A stretch of DNA of 64,000 bases from an uncultured delta proteobacterium (GTDB taxonomy: Bacteria > Myxococcota_A > UBA9160 > SZUA-336): positions 384,001 through 448,000 of the forward strand of contig CAVPHD010000004.1 in the NCBI GenBank assembly GCA_963704165.1. The letters are read 5' to 3'. Made by a program: the position numbers and the translations under genes. Numbering within the stretch: the stretch's first letter is position 1; every line of letters begins with the position of its first letter. A model generated the notes under the pieces. It made no database searches. It saw nothing but the letters and a program-made list of their open reading frames with translations, and was not told where the DNA came from. Positions 1 through 64,000 of this stretch are shown here, piece by piece.

Positions 1-1557
1 AACGGTCAGAAGGTGCGCGAGGAGCGCGACAGCAAGGACTCCGGCCGCTTCGACATCGTGACCGTCTTCGAGAACGGCGTGCCGGTCCGCCAGGAGCAGG
101 ACACCCGAGGCACCGGCACGTTCGACTCCGTGATCGAGTTCAAGGGCGGCAAGGAGTCCACACAGCAGCGCGATTCGAACGGCGACGGCTCGATCGATCT
201 CTGGATCACGCTCGACACCGACGGCAAGCCGGCCCGCGAGGAGATCGACTCGAACGCCGACGGCAAGCCCGACGTCGTGAAGCTGTACTCCGGCGGTGAG
301 CTCGGCCGCGAGGAGCAGGATCTCGACTTCGACGGCCGCTACGACCTGATCGTCTCCTACGAGGGTGGACTGCGAGCGCACTCCGAGGCCGACACGAACT
401 CCGACGGAAAGCCCGACGTGCTGATCGAGTTCCGCGGCGGGCGGAAGGTCTCTCAGAGCGAGGACACGAACCACGACGGAAAGCCCGACGTTCTGACTTC
501 ATTCGGACCCGACGAAGTTCCGCTTCGCAGCGAAGCCGACACCGACGGCGACGGGAGGCTCGAGACCGTGTCGTTCCTCGAGAACGGCGTCGTCGTGCGC
601 ACCGAGAAGGACTCGAACGCCGACGGTAGAGCGGACGTCTTCGTCTGGCTCGACGGCGACAAGGTCGTGCGTCAGGAAGAGGACTCGAACTTCGACGGCG
701 TCGTCGACAAGCGCTCCAGCATCGGCAAGTCAGGCTCGCAGGTGCAGGAAGCCGACGCGAACGGCGACGGCCGGATCGACACCTGGCTCACGGTCGACGC
801 CAACGGGAACGTCACGCAGAAGAAAGAGGACAAGGACGGGGACGGGACTCCCGACGTGACCGTCTCGCTTCGCGACGGTAAGCCCGTGAAGCTCGAGCAG
901 AACGCCGCGGGCAAGGCCTGCGTCGAACTCATCCAGAGCTACGACGCGGCCGGGAACGTCGTCTCCGAGAGCAAGGACACCAATGGCGACTGCAGGATCG
1001 ACGTCTGGACGTACCTCGAGAACGGAAACGTCGTGCGTCAGGGTCAGGACACGCGTGCCACCGGCCGACCCGACGTGCTGACGATCTTCGGCGCCGATGG
1101 CCGGCCGATCGGCCAGGAGCTGGTCTCCGATCCCAAGGGAAAACGCCCGGACAAGAAGCTCACGCTCGATGCGAACGGTCAGGTCACGTCGCAGTGTGTC
1201 GACACCAACGCGAACGGCAGCCTCGACGCGCGTGCGGTCGTCCGGAACGGCGTCGTGAGCGAGGTCTGGATCGACACGAAGGGCAAGGGCATCGCCGATC
1301 AGCGCGAGGTCTATCAGGAAGGCCAGCGCGTCGCGCTCGAGGCCGACACCAACGCGGATCGCAAAGTCGATGTCGTCCAGACTTTCCAGGGCGGCCAGCT
1401 CGCCCGCCAGGACGAGGACACCGACTTCGACGGCGTGATCGATCAGCGCTTCGAGGGCGACAAGGCCGTGGCCGTTCCCCCCGGCACGAAGATCTCGACG
1501 ACGAAGCTCGGGCCGCTCGACTGCGGCAGCTTCTCGAAGTTCTGGACCGCGCGCTGA
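1..1557 (+). CDS. DxDxDG (EF-hand-like Ca-binding loop) repeat protein, 5'-truncated by window edge
   Basis: Frame open from base 1. About 20 repeats of D-x-[ND]-x-D-G-x-x-D spaced ~23 aa apart (DSNGDGSID, DSNADGKPD, DLDFDGRYD, DTDGDGRLE). Confidence 0.8.
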   Translation, partial: NGQKVREERDSKDSGRFDIVTVFENGVPVRQEQDTRGTGTFDSVIEFKGGKESTQQRDSNGDGSIDLWITLDTDGKPAREEIDSNADGKPDVVKLYSGGELGREEQDLDFDGRYDLIVSYEGGLRAHSEADTNSDGKPDVLIEFRGGRKVSQSEDTNHDGKPDVLTSFGPDEVPLRSEADTDGDGRLETVSFLENGVVVRTEKDSNADGRADVFVWLDGDKVVRQEEDSNFDGVVDKRSSIGKSGSQVQEADANGDGRIDTWLTVDANGNVTQKKEDKDGDGTPDVTVSLRDGKPVKLEQNAAGKACVELIQSYDAAGNVVSESKDTNGDCRIDVWTYLENGNVVRQGQDTRATGRPDVLTIFGADGRPIGQELVSDPKGKRPDKKLTLDANGQVTSQCVDTNANGSLDARAVVRNGVVSEVWIDTKGKGIADQREVYQEGQRVALEADTNADRKVDVVQTFQGGQLARQDEDTDFDGVIDQRFEGDKAVAVPPGTKISTTKLGPLDCGSFSKFWTAR

Positions 1558-1576
1558 CGAGCGAGCCCGGCCTCGA

Positions 1577-2089
1577 TCAGGACGCCGTCGCCGCGCCTCT
1601 CGACTCGTGCGCGAGCAGCCAGCGCTTTCGCTCGATCCCGCCCGCGTAGCCGACCAGTCGCCCGTCGGACCCGATCGCGCGGTGACAGGGCACGATCAGC
1701 CAGATCGGATTCGCACCGTTCGCGGCTCCGACGGCTCGCGACGCCGATCTGGCGCCGATCGCCCGAGCGAGCGCAGCGTAGGACGTCGTCGTCCCCGCGC
1801 GCACGTCGCGAAGCGCCGACCAGACGCGTCGCTGGAACTCCGTTCCGACCGGCGCGATCTCGATCGCGTCGAGCGCGGCGAGGTCGCCTCCGAACCAGGC
1901 GCTCACGCGCGCGATCAGGTCGTCGGCGGATCGCGAGGCGCAGATCTCGACCGGATCGAGCCGACGCACGAGCGCTCGCTCCACTCTCGGCCAGCCGTCG
2001 GCGAATGCGAGGCCGTAGACGCGCCCCGAAGACCTCGCAAACCGCAGCGCGCCGAGCGGTGTTCCGATCTCGCCGATCTCGAGCTTCAT
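1577..2089 (-). CDS. ogt: Methylated-DNA-protein-cysteine S-methyltransferase
   Basis: GTEFQRRVW, SRAVGAANGANP and the active-site VPCHR motif. ATG overlaps the upstream stop (ATGA). Confidence 0.93.
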   Translation of the reverse strand: MKLEIGEIGTPLGALRFARSSGRVYGLAFADGWPRVERALVRRLDPVEICASRSADDLIARVSAWFGGDLAALDAIEIAPVGTEFQRRVWSALRDVRAGTTTSYAALARAIGARSASRAVGAANGANPIWLIVPCHRAIGSDGRLVGYAGGIERKRWLLAHESRGAATAS

Positions 2090-3548
2090 CTCGTCTCCTC
2101 TTTCGCGAGGCTCTGCCAGAGCGCCATCGCCGCATACGATCGCCAGGGTCGGAAGCTCTCCGCCCAGCGTTCGGCCTCGGCCGGGCGGATCGGCTTTTGA
2201 TCGCGTGCGAGCGCCTTGCGCAGCGCGAGATCGCCGGCGGGAAACGCGTCGGGCTCGCCGAGCGCGCGCATCGCGATGTACTGCGCCGTCCAGCTCCCGA
2301 TGCCGCGCAGCGCCGACAAGCGCGCGACGGAGTCGTCGAGCCCGAGCGCACCGTCGAGCACCGTGGTCCCGCGCGCGATCGCGTCGGCGAAGCCGCGGAT
2401 CGCGTCGGCGCGCGCCCTCGGCAGCCCGAGCGAGCCGACATCCGCGTTCGCGAGAACCGCCGGCGACGGAAACAGGTGAGTGAGCCCGGCCGGCGCACCC
2501 GCAATTGGCTTCCCGAAAGCGCGAACCAGACGCGCGGCCAGCGTCGAGGCGCCGCGAACACTCACCTGCTGGCCGAGAATCGCGCGCACCCCGAGCTCGA
2601 ACGGGTCCCACGTGCCGGGGACTCGAAGTCCCGGTCGCGCCTCGAGGTGTCGTCGGATTTCCGAGCTGCCGGCGAGTGCGCCGTGGACCACGAGCGGATC
2701 CGCGTCGAGGTCGAAGATCCGCCGCACGCGTTCGATCACGCCGAGCAGATCCGTCCCGCGCGGCGCGGACACGCGCAACAGCAGCGACGTCGCGTCGGCG
2801 ACGGGAGTGACTTCGAACCAACCCGGACTTCCGCCGATCTCGATGGTTCGCCGGTAGCCGGCTCGTCCCCGCTCTCGACGCCCGCGATCGCGCGACCGGC
2901 AAGGTACTCCGACAGGCCACGCCAGTCGAACGGCGGCCGGTACGCGAGTCGAAGCGCGAACGCTTCGCCGGTGCCGGCGGTCGTTTCGGTCCTCGCACGG
3001 CGGACTTCGCGCGGGGCGCGGCCGAAGCGGCTCCGGAACGCGTGATTGAACTGTCGCACGCTCGCGAACCCGGCGGCGAAGGCGATCTCGGTGATCGGGC
3101 GATCGCTCTCGTCGAGCAGCGCGCGCGAGACGTGCACGCGCCGCGCGCGCGCGATCTCCGCGGGCGAGGCGCCGAGATGCTTCGAGAACAACCGGCGCAG
3201 CTGCCGCCCACCCACGCCGAGCCTCGACGCGAGTCGTTCGACGTCGCCCCCGTCGAGCGCCCCGGCATCGATCAGACGCAGCGCACGCGAGACGATCGCC
3301 GAGCTTCCGAGCCACGCCGGGGTGCCGGGGGCGGTCTCGGGCCGACAGCGCCGGCAGGCGCGAAAGCCCGCGCTCTCGGCAGCGGCGGCGCAGGCGTAGA
3401 AGCGGATGTTCCGGAGCAGCGGCCGCCGCGCCGGGCAGACCGGCCGACAGTAGACGCCCGTCGTCGTGACTCCGACGAAGAAGCGACCGTCGAAGCGGCG
3501 GTCGCGCGTCTTCATCGCGTCGTAACAGAGGCCCCGATCGAGCTCCAT
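2086..3548 (-). CDS. alkA: Ada-AlkA fusion: Ada Zn-binding + AraC HTH + DNA-3-methyladenine glycosylase II (one frameshift near 2860)
   Basis: N-part (ORF 2736-3548) has GVTTTGVYCRPVCP, GFRACRRCRP and the HTH. C-part (ORF 2086-3564 frame) has RAILGQQVS, GIGSWTAQY, DAFPAGDL and FRPWRSYAA. Confidence 0.9.
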
Positions 3549-3882
3549 GACGCGAACCTACCACCAGGCCATGGCGCCGACTCGCAATCCGCGGACGCGT
3601 CTATCCGAGCCGGAGTCTCCACCGTGAGCTTTCGTGTCGATGCGAAAGTGGCGGCCCCATCGGAGTTGGGGAGCCATTCGAAATACGAGTGCGTTTCTGA
3701 GTGGAGAACCCTCGCCCCTGTGGGTTTTTTCCGAGATCGTGCTTCCAATTGGCGAGAGGCCGATGGTAGGATTCCACCGCATCCCACGACGGACAATTCG
3801 CCGTCGAGGCGTACGTGGAGCGGGCTGCATCGATTCGATCGGATCCGACGAATCGCCCGGCTCGGATTGCGGAGGGTGGCCA

Positions 3883-4581
3883 ATGTCGATCTCACGGGGG
3901 TGGTGTGCCGCACTCGTCGTCGCGGTGCTCACGGCGGCAGGGCCAGTGCACTCGGCTCCGATTCTCTACACGTTCAGCGGCGGGGACGCCGTTCTTCGGC
4001 TGACCTCCGGCGGCGTCACGCTGTCCGAGTCCGCACCTCTCGCGCTCGACGGGGTCTTCGCGACGTTCGATGGGGTGGGTTCCGGAGAGCTCGTCGACTT
4101 CGAGTTCTCGATCGTGCCCGAGCAGACGGTGATGCTCGACATCCTGCTCGGAGGCTACGACTGCATCCAGCTTCACACCGCGACGCTGACGCCCGGTGTT
4201 GGCTATACCCACCTCTTCCAGCAGAACAACGGCGGGGGGAACTACAGCATCGCCGCCGCGCCGGTGCTCACCTCGACGACACTCGACGTGATGAGCTCGG
4301 TGCCCGGTCCGCCTCCGGTCCCGTTCGCGTTCTCCGGAAACAGCTCGACCCCGCTCGTCGCGACGGTCGACATCTCCACCGGCACCACCTTGACGCTCGA
4401 AGGAATCACCATCGGCTCGTTCACGAACGCGGATTTCTCGACCATCCCCGTAGGCGAGACGGTCTTCGTGAAGATGGATCTCAGCTTTGCGGGCATGGCG
4501 CCCGTACCCGAACCGGCCGCGGTTTTCTTGATCGGGCTAGGATGCGTGGGATTGGCCATACTACGAGGACGACGGGTCTGA
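3883..4581 (+). CDS. Secreted PEP-CTERM sorting domain protein
   Basis: Signal peptide MSISRGWCAALVVAVLTAAGPVHS. C-terminal VPEP, hydrophobic helix and RGRRV. Confidence 0.85.
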   Translation: MSISRGWCAALVVAVLTAAGPVHSAPILYTFSGGDAVLRLTSGGVTLSESAPLALDGVFATFDGVGSGELVDFEFSIVPEQTVMLDILLGGYDCIQLHTATLTPGVGYTHLFQQNNGGGNYSIAAAPVLTSTTLDVMSSVPGPPPVPFAFSGNSSTPLVATVDISTGTTLTLEGITIGSFTNADFSTIPVGETVFVKMDLSFAGMAPVPEPAAVFLIGLGCVGLAILRGRRV

Positions 4582-4619
4582 CTCGACCTGGGCAGCAGCT
4601 GAGAAGGGGAGGAGATTCC

Positions 4620-5270
4620 ATGGCGACGAAGTGGCTCCATCGAGCCGTGGCGATTGCAGGCCTTTGGGCGTTGACGACGACTGGGGCGTCGGCCCTCACA
4701 CTGCAGATCACCTCGGGGGGTCTGTCCGCCTCCAACCTTAATTACGGCTGTCCGACCGGCTCGAGCAATTGCTCGCTCAGCCGGGACTACCAGCTCTCCG
4801 GACTGGCGCCGGCGACCGGCACGATCGTCATCAACGATCCAGGCACGATCGCCACCATCTCGCTCTCGATCGCGGGTGCGACCTTCGATCCGCTCGGCAT
4901 CGGCTCGCCGATCGTGTTCGGTCCCACGACCTACTCGGCCACGCTGAGCGGCGGCAGCCTGTCGACCACGCCGATCGGCCCCGGCACCGGCGGCATCGAC
5001 TACGGATTCGGCACGGGTTCGGTGACGGGGAGCGCGGACGCGGTTGGCTTTGCGGTCTCGCCCTCGGTCAACATCACCTGTGCCTACCCGGGCGGTACGG
5101 GGACCTGTGGCATCACGTTCAGCGGCGCTGCTTTCTCGGGAATCGCGGGCCACCAGTGGTCGCACACCTTCAACGTCAGCGTCGCTGCCGTGCCGCTGCC
5201 GGAGCCGGCGACCGCGCTCTTGATCGCGCTCGCGGCCGCAGGGCTTCTGATTCGCTCCCGCGCCGACTGA
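4620..5270 (+). CDS. Secreted PEP-CTERM sorting domain protein (G/S/T-rich)
   Basis: GGAGG RBS, signal peptide, C-terminal LPEPATALLIALAAAGLLIRSR. Confidence 0.85.
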   Translation: MATKWLHRAVAIAGLWALTTTGASALTLQITSGGLSASNLNYGCPTGSSNCSLSRDYQLSGLAPATGTIVINDPGTIATISLSIAGATFDPLGIGSPIVFGPTTYSATLSGGSLSTTPIGPGTGGIDYGFGTGSVTGSADAVGFAVSPSVNITCAYPGGTGTCGITFSGAAFSGIAGHQWSHTFNVSVAAVPLPEPATALLIALAAAGLLIRSRAD

Positions 5271-5319
5271 TTCGCGGCGTCTGTGAGAGAATTCTCCCGG
5301 TCAACGACCGGGAGCTCCG

Positions 5320-6129
5320 ATGTCCGCCCCGTCCCCTGTCCCGTCGCCGAAGCTCTCCGCCACGATCCTGCTCGTACGAGACGGCGCAAGCGGGCTCGAA
5401 GTCTTCATGGTTCAGCGCCACCACCAGATCGACTTCGCGACCGGTGCGATGGTCTTCCCGGGGGGCAAGATCGAAGCGGGTGATTCCGACCCGCGTCTGC
5501 GCGAGCGCTGCACCGGCGCCGACCTCCTCGATTCCGACACGCTCTCGGTCCGTGTGGGCGCGATTCGCGAGACCTTCGAGGAGTGTGGCGTCCTGCTCGC
5601 CCGCCCTCGGGGCAGCGCGGCGCTGGTCACGGCCGCTCGACTGCGCGAGATCGAAGCGCGCTGGCGAGACCGGCTGAACGCCGACGAGGCCGGGCTGATC
5701 GACGTCGCGCTCGAAGAGGATCTCGTGCTCGCGTGCGACCTGCTCGTGCCCTATGCGCACTGGATCACGCCCGTGATGGCGCCCAAGCGCTTCGATACGC
5801 ACTTCTTCCTGGTCGCGGCGCCGACCGATCAGGTCGCGCTGCACGACGGTGGAGAATCGGTCGACTCGGTCTGGACCACCGCGCAGAACGCGCTTGCCGA
5901 GTTCGAAGCGGGCCGGCGCACGATCATCTTCCCGACGCTGATGAACCTGAACCTGCTCGCGCTCGCGCGCGATGTCGAAGATGTGCTCGCGCGCGCGCGA
6001 GCGCGCAGCGTGGTGACCGTGCAGCCCGGGGTCCGGCGAGGCCCCGACGGGAAGCCCGAGCTCGTGATCCCGCCCGAGGCGGGCTATCCGCCGCTCCCGT
6101 CGGCGCTTCTCAAGCTGTCGCTGCGCTGA
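5320..6129 (+). CDS. NUDIX hydrolase (NUDT19-like)
   Basis: SATILLVRD, VFPGG, AIRETFEECG, HWITP...KRFDTHFF. Confidence 0.88.
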   Translation: MSAPSPVPSPKLSATILLVRDGASGLEVFMVQRHHQIDFATGAMVFPGGKIEAGDSDPRLRERCTGADLLDSDTLSVRVGAIRETFEECGVLLARPRGSAALVTAARLREIEARWRDRLNADEAGLIDVALEEDLVLACDLLVPYAHWITPVMAPKRFDTHFFLVAAPTDQVALHDGGESVDSVWTTAQNALAEFEAGRRTIIFPTLMNLNLLALARDVEDVLARARARSVVTVQPGVRRGPDGKPELVIPPEAGYPPLPSALLKLSLR

Positions 6130-6138
6130 TGTACACCG

Positions 6139-6849
6139 ATGAGTGACGAAGGCTTCCCGAATCGCCGGCTCGAACGCTGGCAGGTCGCGCGGAAGGAAGT
6201 GACGGGTGCGTGGAAGGAGAAGCGGCGCCTCGCCGCGGCCATGCGCACCGTGATCTCGCGGCTGGTCGAGATCGAGGCGCCCGAGGCCGAGCTCGCCGCG
6301 GCCGCGGACGGTCTCGAGCGCTACGCCGAGCGACTCGCGAGCCACCCGCGCCCGAATCGCTACGAAGGCTGGTCGGAGGTGTCGGCCTCCGGTGACGTCG
6401 GCAGCTTCTTCGATCACAGTCCGTTGATCGGGCTCTCGAACCCGCTCGCGCCGCCGGTCGAGCTGTACGCGGACGAGGACGGCCGCAGGGTGCACGGAAG
6501 GGCGGTCTTCGGATCGGCGTACGAGGGCCCGCCCGGGTGCGTGCACGGCGGCTACATCGCAGCCGCGTTCGACGAGCTTCTCGGCTTTGCCAACTCGCTC
6601 TCGGGAACACCGGGGATGACCGGCACGCTGACGGTTCGCTATCGCCGACCCACGCCGCTGCACACGGAGCTGCGCTTCGAAGGACGCTACGACCGCAGCG
6701 ACGGCCGCAAGATCTACACGTCGGCGCAGCTCTTCGCCGGAGACACGCTCTGCGCGGAGGCGGACGGTCTGTTCATCTCCGTCGGTACCGAGCGCTTCCG
6801 CGCGCTTTTCGAACAGCGCCAGAAGCGCGAGGGCGAACGCGGCTCCTGA
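6139..6849 (+). CDS. PaaI-family hotdog thioesterase
   Basis: YEGPPGCVHGGYIAAAFDE and TGTLTVRYRRPTPL. Confidence 0.88.
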   Translation: MSDEGFPNRRLERWQVARKEVTGAWKEKRRLAAAMRTVISRLVEIEAPEAELAAAADGLERYAERLASHPRPNRYEGWSEVSASGDVGSFFDHSPLIGLSNPLAPPVELYADEDGRRVHGRAVFGSAYEGPPGCVHGGYIAAAFDELLGFANSLSGTPGMTGTLTVRYRRPTPLHTELRFEGRYDRSDGRKIYTSAQLFAGDTLCAEADGLFISVGTERFRALFEQRQKREGERGS

Positions 6850-6868
6850 CGCCGCGAAGGTCCTCCGA

Positions 6869-9590
6869 TCAGTTCGTGAAGGCGGCGAGCCGCGCGGCGA
6901 CTTCGCGCGCGCTGGAGCAGCGCCGTTCCGGGTCCTTCTCGAGCAGATGGAGGATGAGCTCGGCGAGCCCGTCGGGGATGCCCGACGCGCGCTCTCGGGG
7001 ATCGGGTACGGGTGAGTGACGATGGTGGTAGACGACGTCGCCGTCGCGGTACGGGACGCCTCCGGTCGCGAGCTCGAAGAACGTGACACCGAGCGAATAC
7101 AGGTCCGCGCGCGCGTCGACGCTCTCGCCCGCAGCCTGCTCCGGCGCCATGTAGTACGGAGTCCCGCCGATCACCGTCGCGGAGCGGCGCACCTCTTCGA
7201 GCATCTTGGCGAGGCCGAAGTCCATGATCTTCACCACCTTGCCGCGCGTGAAGAACAGGTTCGAGGTCTTGATGTCGCGATGCACGATGCGACGCTCGTG
7301 CGCGTACTCGAGCCCCGCGCAGATCTGCACGCCCAGCCGGGCGCAGTCGCGCGGCGAGAGCCGCCCGGCGCGACGCAGGATCACGTGCAGGGGCTCGCCC
7401 TCGAGCAGCTCCATCGTGATGAAGAACGTGCCGTCTTCCTGATCCGCGTCGTGGATCGTCACGATGTTCGGGTGATTCAAGGCGGCGGCGGCGCGCGCCT
7501 CGCGCAGGAAGAGCTCGACGGCGGTCGGATGGTCGCGCAGGTTGTCGGGCAGGCGCTTCAGCGCGACCTCGCGGCCGAGACGTCGATCGCGCGCGCGGAA
7601 GACCACGCCCATTCCGCCGGCGCCGATCTGCTCCAGGATCTCGTAGCGGCTCTCGGCCGAGGCCTGCGCGCGCCGCCCGGACGACGCTCGACCCGAACCG
7701 GCCGATCGGTCCGCCGGAGATCCGCTTGCGCAGCCCCTCGATCCGCGTCGAGAGCTCTGGCCAGGTCGGCTCCTCCTCGCGCAGCTTCTCGAGCGATTCG
7801 AGCGCGCGCGGAAGATCTCCGCTGCGCTCCCAGAGCTCGGACAGACGTGAGCGCAGCTCGGGTGCGGCGCTCGGGGCGTCGGAACGCTCCAGCCGCTCGT
7901 GAAGCTTGTGAGCGGCGAGGTCGACGTGCCCTTCGGCTTCGAGCGCATCGACCAGCATCAGACACGCTCGCGTGTAGTTCGGATCGCCCGGCAGAACCTG
8001 CTGGAGCAGCTTGATCGCGCGACTCCGGTCGTCGCGATCGCGCGCGAGCGCGGCGGCATCGAAGTGCTCTCCGCGGCGCTCGAGGACGCCGATCACACGG
8101 TCCGCGTCCTCGGCCTCGCGGTAGCAGTCGAGCGCGCGGTCGAGCTCCGATGCCGCTTCGTACGCCTGCCCGGCGCGGACCGGGTCGCCCGCGCGGCGGT
8201 ACATGTCGCCGGCACGCACGGGCTCGCCCGCCTTCTCGTAGAGCGAAGCCGCCTGCGCCCAGTCCTCGAGCTCCTCGCGCAGGCGAGCCGCTTCGCGGGA
8301 AGTGCCCGGCGTACTCGAAGTGCTCCGCCGCGCGCGAGCGGTTGCTCTGCTCGACGTGCATCCGCGCGAGCAGGAGGTTCGAGACCTTGTCCTGTCCCTC
8401 GCGCGCGAGCGCGCGCGCGGCCGATTGGCACGTCGCCCTGCAGGTACGGCGCGACGGCGGGCGGGCAGCCCTTGAAGAGCACGCCCTCGGACACGCCGAG
8501 GTCCACCTCGACGATCCGCGTCGCGTAGTCGTCGACGTCGACCTCGCGCTCCGCGACCCGGTCGCCGGAGCCGACCGCGATCACGTGGCGACCCATCGGC
8601 AGGCCGATGCGTACCGACTGTCCGCGCGTGTGACGCAGCGTGTCTGGACGACCGTGGGCCGAGATCGTGCACTCGCGCACGGTCTGGCGGTCCCAGACGA
8701 CTCGAACCTCGACCGGGCAGGAGCGTGGCCGCAGGTCGAACTCGAGGCGGTGCGTGTCGCGGCTGCGCACGTGGATGAGCTGGGATTCGAAGGGCTGCTC
8801 GATCGGCTCGTCGCCCGAACCCGAGAACAGATCGCCATCGACCGTGATCCAGTAGCGCCCGGGAGTGAGCCCTCGGAACTGCGTCTCTCGCGCCACCAGA
8901 TAGTGTTCGGTCCGTGACGAGACCTTGCCGTGCGTCGCTTCGCGCTCGCCGCGGGGCGCCCGCCCGGTCCGGGGTTTTCCGTGCGAGAGCGTGACCGTGA
9001 AGCTGCCGCGCAGGTCGTCGGGGTAGGCGATGCAGACCACCAGGTCTCCACGGCCGCGAACGGTGCGCAGGACGACGAGCGCGACGACGAGTCCGAGCAG
9101 CGCTGCGAGCAAGCTGCGCCGTCCGGTCGGTTCAGTCGCGAAATCCGCGATCGGCAGCATTCGGCGCTGCCATTCGCCGGGAACCGCTCCCCAGGCGCGC
9201 TTCAGGGCCGTCTCGATCTCGGGCGACCAGCGCTGCCAGCTCTCCTCGACCCATGCGCGCATGTTCGGCGCCGACGAGGCGATCGAGCTCGCCGAACGAC
9301 GGGGGCCCGGGCGGCGTTGCGGGGATGTACGGCCGGGACGGAATCCTGCGCGGGCGACTCGAGGCTCGATCCGAGCGCGGATCCCGGGCGCCGTCCGTCG
9401 CCGCGTCGTCCGCCCCTTGCCCCATGTCGAGCAGGTTCCAGCTTCGCGAAGGCGCCTCGGGTTCCCGAGCGATCGATTCGGTCACCACCGGTTCGGCGGC
9501 GGACTCCTCCCCGCGCGCCGGCAGAACGGCGAGAAACCAGGCGGCGGCAAGCAGGATTGCCGCCGATCTTGCGTGTCTCGTGATGCGCAT
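6869..9590 (-). CDS. Ser/Thr protein kinase with N-terminal signal peptide, TM helix and TPR-like region (several frameshifts)
   Basis: Kinase motifs IGAGGMGVV, VALK, HRDIKTSN, DFG and GTPYYMAPE in 6869-7650. TPR-like AAxLYEKAG repeats in another frame, TM LLAALLGLVVALVVL near 9100, signal peptide from 9590. The join is inferred across frames. Confidence 0.7.
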
Positions 9591-9685
9591 CGCGCCAGAC
9601 GATTCTTCGGTGCCGCGCGGACTTCGATTGAGTGGTCGCCGCCTCGCCCGAACCCGGGCTACGATGGTTCGGGGAGCCTGGCCGA

Positions 9686-11110
9686 ATGCGGGAACGGACC
9701 TTCCTGACACAAGAAATCGATCGAGGTCCGTCGGGGCCGAAGATCGGTGCGTTCTTCGACGTGGACGGCACCCTCCTCGCGGGCTTCTCGGCCATCGCGT
9801 TCTGGCGGGACCGGCTGCTCTCGGGACAGATGAGCCTGTCCGACGTTTCCGAGAACCTGCTCGCGTTCGTCGGTTTTCAGCGCGGGCGGGTGGGGTTCTC
9901 CGGCATGCTCGCCGCGTGGTCCGGAATCCTGCGCGGCACACCGGAGCAGGATCTCGTCGCGACGGGCGTGCGGCTCTTCGACTCCGAACTCGCCGCACTC
10001 GTGTATCCCGAATCGCGAGCGCTCGTCACCGCGCACCTGCGTCGGGGCCACACCGTGGCGATCGTGTCGGCAGCGACGCGCTACCAGGTCGAGCCGCTCG
10101 CGCGGGATCTCGGCATCGAGCACGTGCTCTGCACGCGGCTCGAGGTCGAGGACGGGAAGTTCACCGGGCGCTACATCTCGCCGCCGTGCTGGGGCGAGGG
10201 CAAGGCCAGCGCGGTGCGGGAGCTCGCGTCGCGCGACGGTGTAGACCTCGAGCAGAGCTACTTCTACAGCGACGCCGCCGAGGATCTGCCGCTCTTCGAG
10301 ATCGTCGGGCGGCCGCGGCCGACCAATCCCGACGCGAGGCTCGCGCGCATCGCCGAGCGGCGCACCTGGCCGGTGCGGAAGTTCAAGAGCCGCGGGCGTC
10401 CCGGAGTCGCGGAGGTCGTGCGCACGATCCTCGCCACGACGTCGGGCGCGACCGCGTTTCTGCTCGGACTGCCGCTCGCATTCGTGACCGGGCGGCCGAA
10501 GGAGCTCTTCGACTTCTCGCTCGCCGCCTGGGGCGATCTCGGCACCGCGCTCGCCGGAATCGAGCTCGCCGTCGAGGGCGAGGAGCACCTGTGGTCGGAC
10601 CGCCCGGCGGTCTTCATCTTCAACCACCAGAGCGCGATCGACGTGCTGCTGCTCTGCAAGCTCCTGCGCCGCGACTTCGTCGGCGTGGCGAAGAAGGAGC
10701 TGCGGCGCGTGCCGTTCCTCGGGTCGTTCGCACGCTTCTCGGGCACGGTCTTCATCGACCGCGCGAACTCCACGCTCGGCGATCCGCGCGCTCCAGCCCG
10801 CCGTCGAACGCGCTCCGCCGCGGCACCTCGCTCGCGATCGCGCCCGAGGGCACGCGCACGCCGACGCCGCGGCTCGCACCCGTTCAAGAAGGGCGCCTTC
10901 CACATGGCGATGCAGGCGCGCGTGCCGATCGTGCCGATCGTGATCAAGAACGCGCTCGACGCGCTGCCCAAGCACGGGCTCGTGATCCGCCCGGCCCGAA
11001 TCGAGGTCGTCGTGCATCCGCCGATCTCGACGCGCGGCTGGGTGCGCGAGGACATCGACCTGCACATCGCCGAGGTGCGCAGGCTGTACGAGGAGACGCT
11101 CTCGGACTGA
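9686..11110 (+). CDS. HAD-IB family hydrolase / lysophospholipid acyltransferase (PlsC) fusion
   Basis: FFDVDGTL, YFYSDAAED, NHQSAID and PFKKGAF. The APEGTR motif is out of frame at ~10840, indicating compensating frameshifts. Confidence 0.88.
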   Translation: MRERTFLTQEIDRGPSGPKIGAFFDVDGTLLAGFSAIAFWRDRLLSGQMSLSDVSENLLAFVGFQRGRVGFSGMLAAWSGILRGTPEQDLVATGVRLFDSELAALVYPESRALVTAHLRRGHTVAIVSAATRYQVEPLARDLGIEHVLCTRLEVEDGKFTGRYISPPCWGEGKASAVRELASRDGVDLEQSYFYSDAAEDLPLFEIVGRPRPTNPDARLARIAERRTWPVRKFKSRGRPGVAEVVRTILATTSGATAFLLGLPLAFVTGRPKELFDFSLAAWGDLGTALAGIELAVEGEEHLWSDRPAVFIFNHQSAIDVLLLCKLLRRDFVGVAKKELRRVPFLGSFARFSGTVFIDRANSTLGDPRAPARRRTRSAAAPRSRSRPRARARRRRGSHPFKKGAFHMAMQARVPIVPIVIKNALDALPKHGLVIRPARIEVVVHPPISTRGWVREDIDLHIAEVRRLYEETLSD

Positions 11111-11194
11111 CGGAGCGCCGAAGTGAGACGGCTCACAAGCGGAGAGCCGGATCGAACGATACGCTGAGCAGAGCACACCCGCGCGCGGACCGTC

Positions 11195-12061
11195 ATGACG
11201 ACCCTCACGACCACGCCAGCCTCCTCGTCCAGACATCGGCTCGACGCCGCGCCGCCGCGCGTGGTGCTGCTGCCCGTCGTGACGACGCTGTGCGCGATTG
11301 GCGTAGTCCTCGGGTTCCTCGCCCGCGACGAGATGTACGTCACTCCCGATGCCGGACTCGGGTACGGACTCGGAGTCGCGGGACTGTGCGCGCTCTGCTC
11401 GCTCCTGCTCTACTCGCTGAGGAAGCGCGCGCGCTCTCTTCGGTCGTGGGGGGCTCTCCGGCACTGGTTCCACGTCCACATGATGCTCGGAGTGGTCGGT
11501 CCCACGCTGGTCCTCTTCCACGCCAACTTCGAAGTGCACTCGACGAACGCGGCGGTCGCTCTCGGAGCGATGGTGATCGTCGCCGCCAGTGGCTTCGTCG
11601 GGCGATTCGCCTACTCGCGCGTTCATCTGGGATTGTTCGGCCAGCGCGAGACCCTCCGCGACGTCAGCGCGCGAGCGGATGCGAGCCGCAGCGCGCTTCA
11701 CACCGCGCTGCGCGCCGTTCCGGAAGTCGAACTTTGCGTTCGCGAGTTCGAGCAGCGGGCGCTCGCTCGGTCCGGTGGGGTTCTGGCCGAGCTCTGGCGC
11801 GCGGTCGAGCTCGGCCGACAAACGCGTTCGATCCGACGGCGCGCGCGAGCGATGCTTCGCCAGGCTTCGCCGGCTGCTCTGCCGGCGGGTGCGAGTGCGG
11901 TCTCTCGCGGTCTCGACACCCACCTCGCACTGGTGCGGCGCGTGGCGGAGTTCGGTTTCTACGAGGGCGTTCTGTCCCTCTGGCACGCGCTGCACGTTCC
12001 GCTCGGCGTCGTGCTCTACATCGCGGCGGCGATTCATGTGATCGCCGTGCATCTCTACTGA
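11195..12061 (+). CDS. His-rich inner-membrane protein (ferric-reductase / cytochrome b-like), partner of the multiheme cytochrome
   Basis: About 5 hydrophobic segments with WFHVHMMLG, LFHANF, WHALHVP and IHVIAVH. Stop directly abuts the cytochrome start. Confidence 0.75.
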   Translation: MTTLTTTPASSSRHRLDAAPPRVVLLPVVTTLCAIGVVLGFLARDEMYVTPDAGLGYGLGVAGLCALCSLLLYSLRKRARSLRSWGALRHWFHVHMMLGVVGPTLVLFHANFEVHSTNAAVALGAMVIVAASGFVGRFAYSRVHLGLFGQRETLRDVSARADASRSALHTALRAVPEVELCVREFEQRALARSGGVLAELWRAVELGRQTRSIRRRARAMLRQASPAALPAGASAVSRGLDTHLALVRRVAEFGFYEGVLSLWHALHVPLGVVLYIAAAIHVIAVHLY

Positions 12062-13630
12062 GTGCGCGCGAACGCACTCGCGAGTCGGCTGGCACTCGTC
12101 GTCGGTCTCTTGGCTTCGAGCGCCGGCGCGCAGACGTTCGAGCGACTCGTGATGCCCGGAGTGCTCTCGAAGGCTCACGCGGACCTCGAGTCCGACTGTT
12201 CGAAGTGCCACACGCCCTTCAAGCGCGCGGAGCAGTCGGAGCTCTGCCTCGGCTGCCACGACCACCAAGCGGTCGCAGCCGACATTCGCGACAAGCGGGG
12301 ATTCCACGGGACGGCTCCCCCCGTCGAAGGCGCCGAGTGCAGATCGTGTCATCCGGAGCACAAGGGGCGCGACGCCGACATCATCGGTCTCGAGCGGAGC
12401 TCCTTCCCCCACGACTTCACCGACTACCCGTTGCGCGGTGCGCACGTGCGGGTCTCCTGCGAAGGATGTCACGACCCGGACAAGGCCTTCCGCGACGCAC
12501 GCGCGAGCTGTGCCGACTGCCACGCCGCGGCGGACGTGCACCGCGGGGAGCTCGGAAAGGACTGCGAAAGCTGTCACACGGAAGAGCGCTGGCGAGAGGC
12601 TCGATTCGACCACGGCAAGACGAAATTCCCTCTCGAAGGAAAGCACCGGGACGTCGCGTGCGCGCTTTGCCACGCGGGCGAGCGCTATTCGGGAATACCG
12701 ATGGACTGCGTCGGCTGTCATCGCGTGGATGACGTCCACCGGGGTCGATTCGGCGACGCGTGCGAGAGCTGTCATACGAGCGGCCAGTGGAAGACGCAGA
12801 ACTTCGACCACGCAGGAAAGACCCGGTTCCCACTCACCGGCAAGCATGCGAAGGTGCCTTGCGAGGGCTGTCATCCGGACGGCCTGGTCGATCAGAAGCT
12901 CGAGCTGAACTGCCTCTCGTGTCACCGCGGAGACGACGTCCACGACGGACGAAACGGCGCCGACTGCGAGCGATGCCACGGAACATCTGCCTGGAAGCCC
13001 GCGACGTTCGATCACGATCGGAACACGGAGTTTCCGCTTCACGGAGCCCATCGAGAAGTGAGCTGTGCGGCCTGTCACACGAAGCCGGTGCATCAACAGA
13101 AGCTGGGTTCGACCTGCATCGCCTGTCACGTCGCGGACGACGTGCACAAAGAGCAGCTCGGCGGCGACTGCGGCCGCTGTCACGGCGAGATCAGCTGGAA
13201 GGAGAAGGTCAGGTTCGATCACGACCTGGCGCGTTTTCCATTGCTCGGGCTGCACGCCGTCGTCGCATGCGAGGAGTGCCACTCGACCGGGGTCTATCGC
13301 GATACGGAGCAGAAGTGCGTCGCCTGCCACGCGCGGCAAGACGTGCACGAGGACCGGCTGGGTCCGAAGTGCGAGGTCTGCCACACCCCCAACGGCTGGA
13401 AGGTCTGGAAGTTCGACCACGCCACGCAGACGAAGTTCCCGCTCCGGGGCGGCCACTCTCAAGTGGCGTGTGAGACCTGCCACGTCGAGCCGGTCGCGAC
13501 CAAGCCCTCTCTCTCGACCGGATGCGACTCCTGTCACGGCGCGGAGGATCCCCACCGAGGTGCGTTCGGAAGGAACTGCGAGCGCTGTCACGGCGAGCAG
13601 TCGTGGAGAGACGTGAGGATCGCGCGCTGA
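12062..13630 (+). CDS. Periplasmic multiheme cytochrome c, 21 CxxCH
   Basis: 21 CxxCH counted, signal peptide (AGA/Q), repeating three-heme modules FDH...FPLxGxH..C..CH. Confidence 0.95.
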   Translation: MRANALASRLALVVGLLASSAGAQTFERLVMPGVLSKAHADLESDCSKCHTPFKRAEQSELCLGCHDHQAVAADIRDKRGFHGTAPPVEGAECRSCHPEHKGRDADIIGLERSSFPHDFTDYPLRGAHVRVSCEGCHDPDKAFRDARASCADCHAAADVHRGELGKDCESCHTEERWREARFDHGKTKFPLEGKHRDVACALCHAGERYSGIPMDCVGCHRVDDVHRGRFGDACESCHTSGQWKTQNFDHAGKTRFPLTGKHAKVPCEGCHPDGLVDQKLELNCLSCHRGDDVHDGRNGADCERCHGTSAWKPATFDHDRNTEFPLHGAHREVSCAACHTKPVHQQKLGSTCIACHVADDVHKEQLGGDCGRCHGEISWKEKVRFDHDLARFPLLGLHAVVACEECHSTGVYRDTEQKCVACHARQDVHEDRLGPKCEVCHTPNGWKVWKFDHATQTKFPLRGGHSQVACETCHVEPVATKPSLSTGCDSCHGAEDPHRGAFGRNCERCHGEQSWRDVRIAR

Positions 13631-13642
13631 CCTTCGCCTGAC

Positions 13643-15208
13643 TCAGAACAGGCCGAGCAATCCTCGGCTCTTCCCGGATTCGGTCTCGAGATAGCTTGCG
13701 ATCTCTGGATGGCCGGCCTGACGGGCCTGCGCTGCCGCGGTGAGGCCGATCTCGTTCTTTGCGCCGATGCGTACGTCTCGCCGGACCAGAAGCTCCACGA
13801 CCGCCTGATGTCCCGACGCTGCTGCAAACATCAGGGCCGTGTCGCGACGTTGCCCACGCGCATCGGGATCCGCATTCGCGTCGAGGAGGGCTTTGGCGGT
13901 CGCGAGCTGCCCGTTGCTCGCGGCGAGCATGAGCGCGGTGTTCCCCAGGCGGTTGGGTGCGTCGATCCCGGCACCGCGGTCGAGCAGGGCGCGCACGGTG
14001 ACGACATCGCCCGCGGCCGCAGCACGCGAGAGCACGGGCGTCCCATCCGCGCAGATCGTCGCGGTCGAGGCGCCGTGTTCGACGAGGGCGGCGGAGATCG
14101 CCGGGCGTTGACCGCGCAGCGCCAGACACAGCATCGACTCGCCAGAGTCGTCACGCCTCTCCGCTCGTGCTCCGAGAGCGAGCAGCGCGCGCGCGGCATC
14201 GGAGCTTCCAGAGCGTATCGCGTAGACGAGAGGCGGGATCCCGTCCGCGTCCGGATCGTCGGGACGGGCACCTGCGCGGACGAGAAGCTGGACGATCTCG
14301 GCCGAGCCGTGACTTGCGGCCCAGCCGAGCGGGGTTCGTCGCGCGCCATCGACGGCGTTCGGATTTGCGGAGTTCTCCAGCAATACGCTGACCGTGCTCA
14401 CGTGGCCTTCGCTCGAAGCGAGGGACAGCGCGTTCCGGCCATCTGCCGCGCGAGCGCGGAGGTCCGCGTGCGCGCGCACGAGCGCGGAGACGATCTCGGC
14501 GTGGCCGTTGCGTGCGGCTGCGAGCAGGGGGGTGTCACCTGCATCGTCGCGCACCTCGAGCGAGACCCTTCGCGCGATCAGACCGAGGGCGAGGTCGGTC
14601 TCGCCACGCCTCGAAGCGACGACGAGCGCGTCGGTTCCGTCGTGGGTCTCCGCCAACCAGGCCGCGGAATCCGCCGCACGCACCGACGCGGGAACGGGCT
14701 GCGGCGCCGCCCGCGTCTTTGCCCGCGCGCGTTCCTTGGCGGGTGCCGGGCTCCGAGCAGTTCTCGCCTGCGCGTCCTCGGGCTCCGCCTCGAGTTCGTC
14801 GAGCTTCGCGATCGCCCCCGCGTGTCCCTGATCCGCGGCCGCCCGAAACCAGCGCAACGCGGCCTTCCGATCGCGCTTCGTTCCCCAGCCGTCGCGATAC
14901 AGTCCAGCGACACAGAATTGTGACCGAGCATCGCCGCTCTCTGCCGAGGTGAGCCACCAATGGAACGCCTGCTCGGGGTTCTGCTTCACGCCGCGTCCCG
15001 AGCGATACAGCGAGCCGAGCTGGTATTGCGCGTCGGGATCTCCCTTCTCGGCGAGTACGCTCCAGAGAGTCGCCGCGCGTTCGAAGTCGCGCAGGCGAGC
15101 CGCCAGACGGGCGTCCTCCGCCGGGTCGGCGAGAGAGGTCGAGGCGGTCGAGAGCGCCACGGCCACCACCACGAGAAGCGCCCAGACGCTAGTGAAGTGG
15201 TGTGCCAC
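13643..15208 (-). CDS. Secreted Sel1-repeat + ankyrin-repeat protein
   Basis: GTG at 15208 with GGAG upstream, signal peptide, Sel1 (AQYQLGSLYRSGRGV) and about 9 ankyrin repeats (GDTPLLAAARNGH, GNTALMLAASNGQ). Confidence 0.88.
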   Translation of the reverse strand: MAHHFTSVWALLVVVAVALSTASTSLADPAEDARLAARLRDFERAATLWSVLAEKGDPDAQYQLGSLYRSGRGVKQNPEQAFHWWLTSAESGDARSQFCVAGLYRDGWGTKRDRKAALRWFRAAADQGHAGAIAKLDELEAEPEDAQARTARSPAPAKERARAKTRAAPQPVPASVRAADSAAWLAETHDGTDALVVASRRGETDLALGLIARRVSLEVRDDAGDTPLLAAARNGHAEIVSALVRAHADLRARAADGRNALSLASSEGHVSTVSVLLENSANPNAVDGARRTPLGWAASHGSAEIVQLLVRAGARPDDPDADGIPPLVYAIRSGSSDAARALLALGARAERRDDSGESMLCLALRGQRPAISAALVEHGASTATICADGTPVLSRAAAAGDVVTVRALLDRGAGIDAPNRLGNTALMLAASNGQLATAKALLDANADPDARGQRRDTALMFAAASGHQAVVELLVRRDVRIGAKNEIGLTAAAQARQAGHPEIASYLETESGKSRGLLGLF

Positions 15209-16511
15209 GTTTCGTCTCCGTCTCGATTCCGATCGCTTGCAGGAACGCGGTTGGCAGCACACCCCCCACGCAAACGATCACGGCGTCGCTCGCGACGTCT
15301 TCGATCCCGTCTCCGGTCTCAAGTACCGCGACGCCCGGGCGGATCTCGACGACCGTGGAGCCGAGCCGAACGAACAGCTGACCCGAATCGCGCGCAGCTT
15401 CGACACGGGCGCGGTTTGCCGGCTTCACGCGCGAGAACGCATCTCCCCGGTAAGAAAGCGTGACGCGAGTGCCGGGCTCGCTCGCGAGGCCCAGCGCCGC
15501 CTCGAGCGCGCTGTCTCCGCCGCCGACGACGAGTACGCTCTGACCGCGGTACTGCTCCGGATCGACGAGCCGGTAGACGACGTGCGGCGACTCCTCTCCG
15601 GGAACTCCGAGCTTCGCGGGCGTTCCGCGACGACCGATCGCGAGCACGAGCGTTCGCGCGAGGTGACTCGAACGCGAGGTCCTCACTTCGAAGCCGGTTT
15701 CCACTCGTCCGACGGCCTCGACGCGTTCCTGGTAACGGACGTCGAGGCCGGTCCCTCGAACGACATCGGTGAAGAGCTGGAGCAGCGACTCCTTGCTGAT
15801 CTCGCCCGTCGGGATCCGACCGTACAGAGGCAAGGTGCAGGCGGACGTCATGACGATCTTGCCTCGGGGATAGTGCGCGACCGTTCCACCCAGGCTCTCC
15901 TGCTCGATCGTCGCGAACCGAAGACCCTTCTCCTTCGCGGCGAGCGAGGCCGAGAGACCGGCGGGTCCGGCGCCGACGATCAAGACGTCGAGAACCTCGT
16001 CCGAGGTGCGCCCGTCGAGAGCTCCGACGACCGACTCGATCACCTGTCGGCCCTGCTCGATGGCATTCCGGATCAGGCCCATTCCTCCGAGCTCGCCGGC
16101 CACGAAGATACCCGGCACAGCGGTCTGGAAGTCGGGGCCGAGGCGCGGGATCTCGACTCCGCGACTCTCGGTTCCCAACACGAGCGTGATCGCGTCGAAC
16201 GGGCAGGCGGTCTGGCACGCGCCGTGACCGATGCAGTGCGTGGGGTTCACGAGCACGGCCTTTCCGCGCACGAGACCCAGCACGTTCTCCTCCGGGCAGG
16301 CTTTCACGCACGAGCCGCAGCCGAGACAGCGATTCGGATTGATCGAAGGGTGAAGCGACGCGGGCTCGGTGAGCTTCGATGCGATGGCTTCGCGAAGCGT
16401 CGCAGCGCTTCGGCGCTCCATTCTTCGCCTCGACGCGGAGTATCCGGCGAGCGCGAGCCCGAACGGGACGAGATAGAGCAGAACGAAGACGGAAGACGAC
16501 TCAGAAATCAT
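15189..16511 (-). CDS. Membrane-anchored 2x[4Fe-4S] ferredoxin + FAD/NAD(P)H oxidoreductase (TrxR/FNR-like)
   Basis: N-terminal TM, CLGCGSCVKACP and CIGHGACQTACP, GAGPAG, VGGGDSA. No CxxC at the TrxR position. Confidence 0.9.
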   Translation of the reverse strand: MISESSSVFVLLYLVPFGLALAGYSASRRRMERRSAATLREAIASKLTEPASLHPSINPNRCLGCGSCVKACPEENVLGLVRGKAVLVNPTHCIGHGACQTACPFDAITLVLGTESRGVEIPRLGPDFQTAVPGIFVAGELGGMGLIRNAIEQGRQVIESVVGALDGRTSDEVLDVLIVGAGPAGLSASLAAKEKGLRFATIEQESLGGTVAHYPRGKIVMTSACTLPLYGRIPTGEISKESLLQLFTDVVRGTGLDVRYQERVEAVGRVETGFEVRTSRSSHLARTLVLAIGRRGTPAKLGVPGEESPHVVYRLVDPEQYRGQSVLVVGGGDSALEAALGLASEPGTRVTLSYRGDAFSRVKPANRARVEAARDSGQLFVRLGSTVVEIRPGVAVLETGDGIEDVASDAVIVCVGGVLPTAFLQAIGIETETKRGTPLH

Positions 16512-18675
16512 ATCGGAGCCCACCCGAGAAGGCGTAGATGAACTCATCGCCGCCGGTCGCGTCGAACGAGCGGCTCGTCCATTCCAATCCCGCATCTCCG
16601 AAGAGCGTCAGCTTCCAGATGCGGTACTCGACACCGAGGTACGGCCGGAGGGTGAGCGATCCGTTCCGCGCACGCGAAGCGGCCGCGGCCGCGGTCGGAT
16701 CCTCTGCGGTCTCGTCGGGATCGGGAATGAACTCGTCGCGCCCGCGGCGATTTCGCCAATCGAGGCGGATGCGCGGCAGGACGCGGAGCTTCGGCGTGAT
16801 CGGGTAGCGCTCGTTGATGATCAACGACCAGGTGTTCGAGACGTCGCCGTCGAAGTAGCGCACACCGATCGTGCCGACGTCACCGTTCGTGAAGAGATTC
16901 GAGACGACGAGCTGCGGGTAGTAGGAGAACTCCCAACCCGTGCTCTCCATCGCGTCGACGCCGCCAGATGCGGGAGTGTCGGACAGGTACGAAGCCGAGA
17001 CGTCGAGCGCGATCTGCACCCGATCGCTCAGCTGGTGAGATGCCCCGAGGCTCGTCAGCGCGGAGCGCGGCGTGCGATCCTTCGCGAGCTGCTTGATCTC
17101 GCTCCGTGAGTACAGCTCGTGCAGATCCTCGAGGCGATCGACGCCCTGGCCTTGAATCGCGTTCCAGCTGGTCAGGATCGGGCTGTTCCGATAGTCGACG
17201 AACAGGGTCGCGCTGGTCGTGGGACCGAGCTGCCAGTTCCCGCTCAGGAGGGCGGTGTTGAGATCGCCGAAGTAGAGGTCGTAGTCGACGTAGCTCGCCA
17301 CGAAGAGATCGTCGTCGGCATAGCGAAGCTCTCCGCCGATGCCGTTCCGGTCGAGCATTCCGTCGGCGTGCTGTCGAAGCGAGAAGATCTGCACATCGAC
17401 GAGCCCGCCAAGGTCTTCGGCGTCGAGGCTCAGGCCGTACAGGAATCGGCCCGTTTCGATCGAGTCGGAGTTCTGGATCTCGACCGGGGAGCCGCCGCGA
17501 ACCGTGACGCGCCACTGCTCGGCGAGCCGACGACTGAGGCGAACGCCGTCGAAGCGCGTCGTGACCCCGGCCGTGTTTCCCGGCTGCCGTCCGAACGTCG
17601 CGGAGTACGGTCCCGTGCGCTGCGCGACGTCGAGGAAGAGCGCGCTGACCCGCGTGTCGTTGTGGTCCATTCCTTCGGCGAAGTCGAAGCGGTACGACGC
17701 CGAGGCCAGGCCTCGCCACGCGAACTTGTCTCCGCGAGCGCGAGTCGAGACGCTGAGATCCGAGAACAGCGATGAATCGGTGAGGAGCGCGCCGGTTGCA
17801 TCGCTGTCCAGGGTTTCGTGCCGGTATTGCGTCGATGCGCTGCCGAAGAGCTCGAGCTCACTCGGGCGCGTCGCGGCCATCGTTCCGGTACCCGACCGCC
17901 CCGAGGGCTTCGCGCCTGCGGTCAGAAGCGCGTCCAGCCGCTGGCGGACTCGCGCGGATCCCTCGCCATCCGGATACCACTTCAGGTACTCCTCGTACTC
18001 GGCCTTCGCGTGTGCGAGCTGACCACGGCGCTCGCGCGCGACGCCGAGCAGCTCCTTCGCCTCGCGCGAATTCACGTGCTCGGGAAGAGTGACGATCTTC
18101 GTGAAGACACGGATCGCCTGGTCGAAATCGCCGGCCGTCATGGCGTTTCGCCCGGACGCCATGAGCTCGTGGCTGCGCAGGAGCGGGTCGCTGGATTCGG
18201 GTCGCGAGGCGGCGCCGCGACCCTCTCGAGCCCGCACCGAGACGACGAGGCTCCGGAAGTCTCCACCCTGCCTGACCTCGAAGCTGACGCCGCGAGAGAA
18301 GCGAAGGACCAGGTAGCGCCCGTCGGGTCGCCCGCCCTCGTAGCTGACGTCGAGAAGGGGAACCGGGGAGTCGGGCGGCGCGGAGAGGGTCTCGGTGCCG
18401 GCGAGCAAGGAGACGGTGCGCGGGGCCAGAGAGATCGGGTCGATCTGGATCTGCAGCGTTTCGCCGCTCGCCGCGGGGGCGTGGCGGAGATAGCGAACCG
18501 GCGTCATGAAGCGAACGACCACGTCGATCGTTCCGCCGTGCTCGCGCATCTCGATCGCCTCGAGGACGCGTTGCGGCGTCGGCGCCGCTCGCGCTCGCCC
18601 CGGCGCGAGGAGTGCCAGCAAGAGCCAGGCGAGCATCGGGACGATTGTGCCGGGCCGCCCCGGCGTCGGAATCAC
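16501..18675 (-). CDS. Outer-membrane beta-barrel protein with N-terminal periplasmic and TPR domains (putative porin of a porin-cytochrome complex)
   Basis: Signal peptide, TPR-like helices (AKELLGVARERRGQLAHAKAEYEEYLKWYP), amphipathic strands and terminal GGLRYDF. Overlaps both neighbours. Confidence 0.8.
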   Translation of the reverse strand: MIPTPGRPGTIVPMLAWLLLALLAPGRARAAPTPQRVLEAIEMREHGGTIDVVVRFMTPVRYLRHAPAASGETLQIQIDPISLAPRTVSLLAGTETLSAPPDSPVPLLDVSYEGGRPDGRYLVLRFSRGVSFEVRQGGDFRSLVVSVRAREGRGAASRPESSDPLLRSHELMASGRNAMTAGDFDQAIRVFTKIVTLPEHVNSREAKELLGVARERRGQLAHAKAEYEEYLKWYPDGEGSARVRQRLDALLTAGAKPSGRSGTGTMAATRPSELELFGSASTQYRHETLDSDATGALLTDSSLFSDLSVSTRARGDKFAWRGLASASYRFDFAEGMDHNDTRVSALFLDVAQRTGPYSATFGRQPGNTAGVTTRFDGVRLSRRLAEQWRVTVRGGSPVEIQNSDSIETGRFLYGLSLDAEDLGGLVDVQIFSLRQHADGMLDRNGIGGELRYADDDLFVASYVDYDLYFGDLNTALLSGNWQLGPTTSATLFVDYRNSPILTSWNAIQGQGVDRLEDLHELYSRSEIKQLAKDRTPRSALTSLGASHQLSDRVQIALDVSASYLSDTPASGGVDAMESTGWEFSYYPQLVVSNLFTNGDVGTIGVRYFDGDVSNTWSLIINERYPITPKLRVLPRIRLDWRNRRGRDEFIPDPDETAEDPTAAAAASRARNGSLTLRPYLGVEYRIWKLTLFGDAGLEWTSRSFDATGGDEFIYAFSGGLRYDF

Positions 18676-20303
18676 CAGTCACCTCTGGACGCGCGGTGTT
18701 CCCCACTTCGCGACTCCTGGATCCGGGTCAGGGAACTGTCGGTGTAGGTGTGGCAGCTTCCCGTGCAGTCGCGGAGCTCGCTGACCGTGTAGAGCACTCG
18801 AGGCGTATCGACCTTCTCGTGCTTGTCGGCTCTGAAGTCCGTGGCGTGGCAGCCCGCGCAGTCGGGCCGGTAGCTCGCGTTCCGCCAGGCATTCGCCTGC
18901 GTGTTGCCAATGTGACAATCGCTGCAGTCGCCCACCGAGCGGTGACCGACGGGGTAGTTCGGTGAGCTGTGGCTGAACGTGGAAGGCGTCCAACGCGTGG
19001 TGGAGTGGCAATCCACGCAATCGAGTGACGTCACGAAATGATTCGACGGCTTTCCTGTCGCGCTACTCCCGTTGTGACAGGTCCCGCAGTTCCCGGTGAC
19101 GCTGGCGTGGTCGAAGCGCGCGGGGAGCCAGGCCAGCGTCGAGTGGCAGTCCTCACAGGTGTTCGCGCTGGCGACGTGATTCGCCGACTTGCCCGTCGCG
19201 GTCGTGCCGTTGTGACAGGTGATGCAGTTCCCGGTGACGCTGGCGTGGTCGAAGCGCGCGGGGAGCCAGGCGTTGGTGGTGTGGCAGTCCTCGCAGGCAT
19301 TCGAGCTCTGGATGTGGTTCGAGTTCTTGCCGGTGGCGGTCGTGCCGTTGTGACAGGTGGAGCAGGCGCCGGTGACGCTGGCGTGGTCGAAGCGCGCGGG
19401 GAGCCAGGCGTTGGTGGTGTGGCAGTCCTCGCAGGCATTCGAGCTCTGGATGTGGTTCGAGTTCTTGCCGGTGGCGGTCGTGCCGTTGTGACAGGTGGAG
19501 CAGGCGCCGGTGACGCTGGCGTGGTCGAAGCGCGCGGGGAGCCAGGCGGTGGTGGTGTGGCAGTCCTCGCAGGCGTTCGAGCTCTGGATGTGGCGCGAGT
19601 TCTTGCCGGTGGCGGTCGTGCCGTTGTGACAGGTGGAGCAGGCGCCGGTGACGCTGGCGTGGTCGAAGCGCGCGGGGAGCCAGGCGGTGGTGGTGTGGCA
19701 GTCCTCGCAGGCGTTCGAGCTCTGGATGTGGCGCGAGTTCTTGCCGGTGGCGGTCGTGCCGTTGTGACAGGTGGAGCAGGCGCCGGTGACGCTGGCGTGG
19801 TCGAAGCGCGCGGGGAGCCAGGCGTTGGTGGTGTGGCACACATCGCAGTTGTTCGACGACGCCGGGTGATTCGCCGGCTTGCCCATGACGATGGTCCCGT
19901 TGTGGCAACTGGCGCAGCTGGCGGTCGCGTCGAGGTGATCAAATCGTGCGCCGCGCCAGGTCGCGACGGAGTGACATTCCTCGCAGGGTGCCGAGGTGCT
20001 GATGTGCCTCACCGGCTTGGCGGTCAGCGCTCGGGATCCCGCGCCTCCGTGGCACGCGGCGCACTTCGTCGGTGTTCCCTGGAACGCTCCCGCGATGTGG
20101 CACGCCTCGCAGGCGACGTCGGCGTGGGCTCCATTCAACGGAAAGCCGGTGCGCATGTGGTCGAACTCGAGCGGCGCCTCGGCCCTGGGTGCCGCCGCTG
20201 CCGAAAAGATCAGCGCCACCGAAACTCCGCCGATCGCGAGCCAGGTTCCGACTCGAGCTGCAGGTTCCAGATGGAGCAGGGGCGAACGGCTACCGCGCGG
20301 CAT
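18672..20303 (-). CDS. Multiheme cytochrome c, 19 CxxCH + 1 CxxxCH, with 46-aa tandem repeats
   Basis: Motifs counted in the translation. Hydrophobic N-terminal export signal. ATG 20303 preceded by GAGG. Confidence 0.93.
   Translation of the reverse strand: MPRGSRSPLLHLEPAARVGTWLAIGGVSVALIFSAAAAPRAEAPLEFDHMRTGFPLNGAHADVACEACHIAGAFQGTPTKCAACHGGAGSRALTAKPVRHISTSAPCEECHSVATWRGARFDHLDATASCASCHNGTIVMGKPANHPASSNNCDVCHTTNAWLPARFDHASVTGACSTCHNGTTATGKNSRHIQSSNACEDCHTTTAWLPARFDHASVTGACSTCHNGTTATGKNSRHIQSSNACEDCHTTTAWLPARFDHASVTGACSTCHNGTTATGKNSNHIQSSNACEDCHTTNAWLPARFDHASVTGACSTCHNGTTATGKNSNHIQSSNACEDCHTTNAWLPARFDHASVTGNCITCHNGTTATGKSANHVASANTCEDCHSTLAWLPARFDHASVTGNCGTCHNGSSATGKPSNHFVTSLDCVDCHSTTRWTPSTFSHSSPNYPVGHRSVGDCSDCHIGNTQANAWRNASYRPDCAGCHATDFRADKHEKVDTPRVLYTVSELRDCTGSCHTYTDSSLTRIQESRSGEHRASRGDW
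19070..19838. repeat. 138-bp coding tandem repeat (about 5.5 copies, two hemes per unit)
   Basis: gaagcgcgcggggagccaggc recurs at 19113, 19251, 19389, 19527, 19665 and 19803 (exact 138-bp period). Confidence 0.95.
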
Positions 20304-20406
20304 CGCCTCAAGATCGACATCTGCGTACGCGCTGACTGTGAGCTGGATTACATCGCTGCGGCTCCGGCTCGCTCGCGGATGGTCGCGCGACGGGTACTCT
20401 AGGGCC

Positions 20407-21750
20407 ATGGGGGGTGTGGCCGACCGTCACCCGCGCGACCGCCTGCGCCGGGAGCTCGGACTTCGCGACGCGACGCTACTCTGTGTAGCTTCGGTGATCG
20501 GATCGGGGATCTTCCTGACGCCGGGTGCGATCGCGGAGCGGCTCCCGTACCCGGGTTTGATCCTTGCGGTCTGGGTCGCGGGCGGAATGCTCTCTCTCGC
20601 CGGGGCGCTCGCGAACGCGGAGCTCGGCGCGATGTACCCGCACGCGGGCGGCGACTACGTGTACCTGCGCGAGGCGTTCTCGGGCTTCGCGGGCTTCCTG
20701 ATGGGCTGGGTCTCGTTCTTCGCGATCTTCACGGGAACGGTCGCGACGCTCGCGGCCGGATTCGCCGAGGCGCTCGATCCGATGCTCGACCTCGGCGAGG
20801 GCGGCAAGCTCGGGGTCGCGCTCGCCGTCACCCTCGCCGCGAGCTGGCTCAACGTGATCGGCGTGCGAGACAGCGCGCGATTCAACAACGCGACGGCGCT
20901 GCTCAAGATCGGCGCGCTCGCCGCGCTGGTCCTGCTCGCGCCGTGCTCGAATGCCGGTGACGTCGCGAACCTGCGTCCGCTGATCTCGACGGCGGACGGC
21001 TTTCCGTTCGCGTCGTTCGGTCTCGCGCTCTCACCGGTCCTGTTCAGCTATCTCGGCTGGAACTCCGCGGTCTACGTCGCGAGCGAGATCCGCGACCCGC
21101 AGCGCAACATCCCGCGCTCGCTCTTTCTCGGGCTCGGGATCTGCATCGTGATCTACCTGCTCGTGAATGTGGTCTACCTGTACGCGATCCCGGCCACGGA
21201 GATGCGCGGCCTCGGCAACGCGGGCGAGGCGGCGGCCGACGCGCTCTTCGGTCCGGTGAGCGGGCGGATCCTCGCGTTCTTCGTGCTCGGATCGATTCTC
21301 GGCACGCTGAACGCGACGATCCTCGTCGGACCTCGGATCGCCTATGCCATGGCGCTCGACGAGCGCTTCTTCGCCCGCGTCGATCGCGTGCACGCGCTCT
21401 ACCAGACACCGCACGTGGCGATCTGGGTGCAGGCCGGCGTGGCGAGCGCGCTGCTGCTCGTGCTGCGGAGCTTCCCCAGCGTGCTCGACTTCACCACCTT
21501 CGCAATCGTGCTCGCGACGATCGCCGACACGCTCGCGCTCTACACACTTCGGCGTCGACGGCCGGAGCTGCCCCGTCCCTACCGAGTCTGGGGCTACCCG
21601 TGGGTTCCCGCCGCGTATCTGGTCGCCAACGCGCTCGTCGCGTTCGCGATGCTGCGCGGGAACCCGCTCGAGTCGCTGGCCTGCGTCTTCGTGATCGCGA
21701 GCGGCGTGCCGTTCTACGTGGCCTTCTCGCGACGCACGCGCAGGGCGTAG
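20407..21750 (+). CDS. APC family amino acid permease
   Basis: IGSGIFLTP, ELGAMYPHAGGDYVYL, YLGWN..VASEIRDP, RPYRVWGYP; about 12 TMs. Confidence 0.92.
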   Translation: MGGVADRHPRDRLRRELGLRDATLLCVASVIGSGIFLTPGAIAERLPYPGLILAVWVAGGMLSLAGALANAELGAMYPHAGGDYVYLREAFSGFAGFLMGWVSFFAIFTGTVATLAAGFAEALDPMLDLGEGGKLGVALAVTLAASWLNVIGVRDSARFNNATALLKIGALAALVLLAPCSNAGDVANLRPLISTADGFPFASFGLALSPVLFSYLGWNSAVYVASEIRDPQRNIPRSLFLGLGICIVIYLLVNVVYLYAIPATEMRGLGNAGEAAADALFGPVSGRILAFFVLGSILGTLNATILVGPRIAYAMALDERFFARVDRVHALYQTPHVAIWVQAGVASALLLVLRSFPSVLDFTTFAIVLATIADTLALYTLRRRRPELPRPYRVWGYPWVPAAYLVANALVAFAMLRGNPLESLACVFVIASGVPFYVAFSRRTRRA

Positions 21751-21783
21751 ACTCGAGCGATCATCCGGGAGGGAGATCGAGTC

Positions 21784-23538
21784 ATGCCCAAGGTCGACGG
21801 CGGGGAATTGCTGGTGCGCGTGTTCGAGCGCGCGGGGATCGACACGATCTTCACGCTTCACGGTGGCCACCTCGATGCGATCCTGCAGGCCGCGAGCGCG
21901 CGCGGACTGAGGCTGGTTGACACACGGCACGAGCAGGCCGCGGGGCACGCCGCCGACGGGTGGGCGCGCACCACGGGTCGGCCGGGCGTGGCGATCGTGA
22001 CCGCCGGACCGGGGTTCACCGACTGCGTGACCGCGATCGCGAACGCGTACCTCGACTGCATACCCACGCTCTTCATCGCGGGCGCCGCGCCTCTTCGCGA
22101 GGCCGAGACGCTGCCGCTGCAGGGCGGCATCGATCAGGTCGCGATGGTCGCTCCGATCACGAAGTGGGCGCATCGGGTCACCCACACCGAACGCATTCCC
22201 GATCTCGCGGCACAGGCGTTGCGGATCGCGACCACCGGTCGGCCGGGCCCGGTCTTTCTCGAGCTGCCGATCGACGTGCTCTTCGCGCGCGTCGATGAAG
22301 AGCGCGCACCGCTGCCCTTGAGCTTCGACGCCGGCGGCGCGCCCGCGCCCGCGCCGTCCGCCGTCGAGCGCGCGCTCGATCTGCTCGAAACCGCGGAGCG
22401 TCCGGCGATTCTCGCGGGCGGCGGTGCCTGGTTCTCCGGCGCCGGCCGCGAGCTCGTCGCATTCGCGGAGCGCATCGGCGCGCCCGTCTTCTCGAACGGG
22501 AAGGCGCACGGGCTGGTGCCCGCGGATCACCCGCTCTGCGGTCGTGGCTTCGCGACGCTGGCGATCGCGGGGCACGCGGGCTCGGCCGCGGCGGACTGCG
22601 TGCTGATCGTCGGCGCGCGCCTCGGTCTGTTCACCGGCGGGCGCGGCGGTCGTCTGATTCCGCCGGGGGCCAAGATCATCCAGATCGACGTCGCGGCCGA
22701 GGAGATCGGCCGCAATCGCGACATCGACCTCGCGATCACCGCGGATTGCCGCGAGGCGCTGCGCGCGCTCGACGAAGCGGCCGCACGTCGGACCTTCCGC
22801 GATCACGGGACCTGGATCCAGACGGTGCAGAGGGTCCGCCACGGGCACCGCTTCATGTTCGGCGAAGCGCTCGCGAGCGAGAAGGCGCCGATCCACCCGT
22901 ATCGGCTGACCAGCGAGATCGCGCGCATGCTGCCGCGCGACGCGATCGTCGTCGCGGATGGTGGTGAGACCGCGTCCTGGATGGACATGGTCGCCGACGT
23001 GCACAGCGGCGGGAGCTGGATGTCGCACGGCTACCTCGGGTGCCTCGGCACCGGCATGCCGTTCGCGATCGCCGCGAAGGTCGCGCACCCGGATCGTCCG
23101 GTGCTGTGCATCGTCGGCGACGGTTCGGTGGGTTTGAACTTCGCCGAGTTCGACACCATGGTGCGTCATGGCTTGCCGATCGTCGTCGTGGTGAACAACG
23201 ACCAGATCTGGGGCATGTCCGCGCACGGCCAGGATCTGATCTACGGCGAGGGACGGCGCGTCGTGACCGAGCTCGGGGCGACGCGCTACGACCTCGCCGC
23301 CGCGGGCTTCGGCTGCCACGCGGAGTACGTCGTCGATCCGGGCGAGATCCGCCCCGCGCTCGAGCGCGCATTCAAGAGCGGCAAGCCGGCCTGCGTGAAC
23401 GTCATGACCGACCCGAAGGTGATCGCGCCGGTCACGATCGCGATGGTCGGCGGCGCGCGCCCGGCCGCGACGGCACCGACGGGCGCCGACGCGAAATCGA
23501 CGATCCAGATCCCCTACTACGAGAATCTCGAGGAGTGA
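21784..23538 (+). CDS. Thiamine-diphosphate-dependent enzyme, benzaldehyde lyase-like
   Basis: TRHEQAAGHAADG, TAGPGFT, GDGS...NN ThDP motif. LQGGIDQVAMVAPITKWAHRV and HGYLG match benzaldehyde lyase as recalled. Confidence 0.88.
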   Translation: MPKVDGGELLVRVFERAGIDTIFTLHGGHLDAILQAASARGLRLVDTRHEQAAGHAADGWARTTGRPGVAIVTAGPGFTDCVTAIANAYLDCIPTLFIAGAAPLREAETLPLQGGIDQVAMVAPITKWAHRVTHTERIPDLAAQALRIATTGRPGPVFLELPIDVLFARVDEERAPLPLSFDAGGAPAPAPSAVERALDLLETAERPAILAGGGAWFSGAGRELVAFAERIGAPVFSNGKAHGLVPADHPLCGRGFATLAIAGHAGSAAADCVLIVGARLGLFTGGRGGRLIPPGAKIIQIDVAAEEIGRNRDIDLAITADCREALRALDEAAARRTFRDHGTWIQTVQRVRHGHRFMFGEALASEKAPIHPYRLTSEIARMLPRDAIVVADGGETASWMDMVADVHSGGSWMSHGYLGCLGTGMPFAIAAKVAHPDRPVLCIVGDGSVGLNFAEFDTMVRHGLPIVVVVNNDQIWGMSAHGQDLIYGEGRRVVTELGATRYDLAAAGFGCHAEYVVDPGEIRPALERAFKSGKPACVNVMTDPKVIAPVTIAMVGGARPAATAPTGADAKSTIQIPYYENLEE

Positions 23539-23548
23539 GAGGGGTCCG

Positions 23549-25003
23549 CTACTTCCGCCACGTGCCCGGCATCGGCGGCCAGCGTCCGATGCCGCCCTTC
23601 TCGACGAGCATTCCCGTCAGCGTCCGCTCCGCGTGTTCCGAACGCCAGGTGAGCATCGCCTGCGCGTTCGCGAGCAGGAGCGCGGCGTCGGTCACTTCGG
23701 TCCGCCAGGTCGGATCCGCGGCGAGATCGAAGCAGCGCGACGATCCGTCGCCGAACTGAACGTAGGCGAAGCGCTCGCTGCGCAGCACGGCGAGGTGCTG
23801 TCGCTCGAGGCGCCGATCCCAGGGCCAGACATGCGGACCGTTCGGAATGCGCGTGAAGCGCCAGTCGAACTCCCAGTGCGCGGCGTCGCGCCACCAGGGT
23901 GGCGTCTCTCCGCGCAGGAACGGAGTGAGCGGAAGGCCATCGCACTGCGTCGGGACGTCGATTCCCAGCACGTCGCAGAGCGTCGGGAAGACGTCGACGT
24001 TCTCGGTGAACCGGTCCAAAGCCGATCCGTGCGTCGCCGGGTGCCTCGGATCGCGGACGATGCCGAGGATGTGGTACGAGCCTTCGAAGTACCCGGACTT
24101 CCCGATCAGTCCGTGGTCGCCCAGATCCTCGCCGTGGTCCGAGGTCACCAGGATCCACGTGTCGTCCCAGAGCCCGCGTTCCTCGAGCGTCTGCCAGACG
24201 CGGCCGAGCTGGTGATCGACCTCGCTCACCATCCCGAAGTACTGCGCGCGTATGGCGCGGATCGCGTCGTCGCCGCTCGGCGCGGCGGTTTCGGGGTGGC
24301 GCATCAGCCCTTCGTGCAGCGGGTGGCGGCTCGTGGCCGGTGCGAGCGGTGACGGAATCGACGCGGGATCGTAGGCGTGCGCAAAGGGTCCGGCGGCGGC
24401 GTAGGGCGGATGCGGGCGGAAGTAGCTCGCGTGCGCGAACCACGGCCCGCGCTGTCCTTCGATCCACTCGACGAGCCGATCCGTGACGAACGACGATGCG
24501 CTGTGCTCGAGCGGTCGCTCGGATTCGAGCTCGAGCGCAGCGTCGGCGTCGGCGGGTCGCGGGTAGCCGAGCCTCTCCAGCCATTCGATCCACGCCCGGT
24601 GATCACCGTTCAGATCCAGCCCGACGTCGAAGCCGGGCAGCACGCCCTCGTAGCTCGACAGACGCGGGTCGTCCGGACCGGTCGATTCGCGCGGGTCGAT
24701 GCTCTGGTCCGTGTAGCCGAAGAGCGTCGGCGCGTAGCCGGCGCGGCGGGCCGCGAGCGCCAGGTTGTCGAATCGCGCGTCGAGCGGCGTACCGTTCGCG
24801 ACCACGCGGTTGTTCAGCTGATACGTTCCGGTGTAGAGGCACGCGCGCCCGGGACTGCACGGCGAGGACTGGCTGTAGTGCCGTGCGAGCCGGACACCCT
24901 GCGAGGCGAGCCGATCGAGGTTCGGCGTGCGCACGACCGGATGCCCCGCGGCGGACAGGCAATCCCCGCGGAACTGGTCGAGCGTGACGAGCAGGACGTT
25001 CAA
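23549..25003 (-). CDS. Sulfatase family, phosphonate monoester hydrolase-like
   Basis: DQFRGD, TPNLDRLA, CSPGR (CxPxR formylglycine motif), RPHPP, TSDHGE. TTG start. Confidence 0.88.
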   Translation of the reverse strand: MNVLLVTLDQFRGDCLSAAGHPVVRTPNLDRLASQGVRLARHYSQSSPCSPGRACLYTGTYQLNNRVVANGTPLDARFDNLALAARRAGYAPTLFGYTDQSIDPRESTGPDDPRLSSYEGVLPGFDVGLDLNGDHRAWIEWLERLGYPRPADADAALELESERPLEHSASSFVTDRLVEWIEGQRGPWFAHASYFRPHPPYAAAGPFAHAYDPASIPSPLAPATSRHPLHEGLMRHPETAAPSGDDAIRAIRAQYFGMVSEVDHQLGRVWQTLEERGLWDDTWILVTSDHGEDLGDHGLIGKSGYFEGSYHILGIVRDPRHPATHGSALDRFTENVDVFPTLCDVLGIDVPTQCDGLPLTPFLRGETPPWWRDAAHWEFDWRFTRIPNGPHVWPWDRRLERQHLAVLRSERFAYVQFGDGSSRCFDLAADPTWRTEVTDAALLLANAQAMLTWRSEHAERTLTGMLVEKGGIGRWPPMPGTWRK

Positions 25004-25004
25004 G

Positions 25005-25280
25005 CTATCTCGAGCAGGTGAAGACCGTCGTCATCGGCACGATGATTCCGAACGTCAGGATACCGACCGCGACCCCCCAGAGCGGGACCCACGTCGTGAC
25101 CTGGTGCAGGCCGTTCGGACAGCTTCTCGCGTCGATCTCGGTCGAGGAGCCGATCAGGTGCACCCGGGTGTCGCCGTACGAATCGCCCTTCGGGGTCGGA
25201 GCCTGCACCATCGTGCCGAGACAGCCGGTGAGCGAGGCGACCAAGAGGACTGCGATCACGGTGCGGAACGAGGCTTTCAT
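25005..25280 (-). CDS. Small lipoprotein (Bor-like)
   Basis: GGGAG RBS, lipobox LTGC, C-terminal GILTFGIIVPMT...C. Confidence 0.7.
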   Translation of the reverse strand: MKASFRTVIAVLLVASLTGCLGTMVQAPTPKGDSYGDTRVHLIGSSTEIDARSCPNGLHQVTTWVPLWGVAVGILTFGIIVPMTTVFTCSR

Positions 25281-25290
25281 GGGACTCCCT

Positions 25291-26439
25291 TCAGAATGCG
25301 GATTCCACGGCGCTCGCCGTGCTGCATCGGGCCGGAGCGTAGCCGACCGATGGCAGCAGTGGAACCGCGGGCGCGGACAGCACGAGGTCCTGGCCCGCGT
25401 CGATGCTCGAGCCCGGCACCGCGGGCAGCGACAGCGCGGAGAGCGCCAGGTTGCCTCCGTCGCCATTCCGGATCGGTTGAACCGATTCGGTGTAGCTCGG
25501 TCGTGCGCTGCCCGGGTCGGCGCGCGTCGGCGCGTTCAACGTGTAGAGAGTCCCGCCGCCGGTCACGCCGTTCCCCCAGACCAAGAACGGGATCGTGTAG
25601 TTCGCGGCGTCGGTCGCGGTTCCATGTCCGGTGCCCGTGCCGCCGTGGTCAGTGGAGAGGATGACGAGGGTGTTTCCGTCGAGCTGCGGGTCCGCCTCGA
25701 CGAGCGCGAGGACGTCCGCGAGGTAGCCGTCGATCGTGTGGATCGAGGCGTTCCAGGCCGGACTGCCCCATCCGCTCGCGTGCCCCACGTCGTCGGGCGT
25801 GCTGTAGTGGACGAAGGCGTAGCGGAAGCGGCTCGAGGCCATGTCCGCGAGGAAGGTCGCGTGCATCGATGCTGCGGAGGTGTTCACGTAGCGGTCGATC
25901 TTGTCGGCGCCGTCATCCGCGCCGGTCACGTCGGGCGCGCCGTGCGCCGCGTCGTAGCTCTGTTCGAAGAGCACGAACTTGCTCTTCGACGCGTACAGAG
26001 CCGTCGAGAGCCCGTGATCGTGGGCGACGTCGAAAACGCTCGCGACGTACGAGAGGTTCGGGTTCCCGGACTCGTGCAGCGTGACGGTCGGCGCGGGATC
26101 ACTGTTGCCCGTGTACCCGTGGTGCACCGTGTTCGGCAGTCCCGAAGGCTGCGAGACCGGGCGTCCGGTCAGCATCGAGACGTGGTTGGGCAGCGTGTTC
26201 GTGTGCGTGGTGTCGGTGCGCGCGTTGAAGGTGACGGCGCCCTCGGCGACGAAGCGCGCGAACGTCTCGTAGTCACCCGCGGTGTCGTTCGCGACCAGCG
26301 TTTCGAGCAGGGGGCCCGAGAGCCCATCGACACTGATCTGGATCACATGGTCGGCGGCGAAGGCCACGCTCGGTGCATGCCAGCCGAAGAGCGCGGCGAG
26401 CGCGAGCGCGACTGCCGAAGCGCAGGTCCTCCGATCCAC
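25291..26439 (-). CDS. Secreted alkaline phosphatase superfamily protein (nucleotide pyrophosphatase type)
   Basis: Signal peptide, ISVDGL, TLPNHVSMLTG, PDDVGH, STDHGG. Confidence 0.85.
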   Translation of the reverse strand: MDRRTCASAVALALAALFGWHAPSVAFAADHVIQISVDGLSGPLLETLVANDTAGDYETFARFVAEGAVTFNARTDTTHTNTLPNHVSMLTGRPVSQPSGLPNTVHHGYTGNSDPAPTVTLHESGNPNLSYVASVFDVAHDHGLSTALYASKSKFVLFEQSYDAAHGAPDVTGADDGADKIDRYVNTSAASMHATFLADMASSRFRYAFVHYSTPDDVGHASGWGSPAWNASIHTIDGYLADVLALVEADPQLDGNTLVILSTDHGGTGTGHGTATDAANYTIPFLVWGNGVTGGGTLYTLNAPTRADPGSARPSYTESVQPIRNGDGGNLALSALSLPAVPGSSIDAGQDLVLSAPAVPLLPSVGYAPARCSTASAVESAF

Positions 26440-26488
26440 GGCCGGATCCTAGCCGATCTCCGCGCTCGCACTCCGAGGAGACGCGCGG

Positions 26489-28167
26489 TCAGTGGCTCTC
26501 GCGCCAGGGATCCCAGTCGTCGCTGAGCTCGGGGAGCTTCGAGCGGTCGCCGAAGACCTCGCCGGAGAGAATCGGGCGCAGCAGGTCCGTCTCGAGCACC
26601 TCGCTCGCCGCCGCGACCCCGCTGCGCAGCACGCCGGAGATGCCCGGACCCGACGGCGTGCTCGCGCCGCACAGGAACAGGCCCTCGATCTCCGTGCGCG
26701 GTCCCACGCGCATCGGTCCGGCCTGGCGTGCAGGACATCTCGATCCCGTACGAGGTGCCGCCCGTCGAGTGCGTGAATCGCTCCTGGCTGATCGGCGTCG
26801 CGGCCTCCTGCCAGACGATGTGCTCGCGCAGGCCCGGAATCACCCGCTCCGACGTGTCGATCAGGTGGTCCATCAGCTCTTTCTTGCGCTCGCGGTAGAC
26901 GGGATCGCGGTGGTACTCGCCGCCGTCGGCGGGGCCCTTCTCGACGTTCCAGATCGCGTAGTCGCGTGGCACCAGCGTCATGATCTGCAGGTTCGTGTGA
27001 CCCGCGGGCGCGAGATGCGTGCTCACCGGATCCTTCAGGCTCGCGGTCGTGATGTACGCCATCGCCTTCGTCGAGAATCGACCGGCGTCGAGCTCGTCGT
27101 ACATCGACTCGATGTCGTAGTCCGCCCCAGATGAAATGATTGCTGTTCGGCATGCCTTGCGCGGCGAGGTCGATGTCGAGGCCGAGGTAGACGCAGAAGA
27201 GCGGGATCGCCATCTCGAGATCGCGGATCCGCTCGAGCGTCTCGGGCTTGAGGTGCTCGGCACCGATCAGCTCGAAGTAGGTGCGCTTCAGGTCGGCGTT
27301 CGAGATCACGATCGGCGCGTCGATCTCCGTCGGCGGGCGGTCCTTCCTTCCCGTGACCACGCCGACGGCTCGGCCCTTCTCGATGCGAATGTGCCGGACC
27401 GGGCTCTGCGTCCGGACCTCGCCGCCGTTGGCGCGGATCGACTCGACCAGTCGACCCGCCAGCACCTGCCCGCCGCCTTCCGGGTAGTACGCGCCGCGCA
27501 GGAAGTGATCGGTCAGCCCCGCGGCCATCGCGACCGGCGTGTTGGAGGGACGCACCGCGTAGCAGCCCTGCTCGCCGAGCAGAACCGCCGCAGCCTGCGG
27601 CGAGAGCTTGTGCTCGGCGAAGAGGTCGGTCACCGGGCGCAGACCCTGCTGAAGGAAGGAAGGGGACTTCGTCAGGATGTCGGCCATGGCGATCTCGCCG
27701 CGGCCGAGCGCGTGCCCGGTGGTCGCCACGTCGCGCATCACGTCGAGAACCGCGTCGAGCGCCGCGGTCTCGGTGGGGAACGTCTGGTGCAGACGCGCCC
27801 GGTAGCGGTCCCAGCCGAACGGAACCCGAAACGACAGGTCGGGGAAGTGCAGCGTCGAGTAGCCGTCGGGATCCATCGGCCGGAACACCACGCGCTCCGC
27901 CAGGCCGAGCCCGTTCAGCACGGCCGTGATCACCCCGTCGCGGCCGCACTCGCCGATGTAGTGGATGCCGACGTCGAACTCGTACTCGCGACCCTGGTGC
28001 TTGCGCCGGAAGACCTGGCTGTTTCCGCCCGCGACGTAGTGACCTTCGAGCACCAGCGTCCGCCGGCCGGCCGCGCACAGGTACGCCGCCGTGGCGAGGC
28101 CACCCAGGCCCGATCCGATCACGATCGCGTCGAACTTCTCCCGCTCACCCGAAGCCGCGGCACCCAT
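26489..28167 (-). CDS. Phytoene desaturase-like FAD oxidoreductase (frameshifts near 27125 and 26725)
   Basis: IGSGLGG, FDVGIHY and YPEGGGQ; then WQEAATP..ERFT and GLFLCGASTPSGPGISG in two other frames. Confidence 0.85.
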
Positions 28168-28627
28168 GCCTTCCTCCCCGCTCACCGGCGCAAACCAACA
28201 CACCACGACGCGGCCGTGGGACACACGACCCCGCCGACGCACCGTTCCATGCTCTCACACAGGACCCCATGCATGCCGCGGGCCAGAGGATCCGAGGATC
28301 GCGGGGTGACCAGACCCCCGGGAACCGCGACGGCGCGGATGCCCAGCCAGCCGCAGCGAGCCCCGGGGCGTATGCCCTGGACTCGGTGCGAGACGTCGAA
28401 ACAGGATTGTGTCGGAGCCGCGAGCCGCGAGCTGCAATCGGCGCGCGAACGCAGCCACTCAGGGTCGCCGTTCGACGGGATCCGGCGTCCCCGCGGCGCC
28501 TTCGCAAGTCACATCGAGTATCTCAGGTGGAAGCCGTCCCGATCCGTCCATGAGATCTGACAAGCTCACTTGCACCGTTTTGTTTCACCGCCGACCTGCC
28601 GAATCAGTGATTTCAGGGAGAGACGCG

Positions 28628-29245
28628 ATGGGATCGGAGCGTCGACGGAATCCGCGTATTCGCTGCAACATCCCCTGCACGCTGCAGATCGGGAAGAGCT
28701 CGCTCACGGGCAAAGTCTGCAACGTCTCCGCGAGCGGGCTCGGCGTCACTGCGGTGGCACCGGGCGCGGACCAGGGCGATGCGGTCCGCGTGACTCTGCG
28801 CGCGGAGGGGAAGACGATCGTGATCCGCGCCCTCGTCTGGCACGTTCGGACGCTGAGTCACGGTGCGGACGAGAAGGCGTCGCGGATCTTCGGCCTCGTG
28901 CTCTCCGATGCCGCGCCGGAGTTCGCGAAGCTCGTCGAGCGGCTCGGCACGAAGCAGTCGAAACCGCCCGCCCCGCCGCCCCCGCCACCGACTCCCAAGC
29001 GTGCTCGTCCCGTCGTGCCCGGGCCCGCCGATCACGGCGCGATCGCGCTCGCGCGACCGGCGACAGGGGCGGCGAGCCCCGAGCCGGTCCGGCTCCGCGA
29101 GTATCGAATCCGAATCAAGCAGAACGGGGGCCCCCGAACCTGCCAGATCGTCGCGAGTGGCGTCAGCCTGGAAGCCGCGGTCAAGGCGGCGCTCGACGAG
29201 GTGGGTCCGGGCTGGATCGTTCTCGAGGCCGCCGCGATCAGCTGA
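28628..29245 (+). CDS. PilZ domain protein with Pro-rich linker and short C-terminal domain
   Basis: ERRRNPR (RxxxR) and NVSASG ([DN]xSxxG) motifs, GGGAG RBS. Confidence 0.82.
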   Translation: MGSERRRNPRIRCNIPCTLQIGKSSLTGKVCNVSASGLGVTAVAPGADQGDAVRVTLRAEGKTIVIRALVWHVRTLSHGADEKASRIFGLVLSDAAPEFAKLVERLGTKQSKPPAPPPPPPTPKRARPVVPGPADHGAIALARPATGAASPEPVRLREYRIRIKQNGGPRTCQIVASGVSLEAAVKAALDEVGPGWIVLEAAAIS

Positions 29246-29301
29246 GCACGAGCAAGGCAGTGCACCGGCATGGCAGTATGGGCCCGAGGAGCCTGACGAC
29301 C

Positions 29302-30432
29302 ATGCGAACCAAGCTTGCCGCGGATCTCGGCCTCGAGTTCCCGATCTTTGCATTCACCCACTGCCGCGACGTGGTCGCCGCGGTTTCCAACGCCGGCGGG
29401 CTCGGCGTGCTCGGCGTGGCCGGGCGCTCGCTCGCCGACCTGAAGATCGAGCTCGAGTGGATCGAGAAGCAGGTCGGCGACAAGCCGTACGGCGTCGATC
29501 TGCTCCTGCCGACGAAATTCGTCGGCAGCGACAAGGGCGGCTTCGACGCGTCGAAGCTCGACTCGCTGATCCCCGAAGGCCATCGCCGCTTCCTCGACGA
29601 GCTGCTCGAGAAGTACGGGGTACCGCAGCTTCCGCCCGGCGACGCCGCGAGCCCGGAGTTCAGCGTCGGCTTCGAGAAACAGCGCGACGTGCTCGACCTG
29701 TGCTTCGAGCACCGCATCCGACTGATCGCGAGCGCCCTCGGGCCTCCGCCGGAATACATGATCGAGCAGGGGCGCGCGAAGGGCGTGAAGGTGGCGGCGC
29801 TCGCGGGCACCGTCGAGCACGCGCGGCGGCACGTCGAGGCGGGCGTCGACATCGTCGTGGCACAGGGCTACGAGGCCGGCGGCCACACGGGCGAGATCTC
29901 GACCATGGTGCTCGTGCCCGAGGTCGTCGACGCCGTCGCTCCGCTGCCGGTGCTCGCCGCCGGCGGGATCGCGAATGGGCGCCAGATCACCGCGGCGCTC
30001 GCGCTCGGCGCGCAGGGCGTCTGGACCGGCTCGGTCTGGCTGACGACGGAAGAGGCCGAGACGCACCCGGTCGTGAAGGAGAAGTTCCTGCGCGCGTCCT
30101 CGCGCGACACCGTCCGCTCGCGCTCGGTCACCGGAAAGCCCGCGCGGCAGCTCCGCACCGCCTGGACCGAGGCCTGGGACGACCCGGCGAATCCGGCGCC
30201 GCTGCCGATGCCGCTCCAGCCGCGCCTGGTCCGCGAGGCGCAGGTGCGGATCGCGCGCTCCGCGCACAAGTCGCCCGGCGCCGAGCAGCTGATCAACTAC
30301 TTCGTCGGTCAGGTCGTCGGCTCCATGAATCACGTGCGGCCGACGCGGCGCGTGATCGAGGAGATGGCGCAGGAGTACGCCGACACGATGGAGCGGCTCG
30401 ACGCCTGGGCGGAGGGTTCGAGCGAGGAGTGA
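29302..30432 (+). CDS. Nitronate monooxygenase family FMN oxidoreductase
   Basis: AVSNAGGLG, AQGYEAGGHTG, AAGGIANG, GAQGVWTGS. Confidence 0.9.
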   Translation: MRTKLAADLGLEFPIFAFTHCRDVVAAVSNAGGLGVLGVAGRSLADLKIELEWIEKQVGDKPYGVDLLLPTKFVGSDKGGFDASKLDSLIPEGHRRFLDELLEKYGVPQLPPGDAASPEFSVGFEKQRDVLDLCFEHRIRLIASALGPPPEYMIEQGRAKGVKVAALAGTVEHARRHVEAGVDIVVAQGYEAGGHTGEISTMVLVPEVVDAVAPLPVLAAGGIANGRQITAALALGAQGVWTGSVWLTTEEAETHPVVKEKFLRASSRDTVRSRSVTGKPARQLRTAWTEAWDDPANPAPLPMPLQPRLVREAQVRIARSAHKSPGAEQLINYFVGQVVGSMNHVRPTRRVIEEMAQEYADTMERLDAWAEGSSEE

Positions 30433-30468
30433 ATCGAGCGGGGCGGCCCGCTCGCGGATCGCACCTCC

Positions 30469-31800
30469 TCAGCCGTCCAGGTCGCCGCTGCGCAGATCCT
30501 CGTCGACGCGGCGGTCGCGGCGTCGCAGGTACCAGAGCAGCGCCTGGCCTCCGAGCCAGCGCAGCGGCTCGGGTGGCCAGGGCCATTCGAAGCGCTCGAG
30601 CGCGCGTGCGAATTCCGGCGGCTCGCCGAGCGCCTCGTCGGCGAGCGCCGAGCCCATCATCGTGCAGGTCGGCACGCCGTGGCCGTTGCAGCCGCTGTAG
30701 TAGAGCGCGTTGCCGCCGCCGAGCGCGCCGTGGACGGGCAGGAAGTCCACGGTGAGCGCGATCCAGCCGCCCCAATAGCGCTCGATCGGTACACCGCCGA
30801 GGGTCGGGAAGCGCTCGCGGAACGCGCGCTCGATCAGCGCGAACGAATCCTCTTGATAGGCCGCGGGAAGGCGGCGGCCGAACGCAACGTTCACGTCCTT
30901 CGATCCGCCGACGACGCGGCCGTCCGCGGTGATGCGGTAGTTCTCGAGGATCTCGTGCGCGGTGTAGATCGCTTCGCCGCCGCGCCATCCGAGTGATTCG
31001 CGTTCGCTCGGCGTCAGCGGCCGCGTGACGAACTGGTGGACGCGCGCCGGGACCGTCTTGCCGCGCAGCAGGCCGAACGCGACGGGCGTGTAGGCGTTCG
31101 TGCAGAGCAAGACCTTCCGCGCGCGGAGCGTGCCGCCGGATGTCTCGATGCGCGGCTCGCCGCGAAGCTCGAGCGCCTGCACGGGCGTCTGTTCGAAGAC
31201 GCGCGCGCCCGACGCGAGCACCGCGCGCCGCAGGCCGAGCGCGTACTTGCCCGGGTGCATGTGACCGCCGCAGCCCTCGAGCACGCCGAAGCGGAAGGCC
31301 GGCGGCAGGCCGCGCTCCCCCATCGCGGCCTCGTCGAGGAAGCTCGTCTTCAGGCCGAGGTCGCGCGCGAGCTCGGCGCTCGCGCGCAGCGGCTCGCGGT
31401 GGCGCGGGTGCACGCCGGCGATCACGTTTCCGCTCTGCACGTACTCGCATTCGATGCCGCGCGCCGCGATCGTCTCTTCCCAGAATTCGACGGCGCGCTC
31501 GGCGAAGCGAATCAGTCGCGCGCCGCGCTCGCGTCCGGCCTGTCGGATCACGCTGACGATGTCCTTGCCGATCGTCGGCGTGACGTGACCCGCGTTGCGG
31601 CCGCTCGCGCCCGCGCCGCAGAACTCCGCCTCGACGAGCGCGACGTCGACCCCGCGCTCGGCGAGCCGCAACGCGGCGCACATGCCGGTGATCCCGCCGC
31701 CGACGACGGCGACGTCGCAGTGCAGATCCCCTTCGAGCTTCGCAGCGAGGGGCGCCGGAGGCTCGAGCCAGAAGCTGCCGTCGGTGAAGGGAAGCTGCAT
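30469..31800 (-). CDS. FAD-dependent oxidoreductase, DAO family (PuuB-like)
   Basis: VVGGGITG, GASGRNAG, HPGKYA, CTNAY, GCNGHGV. Confidence 0.9.
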   Translation of the reverse strand: MQLPFTDGSFWLEPPAPLAAKLEGDLHCDVAVVGGGITGMCAALRLAERGVDVALVEAEFCGAGASGRNAGHVTPTIGKDIVSVIRQAGRERGARLIRFAERAVEFWEETIAARGIECEYVQSGNVIAGVHPRHREPLRASAELARDLGLKTSFLDEAAMGERGLPPAFRFGVLEGCGGHMHPGKYALGLRRAVLASGARVFEQTPVQALELRGEPRIETSGGTLRARKVLLCTNAYTPVAFGLLRGKTVPARVHQFVTRPLTPSERESLGWRGGEAIYTAHEILENYRITADGRVVGGSKDVNVAFGRRLPAAYQEDSFALIERAFRERFPTLGGVPIERYWGGWIALTVDFLPVHGALGGGNALYYSGCNGHGVPTCTMMGSALADEALGEPPEFARALERFEWPWPPEPLRWLGGQALLWYLRRRDRRVDEDLRSGDLDG

Positions 31801-31812
31801 TCGCGTCGGCCC

Positions 31813-32628
31813 TCAGTGGATCGAGTAGATCGAGGCCAGGATGCGCTCGAAGAGCGCGGCGGGAAGGAGGCGCTTCGCGAACGTCCCGGCGCGCTGGTCG
31901 CGGCGCCCCGCCGCGTAGCGCACGCCGACGCGGCGCGCCGAAACGAGCTTCGCCACGAGATCGGCGACGCGCTGCGGGTCCGCGCCGTTGCGCTCGTCGC
32001 GCTCGTAGATCGAGACCACGCGCTCCAGACGCGCCGCGTGAGCGGGCGAGCGCGCCGCGCGCGCGAAGACGCGCGAAGCCGTGAAGCCCGTCTTGAAGTC
32101 GCCCGGCGTGATCGACGTCGCGTCGATGCCGCTCCCCGCGAGCTCGAGTCGAAGCGCCTCGCCGAGCCCTTCGAGCGCGAACTTGCTCGCGCTGTAGAAC
32201 GGCTGGTAGGGCAGGCCGACCAGGCCGCCGAGCGAGCCGATCGCGATCAGCCGCCCGCCCCGCTGCGCGCGCATCTGCGGAAGCACCGCGCGGATCATGC
32301 GCACGGCGCCGAAGAAGTTCGTCTCCATCTGCCAGCGGACCTCGTCGAGCTCGGTGTCCTCCACCGAGCCGCAGAGCCCGACGCCGGCGTTGTTGACCAG
32401 CACGTCGATGCGACGCTCGGCAGCGAGCAGCGCCTCGACGCAGCGGTGCACCGAGTCGTCGGAGGCGACGTCGAGCGCGAGCATGTGGACCGCCCCGTCG
32501 TCGCCCGCGGGCTTGCGGCTCGTGCCGTACACGCGGTGACCCCGCTCGGCCAGCGTGCGCGCGATGCAGCGCCCGAATCCCGACGACGCGCCGGTGACGA
32601 GCACGACCTTGGGTGTCTGCGGAACCAC
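31813..32628 (-). CDS. Short-chain dehydrogenase/reductase
   Basis: TGASSGFG, NNAG, YSASK. Start placed at GTG 32628 (uncertain). Confidence 0.9.
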   Translation of the reverse strand: MVPQTPKVVLVTGASSGFGRCIARTLAERGHRVYGTSRKPAGDDGAVHMLALDVASDDSVHRCVEALLAAERRIDVLVNNAGVGLCGSVEDTELDEVRWQMETNFFGAVRMIRAVLPQMRAQRGGRLIAIGSLGGLVGLPYQPFYSASKFALEGLGEALRLELAGSGIDATSITPGDFKTGFTASRVFARAARSPAHAARLERVVSIYERDERNGADPQRVADLVAKLVSARRVGVRYAAGRRDQRAGTFAKRLLPAALFERILASIYSIH

Positions 32629-32680
32629 GAGACACCTTGGCACCGACGCGCACGGTCGGGCAAGTGCCGGTGTCTCGTGG
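32625..32680. promoter_or_regulatory. Long hairpin covering the SDR start region
   Basis: ccacgagacacc (32625-32636) is the perfect reverse complement of ggtgtctcgtgg (32669-32680), with inner ggcac/gtgcc and cgac/gtcg stems. Confidence 0.45.
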
Positions 32681-33019
32681 GCGACGATTGCGAGGGCGAG
32701 ACACATCTTCGTTCCCTTGCCGCGCCGCCCTCGTGGTTCGCCCAGTCGATTCGTCGCACCTCGGCTGATTCCGACACGGCACGATGGGCGCAGGCTGCGC
32801 GGACAGGCGGGCCGAAGAGCAAAGGAGGATACGAAGTACAAGCGCGATTCTGCTCCGCAACTTCCGGTATGAGGCGTTCGGCGGCGGTCCTCGACGGTGG
32901 AGATGCGGGCGAATGAGGCGGCGATCCGACCTCCGAGGCGGATTCTCCCCCCGAGGACCCGAGTCCATCGGACACCTCGGCGTCGGGTTGTTAGCAATTG
33001 GGTCGGGACGGAGAGTGCG

Positions 33020-34159
33020 ATGAACTCGAAAACGCGACGACGCGGGTACCTCGCCGCCGCGCTGGCCGTAGTCGTATCGGCGGCGGCTGGCTTTGCCGCC
33101 TTTCGAATGGCCGTCTCGCAGCTCGAGCGGAAGGTCGCCGAGGTGCTCGGCCCGAGCAGCGAGATGTCAGCGCTCCGGGTCGGCTGGTCGGGCGTGGTGA
33201 TCGAGGGCCTTCACATCGCGGCTCCATCGGGCTGGCCCTCGCCCGACGCGCTGCGTGCGGAGCGCGTTCTGATCGTACCGACCCTGCGCAGCCTCGTGTC
33301 GGGCGATTTCTATCGGATCCGCCTGGTCACGGTGACGCGGCCGTACCTGTCCGCGCTGCGCAAGGATGGTGAGATATCCCTCGCCCTGCCGGGCCTGCGT
33401 GGCGAGGCGAGCGCGCCCGGCGGCGGCACGCTCGCGGTCTTCTACGAGATCACACTCGAGGACGGTGTGATCGAGATCTTCGACGCCACGGTCGCGACGC
33501 CACCGCTCCGCATTCGGCTGGAGCAGATCGAGGCCCGCTTGGAGGACGTGATCGTGCCGGGCCTGAGCGGTCGCAGCGCATTCACGCTCGACGGCGTCGT
33601 AAAGGGCGCCCCGCCGGACGGCATCGCGCACGTCGACGGCTGGGTCGAGATCGGCACCCAGGACTCGTCGATCACGACGCGTCTGCGCTCGGTCGATCTG
33701 GTTCCGCTCGCGCCCTACTTGATCAAGCCGGACGAGCCCCCGATGCGGGCGGGTCGCGCGGACCTGGACCTGCATTCCGAGGTCCGCGACGGGCGTTTGA
33801 GGGCTCCCGGCTCGCTCACCATCACCGGCCTCGAGCTCGAGCCGCCGGAGGGCGTATTCGGCACGTTCATGGGCCTCTCGCGGCGCGCGGCGATCGCAAG
33901 CTTGGAAGAGAAGGGAGAGCGAATCACCGTCGACTTCGCGATCGAAGGTGCGGTCACCAACCCCGAGTTCTCGTTGAACGAAGCACTGAGCACGCAGCTC
34001 ACCTACTCGCTCGCGAAGGCGCTTGGCCTGAGCATCGGTGGTCTGGTCGAGGGCGTGGGCATGATCGGGCTCGAGGGCGGCGAGGCCGCGGGCGACGCGG
34101 CGACGGGCATCGGCGGCTGGATCTGGGATCTGTTCGACAGCGAGCCCGAGAAGAAGTAG
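33020..34159 (+). CDS. DUF748 / AsmA-like domain protein
   Basis: N-terminal TM, ITLEDGVIEIFDATV, VDLVPLAPYL, IEGAVTNPEFSL. Confidence 0.75.
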   Translation: MNSKTRRRGYLAAALAVVVSAAAGFAAFRMAVSQLERKVAEVLGPSSEMSALRVGWSGVVIEGLHIAAPSGWPSPDALRAERVLIVPTLRSLVSGDFYRIRLVTVTRPYLSALRKDGEISLALPGLRGEASAPGGGTLAVFYEITLEDGVIEIFDATVATPPLRIRLEQIEARLEDVIVPGLSGRSAFTLDGVVKGAPPDGIAHVDGWVEIGTQDSSITTRLRSVDLVPLAPYLIKPDEPPMRAGRADLDLHSEVRDGRLRAPGSLTITGLELEPPEGVFGTFMGLSRRAAIASLEEKGERITVDFAIEGAVTNPEFSLNEALSTQLTYSLAKALGLSIGGLVEGVGMIGLEGGEAAGDAATGIGGWIWDLFDSEPEKK

Positions 34160-34208
34160 CTGCGCGACTCGCTTCCCATTCCCGCCTCGTTCCGTCAGGC
34201 TGTCGAGC

Positions 34209-34358
34209 ATGCTCGAATCAATTGCGGTCATCCTGATCGTGCTCTGGCTGCTGGGCCTGGTGTCCTCCTACACGATGGGAGGATTGATCCACATCCTGGT
34301 GGTGATTGCGGTCGTGGTCATTTTGGTCCGCGTCATTCAGGGCCGAAGGGTCCTGTAG
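34209..34358 (+). CDS. lmo0937-family small membrane protein (49 aa; absent from the ORF track)
   Basis: Hand translation: MLESIAVILIVLWLLGLVSSYTMGGLIHILVVIAVVVILVRVIQGRRVL*. Confidence 0.88.
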   Translation: MLESIAVILIVLWLLGLVSSYTMGGLIHILVVIAVVVILVRVIQGRRVL

Positions 34359-34435
34359 CCCGGGAAGAGCGCGCGGCCCGGCTCGGCGAACACGAGACGG
34401 CCACAGCGCGCCGCACGCACCGTGCCCCAGAGGCG

Positions 34436-34698
34436 GCGAGACGAGTGGCCGCTACCGAAGTCGTCGAGCCCGATCCGGACGCCCAACGCGCGCAGCTCGA
34501 CAAGGACTCGGAGCGCGTGTCAGGTCAGCGTGGCCTTCACGAGCTCCACGAAGCTCGGAGCCAGCTTGAGCTGCGAGGCGTTCACGGAGACGCGAATTCG
34601 GCTCGACGGCGGGCTCTTGCTCCATGCAGCGATCTGACCAACGGCGCTTCGAAGCACGCGTTCACCCATCGGAAGAACAATTCGCGTCTCCTCGGCGG
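34436..34698 (-). pseudogene. EAL phosphodiesterase domain remnant
   Basis: AEETRIVLPMGERVLRSA...VSVNAS, then in another frame ELRALGVRIGLDDFGSGHSS. Internal deletion, no start or end. Confidence 0.75.
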
Positions 34699-34797
34699 TA
34701 GTGTCTCGTGGGCCTGCGGGTGGGGCCGTGTCTCCGGGGGGATCTCCGCCCGGGGTGGGGTCCCGGGGTGTAGAGTTCCCGATCGACGGGAGTGGCG

Positions 34798-37452
34798 ATG
34801 TACATCCCGAGGCGCCTCGCGCTGGTCCTCTTGGCTCTTGCGATCGGTCGCCTCGCCCATGCAGACGTCTTCTCCTACGAAGCGGTGGGCAACGCCGGAC
34901 GCAACAACACGATCGACTCCAACGCCCTCTCGTGTGACACGGCCGAGGGTTGCTACACGAACCTCGGCGCACGCTGCTCGGACAACCCGAACCAGCTCTG
35001 CAACCTGCAGATCGTTCCCGCGGGACGCTGCACGTACGGCAGCCTGACCAGCGGTGTCGGTCCTTTCGGTACGAGCTGTGTGTTCCCGCACTGGGCGGGA
35101 CGCTGCGCTGTCAATCCGAAGGTCGGCTGCTCGAGCAACGCTCAGTGCGCCGATGTCGGTGGCGCCTGCGACCTGACGATCTCGGTCTTCGGCGAGCTCG
35201 CGTCCTCGTACGGCGGGCAGTGCAACTGCCAGGGCACCGACGCCGCGGCGCCGGATTTCGAGATCGCGATCTGCGGCGGGAGCCTCTCGGTCTGTTCCGA
35301 CGGAGATCCGATGCGCGACGTGGGAGGCCTGGGTGTCGCGCGCGGAATGGAGCTCAAGGTCGGCGGCGCCGGCGCGGAGACATTCGCAGGGCTCGGTCCA
35401 TCGCTCACCGGTTCCGGCACGCCGTCGAGCTCGCCCGCGTACCCGATCGAGAATCCGCCGATCAGCTTCGATCCCCAGCGGGACGCCGGCAGCGTCGCGC
35501 GTGCCCCTGCGCAGGGGATTGGACCGATCCGCCCGATTCGCACCACCGAGGCGCGGGAGGTGGTTCCGTACGTTCACCCCGCGATCGGAACCCCGGTCGA
35601 CGTGCGGAAGATGAAGTCGTTTGGCGACTCCTACTGGGAGGACTGGGCGTTCGTCTCGTCCGCGGTCTCGGGCACGTACAACACGCACGACGTCAGACTC
35701 CCGTGCGATCCGCCCGTCGGCTGGATCGTGGGCACTCCCGTTTCGGGGGGCCTGCACTGCCACGAGCTCGCGCGCGACGGACTGACGTTCCTCTGGGCCC
35801 GGGATCTGACCCCGGCGGAGATCGCGGCCTACACCGTCGGGGGGCAGCGGGTCTGTCCGCCGAACTGCAACAAGGACTTCGAGCTCTCGCCCCCGAGGTG
35901 CAGGAATCTCGTCGAGGCCGGTGCCATGGACCCGTACGCGGGTCTCCAGCTCGCGATCCAGAGCGGCGAGGAGGCCGCGGGGCGCCAGGCCGGCCTTCGA
36001 GACGCGATCGGCGTTTCGGTGTTCACCTGGACCACGTTCCTGGTCGACACCGATCTGCGTTGCAAGGTGGGCGGTTGGGGCAACGCGCCCGGCGTGGTCG
36101 GGCGTTGCAGCAATGGCTCGCGCGTCTGTGCACCCGGTAGCGCCGGCGACGCGGTCTGCGCGGCCGCGCCGAGCAACGGCAGCAGCTGCCGCACCTGCAT
36201 GGGTCCGTACGACTCGATCACGAACCCACTCGGCCTGCCGATCGGTTACGCCACGCACGGCCGACCCGAGCTCGATCTCGTCTCGGGCCAGCGCATCGGC
36301 GGGATCGCGGGCCAGAGCAGCCACATCCGCCTTCCGCTCATCGTCGTCGGCACCACCGGCAACGCGGCCGCGGACTTCCGAGATCTCGCCGACGAGGGCG
36401 CGCCGGCCGTCGATCTCGCTGACCTCGGCCCGGTCGACCCGAATGGAGCTCCGTTCGCGAGCGGTGTGGGTGCGGGCGGAACGTTCGCGAACGGCGTGGC
36501 GCTGAACATCGACGAGCCCTGCTGCCTCGGCGGCCTCCCGGTCCCCTGGGACGCCGCGGCGCTCGGCAGCGTGCTGCCCGGATTCGAGAACGGCTTCAGC
36601 TACCGGTACGGGCCGGGTGGCGGAGACGTGACGCAGAGCGACTGGGCACGCACGTACGACATCGGTCCCGGTCCGGACGGGATTCCGGGCTGCATCGGTG
36701 ACAACGCGCAGACGCTGAATGGATTCGAGGCGTGCACGTCTCGTCTCGGGAAGACGGCGGAGGGACCGAAGACCGATGGCTTCTACGCGACCGGCAAGGA
36801 CGATCGCGTGATTCGATACACCGTCGGATCGACACAGATCCCGGCGTCCGCGGCGAGATTCAACTGGCGAAGCGGTTCGCCCTGGCTGCTGGCGTACTTC
36901 GGATTCGAGCAGATCCCGCCCGTCGTGAACACCGTCTCGGCGTTCACCGTCCGTGACATCAGCTTCTTCGTTCCACGAAGTGCGGACCTGTTGGTGAAGA
37001 TGAACACGACCTGGTGTCCGCTCACGAGCGGATCCGCCGACTGCGGGTCGAGCGACGACAACTGCCTCTTGACGGGGGGTGATACGGACTTCGACGGTGT
37101 CTGCGACTCGGACGACAACTGCCCGTACGTCTCGAATCCCTCGCAGAGCGACGCGGGCGGCGTCGGGGCGGCGGGCGCCGACGGAATCGGCGACGTCTGT
37201 CAGTGCGGGGACGTGACGGGCGACGGCCGCGTGTTGGGCAGCGACGTGTTCGCGATCCGCACGGCGCTAGCGGCGGCCGGCGGGCCGATGGCCGCGCCCG
37301 AGCGGTGCAGCGTCACGGGTGCGATCGATGCGGGCGTGCTGCCCTCGGGCGCGCGGCGCGACTGCGATGTCGCGGACTTCGTACGGCTCGAGCGCGCCCT
37401 CGCGACGCTACCGCTCGGCGCGGCGCAGGTCTGCGAGAGCGCGGTGCCCTGA
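34798..37452 (+). CDS. Large Cys-rich secreted protein with C-terminal thrombospondin type-3-like and dockerin-like motifs
   Basis: Signal peptide (AHA/D), many Cys, DTDFDGVCDSDDNCPYVSNPSQSD, DGIGDVCQCGDVTGDG. Confidence 0.8.
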   Translation: MYIPRRLALVLLALAIGRLAHADVFSYEAVGNAGRNNTIDSNALSCDTAEGCYTNLGARCSDNPNQLCNLQIVPAGRCTYGSLTSGVGPFGTSCVFPHWAGRCAVNPKVGCSSNAQCADVGGACDLTISVFGELASSYGGQCNCQGTDAAAPDFEIAICGGSLSVCSDGDPMRDVGGLGVARGMELKVGGAGAETFAGLGPSLTGSGTPSSSPAYPIENPPISFDPQRDAGSVARAPAQGIGPIRPIRTTEAREVVPYVHPAIGTPVDVRKMKSFGDSYWEDWAFVSSAVSGTYNTHDVRLPCDPPVGWIVGTPVSGGLHCHELARDGLTFLWARDLTPAEIAAYTVGGQRVCPPNCNKDFELSPPRCRNLVEAGAMDPYAGLQLAIQSGEEAAGRQAGLRDAIGVSVFTWTTFLVDTDLRCKVGGWGNAPGVVGRCSNGSRVCAPGSAGDAVCAAAPSNGSSCRTCMGPYDSITNPLGLPIGYATHGRPELDLVSGQRIGGIAGQSSHIRLPLIVVGTTGNAAADFRDLADEGAPAVDLADLGPVDPNGAPFASGVGAGGTFANGVALNIDEPCCLGGLPVPWDAAALGSVLPGFENGFSYRYGPGGGDVTQSDWARTYDIGPGPDGIPGCIGDNAQTLNGFEACTSRLGKTAEGPKTDGFYATGKDDRVIRYTVGSTQIPASAARFNWRSGSPWLLAYFGFEQIPPVVNTVSAFTVRDISFFVPRSADLLVKMNTTWCPLTSGSADCGSSDDNCLLTGGDTDFDGVCDSDDNCPYVSNPSQSDAGGVGAAGADGIGDVCQCGDVTGDGRVLGSDVFAIRTALAAAGGPMAAPERCSVTGAIDAGVLPSGARRDCDVADFVRLERALATLPLGAAQVCESAVP

Positions 37453-37469
37453 GGGCGGCTGCGCGCACT

Positions 37470-37612
37470 CCCGACGCAACCGACGCGATCCTCGACGCCC
37501 GCGACCCGGCGCCGCGGACGCCGCGCTGCCCCGACACGCCGAGGCTCGACCGCACGCTCGCGGTCGTGACGGGCGCGACCGGCGGGATCGGCACCGAGAT
37601 CGCGCGCGGCTC
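37470..37612 (+). pseudogene. SDR N-terminal remnant
   Basis: LAVVTGATGGIGTEIARG Rossmann motif that ends abruptly. Confidence 0.6.
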
Positions 37613-37629
37613 CGCGCCGAGTTCGGCCG

Positions 37630-38941
37630 TGTGCCCGAGTGGCCTGCGCGAGTGCCCGAAGTCGACCTGTCTCCTTCCCGCGTTCGCCCAGAATTTGACC
37701 GACGGATTTCTGCGCACCCGGCTATCCAATGACCCGACGAAGGAAGACCGGGCTCGGACAACTTCCAATCACGAAATCGACACGAGCCCGCTCCGCGGCC
37801 GCGCAGAGGCACAAACGTTTCGCCGACGTCTGTGGTCGGGGAATCCGGGCGAGCGTGGTCGCCCACCCGCTACGACGCTGCGGGAACGGTGAAACCGGAC
37901 TCTCTTGACAGAAGCGGGCAGCCGATCGTCGATGAGCCGCTGGGCGTCGCCAACGCTTGGGCGAAGAGGGGAACGCTGTTCGCGGCGGGCGGCGACCGAG
38001 TGAACGCTGCTCCCGAGACCGCGATGACGAACACGCTGCTCCTGCGCGAGCACAATCGCACGACCGGCGTGATCGAAGCCAACCACCCCGGGTGGGACGG
38101 CGAGCAAGGCCTCTAGGGGACGCGCAACGTCCTGATCGTGATGTTCATCAAGATCGTGGTCGAGGAGTACATCAACCACATCAAGACGTTCGCATTCCGA
38201 CTCCGCGCTCTGCCCGAAGTCGAGTGGGCGGCGAACTGGAACCGGCCCAACTGGACGAAGACCGAGTTCACGCTTCTCTGCCGTTGGCACTCGCTGGTGC
38301 CGCAGACGATGCGCTGAGGCAACGAGCTGATCGACGAAGAGTATCTCTTGCTCGATAACTCCCGACTGCTGCGTGCCGGACTGGCGGAGGCGTTCGTCGG
38401 TCAGTCCGCGAACCACGCACCTGAGCTTGGTTTCGGCGATGCAGCGGATCTCATGCGCGATGCGGAGTTGGAGACGATTCGCCAAGCGCGATCCAATCGG
38501 CTCCAGGGCTACGCCGCCTATCGCCGGACGAAGGGGATGAAGGCTCCGAGCTTCCCCGAAGACCTCGTCGGACGCGGCACCGAACCGCTCGAGATTCAGC
38601 GGCGAGCGAATCACCCCAGAGGCCTCGAGGCCTGGTACCAGTCAGTCGAGAAGCTCGAGTGCTACACCGGCGTGTTTGCCGAGCCGCGCTCTGCCAATGG
38701 GCCGCTTCCGCCGCTGATTACGGCGACGGTCGCAATGGACGCATTCTCGCAAGCGCTCACCAACCCGCTCCTCTCGGAGCACGTCTGGGGCAACACCGCG
38801 AACCGACTCGAGACGTTCACGAGAGAAGGTCTTGATGCGATCGAGTCGACCGCGACACCGCGGGACATACTCGATCGCCGCTCGTCCGGTTCAGGGTCAC
38901 GGTCTGTCGGCATGACCCGACGCGACTGGAGGCGGGCGTAG
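37630..38941 (+). pseudogene. Heme peroxidase (peroxidase-cyclooxygenase family) pseudogene
   Basis: FAQNLTDGFLRT, NHEID, GGDRVN, LLREHNR, KIVVEEYINHI, EFTLLCRWHSLVP, AFSQALTNPLL. In-frame TAG 38114 and TGA 38315, a frameshift near 37830-37890, and no N-terminus. Confidence 0.85.
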
Positions 38942-39202
38942 GCGAACGGGACTCTGCAGTCAGCGCCCCGTTCGGTAGCTCCCGAGCTCCGAGCAGTCAC
39001 ACCGGAGCGCTCGCGGCCGTCGAGAAGCCGAACGTTCTCAGAGCGATTCGGGCTTCCGCCTCGCGTTGGTTCCGGGTACGCGACTCCAATGATCCGGAGA
39101 GTGACAAATCGCTGCATGGTCTCCGATGTTGGTAGACAAGGAGTCTCGCAGGCAGATACATTGGCTAAATCGGGGTGAGAGATTGGGCTGGGAGGCGATC
39201 GA

Positions 39203-39421
39203 ATGCCTTGGTTCGAGATTGCTCGCGAAGTGGTGTCCCCGATCAGGCTGAAGATCGACACGCACCTGCATCGGGAGAAACAGTGTGCTCTCGGCTACCA
39301 CGACGAATCGTGCGAAGAGCGTGGGATGGAGCTGAAATGCCAGCCGTTTCGAGTGCCAGATCCGGATAACCACGAGAACCTGATCGTCCTGTACTTCTGC
39401 ACGCACATCACCTGGAGCTAG
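39203..39421 (+). CDS. Hypothetical 72-aa Cys/His-containing protein
   Basis: GGAGG 7 nt before ATG, protein-like composition in a lower-GC patch. No family recognised. Confidence 0.45.
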   Translation: MPWFEIAREVVSPIRLKIDTHLHREKQCALGYHDESCEERGMELKCQPFRVPDPDNHENLIVLYFCTHITWS

Positions 39422-39550
39422 CCGCACAAGGCGGCTTCGCGACTCCCGCGAGCCTACGGACGGGTCCGACTTCCGCGAAGGCGCTCGCTCGCGCCGCGTA
39501 TGCTTTAAGAATCGGCGTCTCGCGCGCCGGATTCGACAACGGCCTGCGCG

Positions 39551-39735
39551 ATGGCTGATCTCGATCTCGCCGCTCGAGCGGACCGATTCCTACCTGGGTC
39601 GGATGGAGCGATTGAAGCCCGCGTCGATGCGCTCGGCGCCATGATCCGCTGCTCTGCGCCGTTCAACACCACCCACTTGCTGGCGCTCTCGCTGTCCTGC
39701 GGCTTCACGCGAGCGGGCCTCCCCGTCGGCCTGAA
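39551..39735 (+). pseudogene. Amidase C-terminal remnant
   Basis: CSAPFNTTHLLALSLSCGFTRAGLPVGL resembles the amidase-family TxPFNxxGxPAxSxPxG...GLPVGLQ motif. Confidence 0.55.
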
Positions 39736-39818
39736 GAGCTCCGTCGTCCGTTCGACGAAGCCACGGCCCCGCTTGCCGGCAACGCCTACGAGCAGGCGAC
39801 CGCGGACTCCGACCCGCG

Positions 39819-40856
39819 CTACTCGCTCCTCCGCCGGCGCCAGGGCGGTCGGTACGAGATGCCGAGGCCGAGGATCCGCTGGATCAGGGCGGGGTACTCG
39901 ATCCCGCGGTGGTGGGCGGACTCGGCGATGTCCTCTTCGATCGCGAGATCCGGGTTCGGGTTGACCTCGATCACGTGCACCTGCCCGGCCTCGGTGAGTC
40001 GCAGATCGAGGCGAGCGTAGCCCGAGAGCTCGAGCGCCCGGAAGCTGCGGCGGGCCACTCGCTGGATCTGTTCGGTGAGTGAGTCGTCGATCTTCGCGGG
40101 GCCGGTCGCGATGCCCAGGCGCTTCTGATACTGCGCGCTCCACTTCGCGCGTTCGGTCGCGATGGGCAGCGTTCCGCTGGGAAGCTTGTCGAAGCGCATC
40201 TCCCAGGGTGGGAAGGTCTCGAGGCGCTGGTTTCCGATCACCCCGACGGTCAGCTCGCGTCCCTCGACGTACTCCTCGGCGATCGCGTGGGTTCCGACGT
40301 TGCGGTGCACGAACGCCACGCGCTCCCGCAGCGCCGCCGCGTCCCGCACCACCGATGCCTGCGAGATCCCGAACGACGCGTCCTCGTCCATGCTCTTCAC
40401 GATGATCGGGTAGCGCAGGCCGGCGGGCGAGTGGGCGCGGCGGCCGAGCCTGAACACGTGGAAGGCCGGAGTCGGGATGCGGTGGTAGCGAAGGATTTTC
40501 TTGGCGAGCGCTTTGTTGCGCCCGAGCGTCAGGCCCTGCGGGTTGCAGCCGGTGTAGCGCGCCCCCAGGAGCTCCAGATGGGAGACCACGTTGACCATGA
40601 AGGTCCCGATGTCCTGGAACTCGCGCAGCAGGTTGAAGATGACGTGGGGACGGAACTCGGAGACGCACTTCCGGATCGCCAGCAGGTCGTGCGACACGCC
40701 GAGCACCTCGAGCTCGTGACCGAGCTCGCGGATCGCCTGGGCGACGTCGTACTCCGTGCGGAAGGGGAGAATCTCGTCGCCCGTGTCGCGACCGGCGATG
40801 TCGTCCGGCGGGACCAGGTCTTCGTGGCAGAGCAGCACGACGCGCCGCCGCTTCAT
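39819..40856 (-). CDS. D-Ala-D-Ala ligase-like ATP-grasp protein
   Basis: FNL, YTG, KALAKKIL, IVKSMDEDASFGI, EEYVEGRELTV, YARLDLR, IEVNPNP. Confidence 0.9.
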   Translation of the reverse strand: MKRRRVVLLCHEDLVPPDDIAGRDTGDEILPFRTEYDVAQAIRELGHELEVLGVSHDLLAIRKCVSEFRPHVIFNLLREFQDIGTFMVNVVSHLELLGARYTGCNPQGLTLGRNKALAKKILRYHRIPTPAFHVFRLGRRAHSPAGLRYPIIVKSMDEDASFGISQASVVRDAAALRERVAFVHRNVGTHAIAEEYVEGRELTVGVIGNQRLETFPPWEMRFDKLPSGTLPIATERAKWSAQYQKRLGIATGPAKIDDSLTEQIQRVARRSFRALELSGYARLDLRLTEAGQVHVIEVNPNPDLAIEEDIAESAHHRGIEYPALIQRILGLGISYRPPWRRRRSE

Positions 40857-41887
40857 CGGAAGTACTCCCAGTGGCGCCTTCTCACGTGGCGCATGGTGTG
40901 CACGGTCAGCATTACGATCGCGTCTCGGAGCACCTCGCGCTGCGGTCGTGCGAGGCGCAGTTTGAGCGCCTGGGCCCGCATGATCATCCCCTTCAGGACC
41001 TCGTCGACGACGAAGGCGTACTGTCCGGTCCAGTTCGCGACCCGCCCGCGCAGCTCACTCCGATGCGAGCGCAGGAACGCGGCGGCGCGTTGATGGCGCC
41101 CGTTCCCGGCGGCGTCGGAGAAGAGACGCAGCAGGTCGCGGTCGTAGATCGTCAGGTCCTCCTCGCTCCAGATCGACTTCTTCCGCGCGTAGTATTCGCG
41201 CAGCGTGAAGCGGATCGTCGGCAGCGAGTCCATTCGCTCCTGCGTGCGGACCAGCGGCTTCGCGTCGCGGAGCTCGCGCATCAGGGCCTCGACGAAGCGC
41301 AGCTTGCGGAGCGCCACCGGCCAGCTGGCGTAGCGATGGCGCCAGCGACCGCCGGGCCGCAGCCAGACGGCGAAGGTCTCCGCGAAGTCCTCCACCGGGT
41401 GGCTCTGCGCGTAGAAGTTGTCGACGTTGATCACGAACTTGCGGCTGTTCGGATTCGGCACGTAGCTTCGGCGGTAGGGCGCGCTCGTAGGACCGAAGTG
41501 CTCCCGCCACGCCTTGCGCCGCCGCAGCCGGTAGGCGTTGTCGAGCGCGTGCGCCGTCTCGTGGCGCAGCAGCTTGATGCACCACTCCTGGGTGCCGCCC
41601 TCGACCTCGAACATCTGCTTGCGCTCGAGGCGGGCGAGTCGAGGGTGCGCCAGGAAGAAGGGGATGCCGAACCCGGTGACACCGTCGGGCGTGAACCAGT
41701 CGGTCGAGAGCCACTGGTAGGGCCGGAAGCGCAGGCCCGCCTGCTCGAGCTCGCCGTGCAGCCGCGCCACGTTCTCGCCCAGCGCACCATCCTCCACGCC
41801 CACGCCGAGGTCGCAGAGCCGGACATCGAGGAGCGCATCGTCCGAAAGCTTGGCCCAGCGCGCACGGGCTCGAGGCGGAGTCGGCAT
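40853..41887 (-). CDS. Putative zinc-binding metallopeptidase (zincin)
   Basis: HETAH (HExxH) and YAQSHPVEDFAETFA. ATGA-coupled to the ATP-grasp gene. Confidence 0.85.
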   Translation of the reverse strand: MPTPPRARARWAKLSDDALLDVRLCDLGVGVEDGALGENVARLHGELEQAGLRFRPYQWLSTDWFTPDGVTGFGIPFFLAHPRLARLERKQMFEVEGGTQEWCIKLLRHETAHALDNAYRLRRRKAWREHFGPTSAPYRRSYVPNPNSRKFVINVDNFYAQSHPVEDFAETFAVWLRPGGRWRHRYASWPVALRKLRFVEALMRELRDAKPLVRTQERMDSLPTIRFTLREYYARKKSIWSEEDLTIYDRDLLRLFSDAAGNGRHQRAAAFLRSHRSELRGRVANWTGQYAFVVDEVLKGMIMRAQALKLRLARPQREVLRDAIVMLTVHTMRHVRRRHWEYFR

Positions 41888-42301
41888 GAGGGCAACCTAG
41901 CCGCATCTCGCCGTGAGGCCAGACACGGCCGGGTGTCGATGCTCAGCATGGCCCGAAGATCGGCGGGCGGTGCTTCCACGATCGAGCGGGGATGGGGGAG
42001 ATGCCGACTTCTCTGCACGGCAGGCAGGCGTGTGAGCGCGCGCTACGGAGGTCGGACTGAACTAGACGGGTCTCCGAAGAAGTCGGGACGATTCACCCTA
42101 GGAGGATCGCTTCGACGCGCCAGGATGCGAGAATGGAATCGAGGAAGCGGGTCTCCGGGTCGTCGCGACGCGAACGCTATGGGGCCGCTTCGGCTCGTTC
42201 GTGGCGGACCGATACGCCCGGCGACGATCGCCGTCGGGCTCGACCTCGCCAGCCTGGCCTCGTGATCGGGAGCGCCGAGCATCTCGTCCATGAGCGGATG
42301 G

Positions 42302-42637
42302 CTAGCGGCCGCCGTGCTCGAGCCGCCGTGCCCAGCCCTCCGCCCAAGCGTGCAGTGGAGCCAGGCGCTCGATCAAGCTGCGGCCCCGTGTGGTGAGCGC
42401 GTAGCCGTCACCGTCGTGCTCGATGATGCCGGCTTCGCGCAACTCGGTGAGCCGCGTGTTGAGGACGCTCGGATTCGTCTGCGCCGCCTGCTGCAGCGCG
42501 CGGAACGTCAGCGATTCTGCGCGCAGCTCCCACAGCACCCGCAGCGCGCCGCGGCGGCCGAGCAGATCCAGCAGGGCCATGATCGGACGCCCGCGGGTCG
42601 AACCGCGCACCTTGCGGCCGGGACGGGGCGTGCTCAT
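42302..42637 (-). CDS. HxlR-family winged-helix transcription regulator
   Basis: RPIMALLDLLGRRGALRVLWEL, LNTRLTELREAGII, YALTTRGRSL. Confidence 0.88.
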   Translation of the reverse strand: MSTPRPGRKVRGSTRGRPIMALLDLLGRRGALRVLWELRAESLTFRALQQAAQTNPSVLNTRLTELREAGIIEHDGDGYALTTRGRSLIERLAPLHAWAEGWARRLEHGGR

Positions 42638-42690
42638 GCTACGAAATTCGTAGCAACATGGATCGTAGGCATGCTATGAATATCGTAGCA
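42637..42690. promoter_or_regulatory. Twin palindromic operators TGCTACGAA-N-TTCGTAGCA
   Basis: Perfect palindrome at 42637-42655 and a near-copy tgctatgaatatcgtagca at 42672-42690, between divergent genes. Confidence 0.8.
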
Positions 42691-42710
42691 CTCTCCTATG
42701 GAGGTCCTCC

Positions 42711-43259
42711 ATGTCGATCCGCATCCACCCCGCCGAGCCGCCGTTCTCGCCCGAGGTCCAAACCGTATTCGACCGGCTGATGCCCGCCGGCACGCCGCCG
42801 CTCCTGCTCTTCACGACCCTGGCGCGCGACCCGCGTCTGTTCCAACGCTTCTCGGCCGGCGGACTGCTCGACCGCGGAAACCTGACGCTACGCCACCGTG
42901 AGCTGGTGATCGACCGCGTCACCGCTAGCTGCGGCTCGGAGTACGAGTGGGGCGTCCACGTCACGTTCTTCGGCCCGCGCGTGTCGTTGACCGGGCAAGA
43001 AACCAGGTCCCTCGTGCACGGCGGGCCCGACGACGCGTGCTGGAGCGAGCCCGAGCGCGCGCTGCTCCGACTCTGCGACAGCTTGCACGAGCGCTGCGAC
43101 GTCTCCGACGCGCTCTGGAGCGAGCTGCGCGGTCATTTCTCAGAGGGCGCAGTGCTCGAGTTGCTGATGCTGGCGGGCTTCTACCGAATGGTGGCCTACC
43201 TCACCAACGGTCTGCGCCTACCGCTCGAGCCTTACGCTGCGCGCTTCCCGACGGGGTGA
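42711..43259 (+). CDS. Carboxymuconolactone decarboxylase (CMD/AhpD-like) family protein
   Basis: LFTTLARDP, RELVIDRV...CGSEYEWGVH, ELLMLAGFY; GGAGG RBS. Confidence 0.88.
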   Translation: MSIRIHPAEPPFSPEVQTVFDRLMPAGTPPLLLFTTLARDPRLFQRFSAGGLLDRGNLTLRHRELVIDRVTASCGSEYEWGVHVTFFGPRVSLTGQETRSLVHGGPDDACWSEPERALLRLCDSLHERCDVSDALWSELRGHFSEGAVLELLMLAGFYRMVAYLTNGLRLPLEPYAARFPTG

Positions 43260-43404
43260 GCTTCGATCGGCGCTCCGCAACGATGCCGGAGGCCGTTTCA
43301 GTCGAACCCAGCGACGTGTCCGGTCTCGGTCGGGCTTCGCGCGCGGGTTGTCTCACTCGCGACGCGTTGCTGCTGGCGAACGAGACACGCCCGCGCATTC
43401 CCAG

Positions 43405-43477
43405 AGCCGACGGCCGGACTCGAACCGGCGACCTGCTGATTACGAATCAGCTGCTCTACCAACTGAGCTACGTCGGC
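43405..43477 (-). tRNA. tRNA-Thr (anticodon CGT), CCA not encoded
   Basis: Minus strand GCCGACGTAGCTCAGTTGGTAGAGCAGCTGATTCGTAATCAGCAGGTCGCCGGTTCGAGTCCGGCCGTCGGCT folds as a cloverleaf. Confidence 0.97.
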
Positions 43478-43562
43478 GTGGCGGTAGGGTTAGCGGAGGG
43501 GCAGGGGCCGGACAACAGAGCGCGACCCCGTAGGGTGGCCGCTCCGCGCGCGTCCTCGCGCG

Positions 43563-44495
43563 TCAATAAGACACGAAGCGGATCGGCGCCCAGGCGGACA
43601 GGCGCAGGGTTCGGGCGGGCGGGTAGAGGTCGGCGTCCATGCTCCACGGTTCGGGAACGGACAGGCGGATCTCGACCGAGCGGGCGGGGTGGTGGCGCAG
43701 GCACGAGGCCGGGCCGTGGAAGCCGAGCCGCAGGGCGGGAAGCTCGAGGCTCAGCCGCGCCGCGCTCGCGGAGCTGTACAGGAAGTGGAAGCGCTCGGGG
43801 TCGGTGCCGGCGGTCAGGAAGGGGCGGAAGCCCAGGCCGACGTCGCGCACGCTCGAGGCGCCGGCGACGGTGTAGGCACGCGCGCAGGTCGGCTCGCCGT
43901 CCACGGTGATCTCGATCTCGCGCCTCGCGAAGAGGTCGCGGGCCAGGCGCGTGCCGAGCAGCCCCGACGTCGCGATCCGGCCGACCAGGCTCGCGGTCGC
44001 GACCACGCCGAGCTCGTCGCCCTGGTAGTACTGCTCGAGGAACCGCGCGGCGACGCCGTTCGCGAAGATCAGGCCGGCGCGCGTGGGGCCGACGTCGGGC
44101 TCGACGCGGATCAGCGGGCGGACGGAATCGAGGCGGGGCTCTTCGTCGTCGAGGATGCGGCGGACGGTCTGCTCGGCGCTGGCGTGGGCGTCGAGCGAGT
44201 GGGCGATCGTGTTGATCGTGCCGCCGGCGACGAGCGAGATGCGCGGCAGCGGGCTCCCGCCGAACGCGGCGACCAGCGGCGTCAGCGTGCCGCCGACCGT
44301 GCCGTCGCCGCCGACCAGCACCAGGTGTTCGACGCCGATCGCGCGCAGCCGCGCGAGCGCGACGTCGAGCTCGGCCGGGTCGCGCGTGAAGTGCACGAAC
44401 TCGGCGGGCAGCAGACGGCGCAGCCGCTCGCCGAGCCGACCGTCGCGACCGGCGCGCCGAGCGCGCGCGTTGACGAGTATGCCCGGAGGCTTCAA
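43563..44495 (-). CDS. Diacylglycerol kinase family protein
   Basis: ILVNARA, VGGDGT, AGGTINTIA, WSMDAD. Confidence 0.82.
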   Translation of the reverse strand: MKPPGILVNARARRAGRDGRLGERLRRLLPAEFVHFTRDPAELDVALARLRAIGVEHLVLVGGDGTVGGTLTPLVAAFGGSPLPRISLVAGGTINTIAHSLDAHASAEQTVRRILDDEEPRLDSVRPLIRVEPDVGPTRAGLIFANGVAARFLEQYYQGDELGVVATASLVGRIATSGLLGTRLARDLFARREIEITVDGEPTCARAYTVAGASSVRDVGLGFRPFLTAGTDPERFHFLYSSASAARLSLELPALRLGFHGPASCLRHHPARSVEIRLSVPEPWSMDADLYPPARTLRLSAWAPIRFVSY

Positions 44496-44578
44496 CGCTC
44501 TCTCCCACCCACGCGCGGGAAACTAGCGGGGCCGGCCGAGGCGCGCCGCGCCGGACCAGACTCGCTAGACTGCGCCCC

Positions 44579-45499
44579 ATGTCGCTCGCCGAACGCGTGA
44601 TCTGGCGCAACGGGAAGCTCGTGCCCTGGGCCGACGTCACGGTCCACGTGCTCTCGCAGTCGATCCAGCGCGGAACGCTCGTCTTCGACGTGATGCCCGT
44701 CTACTGGCTCGCGCGCGGGCCGGCGATCCTGGGGCTGGACGAGCACGTCCTGCGCTTCGAGCAGTCGGCCGAGCTCTCGGGCATGACGCTCCCGGCATCC
44801 AACGGGGAGCTTCGCGCGGGCATCGCCGAGGCGGTGCGCGCGAATCCCGGCGCCGAGGTCGTGAAGATCTCGGCCTACTACCCCGGCGCGTCGCTCGACG
44901 TGCTGCCGGTCGATCCGAAGGCCGAAGTCGCGATCGCGGCGTTCGCGATCGCCGATCTCTCGAAGGCCGGCCGCGCGTCCGCGTCCGGACCCGCGCGGCT
45001 TCAGGTCTCCGAGTCGCGGAAGATGCCGGCGTCGGTGCTCTCGCCGCAGATCAAGATCGCGGCGGCCTACACGCACGCGGCGTTCGCCAAGGCGCGCGCG
45101 AAGGCCGCGGGCTTTCACGACGTGATCTTCCTCGACGAGCACGACCAGCTGACCGAGTCGTCGACGCAGAGCTTCTTCCTGGTCTGCGACGGCTCGATTC
45201 GCAGCGCGCCGCTCGACGCGGTGCTCGCGGGCGTGACGCGGCGGCTCGCGGTCGAGCTCGCCCGCGACGAGGGCATCCCCGTGAAAGAGGAGCCGATGCC
45301 GCGGTCGCTGCTCGCGCGCGCGCAAGAGGCGTTCCTGACCGGCACGACCTCGAACGTGTGGCCGGTCTCGCGCGTCGACGCGCTCGAGCTGCCGACGCCG
45401 ATTCCCGGCCCGATCACCGCGCGGCTCGTCGCGCGCTTCGCGAAGCTCGTGGCCGACGAGGACCGGGTCTTCTCTTCGCGCTGGCTGCAGGCCGTCTAG
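44579..45499 (+). CDS. Class IV aminotransferase (IlvE-like)
   Basis: IWRNGKLVPWADVTVHVLS, KIAAAY, LAGVTRR, EAFLTGT. Confidence 0.88.
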   Translation: MSLAERVIWRNGKLVPWADVTVHVLSQSIQRGTLVFDVMPVYWLARGPAILGLDEHVLRFEQSAELSGMTLPASNGELRAGIAEAVRANPGAEVVKISAYYPGASLDVLPVDPKAEVAIAAFAIADLSKAGRASASGPARLQVSESRKMPASVLSPQIKIAAAYTHAAFAKARAKAAGFHDVIFLDEHDQLTESSTQSFFLVCDGSIRSAPLDAVLAGVTRRLAVELARDEGIPVKEEPMPRSLLARAQEAFLTGTTSNVWPVSRVDALELPTPIPGPITARLVARFAKLVADEDRVFSSRWLQAV

Positions 45500-45500
45500 C

Positions 45501-46514
45501 GTGCCGGCCGCGGAGCAGGGCGAGCGCAAGCGCGTGACCGGTGCGCGCGTGCTCTCGGGCATCCAGCCCAGTGGTGTGCAGCACCTGGGCAACTACTTCG
45601 GCGCGCTGCGGCAGTTCATCGCGCTCCAGGACGGCAACCGCGCCTCGTACTTCATGGCGGACCTGCACTCGCTGACGAGCATCCGCGACGCCAAGGAGCG
45701 GCGCGCGCTGACGCGCGGCGTGGCGCTGGACTTCCTGGCGCTCGGCGTCGACCCGACGCGCTCGATCCTGTACCGGCAGAGCGACCTGCCCGAAGTGACC
45801 GAGCTCGCCTGGATCCTGACGACGGTGACTCCGATGGGGCTGCTGCAACGCTGTGTCTCGTACAAGGACAAGCTCGAAGCGGGGCACGCACCCGACCACG
45901 GGCTCTTCGCGTACCCGGTGCTGCAGGCCGCCGACATCCTGATCTGGCGCGCCGACCTGGTTCCCGTCGGTCAGGACCAGAAGCAACACCTGGAAGTGAC
46001 ACGCGACATCGCGACGAAGTTCAACCTGACCTATCGCGCGGTCTTCACGCTCCCCGAGCCGTACATCCTCGAGGACGTCGCGGTCGTGCCGGGCAGCGAC
46101 GGCCGCAAGATGAGCAAGAGCTACGGCAACACGATCGAGATGTTCGCGCCCGAGAAGGCGCTGCGAAAACAGGTGATGGGGATCGTCACCGACTCGAAGG
46201 GCGTGGACGAGCCCAAGGACCCGGACACGTCGACGATCTTCGCGCTCTACTCACTGCTTGCGAACGCCGAGGAGCGCGCGGCGCTGGCGCAGGCGTTCCG
46301 TAGCGGGGGCACCGGCTACGGCGACGCGAAGAAGGCGCTCTACGAGAAGATCCTCTCGTACTTCGAGGCGGCGCGAGAGCGACGGCGCGCGCTCGAAGCG
46401 GATGCCGACACCGTCGAAGACGTGCTTCGCGACGGCGCCGCGCGCGCGCGCGCGGCGGTCGCGGAGCTGATGCACGACGTGCGCGAGGCGGCCGGAGTCG
46501 GCCGGCCCGCGTGA
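45501..46514 (+). CDS. trpS: Tryptophan--tRNA ligase
   Basis: SGIQPSG..HLGNY, YPVLQAADIL, VPVGQDQKQHLE, KMSKS. Confidence 0.97.
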   Translation: MPAAEQGERKRVTGARVLSGIQPSGVQHLGNYFGALRQFIALQDGNRASYFMADLHSLTSIRDAKERRALTRGVALDFLALGVDPTRSILYRQSDLPEVTELAWILTTVTPMGLLQRCVSYKDKLEAGHAPDHGLFAYPVLQAADILIWRADLVPVGQDQKQHLEVTRDIATKFNLTYRAVFTLPEPYILEDVAVVPGSDGRKMSKSYGNTIEMFAPEKALRKQVMGIVTDSKGVDEPKDPDTSTIFALYSLLANAEERAALAQAFRSGGTGYGDAKKALYEKILSYFEAARERRRALEADADTVEDVLRDGAARARAAVAELMHDVREAAGVGRPA

Positions 46515-46534
46515 GTCCGGCCGGCGCTCGGGCC

Positions 46535-47128
46535 TTAGAGGTCCATCGGGTCGATCGACGGCCCGGTGTCCTCGCTCGCCGTCGGGATCGGCGTCTTCGG
46601 CCTCGGCCGCTCGGGCGGAGCCACCTGCGCGGGCGGCATGAGCGCGCGCGGATCGTAGTAGTAGCGCTCGCGGCAGATCTTCTCGCCGCGAAGCTCGTGC
46701 ACCGCGACCTCGGTGAGCTTCAGCTGGCGGCCGTCCTTCATCACCAGATCCGCCTCCCACTCGATGCAGATCGCGTTCTTCCCGGCGAAGACGTGTCGCG
46801 CGGTCCACTCCGAGCTGCGCAGACCCGCGAGCCAGCCGGCCAGCTTCGAACGCAGCGCCTGCAATCCCGTGATGGTTCCGCCCGCGGGCTCCACCGACAC
46901 GGCGTCCTCGGTGTAGAACTTCCCGAGATCGAGGTTCAGCTCGTCGTCCATCGCGGCGACGATCCGGTTCGCGACGTCCTCGGAGGGCGAGGGCCGCCGC
47001 GGAGCCGCCCTGGCGGCCACCTTCTTCTTCGCGGCGGGCGCCGGTTTCTTCATCGGCTTTCGCGAAGTCGTCTTCGCGGGAGCCTTCTTTCCGGGCTTCT
47101 TCGCGGTCGTCTTCTTCTTCGCACCCAT
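46535..47128 (-). CDS. NTF2/SnoaL-like protein with Lys/Ala/Pro-rich N-terminal tail
   Basis: GGAGAGG RBS. MGAKKKTTAKKPGKKAPAK... followed by FYTEDAVSVEP...EVAVHELRGEKICRERYYYD. Confidence 0.82.
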   Translation of the reverse strand: MGAKKKTTAKKPGKKAPAKTTSRKPMKKPAPAAKKKVAARAAPRRPSPSEDVANRIVAAMDDELNLDLGKFYTEDAVSVEPAGGTITGLQALRSKLAGWLAGLRSSEWTARHVFAGKNAICIEWEADLVMKDGRQLKLTEVAVHELRGEKICRERYYYDPRALMPPAQVAPPERPRPKTPIPTASEDTGPSIDPMDL

Positions 47129-47221
47129 CGCTGGCCTCTCCTCCCCACGTGACGGTGACGCGATTCTAGCAGTGCGTTCGGGCCTTCCCAGAGGTTTTCT
47201 TCCGGTAGACTGCCGGGGACG

Positions 47222-47881
47222 ATGAGCAAGTACACACCGATCGACGACGCCCTGCACGCCTACGTACTGGAGCACCGCACGCCCGACGACCCGCTGCTCC
47301 GGGAGCTGCAGGAGGAGACGCAGCGGTTGATGGGTCCACGCAGCGTCATGCAGATCGCCGCCGACGAGGGAACGCTTCTCGGCCTGCTCGTCGCGGCGAT
47401 CGGCGCGCGCCGGGTGGTCGAGGTCGGCACCTTCACGGGCTACTCCGCACTGTGCATGGCCCGTGCGCTCCCGCCCGGCGGGAAGCTCCTGGCCTGCGAC
47501 GTGTCCGAGGAATACACCGCGGTGGCTCGGCGGTTCTGGGAGAAGGCCGGCATCGCGGACCGGATCGATCTCGCGCTCGGACCCGCGGACGCGACGCTCC
47601 GCGCGCTGCCCGACGAGATCCAGTTCGACTTCGGCTTCATCGACGCGGACAAGGCGAACTACCACACGTACTACGAAGAGATCCTGCGGCGCCTTCGCCC
47701 GGGTGGGCTGATCGCGATCGACAACGTGCTCTGGAACGGGCAGGTCCTGCGCGAGGCGGACCAGAGCGCCGACACGGTCGCGATCCGCGCGATCAACGAC
47801 CACGTCGCGGCCGACCGGCGCGTTCAAGCGGTGATGATCGGCGTCGCCGACGGGGTCACGCTCGCGCGCAAGCTCGGCTAG
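47222..47881 (+). CDS. SAM-dependent O-methyltransferase (caffeoyl-CoA OMT family)
   Basis: EVGTFTGYS, FIDADK, DNVLWNG. Confidence 0.93.
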   Translation: MSKYTPIDDALHAYVLEHRTPDDPLLRELQEETQRLMGPRSVMQIAADEGTLLGLLVAAIGARRVVEVGTFTGYSALCMARALPPGGKLLACDVSEEYTAVARRFWEKAGIADRIDLALGPADATLRALPDEIQFDFGFIDADKANYHTYYEEILRRLRPGGLIAIDNVLWNGQVLREADQSADTVAIRAINDHVAADRRVQAVMIGVADGVTLARKLG

Positions 47882-47887
47882 CGGCCG

Positions 47888-48721
47888 ATGGACGCGCGAC
47901 TCCCGCTCGCGGTGATCGGTGCGGGCTGGGCCGGTCAGGCGCGGGTGCGCGCGCTCGCCGAGAGCCCGACCGCGCGGCTCGCGGGTCTGGTCACGCGCCG
48001 CGAAGCGGGGGAGCTCTCGTTCGCGGACGTGCTCGCGGACGCGACCGTCGCCGGGGTGATCCTGTGCACGCCGAATCTCCTGCACGCCGGGCAGGCGCGC
48101 GAAGCGCTCGAAGCCGGCAAGCACGTGCTGGTCGAGTTCCCGCTCGCGCCCGGACCCGAGTCGGGTCGCGCACTCTTCGCGGACGCGCACGCGCGGCGTC
48201 GGGTTCTGCACGAGGAGCACATCGAGCTGCTCTCGCCCGCGCAGTCCTGGCTGCGCGAGCGCGCCGCCGCGGTCGGCCGGCCGCGCAGCGGCAGCGTCCA
48301 CTTCACGGGCAACCTCACGGGCTGGCTCGCCGATCCGAAGCTCTCCGGGAGCTCGGCGCTCTGCGCGCTCTCGCGGCTGCATCGGCTGGTCGACCTGTTC
48401 GGCGCGGCGGAGGTGCGCGGGGCGACGCTCGAACGCGGAACGGGCTATCGGCTCGGGGTCGAGCTCGGCTTCGAGGCCGGCGGCCGCGCGGATCTGGTCG
48501 AGGAGCGCGCGCCGGGTCTGAAACGCGGCACGCGCTGGAGCGTGGAGTGCGAGAACGGATCGATCGGCGATCCGCCGGAGCAACGCCCCCGCGGCTTGTT
48601 CGCGCGCGATCTCGAGTGCTTCGTCGCGCGCGTCACCGAGGGCGCGGAGTCGTACGTGAGCGAGGCCCGTTGCCTGCACGTGCTCTCGCTCGTCGAGGCG
48701 ATCGAACGGCGCCTCTGTTAG
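47888..48721 (+). CDS. Gfo/Idh/MocA oxidoreductase, biliverdin reductase-like
   Basis: GAGWAG, GKHVLVEFP, VLHEEHIELL, LSRLHRLVDLFG, GLFARD. Confidence 0.8.
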   Translation: MDARLPLAVIGAGWAGQARVRALAESPTARLAGLVTRREAGELSFADVLADATVAGVILCTPNLLHAGQAREALEAGKHVLVEFPLAPGPESGRALFADAHARRRVLHEEHIELLSPAQSWLRERAAAVGRPRSGSVHFTGNLTGWLADPKLSGSSALCALSRLHRLVDLFGAAEVRGATLERGTGYRLGVELGFEAGGRADLVEERAPGLKRGTRWSVECENGSIGDPPEQRPRGLFARDLECFVARVTEGAESYVSEARCLHVLSLVEAIERRLC

Positions 48722-48731
48722 GCTACGCGCC

Positions 48732-49725
48732 GTGAGAGCTTCCGCGTTCGGCACAGCACTCGCGCTCGCGCTGCTTCGCGCTCGTGCCGGGCTGCAACGA
48801 CTCGGGCTCTCCGACGGGCGCCGCGGGATTTCGCGTCGCGCTCCTGACTCCCGGCTCGATTCGCGACGGTGGCTGGAACCAGAGCGCGTACGAGGGGCTC
48901 GAGCGGATCCGTGACGAGCTCGGCGCCGAGATCGCGCACCAGGAGGCGAAGACCCCGCAGGACTTCGAGTCCGGCTTCCGCGATTTCGCCGCGCGCGGGT
49001 TCAGCCTGGTCTTCGGTCACGGCTTCGAGTTCCAGGACGCCGCTTCGCGGGTCTCGAAGGAGTACCCGAACACGATCTTCGTCACGACGAGCGGCTCGAC
49101 GATCCGCTCGAACGTCGCGCCGATCGTCTTCGAGCTCGAAGAGGCGACCTACCTGCTCGGCTTCCTCGGCGCGCGCATGTCGGTGCGCTCCAAGGTGGGC
49201 GCGATCGGGGGCGTGAAGATTCCGTCGGTCGAGAGCACGTTCACCGCGTATCAGGCCGGCGCGATCCGCGCGCGCGGACACGCGGAGACGACGGTCTCGT
49301 ACATCGGCAGCTGGACCGACGTCTCGGCCGCGCGCGAGGCGACGCTCGCGCAGATCGCGGGCGGCGTCGACGTCGTGATCCACAACGCGAACGAAGCCGC
49401 GGCGGGGTTCTTCCAGGCCGTCACCGAGAGCCCGGGCGTGTGGGCGTTCGGCACGAACAAGAACCAGAACGACCGCGCGCCCGAACGCGTGCTCGCCTCG
49501 GCGACGCTCGACGTCCCGCGCGCGCTGGTTCTGGTCGCGCAGGAAGTGAAGTCCGGTTCGTTCAACGCGCGCGCGATGCGCTTCGGTCTGCGCAGCGGGG
49601 TCGTGAAGATCGAGTGGAACGAGGCCCTGCGCGAGAAGATCCCGGCGGAGCTGCGGCAGGAAGTCGAGAAGCTACAGGCCGATGTCGTCTCGGGATCGAT
49701 CTCCGTGCCGCGCGGGAGCTTCTGA
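48732..49725 (+). CDS. BMP-family ABC substrate-binding lipoprotein (frameshift in signal peptide near 48775)
   Basis: DGGWNQSAYEGL, GHGFEF, YIGSWTD. Signal peptide and lipobox (VPGC) fall in different frames. Confidence 0.88.
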
Positions 49726-49729
49726 GCGC

Positions 49730-51178
49730 TTGCCGCGCGTCGCGCTGCGCGACATTCGCAAGCGCTTCGGCGCCACCGAGGCGCTGCGCGGCGCGAGCCT
49801 CGCGCTCGAGCCCGGCTCCGTCCACGCGCTGCTCGGCGAGAACGGCGCGGGCAAGACCACGCTCGTTCGCACGCTGTACGGAAGTGTTCGTCCCGACTCG
49901 GGCGTGATCGAGATCGACGGGCGTGCGGTCGAGATCGAGAGCCCGCGCGCGGCGCTCGCGCTCGGCATCGGCCTCGTGCACCAGCACTTCATGCTCGTGC
50001 CCGCGCTCTCGGTCGCCGAGAACCTTCTGCTCGGCGAGCCGGGTTCGATCTGGCTGCCGCGCGCGAAGCGCAACGCCGAGGCCGCCGCGCTGCTCGAGCG
50101 CTTCGGCCTCGCGCTCGACCCCGAGGCCCGGACCGAGACGCTCGCGGTCGCGCAGATGCAGCGTCTCGAAATCGCACGGGCGCTCGCGCGCGGCGCGAAC
50201 GTTCTCGTTCTCGACGAGCCCACCGCCGTGCTCGCGCCGTCCGAGGTCGACGAGCTTCTCGCGCTTCTCGCCCGCCTTCGCGACCAGGGCAAGAGCATCG
50301 TCCTGATCTCGCACAAGCTCGAGGAGATCACGGCGGTCTGCGACCGGGTGACGGTGCTGCGCGCGGGGGAGACGGTTTCGAGCCAGCCGCTCGCGGGGCT
50401 CGACGCGAGCGAGCTCGGCCGCTTGATGGTCGGCGACGCGCCGCCGCCTCCGGGACGTCCACCGGAAACCGAGCCGGGTCCGCTCGCGCTGTCGCTCTCC
50501 GGTGTACGTGTACCCGGGCTCGCCGGGATCGATCTCGAGCTGCGCGCGGGTGAGCTCGTCGCGCTCGCCGGAATCGACGGCAACGGCCAGGGTCCGCTCG
50601 AGGAGCTGTTCGCGGGCGTGCGCGCGCTCGATGCGGGCACGCTTCGCGTCCTGCGCCCGCCGCTCGCTCTGCTCTCCGGCGATCGCCAGCGCACGGGGCT
50701 CGTGCTCGACCTCTCCGTGGCGGAGAACCTGGTGCTGCCCGAGGCCGCACGCGGTGGTGACACGCAGGTGTTTCGGGCGGGGATCGCGCGCCCGTCCGAG
50801 CTGCGCTTCGAGACGCGCGCGGCGATCGAGCGCTTCGGGATCCGGGCCGGACCCGACGATCCCGCGCGCTCTCTCTCGGGTGGCAACCAGCAGAAGCTCT
50901 GCGTGGCGCGCGCCCTGCGCGCGCGTCCGGGGGTGCTCGTGGCGGTGAACCCGACGCGCGGGCTCGATCTCGAAGCGACGGCCGCGGTGCGCGAAGAGCT
51001 TCGCCGCGAGGTGCGCGAAGGCACGGCCGTGCTGCTGATCTCGACCGAGCTCGACGAGGTTCTCGAGCTCGGCCAGCGGATCGCGGTTCTGTTTCGCGGC
51101 CGGCTCCTGCCCGTTGCATCCGATGCGCGAACTCGGGTGGCGATCGGCCGGCTGATGCTCGGTGAGGCCGCGACGTGA
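49730..51178 (+). CDS. Nucleoside/sugar ABC transporter ATP-binding protein
   Basis: GENGAGKT, LDEPT, LSGGNQQK, PTRGLD. Confidence 0.92.
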   Translation: MPRVALRDIRKRFGATEALRGASLALEPGSVHALLGENGAGKTTLVRTLYGSVRPDSGVIEIDGRAVEIESPRAALALGIGLVHQHFMLVPALSVAENLLLGEPGSIWLPRAKRNAEAAALLERFGLALDPEARTETLAVAQMQRLEIARALARGANVLVLDEPTAVLAPSEVDELLALLARLRDQGKSIVLISHKLEEITAVCDRVTVLRAGETVSSQPLAGLDASELGRLMVGDAPPPPGRPPETEPGPLALSLSGVRVPGLAGIDLELRAGELVALAGIDGNGQGPLEELFAGVRALDAGTLRVLRPPLALLSGDRQRTGLVLDLSVAENLVLPEAARGGDTQVFRAGIARPSELRFETRAAIERFGIRAGPDDPARSLSGGNQQKLCVARALRARPGVLVAVNPTRGLDLEATAAVREELRREVREGTAVLLISTELDEVLELGQRIAVLFRGRLLPVASDARTRVAIGRLMLGEAAT

Positions 51179-52191
51179 CGCGGCTGCGTGCCTTCGCACA
51201 GCCCTTCGGTGCGGCCGTCGTGGCGCTCGCGGCGTCGGCGGCGCTGCTCGCGCTGATCGGCGCGGATCCGATCGCGGCCTTCGCCGCGCTCGCGTCCGGG
51301 GCCTTCGGCGACTCGATCGCGCTCGAGAACACCGTCGTGCGTATGGGCCCGCTGCTCCTGGTCGGGCTCGGCGTCGCGATGTCGTTCCGCTGCGGGATCT
51401 GGAACATCGGCGGGGAAGGGCAGCTCTACGTCGGCGCGCTCGCCGCCACCGCTTTCGTGACGCGCGGGCTCGGCCCGGAGGCCGGGGCCGTCGCGGTCCC
51501 GCTCGCGCTGCTCGTCGGCGCCGGGGCCGGCGCGCTCTGGGCCGGGATCGCCGCGGCGCTGCGCGTGCGTCGCGGTGTCTCCGAAGTTCTCTCGACCATC
51601 CTGCTGAACTTCGTCGCCGTCCTCGCCGTCGCGTGGGCCGTTCACGGTCCGCTCCAGGAAGCGAGTGGCGCATATCCGCAGAGCGACGCGTTCCCCGACC
51701 TGGCCCGGCTCGCGATTCTGCCCGGGCTGCGCCGTGTGCACGCCGGGCTCGCGCTCGCCGTCGCGCTGCCGTTCGCCGTCTGGGTCCTGTTGTTCCGCTC
51801 GTCGGCGGGTCTGCGCCTGCGTTCGGTCGGGCTCTCGCCCGAAGCTTCGCGGTACGCGGGCGTGTCACCCGAGCGCGAGACGGTGCGCGTGCTCGTGATC
51901 TCGGGTGCGCTCGCGGGGATCGCGGGCGCGCTCGAAGTCTGCGGCGTCACCGGACGCCTGTTCGAGAACCTCGCCTCGGGCTACGGCTTCACGGCGGTGG
52001 CGGTCGCGCTGCTCGCGCGTCTGAATCCGCTCGGCGTGCTTCCGGCTGCGTTCTTCTTCGCCGCGCTCGCCTCGGGAAGCGGTGCGATGCAGCGCGTGGC
52101 GGCCGTTCCCTCGGTCGCGGTCCAGGTGATCGAGGCGCTCGTGATCTTCCTCTCGGTGAGCTTCGCGATGCCGAAGCGGGGGGCGTCGTGA
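51175..52191 (+). CDS. Nucleoside-type ABC transporter permease
   Basis: WNIGGEGQ, SEVLSTILLNF, GYGFTAVAVALLARLNP. Confidence 0.92.
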   Translation: MTRLRAFAQPFGAAVVALAASAALLALIGADPIAAFAALASGAFGDSIALENTVVRMGPLLLVGLGVAMSFRCGIWNIGGEGQLYVGALAATAFVTRGLGPEAGAVAVPLALLVGAGAGALWAGIAAALRVRRGVSEVLSTILLNFVAVLAVAWAVHGPLQEASGAYPQSDAFPDLARLAILPGLRRVHAGLALAVALPFAVWVLLFRSSAGLRLRSVGLSPEASRYAGVSPERETVRVLVISGALAGIAGALEVCGVTGRLFENLASGYGFTAVAVALLARLNPLGVLPAAFFFAALASGSGAMQRVAAVPSVAVQVIEALVIFLSVSFAMPKRGAS

Positions 52192-53072
52192 TCGAGCCCG
52201 CGACGCTCCTGCTTCTGGTCTCGACGCTGCGGCTCGCGACGCCGCTCGCGCTCGCCGCGATGGGAGAGCTGGTGGCCGAGCGCGCGGGCGTGCTCAACAT
52301 CGGCATCGAGGGGATGATGCTCGCCGGCGCGCTCGCGGCGTTCTCGGTCGGCGCCGCGACGGACTCGGTCCTCGCCGGCTGCGTCGCCGGGATCGTCTCC
52401 GGCGTCGCGATGGCCGCGCTCTTCGCGTACTTCGTGCTGCGCCGGAACGCCGATCCGATCGTCTCGGGGACCGCGTTGAACGTGCTCGCGCTCGGGCTGA
52501 CCGGCGTGATCTTTCGCGGCTTGAATCCGCCCGGCAGTGCGCTCGCGCGTGCGCCGCAGGTCGGCGAGCTCGCGTCCGGGATGAACCTGTACCTCGTCGT
52601 CGTGCTCGCACTCGTCGCCGCGGTCGCGCTGGTTCTCGGCCGCACACGCTTCGGGCTCGAGCTCCGCGCCGTCGGCGAGCGCGCCGAGGCGGCGCACGTG
52701 CAGGGCGTGAACGTCCTGCGGCTGCGCTGGCTGGCCGTGCTCTTCGGCGGCGCGTGCGCCGGTCTCGCCGGCTCGTCGCTCGTGCTCTGGATCTCGGACA
52801 CGTTCGTCGAGGGCATGACGAGCGGACGCGGCTTCATCGCGCTCTCGCTCGTACTCTTCGGCGGCTACCGGCCGCTGCGCATCCTGGCGGGCGCGCTCCT
52901 CTTCGGCGCCGCGAACGCGCTGCAGTACCGCCTGCAGGCCTCCGGCTCGGCCATTCCCTACAACCTGTTGCTGATGACGCCGTACCTGCTGACGCTGCTC
53001 GTGCTCGCGCTCTTCGCCGGCCGCGTGCGCGCGCCCGCGGATCTCGCGCGGCCGTTCAGATCCCGCGAGTGA
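52188..53072 (+). CDS. Nucleoside-type ABC transporter permease
   Basis: ERAGVLNIGIEG, GRGFIALSLVLFG; GTGA overlap with the previous gene. Confidence 0.92.
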   Translation: MIEPATLLLLVSTLRLATPLALAAMGELVAERAGVLNIGIEGMMLAGALAAFSVGAATDSVLAGCVAGIVSGVAMAALFAYFVLRRNADPIVSGTALNVLALGLTGVIFRGLNPPGSALARAPQVGELASGMNLYLVVVLALVAAVALVLGRTRFGLELRAVGERAEAAHVQGVNVLRLRWLAVLFGGACAGLAGSSLVLWISDTFVEGMTSGRGFIALSLVLFGGYRPLRILAGALLFGAANALQYRLQASGSAIPYNLLLMTPYLLTLLVLALFAGRVRAPADLARPFRSRE

Positions 53073-53074
53073 CT

Positions 53075-54958
53075 CTAGGTGTAGTCGGCGAGTGCCGTTC
53101 GAAGTCGGAAGAGACTGTCGCGGAGCCCGCCCTCGCGGCTGCGCTCTCGCCAGCACGCGGCCTGCTCGACGACGAGCGGCTCGAGATCGGCGCGAAGCTC
53201 GGATGCCGGGGGTCCGCCCGAGCTCGTCGCGTGCATCAATCGCAGCGCGCCGTGTCGCGCGAGCGCGGCGGCCTGCCGGAGCTCACGCGCGCAGATCTCG
53301 CCGCCGAAGCCCGCCGGTCGGGCGCGCACCAGTGACTCGCCGAGAGCGCGAAGCTCGTCGGCGATCGCTTCGAGACGCGGGCCACTGGTCTCGCCCCAGG
53401 TCAGCGCGGGCGCGCGGCCGAGCGGCGTGAAGAGCGCCGTCGCCAGCGGACTCGAGTTCAGCACGTCGAGGCCCGTCTCGGCGCCAATCTCGCCGAGCCG
53501 GACGAGAGCTGCGCCGATCACGCGCTCGCGATCGCGGAGCACGAGCACGTCGAGCGCGCGCTCGAGGTCGAGATCGCTCTGGCTCGCGAGACACCAGCTC
53601 GAGGCCGCGCCGTACGCGAGCGCGGGCAGGCTGACGACCGGCGGCTGCAGGTGGCCGCGGTCGCCCCAGTCGGTGATCAAGACGCCGTCGGCACCGCCGC
53701 CGACTCCCATCTCGACCGCGTCGCGCAGGTTCGCGAGCGCGTTCGGCAGTCGGCCGAGCAGCGAGAGCCAGCTCGACGTGCCGGGACAGACGCGAAACGG
53801 GACGCGCGCGCGCGCGTAGGGTCCGGCGAGCGTCGCGAATCCGCGCACGCCCTCGAGGTCGATCCCCACGCCGCTCAAGACCTCGCGCACCGAAGCGCCG
53901 AGCGTCGCGGGGTCGCGCGGTGCCTCGTAGCCCCAGGCCAGCGCGACGGTCCGTTCGCGCGGGAGATCGCCGATCAGCTCCGGATGCTGCACGACGATGT
54001 CGCCCCAGAACTGCACGTCGCGGTCGTCGGCGTGCAGTCCGCGCATCAGCTCGAGCAGGTAGTCGAGGTAGACGCGTCCCTTGCCGCGCGCCTCGCACGC
54101 ACCGCGGCTCCTTCCGCGTCCGAGCTCGAACGTCTCGTCGCAGCCGATGTTCACGCTCCGGCTCGTGAAGTTCGGCAGCAGCTCCGCGTAGAGCGAGCGC
54201 ATGAACGCGACGCTCTCCGCGGCGGGCGCGAGACACGCGGCGGTCGGAGAGTGGCCATCGAGCTCGGCGAGCGGGCGATACTCCGGGTGTCGGAGCCAGC
54301 GCTCCATGTGGCCGAAGCTGTTCTGATTGGGCACGAGCTCGATGCCGCGTTCGGCGCAGGCGGCGTCGAGACAGCGGATCTCGAGCGGCGTGAGCGGAGA
54401 AGCGTCGCGCCAGACGCGCTCGTGGGCCGCGTACGCAAAGGTGTGTTCGGTGTAGAGCTGAAGCTCGTTCAGCCGCAGCTCCTCGAGCAGATCGAGAAGC
54501 TCGAAGAGCGTTCCCATCGTCGGTACGCGGTCGCGGCTGACGTCGAGCATGTAGCCGCGCACGCGAAGGTCGGGCCAGTCGCGGATGCGCAGGAGCGGGA
54601 GCTCCCTCCCCGATTGAAGAACGATCTGCGACAGCAGGCCCGCGCCCCAGTTGAGCCCGCGCCGATCGCGCGCGCGAAGCGCGATACCGTTCGCCGCGAT
54701 CTCGAGCGAGAAGCCCTCGTCGGGCAACGCGGACGCGGGGTCGATCGCGAGCTCGATCGCGGGTGCATCACCGGCCGGCGCAATCGCCGGCAGTCGGGCA
54801 TCGCGGCCGAGGCACGCGAGCAGGCGCGCGCGCGCGCGCTCGGCATCGAGCGGCCGTTCCGCACGGACGTGCACTGCGGGAATCGCGTCGAGCCGCAGGA
54901 CCCCCGACTCGATCCGCAGCTCACGCGGCCGTGGCAAGAACTCGAGCCGACTCGCCAT
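53075..54958 (-). CDS. Glycoside hydrolase family 20 (beta-N-acetylhexosaminidase-like)
   Basis: RGYMLDVSR, PNQNSFGH, NIGCDE catalytic pair, ITDWGD.GH. Confidence 0.88.
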   Translation of the reverse strand: MASRLEFLPRPRELRIESGVLRLDAIPAVHVRAERPLDAERARARLLACLGRDARLPAIAPAGDAPAIELAIDPASALPDEGFSLEIAANGIALRARDRRGLNWGAGLLSQIVLQSGRELPLLRIRDWPDLRVRGYMLDVSRDRVPTMGTLFELLDLLEELRLNELQLYTEHTFAYAAHERVWRDASPLTPLEIRCLDAACAERGIELVPNQNSFGHMERWLRHPEYRPLAELDGHSPTAACLAPAAESVAFMRSLYAELLPNFTSRSVNIGCDETFELGRGRSRGACEARGKGRVYLDYLLELMRGLHADDRDVQFWGDIVVQHPELIGDLPRERTVALAWGYEAPRDPATLGASVREVLSGVGIDLEGVRGFATLAGPYARARVPFRVCPGTSSWLSLLGRLPNALANLRDAVEMGVGGGADGVLITDWGDRGHLQPPVVSLPALAYGAASSWCLASQSDLDLERALDVLVLRDRERVIGAALVRLGEIGAETGLDVLNSSPLATALFTPLGRAPALTWGETSGPRLEAIADELRALGESLVRARPAGFGGEICARELRQAAALARHGALRLMHATSSGGPPASELRADLEPLVVEQAACWRERSREGGLRDSLFRLRTALADYT

Positions 54959-54993
54959 TCTCCGATTCCCCCCTGCTCGAGCTACGAGTTAGC

Positions 54994-55665
54994 ATGAGCG
55001 GGCACGAAGGAGGAGACGCCCATGCCCGGTCCATTCCGTCGCGGACGGCTCGATTGAGGCTCGCGGCTCCGCTCCTTCTCGCTCTCGGCATTGCGATGTC
55101 CGCGGGTGCCGAATCGCTCTACGAGGCGCCCGCGCCCGGGAGCTACGAGCTTCCGCCGATCTCGACGGTTCGCGAGCACGTGCTCGTCGACGCGGACGGC
55201 GCTCGCGTCGGCTTCCCGCAGCTCGCGAAGGGGCAGGTGGCGCTCGTCGCGTTCATCTTCCGCGGCTGTCACGAGGCACAGGGCTGTCCGGCCTCGCTCG
55301 CGCTGCTCCGCGAGCTCGACCGCGGGCTCGAAGCCGCGCCGGAACGCGCCGCGCGCGTGCGGCTCGCCTGCGTGAGCTTCGACCCGGCGAACGACACGCC
55401 CGAGCGGATGAGCGAGCTGCGCGACATGATGGATCCGAAGACGGACTGGGGTTTCTTCGCGCCCGCCGGCGAAGTGGATCTCACCGCGCTGCTCGACGAC
55501 TACGGCCAGGACGCGACCCCGCTCGAGAACGGTGGCTTCCGCCACGTGCTGAAGATCTTCCTCATCGACGATCAGCTTCGTGTCCGGAACGTGTACTCCG
55601 CCGGACTGCTGAATCCGAAGCTCGTGCTCGCCGACATCGACACGCTCGCGAAGAGCGCGAAGTAG
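54994..55665 (+). CDS. SCO family protein
   Basis: FIFRGCHEAQGCP, SFDPANDTPE, H..KIFLID. Confidence 0.82.
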   Translation: MSGHEGGDAHARSIPSRTARLRLAAPLLLALGIAMSAGAESLYEAPAPGSYELPPISTVREHVLVDADGARVGFPQLAKGQVALVAFIFRGCHEAQGCPASLALLRELDRGLEAAPERAARVRLACVSFDPANDTPERMSELRDMMDPKTDWGFFAPAGEVDLTALLDDYGQDATPLENGGFRHVLKIFLIDDQLRVRNVYSAGLLNPKLVLADIDTLAKSAK

Positions 55666-55666
55666 A

Positions 55667-56815
55667 TCAGTCGCGCGAAGCGAGGATTCGCTCGAAGATC
55701 GCGCTCGCGGCTTCGACCTGATCGATCTCGACCCACTCGCGCGACGTGTGCGCCTGATCGATCGAGCCGGGACCGAAGACCACACCCGGGATGCCGTGGG
55801 CGCCGAACACACCGGCGTCGGTACCGAATCCGACACTGCCCGGCGTCGGGTCGAGCGCCGCGACCCGCAGCGCCGCCTGCACCGACTGCACCGACGGATC
55901 ATCGTCGGGCGTGGCCAGCGCCGCCTTCTCGAGCGAGCACCACTCCACGCGGACGCCGTCGAGCGAGTGCTTGGCGAGAAGGCCCTCGAGCTCGGCGCGC
56001 ACGCTGACGTCGTTCTCGCCGGGAAGGCAGCGACGGTCGAGCAAGAGCCAGGCGTCGTCGGGCACGACGTTGGTCGCGGTCCCACCGCCGATCCGTCCGA
56101 CGGATAGCGTCGCGGGGCCGAGCAGCGGGTTCGGGCGCTGCGCGAGCTCCGCGGCGAGCTCCTCGAGCGCGATCACCGTGCGACAGAGCGCGAGCACCGC
56201 GCTCCGTCCCCGAGCCGGATCGGAGCTGTGACACGACACACCGCTCGCGCGGATCCGCGCGTGCACGACCCCTTTGTGGCGCGTGACCACGCGGAGCTGC
56301 GTCGGCTCGGTCGCGATCACCCATTCCGGAGGATCGGACCCGAGGTGCGCGATCACGTCGTTCGCGCCGCTGCTGCCGAGCTCCTCGTCGGCTTCGCCGA
56401 CGACGATCAGATTTCGCCGCAGCGTGCCCTGAACGAGCACGCGTTCGAGCGCGGCGACGAGCGCCGCCATTCCGCCCTTCGTGTCGCAGGATCCGCGGCC
56501 GAAGACGCGACCGTCGGCGACGCGTGGATCGAAGGGCGGGATCTCCATGCCGTCGACCGGAACGGTGTCGAGGTGCGAGGCGACGAGCAGGGTGTCTCCG
56601 GCATCGGCGACCCGGGCGTGCGCGACGAGTGACGGTCGTGCCGGATCCCCGACCAGCTCGGCATCGAGGCCGAGTCGGCGCAGCTGCTCGCGTAGATGCT
56701 CCGCGTAGCGGCGTTCGCCGACGATCGCGGGATCCAGATCGTCGCGGCGCATCGGGTTCACCGAGGGGATCGCGATGTACTCGCGAAGATGGCGAATGCA
56801 CGCGCTCTCCCGCAC
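55667..56815 (-). CDS. M20 family metallopeptidase (acetylornithine deacetylase-like)
   Basis: SHLDTVP, GRGSCDTKG, DEE, EPT, GPGSIDQAH. Confidence 0.9.
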   Translation of the reverse strand: MRESACIRHLREYIAIPSVNPMRRDDLDPAIVGERRYAEHLREQLRRLGLDAELVGDPARPSLVAHARVADAGDTLLVASHLDTVPVDGMEIPPFDPRVADGRVFGRGSCDTKGGMAALVAALERVLVQGTLRRNLIVVGEADEELGSSGANDVIAHLGSDPPEWVIATEPTQLRVVTRHKGVVHARIRASGVSCHSSDPARGRSAVLALCRTVIALEELAAELAQRPNPLLGPATLSVGRIGGGTATNVVPDDAWLLLDRRCLPGENDVSVRAELEGLLAKHSLDGVRVEWCSLEKAALATPDDDPSVQSVQAALRVAALDPTPGSVGFGTDAGVFGAHGIPGVVFGPGSIDQAHTSREWVEIDQVEAASAIFERILASRD

Positions 56816-56905
56816 GTCCGGAGTCTAGCGCAGCACCCGGACTGCGACTTGACCCGTCGAATCCGGTCTCTAGGAGTTGCAGCAACCCGAAAGGAGGATC
56901 CATTC

Positions 56906-57352
56906 ATGGCGTTGTTCCGCTACGGACCCGATCGAGACCCGGCCAACGCGCTCTACCGCCTGCAGGGCGAGCTCGAGCGCGCGTTCGACAGTCGCTTCGG
57001 TCACGACCTGGGATTGCTCGGTCGCGGCGTGCATCCCGCGTGCAATATGTTCAGGAGCGGCGAGGATGTCGTCCTGCGCATCGAGGTTCCGGGATTCGCA
57101 CCGGAAGACCTCTCGATCACGAGCCAGGGACAGACGCTCGGCGTCAGCGGGAAGACGGCCGCGCGGGCGGAGCCCTCGGGCAGCTATCACCGGCGCGAGC
57201 GTCACGTCGGCGATTTCTCGCGCTCGATCCAGCTCCCGCGCGAGGTCGATCCCGCGCGCGCGACGGCAGAGTGCAAACACGGCGTGCTGACCATCCGCGT
57301 TCCGGCGCGTGACGAGGTCAAGCCCAAGCAGATCAGCATCAGCGGAGGATGA
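56906..57352 (+). CDS. Hsp20/alpha-crystallin small heat-shock protein
   Basis: AAAGGAGG RBS, EVPG, RRER..GDFSRSIQLP, HGVLTIRVP. Confidence 0.92.
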   Translation: MALFRYGPDRDPANALYRLQGELERAFDSRFGHDLGLLGRGVHPACNMFRSGEDVVLRIEVPGFAPEDLSITSQGQTLGVSGKTAARAEPSGSYHRRERHVGDFSRSIQLPREVDPARATAECKHGVLTIRVPARDEVKPKQISISGG

Positions 57353-57750
57353 CGGACATGGCGAACATCGAAGACTCGCGCGAGCGGGCGAAGAAGGGAA
57401 GTGACGACCAGCACACGCGTCCCGGTCGGACCTACCAGCCCAACGTGGACATCCTGGAGACGGAGCATGGCTTGCGCCTCTGGGCCGACATGCCGGGCGT
57501 GGATCAGAACTCGATCGACGTCGAGCTGGTCGACGACGTGATCACGCTCCGCGGCCGCGTCTCGACCGCGGACTACGAGAGCCTGACGCCGATCTACAGC
57601 GAGTACAACGTCGGGAACTACGAGGCGCGGTTCCGGCTCTCGAACACGATCGACGGAGCGCGCATCTCGGCGAAGCTCGCGAACGGCGTGCTCGAGGTCG
57701 AGCTTCCGAAGATCGAGGCCGCGAAGCCCCGACGCATCGAGATCAATTAG
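57349..57750 (+). CDS. Hsp20/alpha-crystallin small heat-shock protein
   Basis: PNVDILE, ADMPGV, NGVLEVELPK; ATGA-coupled. Confidence 0.92.
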   Translation: MTDMANIEDSRERAKKGSDDQHTRPGRTYQPNVDILETEHGLRLWADMPGVDQNSIDVELVDDVITLRGRVSTADYESLTPIYSEYNVGNYEARFRLSNTIDGARISAKLANGVLEVELPKIEAAKPRRIEIN

Positions 57751-58685
57751 ATTCCGACCTGCTTCAGGTAGCGCGAGACCCCTTCCTCGACGCTCGCGAA
57801 GGGGAGGTCGCAGCCGGCTCCGCGAAGCGCCGAGATGTCGGCCTGCGTGAAGCTCTGGTAGCTGCCTCGAAGTCCGGGCGGGAAGTCCACGTACTCGATC
57901 CGCCCGCGGCCGTGATGTGCGATCACGGCTCGGGCGACGTCGTTGAAGGTCTGCGCCCGGCCGGTGCCGACGTTGAAGATTCCCGAGACGTCGGGGTGAT
58001 CGAGAAAAAAGAGATTCACCGCGGCGACGTCGTCGACGTACACGAAATCGCGTCGCTGCTCGCCGGGGCCGTAGCCGTCGGAGCTCTCGAAGAGCCGGAC
58101 GACGTCGCCCTCGCGGAGCTGCAGGTGGTTCTTCCACGCGACGCTCGCCATCTCGGCCTTGTGCGCCTCGCGCGGCCCGTAGACGTTGAAGTAGCGCAGG
58201 CCGACGACCTGGCTGCGAGCGCTCGACGCGTGTCTCCGCACCCAGCGGTCGAAGAGCACCTTCGACCAGGCGTACAGGTTGAGGGGCTTCTCGAGCGCCG
58301 GGTCCTCGCGAAAGACCGGACCCATGCCGTAGACCGCGGCCGACGAGGCGTAGATCAGCGGGATCTCGCGCGCGGTCGCGAACCCGTGGAGCGTCTTCGA
58401 GTACTCGTAGTTGTCGGCCAGCATCGTGCGGCCGTTCCACTCCATGGTGTTGGAGCAGGCGCCCTGGTGGAAGATCGCCTCGACGCCGGAGAGCGTTCGC
58501 GATCCGATCCGGTCGAGAAACGAGTTCTTGTCGGCGAAGTCGAGGAAGTCGCAGTCGGCCAGGTTCCGGAACTTGCGGCCGTCCGCGAGGTCATCGACCA
58601 GGAGCAGATCGCTGCGGCCGCGCGCGTTCAGCGCACGAACCAGATTGCTGCCGATGAACCCGGCCGCGCCCGTGACGACGATCAA
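57747..58685 (-). CDS. rfaD: ADP-L-glycero-D-manno-heptose 6-epimerase
   Basis: TGAAGFIGSN, HQGACS.T.EW, YASSAAVYG, YAWSK, LRYFNVYGP.E.HK, YQSFTQAD. Confidence 0.95.
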   Translation of the reverse strand: MIVVTGAAGFIGSNLVRALNARGRSDLLLVDDLADGRKFRNLADCDFLDFADKNSFLDRIGSRTLSGVEAIFHQGACSNTMEWNGRTMLADNYEYSKTLHGFATAREIPLIYASSAAVYGMGPVFREDPALEKPLNLYAWSKVLFDRWVRRHASSARSQVVGLRYFNVYGPREAHKAEMASVAWKNHLQLREGDVVRLFESSDGYGPGEQRRDFVYVDDVAAVNLFFLDHPDVSGIFNVGTGRAQTFNDVARAVIAHHGRGRIEYVDFPPGLRGSYQSFTQADISALRGAGCDLPFASVEEGVSRYLKQVGI

Positions 58686-58725
58686 GCTCGACTCCCGTTG
58701 CGATCTGCCGGTATCCTGCCGCGCC

Positions 58726-59571
58726 GTGAAGGACGCCGCCACCGATCTCGAGCTCGAGCGCTACCGCCGTGACGGCTATTTCGTGCGCGAGCGCGTCCTC
58801 GGCCGGGCCGACCTCGAGCGCCTGCGCGGCGCGGTCGAGCGCGTGCACCGGTGCGTCGGGGCGGCGGCGGCGGAGCCGGGCGCGGCCGGCGTCGAGCGCA
58901 TCGACGGCAAGCGCTACCAGGATCTGCTCGGCTCGCTCGTGAAGTGGGAATGGCAGGAGGAGCGCGCGGACGTGCGCTCGATGGAGCCGTTCCTGCACCT
59001 CGATCCGGAGCTCGAGGCGATCGTCGACGATCCGCGGCTCTGGCGGCCCGCGACCGCTCTCTGCGGCGCGGACGAGCTCGCGCTCTTCACCGACAAGCTG
59101 AACTTCAAGCGCCCGGGCGGGGCGGTCTTTCCCTGGCACCAGGACAGCCCGTATTTCGTCTTCGATTGTCCGCACGTCGATCGGCTGGTGTCGCTGCAGG
59201 TCTACCTGGACGACGCGACGGTCGAGAACGGTTGCCTGTGGATGATCCCCGGCTCGCACGCGCACGGCCGCCTGCCGTGCTTCGAGGATCAGGGCACGCT
59301 CGGCCGCCTCTACACCGATGTGGATCGGGCGCTTCCCGGCGCCGAGTTCGTGCCGATCGAGGCCCCCGCGGGCTCGGTGATCTTCTTCAACGGCGACGTC
59401 GTGCACGGCTCGCGCCGCAACCGCACGCAGGCGAGCCGGCGCGCCTTCGTGCTGACGTATCAGCCGGCCGGGTTCGCGCAGTTCCGCAGGCCCGGCGAGC
59501 GGCGCGTCAGCTTCGCAGCCGGATCAGCCCTTCTTGAACCACCGACGCGACCAGCTCTCCCTCGCGTGTGA
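58726..59571 (+). CDS. Phytanoyl-CoA dioxygenase (PhyH) family protein
   Basis: YRRDGY, WHQD, NGCLWMIPGSH, VHGS..N...RR. Confidence 0.88.
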   Translation: MKDAATDLELERYRRDGYFVRERVLGRADLERLRGAVERVHRCVGAAAAEPGAAGVERIDGKRYQDLLGSLVKWEWQEERADVRSMEPFLHLDPELEAIVDDPRLWRPATALCGADELALFTDKLNFKRPGGAVFPWHQDSPYFVFDCPHVDRLVSLQVYLDDATVENGCLWMIPGSHAHGRLPCFEDQGTLGRLYTDVDRALPGAEFVPIEAPAGSVIFFNGDVVHGSRRNRTQASRRAFVLTYQPAGFAQFRRPGERRVSFAAGSALLEPPTRPALPRV

Positions 59572-60364
59572 AGACGCTGCCGCGGTTGAAGCCGCGCGCG
59601 CCCGCGGCGCGCGGGCTGTCCTGCGCGTAGAGCAGCCACGCGTCGGCGCGGAAGGGGCGGTGGAACCACATCGCATGGTCGAGGCTCGCGGTCTGTAGCT
59701 TCTCGCTCCACCACGAAACTCCGTGCGGAAGGGCGCTCGTGTCGAGCAGCGTCAGGTCGGAGGCGTAGGCCAACACACATTGGTGGAGCGCCCGATCGTC
59801 CGGCAGCGTGTCGACGGCGCGGAACCAGACGTTCTGGAACGGCGGTCGCTTCTCGGGCGCGAACTCGTCGATCGGGTCGATCGGCCGAACCTCGATCGGA
59901 CGCTCGCGCAGGAACGTCGCGCGCATCTTCTCGGGAATCCGGTCCGCCTGCTTCTCGCGCAGCTGGACCTCGTTCAAGAGCCCCTCGGGCCCCGGCACGT
60001 CGGGCATCTCGATCTGGTGTTCGAGTCCGGGCTCGTCGATCTGGAACGACGCCGCGAGGTTGAAGATCGCCTTGCCGTGCTGGATCGCGACCACGCGCCG
60101 GGTCGTGAAGCTCTTCCCGTCGCGAATCCGGTCGACGTCGTACAGGATCGGCACCTTCGGATCGCCCGGCCGCAGGAAGTACGCCGAGAACGAGTGCGCC
60201 GCACGCCCCTCGACGGTCCGCCCCGCCGCGACCAGCGCCTGCCCGAGCACCTGCCCGCCGAAGACCCGCTGCCAGCCGTCCTGCGGGCTGCGCCCGCGGA
60301 ACAGATTGACCTCGATCTGCTCGAGATCGAGAAGCTCGATCAGCTGCTGGAGTACCCGCCTCAT
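59507..60364 (-). CDS. tesB: Acyl-CoA thioesterase II
   Basis: RVFGGQVLGQAL, RDGKSFTTRRV, AYASD, SLDHAMWFH, QEGLIR. Confidence 0.95.
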   Translation of the reverse strand: MRRVLQQLIELLDLEQIEVNLFRGRSPQDGWQRVFGGQVLGQALVAAGRTVEGRAAHSFSAYFLRPGDPKVPILYDVDRIRDGKSFTTRRVVAIQHGKAIFNLAASFQIDEPGLEHQIEMPDVPGPEGLLNEVQLREKQADRIPEKMRATFLRERPIEVRPIDPIDEFAPEKRPPFQNVWFRAVDTLPDDRALHQCVLAYASDLTLLDTSALPHGVSWWSEKLQTASLDHAMWFHRPFRADAWLLYAQDSPRAAGARGFNRGSVFTREGELVASVVQEGLIRLRS

Positions 60365-60382
60365 CCGGCGAGGTGTTCTAGA

Positions 60383-61078
60383 TCAATCGCGGGCCCTGCG
60401 AAAGCCCAGGGCGACCAGGCCGACGAGCATCGCCGCGCCCAGCGCCCCCGGGCCCGGCTCCGGAACGGTCACGGAGAGGTTCTCGATCGTCCCGTTGACG
60501 TAAACTGTTTCGATGCTGCCGTTCGAGAAGTTCCAGTACATCTCCGCTACCGGGAACGACTCCAAGATCCACGGGACATCGGAGAGGGCAGACGAAGCGA
60601 GCGGCTCTCCGCTCGAGTCGCCAGCGAGCTCGACACCGAAGAGGTCAGGCGCCAGATCCGGTCCCGTCGGCCTGTCGATGACCCACGCTTGCCAGTAGAC
60701 CTGGCTCCAGATTACCTCGTAGTCGATCAGGGTGATCGAGAAGATGCCGAACTCGGGCGCGTCGGGATCGATATACGTCGCGTCGAACACGAAATCCCCG
60801 ACCTCGCTGTGGAACTCGGCCTCACTTGGCGCGAACGCATAACTGGCGTGCCCCGGCTCCTCCCTGATAGGCGGGACCGCGTCGTCGAAGACGAGATACG
60901 CGCTGAACGGCGTTCCAGGCTCGATCGATCCGCCGATCGACCCGATCGGATCCTCCATGGACCCGCTACCCAGTACCGAGTCGACGGTGCCCGAGAAGTC
61001 GACCCGAACCGTGACTGCCTGGGCCATTGGACTCGCGCCGGCAATCAGGAGGGCCGTGACGAGAGCTCGTGCCTGCAT
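60383..61078 (-). CDS. Acidic secreted PEP-CTERM sorting domain protein
   Basis: Signal peptide (AQA), C-terminal VPEP, hydrophobic helix and RRARD. Confidence 0.85.
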   Translation of the reverse strand: MQARALVTALLIAGASPMAQAVTVRVDFSGTVDSVLGSGSMEDPIGSIGGSIEPGTPFSAYLVFDDAVPPIREEPGHASYAFAPSEAEFHSEVGDFVFDATYIDPDAPEFGIFSITLIDYEVIWSQVYWQAWVIDRPTGPDLAPDLFGVELAGDSSGEPLASSALSDVPWILESFPVAEMYWNFSNGSIETVYVNGTIENLSVTVPEPGPGALGAAMLVGLVALGFRRARD

Positions 61079-61122
61079 TGGGACAGTCTACACCCATCTG
61101 CGTAGGCTGGGCGAGGGAATTT

Positions 61123-61556
61123 GCTGGAGGTGGACTGTAAGCCGGGTCCTGTTCCGCGCGTCCCTTGCGGGGCGTGCGGCGAGGATCATTCGTCTAGGCC
61201 CGCCGTTGCCGACGGGCTCGAGCACTCAGACCCGGACACCCCTCGAACCCGCGTCTCCGCGGGAAAGAGTTGAGACGGGCCATCTTCGTCGGTGTCCCTA
61301 TTCGAGCTTGCTCCGGGAGGGGTTTGCCTCGCCGCCGGTCACCCGGCTGTCGCGCGTGGGCTCTTACCCCACGATTTCAACCTTACCGCTGCGAACCCTA
61401 AGGCGCGCAGGTTGGCGGTGTGATTTCTGTTGCACTTTCCCTGAGGTCACCCTCGGTGGCCGTTAGCCATCTCCCTGCCCTGTGGAGCCCGGACTTTCCT
61501 CTTCCCGCGCGAGCCCGAAGGCCGGCGCGGGCAGCGATCCTCCATCCACCTCCAGC
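61123..61556 (-). ncRNA. rnpB: RNase P RNA (bacterial type A)
   Basis: Minus strand GAGGAAAGTCCGGGCTCC, GAAAGTGCAACAG and ACAGGACCCGGCTTACAG. Ends GCTGGAGGTGGA/TCCACCTCCAGC pair as helix P1. Confidence 0.97.
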
Positions 61557-61593
61557 GCGGCGAGTATAGTCACGCTCGGGAGGGAGCGCCGGA

Positions 61594-62808
61594 ATGCGAC
61601 GAGCCTTGATCGTGATCGGAATCAGCATCGCCGCCCTGGTGATCGCCTGTCAGGCGTTCTGGCCCGAGCGCTGGGCCGTGAACGTTCCCCTGCGGGGGGA
61701 GATCTTCGGCTCGGAGCCGCCGCCGAAGTCGGAGCTCGAGGCGCGGATGAAGGTTCCCGAGGGCTTCACGTTCGGCCTCTATGCCGACGGCATCCGGAAC
61801 GCGCGCGTCATGCGCTTCACGTCGACCGGCGATCTGCTCGTCTCGTCGCCGCGCGAGGGGAAGGTCTTCCTGCTCGAGCGCGACGCGGATGGCGACGGCC
61901 GCGCCGACGGCACGCGGGTTCTCGTCGAGGGACTCGAGCGTCCGCACGGGCTCGAGATCGTCGGCGACTGGCTCTACGTCGCCGAGGTCGGTGCGATCGT
62001 CCGCGTGCGCTTCGACGCCTCGACTCGCACGGTACGCGGCGAGCGCGAGACCGTGATCGACGCTCTGCCGACCGGCGGCAATCACTGGACCAAGACGATC
62101 GGGCTCGGACCCGACGGCGGGCTCTACGTCTCGATCGGCTCGACCTGCAACGTCTGCCTCGAAGAGGACGAGCGCCGCGCGACGATCGCCCGGATGCAAC
62201 CCGACGGCAGTGGCTTCGAGGTCTTCGCCACCGGGCTGCGGAACTCCGCCGGCTTCGACTGGCGGCCCGCCGATGGCGCCCTCTACGCGACCGACAACGG
62301 CCGCGATCTGCTCGGGGACGACTTCCCGCCCTGCGAGCTGAACCGGATCGAGCGGGGCCGCTTCTACGGTTGGCCGTTCGTGAACGGAATGGGCGTTCGC
62401 GATCCGGACTTCGGCGGCCAGGGTGGCGCACGTGCGGAGGCGGCTTTGTCGCCGGCGCACGGCTTCGGTGCACACACCGCCCCGCTCGGCATGCGCTTCT
62501 ACCGCGGGAATGCCTTCCCGCAGAAGTACCGTGGCCAGGCGTTCGCAGCGCTGCACGGTTCCTGGAACCGCACGACGAAGAGCGGATACAAGATCGTTCT
62601 CCTCGAATGGTCCAAAGACGGCAGTGAGATCTTCGAGTCGGACTTCCTCACCGGATTCGAGGTCGACGAGAACGTGATCGGCCGGCCCGTCGACGTGCAG
62701 GACGGTCCCGACGGCGCGCTCTACGTGTCGGACGACTTCGCGGGCGCGATCTACCGCGTGACGTACGCCGCTGATTTGCAGGAGACGGATCGCTCGCCTA
62801 GACCGTAG
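61594..62808 (+). CDS. PQQ-dependent sugar / sorbosone dehydrogenase family beta-propeller
   Basis: GGNHW, GSTCNVC, GLRNS, DNGRD, YGWP, AHTAPLG, HGSWN, GRPVDV. Confidence 0.9.
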   Translation: MRRALIVIGISIAALVIACQAFWPERWAVNVPLRGEIFGSEPPPKSELEARMKVPEGFTFGLYADGIRNARVMRFTSTGDLLVSSPREGKVFLLERDADGDGRADGTRVLVEGLERPHGLEIVGDWLYVAEVGAIVRVRFDASTRTVRGERETVIDALPTGGNHWTKTIGLGPDGGLYVSIGSTCNVCLEEDERRATIARMQPDGSGFEVFATGLRNSAGFDWRPADGALYATDNGRDLLGDDFPPCELNRIERGRFYGWPFVNGMGVRDPDFGGQGGARAEAALSPAHGFGAHTAPLGMRFYRGNAFPQKYRGQAFAALHGSWNRTTKSGYKIVLLEWSKDGSEIFESDFLTGFEVDENVIGRPVDVQDGPDGALYVSDDFAGAIYRVTYAADLQETDRSPRP

Positions 62809-62867
62809 CCGGAGCCATTCGGAACGCGCGGCTCCTCGCCGATAGGCCACTCATAGGAGTCCTTCGC

Positions 62868-64000
62868 CTGCTCGAGTCACGGATTCGCATTCTGGCTGCG
62901 CTCGTCTGTGCACTCGCGGCGGTGGTCCTCACCGGTGTCGCGCGCGCCGACCTGTCTGTGGAGCTTGCCGACGCGATCGCAGAGACGCGAAGCGCGTACC
63001 CGAAGCTCGTCGAGATCCGCAGCGGAGACCGGTTTCTCGAAAGCGTCGACGACGCTTCGCTCGAAGCGCTGGTCGCGCGCGTCGCGAACGGAGAGTGGGA
63101 CGCGCCGACCGAGTCGGCGATCTGGGTCGTGCTCGAGGGTTTCTCGCGCGAGCAAGGTCCGGCCGGAACTTACGGACGTTCGCTCACGAGCCGGATCGCG
63201 GGCACGGCCGCGGCCGGAGGGAATCGCGACGCCTTGCGCGGAATTTCGCGAATCCTCCGCCGCTTCCTCGAGGACCAGAGCCACGAGTATTCGATCCTCG
63301 CGCAGGGGCTGCTCTCCGAGAAGATCCGCTGTGGCGCGGCATCGCTCTCGGACGACGAGCTCGTGCGACAGATCACCGCCGAGGTGAATCCCGACAAGGA
63401 GCTCGCGCGCGGGACCACGGACGGCACGGTCGCGGATCGCTACGGACTGCACGATCGCGCCGACCTGTTCTCCGTCGCGGCGACCGGCGATCGCGTCGCG
63501 GTCGCGGGCTACTTCGGCAGCGTGATCGTCTCGCACGACGGCGGGAAGACCTGGGCCGCACCGAAGACGGGAACCGACGAGCCGCTCTACGTCGTGGCGT
63601 TCGGAGCGGAGGACGAGATCTGGGCCGCGGGGCGTGCGGGCGTGGTGATCCGTTCCGAAGACGGGGGACGGTCCTGGACGCGACGACCGACCCCGTTCGA
63701 CCGCCACGTCTTCGGTCTGTACGCGTCGGCGCCCGGCGAGGTGCTCGCCGTCGGCGATTACGGGCTCCAGCTCCGCAGCGTCGATGGCGGCGAGAACTGG
63801 GCGTGCATCCCGCGCGAGCAGGACGTGATCCTCGGCCGCATCGCGAAGGCGGGCGACGACGCCGTGACCGCCGGCGAGTTCGGTACGCTCGAGCGCTTGC
63901 CGGGCGGGAATCCGCCGGGTCGGCGCGGTGTGCTCAGCGGTGTGCCGGAGGATCTGTACGTCTTCGACGTGTGGCTCGACGCGTCCGGCCAGGTCGGCAT
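62868..64000 (+). CDS. Secreted YCF48/BNR-repeat beta-propeller protein, 3'-truncated (absent from the ORF track)
   Basis: Hand translation: signal peptide ...ILAALVCALAAVVLTGVARA/D, then SHDGGKTW, SEDGGRSW and SVDGGENW Asp-box repeats; open to window end. Confidence 0.82.
   Translation, partial: MLESRIRILAALVCALAAVVLTGVARADLSVELADAIAETRSAYPKLVEIRSGDRFLESVDDASLEALVARVANGEWDAPTESAIWVVLEGFSREQGPAGTYGRSLTSRIAGTAAAGGNRDALRGISRILRRFLEDQSHEYSILAQGLLSEKIRCGAASLSDDELVRQITAEVNPDKELARGTTDGTVADRYGLHDRADLFSVAATGDRVAVAGYFGSVIVSHDGGKTWAAPKTGTDEPLYVVAFGAEDEIWAAGRAGVVIRSEDGGRSWTRRPTPFDRHVFGLYASAPGEVLAVGDYGLQLRSVDGGENWACIPREQDVILGRIAKAGDDAVTAGEFGTLERLPGGNPPGRRGVLSGVPEDLYVFDVWLDASGQVG

Follow-up and report, generated by a model that had tools for sequence, protein, structure and literature searches.

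A PCC3-type porin-cytochrome locus and a possible route for NAD(P)H electrons into its multiheme conduit

From where PCC3 porin-cytochrome clusters draw their electrons, and in which direction these travel, is the question raised by a locus in the window (the whole stretch of DNA that was analysed, 64,000 nucleotides). PCC3 has figured since 2017 among candidate iron oxidases with a link to quinones, and its definition in the available text of the sources comprises four genes and this quinone link, with no oxidoreductase (He et al. 2017, PMC5566968; Hoover et al., PMC9900912). Extracellular electron transfer (EET) by PCC3 is stated as still to be demonstrated (bioRxiv 10.1101/2025.02.27.639646), and no experiment on any PCC3 was found in the literature searched. 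A linked cytoplasmic NAD(P)H flavoenzyme, as appears to be encoded here, changes the input and direction to be expected of PCC3 and makes a simple assay possible, that of NADPH-dependent heme reduction.

The locus consists of six neighbouring intact ORFs in two convergent units separated by a 12-bp gap. On the plus strand, the stop of the putative PCC3 inner-membrane protein (IMP; 11195..12061, 288 aa, 13 His; assigned from motifs, TM and K/R profile) immediately adjoins the GTG start of a 21-heme c-type cytochrome (12062..13630, 522 aa, 21 CxxCH, c7/c3 Pfam domains). The minus-strand unit runs from a 20-heme cytochrome (18672..20303; 19 CxxCH and 1 CxxxCH) through a predicted outer-membrane TPR/beta-barrel protein (16501..18675, 724 aa; Pfam TPR, AlphaFold2 model) and an oxidoreductase (OXR; 15189..16511, 440 aa; Pfam Fer4 and Pyr_redox) to a Sel1 and ankyrin-repeat protein (13643..15208; Pfam Sel1 and Ank), its junctions overlapping by 4, 11 and 20 nt. 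For the starts at 20303, 16511 and 15208, the choice was guided by RBS-like sequence, by coupling and by the length of homologues; longer frames are also open (the longest for the Sel1-ankyrin gene begins at 15262). An earlier sequence-only reading had described two tightly coupled units, one with a His-rich membrane protein and a 21-heme cytochrome, the other with a 19-20-heme cytochrome and a Sel1-ankyrin protein, and this description holds; its estimate of about 40 hemes agrees with the 41 heme-binding motifs that the two cytochromes carry together. Outside these two cytochrome genes, no ORF of the genome has more than 13 CxxCH, and the gene set recurs elsewhere; the locus thus lies far beyond chance, and a shadow-ORF artefact was ruled out by motifs and conservation. 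No sigma-70 promoter-like site was found at the locus, where terminators are not in excess (3 found vs 4.2 expected). For 11195-18700, no sequencing runs are listed, which bears on neither expression nor repeat copy number.

The first cytochrome has a Sec-type signal (hydropathy, judged by eye), triheme repeats of about 67 aa, and a bis-His pattern with 24 non-motif His and 2 Met. Its 21 CxxCH and 24.9 aa per heme agree with the PCC3 periplasmic cytochrome as defined by He et al., with a median of 21 hemes and 22-39 aa per heme (PMC5566968). The number of motifs is also 21 in 14 of 16 same-class loci, the other two being cut at a contig end, and the sequence suggests that the protein is likely a wire spanning the periplasm. 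The second cytochrome (27.1 aa per heme) is built of diheme repeats of 46 aa, encoded by a tandem repeat at 19069..19856 (138 bp, 5.7 copies, 94% matches). Its T/S/A/G share is 42%, vs 27% in the 21-heme protein, matching the second large T/S/A/G-rich repeat cytochrome that PCC3 includes, and by likeness to published PCC3 it would be of the 'extracellular' type. It also weakly matches the 333-aa chain 6r2q_A (E 1.5e-5), which we take to be MtrA.

That the 724-aa protein is a TPR/beta-barrel protein, as first proposed, is supported by an AlphaFold2 model (pLDDT 88.7, pTM 0.77) in which 22 strands were counted. The predicted architecture comprises a signal, an N-terminal beta domain, TPR helices and a 22-strand barrel ending in Phe. 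The model matches porins and 22-strand TonB-dependent receptors, the best VIA match being 4epa (Z 14.9, rmsd 5.2, 385 aligned); MtrB is not among the fold matches listed, which excludes nothing. Structural alignments to plugged barrels also cover the N-terminal domain, and the lumen may therefore be plugged. It could then be hypothesized that nothing is conducted across the outer membrane: the TPR-barrel would be an export or anchoring channel, or plugged, and the cytochromes, fed by IMP and OXR, would form a periplasmic store or reduce a soluble acceptor. The TPR-plus-barrel build recalls exporters such as BcsC (a Foldseek match of the model), no lipobox is present in the sequence of the second cytochrome, IMP-OXR-multiheme clusters without a match to the barrel profile are common (none in any of 42 distant loci), and the extracellular cytochrome Slit_1448 of Sideroxydans lithotrophicus ES-1 was undetected by proteomics. 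However, we consider this arrangement improbable, given that the 20-heme cytochrome is translationally coupled to the barrel gene in the window and that, across loci, the T/S/A/G-rich repeat cytochrome accompanies the barrel and has anything from 11 to 89 hemes, against a steady figure close to 21 in the first cytochrome. A variable second cytochrome beside a fixed first one is what would be expected of an outside extension on a periplasmic span of fixed length.

At the inner membrane, the PCC3 IMP is defined by He et al. as a protein of about 300 aa with five TM helices, SGXXG on TM4 and WX3HX13H on TM3 and TM5 (PMC5566968). The window's IMP shows five hydropathy peaks, predicted to be five TM helices with N-in/C-out topology (TM and K/R profile), together with SGXXG and two WX3HX13H motifs (H95/H109 and H267/H281). 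These motifs, at 91, 132 and 263, are invariant among 77 homologues, and two HX13H heme b motifs on TM3 and TM5 are likewise the mark of the ferric reductase/NOX (FRD) family. IMP is thus likely a di-heme b, ferric-reductase-like membrane protein, as far as motifs indicate. One of its Atlas neighbour clusters is auto-named 'Ferric reductase like' at 0.97, taken as a lead only; the Pfam search gives no match, the profile search against PDB sequences gives noise only (best E 0.12), and no match occurs in the plasmid collection. A cytoplasmic region of about 120 aa is predicted between TM4 and TM5.

OXR combines a single N-out TM anchor, a ferredoxin domain and a circularly permuted YpdA/FNR-type TrxR-fold FAD/NAD(P)H domain. 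The anchor, Fe-S domain and FAD domain read from the letters are therefore present, but the '2x[4Fe-4S]' of that reading is inexact: one motif set has four Cys, and the other has three Cys and a His. This His, at the second ligand position, is invariant in 99 aligned homologues and recurs in 82 of the 85 orthologues taken from retrieved loci. Orthologues carry GGG[DN]SA (75/85) followed by [SV][YH]R (69/85), and OXR is likely NADPH-specific and cytoplasmic. Its nearest solved relatives are YpdA, TrxR and FNR (E 1e-38 to 1e-22 against PDB 7a7b, 7a76 and 3ab1). Like YpdA/Bdr and the TrxR-fold ferredoxin-NADP reductases in these entries, it has FAD and NADPH-type domains and no CxxC in the FAD/NAD part (81/81 orthologues); unlike them, it has a circularly permuted FAD domain, a fused ferredoxin domain and a membrane anchor. 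Assignment as the YpdA bacillithiol disulfide reductase (TIGR04018) was rejected at 153.6 vs a cut-off of 339.9 bits, and assignment as a thioredoxin reductase was rejected because the redox-active CxxC of the NADPH domain occurs in 0 of 81 orthologues.

Altogether, the IMP motifs, heme pattern, repeat cytochrome and predicted barrel support the assignment of the locus to PCC3, as first proposed. In the available text of He et al. (2017, PMC5566968) and Hoover et al. (PMC9900912), four components are shared, including the IMP motifs and the 21-heme periplasmic and T/S/A/G-rich repeat cytochromes at 25-27 aa per heme; the ES-1 cluster Slit_0867-0870 (17 and 21 hemes) stands out as especially close, and the PCC3 porin of L. 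cholodnii has 22 predicted TM regions, like the 22-strand barrel of the locus. The ES-1 porins are annotated as SPOR and TPR proteins, as are the barrel's homologues. The order of barrel then oxidoreductase also recurs in ES-1 as Slit_0867 and Slit_0866, the latter an OXR-family gene flanking this type PCC3 cluster, and, judged by eye, published peptides of both (peptides, not full sequences) agree with the barrel and OXR of the window. To call the oxidoreductase the conduit's 'own', as was done at first, is thus misleading: OXR is a general companion of the IMP family, and its being specific to this host is ruled out by Slit_0866 and by co-occurrence across phyla. The locus differs from published PCC3 in its Myxococcota-like host, where the available text of He et al. 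has Proteobacteria (PMC5566968), in its two convergent units and in its Sel1-ankyrin gene, the next gene in ES-1 being a Na/H exchanger. No published link between OXR and PCC3 was found in the literature searched, which covers few subscription papers, and within Pseudomonadota the evidence for the link comes from ES-1.

As the sequence-only reading implied, these genes co-occur widely in other genomes. Among 301 genomes of the phylum, which are kin and not independent, 53 have both IMP and OXR, 13 IMP only, 15 OXR only and 220 neither (a Fisher test, p about 1e-32, is set aside, since it treats kin as independent); in 14 of the 15 OXR-only genomes, an IMP lies beside OXR once a broader profile is used. 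OXR is found within 10 kb of 51 of 72 IMP matches, and in the same class the genomes with IMP and those with OXR are one set of 17. In a second phylum (that of locus L007, titled Nitrospirota; 121 genomes), all 15 OXR-positive genomes are among the 20 IMP-positive ones, 13 of them with IMP on the same contig within 12 kb. The link is kept through at least four gene orders, and single-ORF fusions occur in nine checked loci (seven IMP-OXR, two OXR-IMP), both orders of which fit a cytoplasmic catalytic domain. Because all nine are among the 42 distant loci without a barrel match, they show coupling of IMP to OXR, not to the porin conduit. Where OXR is missing, several IMPs have a ferredoxin domain fused to them instead (4/4 such proteins scanned), and viral IMPs without OXR also lack the large cytoplasmic region (5/5 loci), a hint that this region may dock OXR. 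Modelling of the membrane protein with the flavoprotein, proposed at the outset, gave a score of 0.47 vs 0.00 for the best of 3 controls, with at least 80% of contacts agreeing between runs and a partner pLDDT of at least 78. The mark for such scores is reached by 116/157 solved vs 2/215 mismatched pairs, and 0.47 falls at 0.60 or under, with 18 solved pairs and both passing mismatches; the prediction weakly supports a complex.

In the published model of PCC3, IMP trades electrons with the quinone pool, the conduit serves respiratory EET, and OXR would have an auxiliary part, perhaps as a NAD(P)H dehydrogenase dedicated to reducing quinone via IMP, or as a supplier of reductant for the maturation of the many hemes. 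Energy would be conserved only by a quinone-linked route. PCC3 clusters without adjacent OXR also exist, which likewise counts against export of NADPH electrons: the neighbours of ES-1 Slit_1446-1449 are genes for an HD phosphohydrolase and an aldolase, one cluster (L016) has no OXR within 20 kb, a viral locus (L151) combines IMP, barrel and cytochromes but no OXR, and of 31 metagenome loci at least 9 kb long, 6 lack it, some being cut by contig ends. MsrQ, of the FRD family, is argued to draw on cytosolic NADH/Fre and not on quinones, but it binds ubiquinone too (PMC12525009). However, OXR orthologues are almost never found without IMP nearby, and neither this and the two fusion orders nor the reduced viral IMPs favour an accessory role; the quinone link is, in the available text of He et al., a hypothesis from analogy (PMC5566968), and we regard this model as rather unlikely for the locus.

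On balance, we find it somewhat more likely than not that IMP and OXR form a two-component, NOX-like module exporting NADPH electrons through the PCC3 wire. Electrons would pass from NADPH to FAD, in a TrxR/FNR fold with no disulfide, and to the two Fe-S clusters of OXR, the His-ligated or 3Fe cluster probably lying nearest the membrane. They would continue through the two b hemes of IMP and the 21-heme periplasmic cytochrome to the 20-heme cytochrome, which would sit in the 22-strand barrel or be exported through it, and from there to an acceptor outside the cell, for instance Fe(III), Mn oxides, humics or a partner cell. For the continuous wire first envisaged, the NAD(P)H-FAD-Fe-S-heme b link has real support from the two-order fusions and weak support from the complex prediction. 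Outward transfer would be favoured by redox span and membrane potential and would thus spend, not build, proton-motive force; it would likely serve to export reductant or to balance redox state, not as respiration in the classical sense. Against export, a 41-heme wire that spends proton-motive force is costly, and its benefit is without explanation.

The opposite direction, in which the wire would take up electrons from a partner cell, Fe(II) or reduced minerals and OXR would reduce NAD(P)+ as a ferredoxin-NADP reductase, is suggested by the resemblance of OXR to FNRs and by the finding of PCC3 in Fe(II) oxidisers, according to He et al. (PMC5566968), where most PCC3 hosts are also described as not being known metal cyclers. 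In ES-1, Slit_0866 and Slit_0867 are detected by proteomics and up on magnetite in late cultures (Slit_0866: log2 2.35, q 0.018; log2 2.55, q 0.003), a rise that uptake would predict equally. However, expression of the two ES-1 PCC3 clusters falls on dissolved Fe(II), which counts for export (PMC8788666). The host genome (84% complete) gives no RuBisCO match and has heme-copper oxidase family genes, and by its gene content the host looks heterotrophic and aerobic-capable. We estimate from textbook values that a donor would have to lie near -0.47 V to reduce NADP+ (about -0.32 V) against the membrane potential. This is lower than common Fe(II) species, and we judge inward transfer very improbable. 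The heterotrophic look had been noted before and stands; the accompanying view that this is not a recognised metal-cycling lineage fares less well, since Myxococcota ranked top for novel EET cytochrome clusters in a lake survey.

The closest working analogy for the export module is the MsrQ/Fre, NOX and FRD family, a precedent in which two bis-His b hemes are fed from cytosolic NAD(P)H via a flavoprotein (PMC12525009). Unlike FRD proteins, IMP has no sequence match to Pfam or solved FRD members; unlike in MsrQ/NOX, electrons would come from an enzyme of TrxR fold that carries Fe-S clusters, and a multiheme wire would receive them in place of MsrP or O2. PCC4 (PMC5566968) and ptdABCDEFG (bioRxiv 10.1101/2023.11.21.568154), whose function is unassigned in the available text of both sources, resemble the locus in having a porin, multiheme cytochromes, a ferric-reductase-like IMP, an Fe-S protein and an FAD/NAD(P) oxidoreductase. 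Identity with them was rejected, since they have, in those texts, three periplasmic cytochromes with 4, 5 and 10 hemes and no giant extracellular one, instead of 21 and 20 hemes; their Fe-S clusters are on a cNMP-binding protein, not a TM-anchored flavoenzyme, and He et al. place the PCC4 IMP in another family. The locus also shares porin-cytochrome logic with MtrCAB/MtoAB, and identity was rejected here too (TIGR03508, DmsE/MtrA-type decahemes, 84.4 and 16.8 vs cut-off 192.2; TIGR03507, OmcA/MtrC-type decahemes, 25.4 vs 209.3). These systems, fed by CymA, have decaheme proteins, a larger barrel and an outer cytochrome that is a lipoprotein.

That PCC3 in general is a widespread, quinone-independent trans-envelope NAD(P)H oxidase, NOX-like, formed by the di-heme IMP together with an overlooked Fe-S flavoenzyme of circularly permuted build, and running through 40 to more than 100 hemes from cytoplasm to exterior, is a more tentative proposal, to which we give somewhat less than even credence. 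If true, it would be a mode of EET bypassing the respiratory chain, and PCC3, an electron exporter and not an iron oxidase, would have been misread as an iron-oxidase marker. Iron-oxidation calls made from PCC3 in genomes would then need revision, and heterotrophs of several phyla would have an unrecognised export route for reducing power. Cultured ES-1 carries Slit_0866-0870, so the uncultured host is dispensable for testing. The remaining gene of the minus-strand unit, for the Sel1-ankyrin protein, encodes a hydrophobic N-terminal signal and is present in 13 of 16 same-class loci vs 0 of the 42 distant barrel-less ones; judging from its sequence, the product is likely a periplasmic scaffold or assembly factor.

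The six-gene cluster in the window is a real variant of PCC3, a porin-cytochrome system already published as a prediction (He et al. 2017; PMC5566968), and its membership in that type is close to certain. All six open reading frames are intact and form the two convergent, tightly coupled units described by the sequence-only reading. In the plus unit, the gene for the 288-aa inner-membrane protein (IMP; 11195-12061, +) directly abuts that for a 522-aa cytochrome with 21 CxxCH motifs. The minus unit starts with a cytochrome gene encoding 19 CxxCH and one CxxxCH motif (20303-18672, -), followed on the same strand by genes for a 724-aa TPR protein (16501-18675), a 440-aa Fe-S/FAD oxidoreductase (OXR; 15189-16511) and a Sel1-ankyrin protein (13643-15208). 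Neighbouring frames of this unit overlap by 4, 11 and 20 nt, and 12 bp separate the ends of the converging units. The cluster is flanked by an unrelated HAD-acyltransferase and an amino-acid permease, and each of its genes is single-copy in the 3.87-Mb host genome (84% complete; window on contig C4). The closest match among the named loci, in a Myxococcales MAG, keeps the gene order, with 70% identity for the IMP and 82% for the flanking acyltransferase. Elsewhere in the window, at 6714-9262 (-), TPR and protein-kinase domains are matched by ORFs that overlap in different frames (6714-8672, 6869-7948), which suggests a single kinase-TPR gene broken by a frameshift, or errors in the sequence.

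The IMP carries the PCC3-defining motifs at residues 91, 132 and 263, invariant in 77 aligned homologues of the 120 listed. Its five hydropathy peaks and K/R pattern predict an N-in, C-out protein with a cytoplasmic TM4-TM5 region. The cytochromes have 24.9 (21-heme) and 27.1 (20-heme) residues per heme and about one non-motif His per heme; the second is built of 46-aa repeats and is 42% T/S/A/G. Because its 138-bp repeats (19069-19856) are 94% alike, copies could be gained or lost, or the assembly could be wrong here, and the heme count is less secure for this gene. In Slit_0867-0870, one of two PCC3 clusters of Sideroxydans lithotrophicus ES-1, cytochromes with 17 and 21 hemes are described (PMC8788666). 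The beta-barrel proposed for the 724-aa protein is supported by an AlphaFold2 model of the mature form (87 sequences; pLDDT 88.7), which predicts a barrel of 22 counted strands together with a beta domain and TPR helices; the L. cholodnii PCC3 porin likewise has 22 predicted TM regions. Foldseek retrieved porins and ushers with this model, and in VIA-align the top rank went to TonB-dependent receptors with 22 strands (Z 14.9, rmsd 5.2, 385 aligned). Published Slit_0867 peptides were paired with the window barrel by eye (FDGVAASY/FDGVRLSR; VEYDLYLK/VDYDLYFG).

Co-occurrence of these genes in other genomes, another point of the earlier reading, was found both within the phylum and outside it. 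Among 301 genomes of the phylum, OXR was matched in 68 and IMP in 66, the latter a floor because its first look was stricter; 53 have both, 13 IMP only and 15 OXR only, and a broader IMP profile places an IMP beside OXR in 14 of these 15. Within the class, the 17 IMP genomes are the same 17 with OXR; in one of the class (G012), OXR is a weaker match and unlinked to IMP. The 16 fetched same-class loci contain OXR in 12, the barrel in 13, the ankyrin gene in 13 and all six genes in 10. Three of the four OXR-less loci stop at a contig edge, and no OXR lies within 20 kb in L016. Gene order is shuffled among loci, in at least four arrangements, and loci titled Nitrospirota and Omnitrophota have the same gene set. 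In the phylum of locus L007, OXR occurs in 15 of 121 genomes, every one among the 20 IMP-positive genomes. Of 579 metagenome loci, the best 80 include 31 of at least 9 kb; OXR is present in 25 of these 31, the barrel in 17 and the ankyrin gene in 16. In one genus (L049-L053), divergent IMP and OXR genes accompany 20-, 10- and 8-heme (some 29-heme) cytochromes, and the barrel profile was unmatched. None of the papers found connects PCC3 with this family of OXR or with the Sel1-ankyrin gene, Figure 6 and tables 3-4 of He et al. lying outside the search. There is a precedent for a flavoenzyme among porin-cytochrome genes, since an FAD/NAD(P) oxidoreductase is described for the related Ptd/PCC4 cluster (bioRxiv 10.1101/2023.11.21.568154).

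A single TM helix at the N-terminus of OXR, with a basic patch behind it, predicts a cytoplasmic location for the catalytic part. Two [4Fe-4S] sites had been claimed for this enzyme: one motif is regular, and the other departs from the claim, its second ligand being His. In the first ferredoxin motif, the second ligand is Ser in 49/85 orthologues and Cys in the window copy. The structures nearest to its flavin part are YpdA, TrxR and FNR, and CxxC is absent from this part in all 81 orthologues inspected for it. GGG[DN]SA (75/85 orthologues) followed by [SV][YH]R (69/85) is presumably of NADPH type. Compared with those structures, the FAD domain seems to be circularly permuted, on three weak, concordant signs: residues ~120-160 match the C-terminal ends of Pyr_redox_2 (positions 262-291, E 0.1), of YpdA (not significant) and of a host flavoprotein, while the main Pyr_redox_2 match spans model positions 2-254. 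Slit_0866, the OXR-family gene adjoining the ES-1 cluster, is represented by five peptides (PMC12016527 supplement); because only four are unique, ES-1 probably has a paralogue, which could serve its second PCC3 cluster.

A close partnership of IMP and OXR is suggested by fusions. By coordinates, 14 IMP/OXR match pairs lie in one open frame; three of these and six further loci were checked as single ORFs, giving seven IMP-OXR and two OXR-IMP fusions, and therefore at least two fusion events. A short linker joins the last IMP helix to the OXR anchor in the former, and the cytoplasmic OXR end continues into the cytoplasmic IMP start in the latter, so that both orders fit the predicted topology. 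ESMFold2 lends weak support to a predicted complex (score 0.47, best control 0.00, contact agreement at least 80%, partner pLDDT at least 78); its mark is reached by 116/157 solved and 2/215 mismatched pairs, with 18 solved and both mismatched ones at or below 0.60. Barrel and ankyrin queries were unmatched in the 42 distant loci, among them those with the checked fusions, and IMP-OXR is thus a portable module that would feed multiheme cytochromes, PCC3 being one use. In other distant loci, a ferredoxin domain is fused to the IMP. A second fusion type (L035, L039, L041, L046; 650-1,140 aa) combines a 4Fe-4S dicluster domain with a C-terminal IMP, its N-terminal 270 aa having no Pfam match at 1e-6; L037, L040, L043 and L047 were assigned to it by size and position. 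A 26-31-heme cytochrome comes next after most of these genes. He et al. (PMC5566968) list similar clusters that have no porin and include an 'other redox protein' left unnamed.

The main interest is that the question of the PCC3 role is redirected and made testable. The reading we favour, by a modest measure of confidence, is an outward one: NADPH electrons would enter the OXR FAD and then its Fe-S clusters, pass to IMP heme b and the 21-heme cytochrome, and leave through the 20-heme cytochrome to an acceptor outside the cell. MsrQ/Fre offers a working analogy for NAD(P)H-fed b hemes (PMC12525009). A quinone-linked PCC3 with OXR as an accessory is a less probable account, at roughly one chance in four. 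Across compared loci, the first cytochrome is nearly constant at 21 hemes and the second varies from 11 to 89, which fits a putative periplasm-spanning rod with a variable outer extension; such a span is likewise suggested by Hoover et al. (PMC9900912). That both cytochromes act in the periplasm only is unlikely. The 89 CxxCH belong to a 2,148-aa PCC3 outer-type cytochrome of a MAG titled Omnitrophota (L006:12728-19171, +), exceeding the 85 that He et al. gave as the largest known in 2017 (PMC5566968).

By textbook potentials, inward flow to NADP+ would require a donor near -0.47 V; an inward conduit is the least probable account, a very improbable one. Electrons moving outward would go downhill on two counts, at the expense of proton-motive force. 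Both ES-1 clusters are down-regulated on Fe(II) (PMC8788666), which agrees with the outward flow we favour; the rise of Slit_0866 on magnetite is compatible with either direction.

The host has four cytochrome c assembly and five secretin matches, and thus cytochrome maturation and a possible secretion route. It looks heterotrophic, as had been thought, with three heme-copper oxidase family matches and none to RuBisCO in the 84% complete genome; seven molybdopterin-enzyme matches were also found. Myxococcota ranked top for novel EET cytochrome clusters in a lake survey (bioRxiv 10.1101/2022.03.26.485925). Other host multiheme ORFs (G000 C4:20810-22216, C7:207725-209983, C1:272106-273935, C5:202621-209906) comprise an isolated 13-heme protein akin to the 21-heme one, 9- and 7-heme ORFs and a cluster that by eye resembles alternative complex III. 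Five viral loci (L149-L153), with no OXR in the fetched stretches, encode short IMPs, 153-177 aa long and devoid of the cytoplasmic region between TM4 and TM5; one of these loci (L151:7980-12088) also encodes cytochromes with 4 and 7 hemes and a homologue of the barrel.
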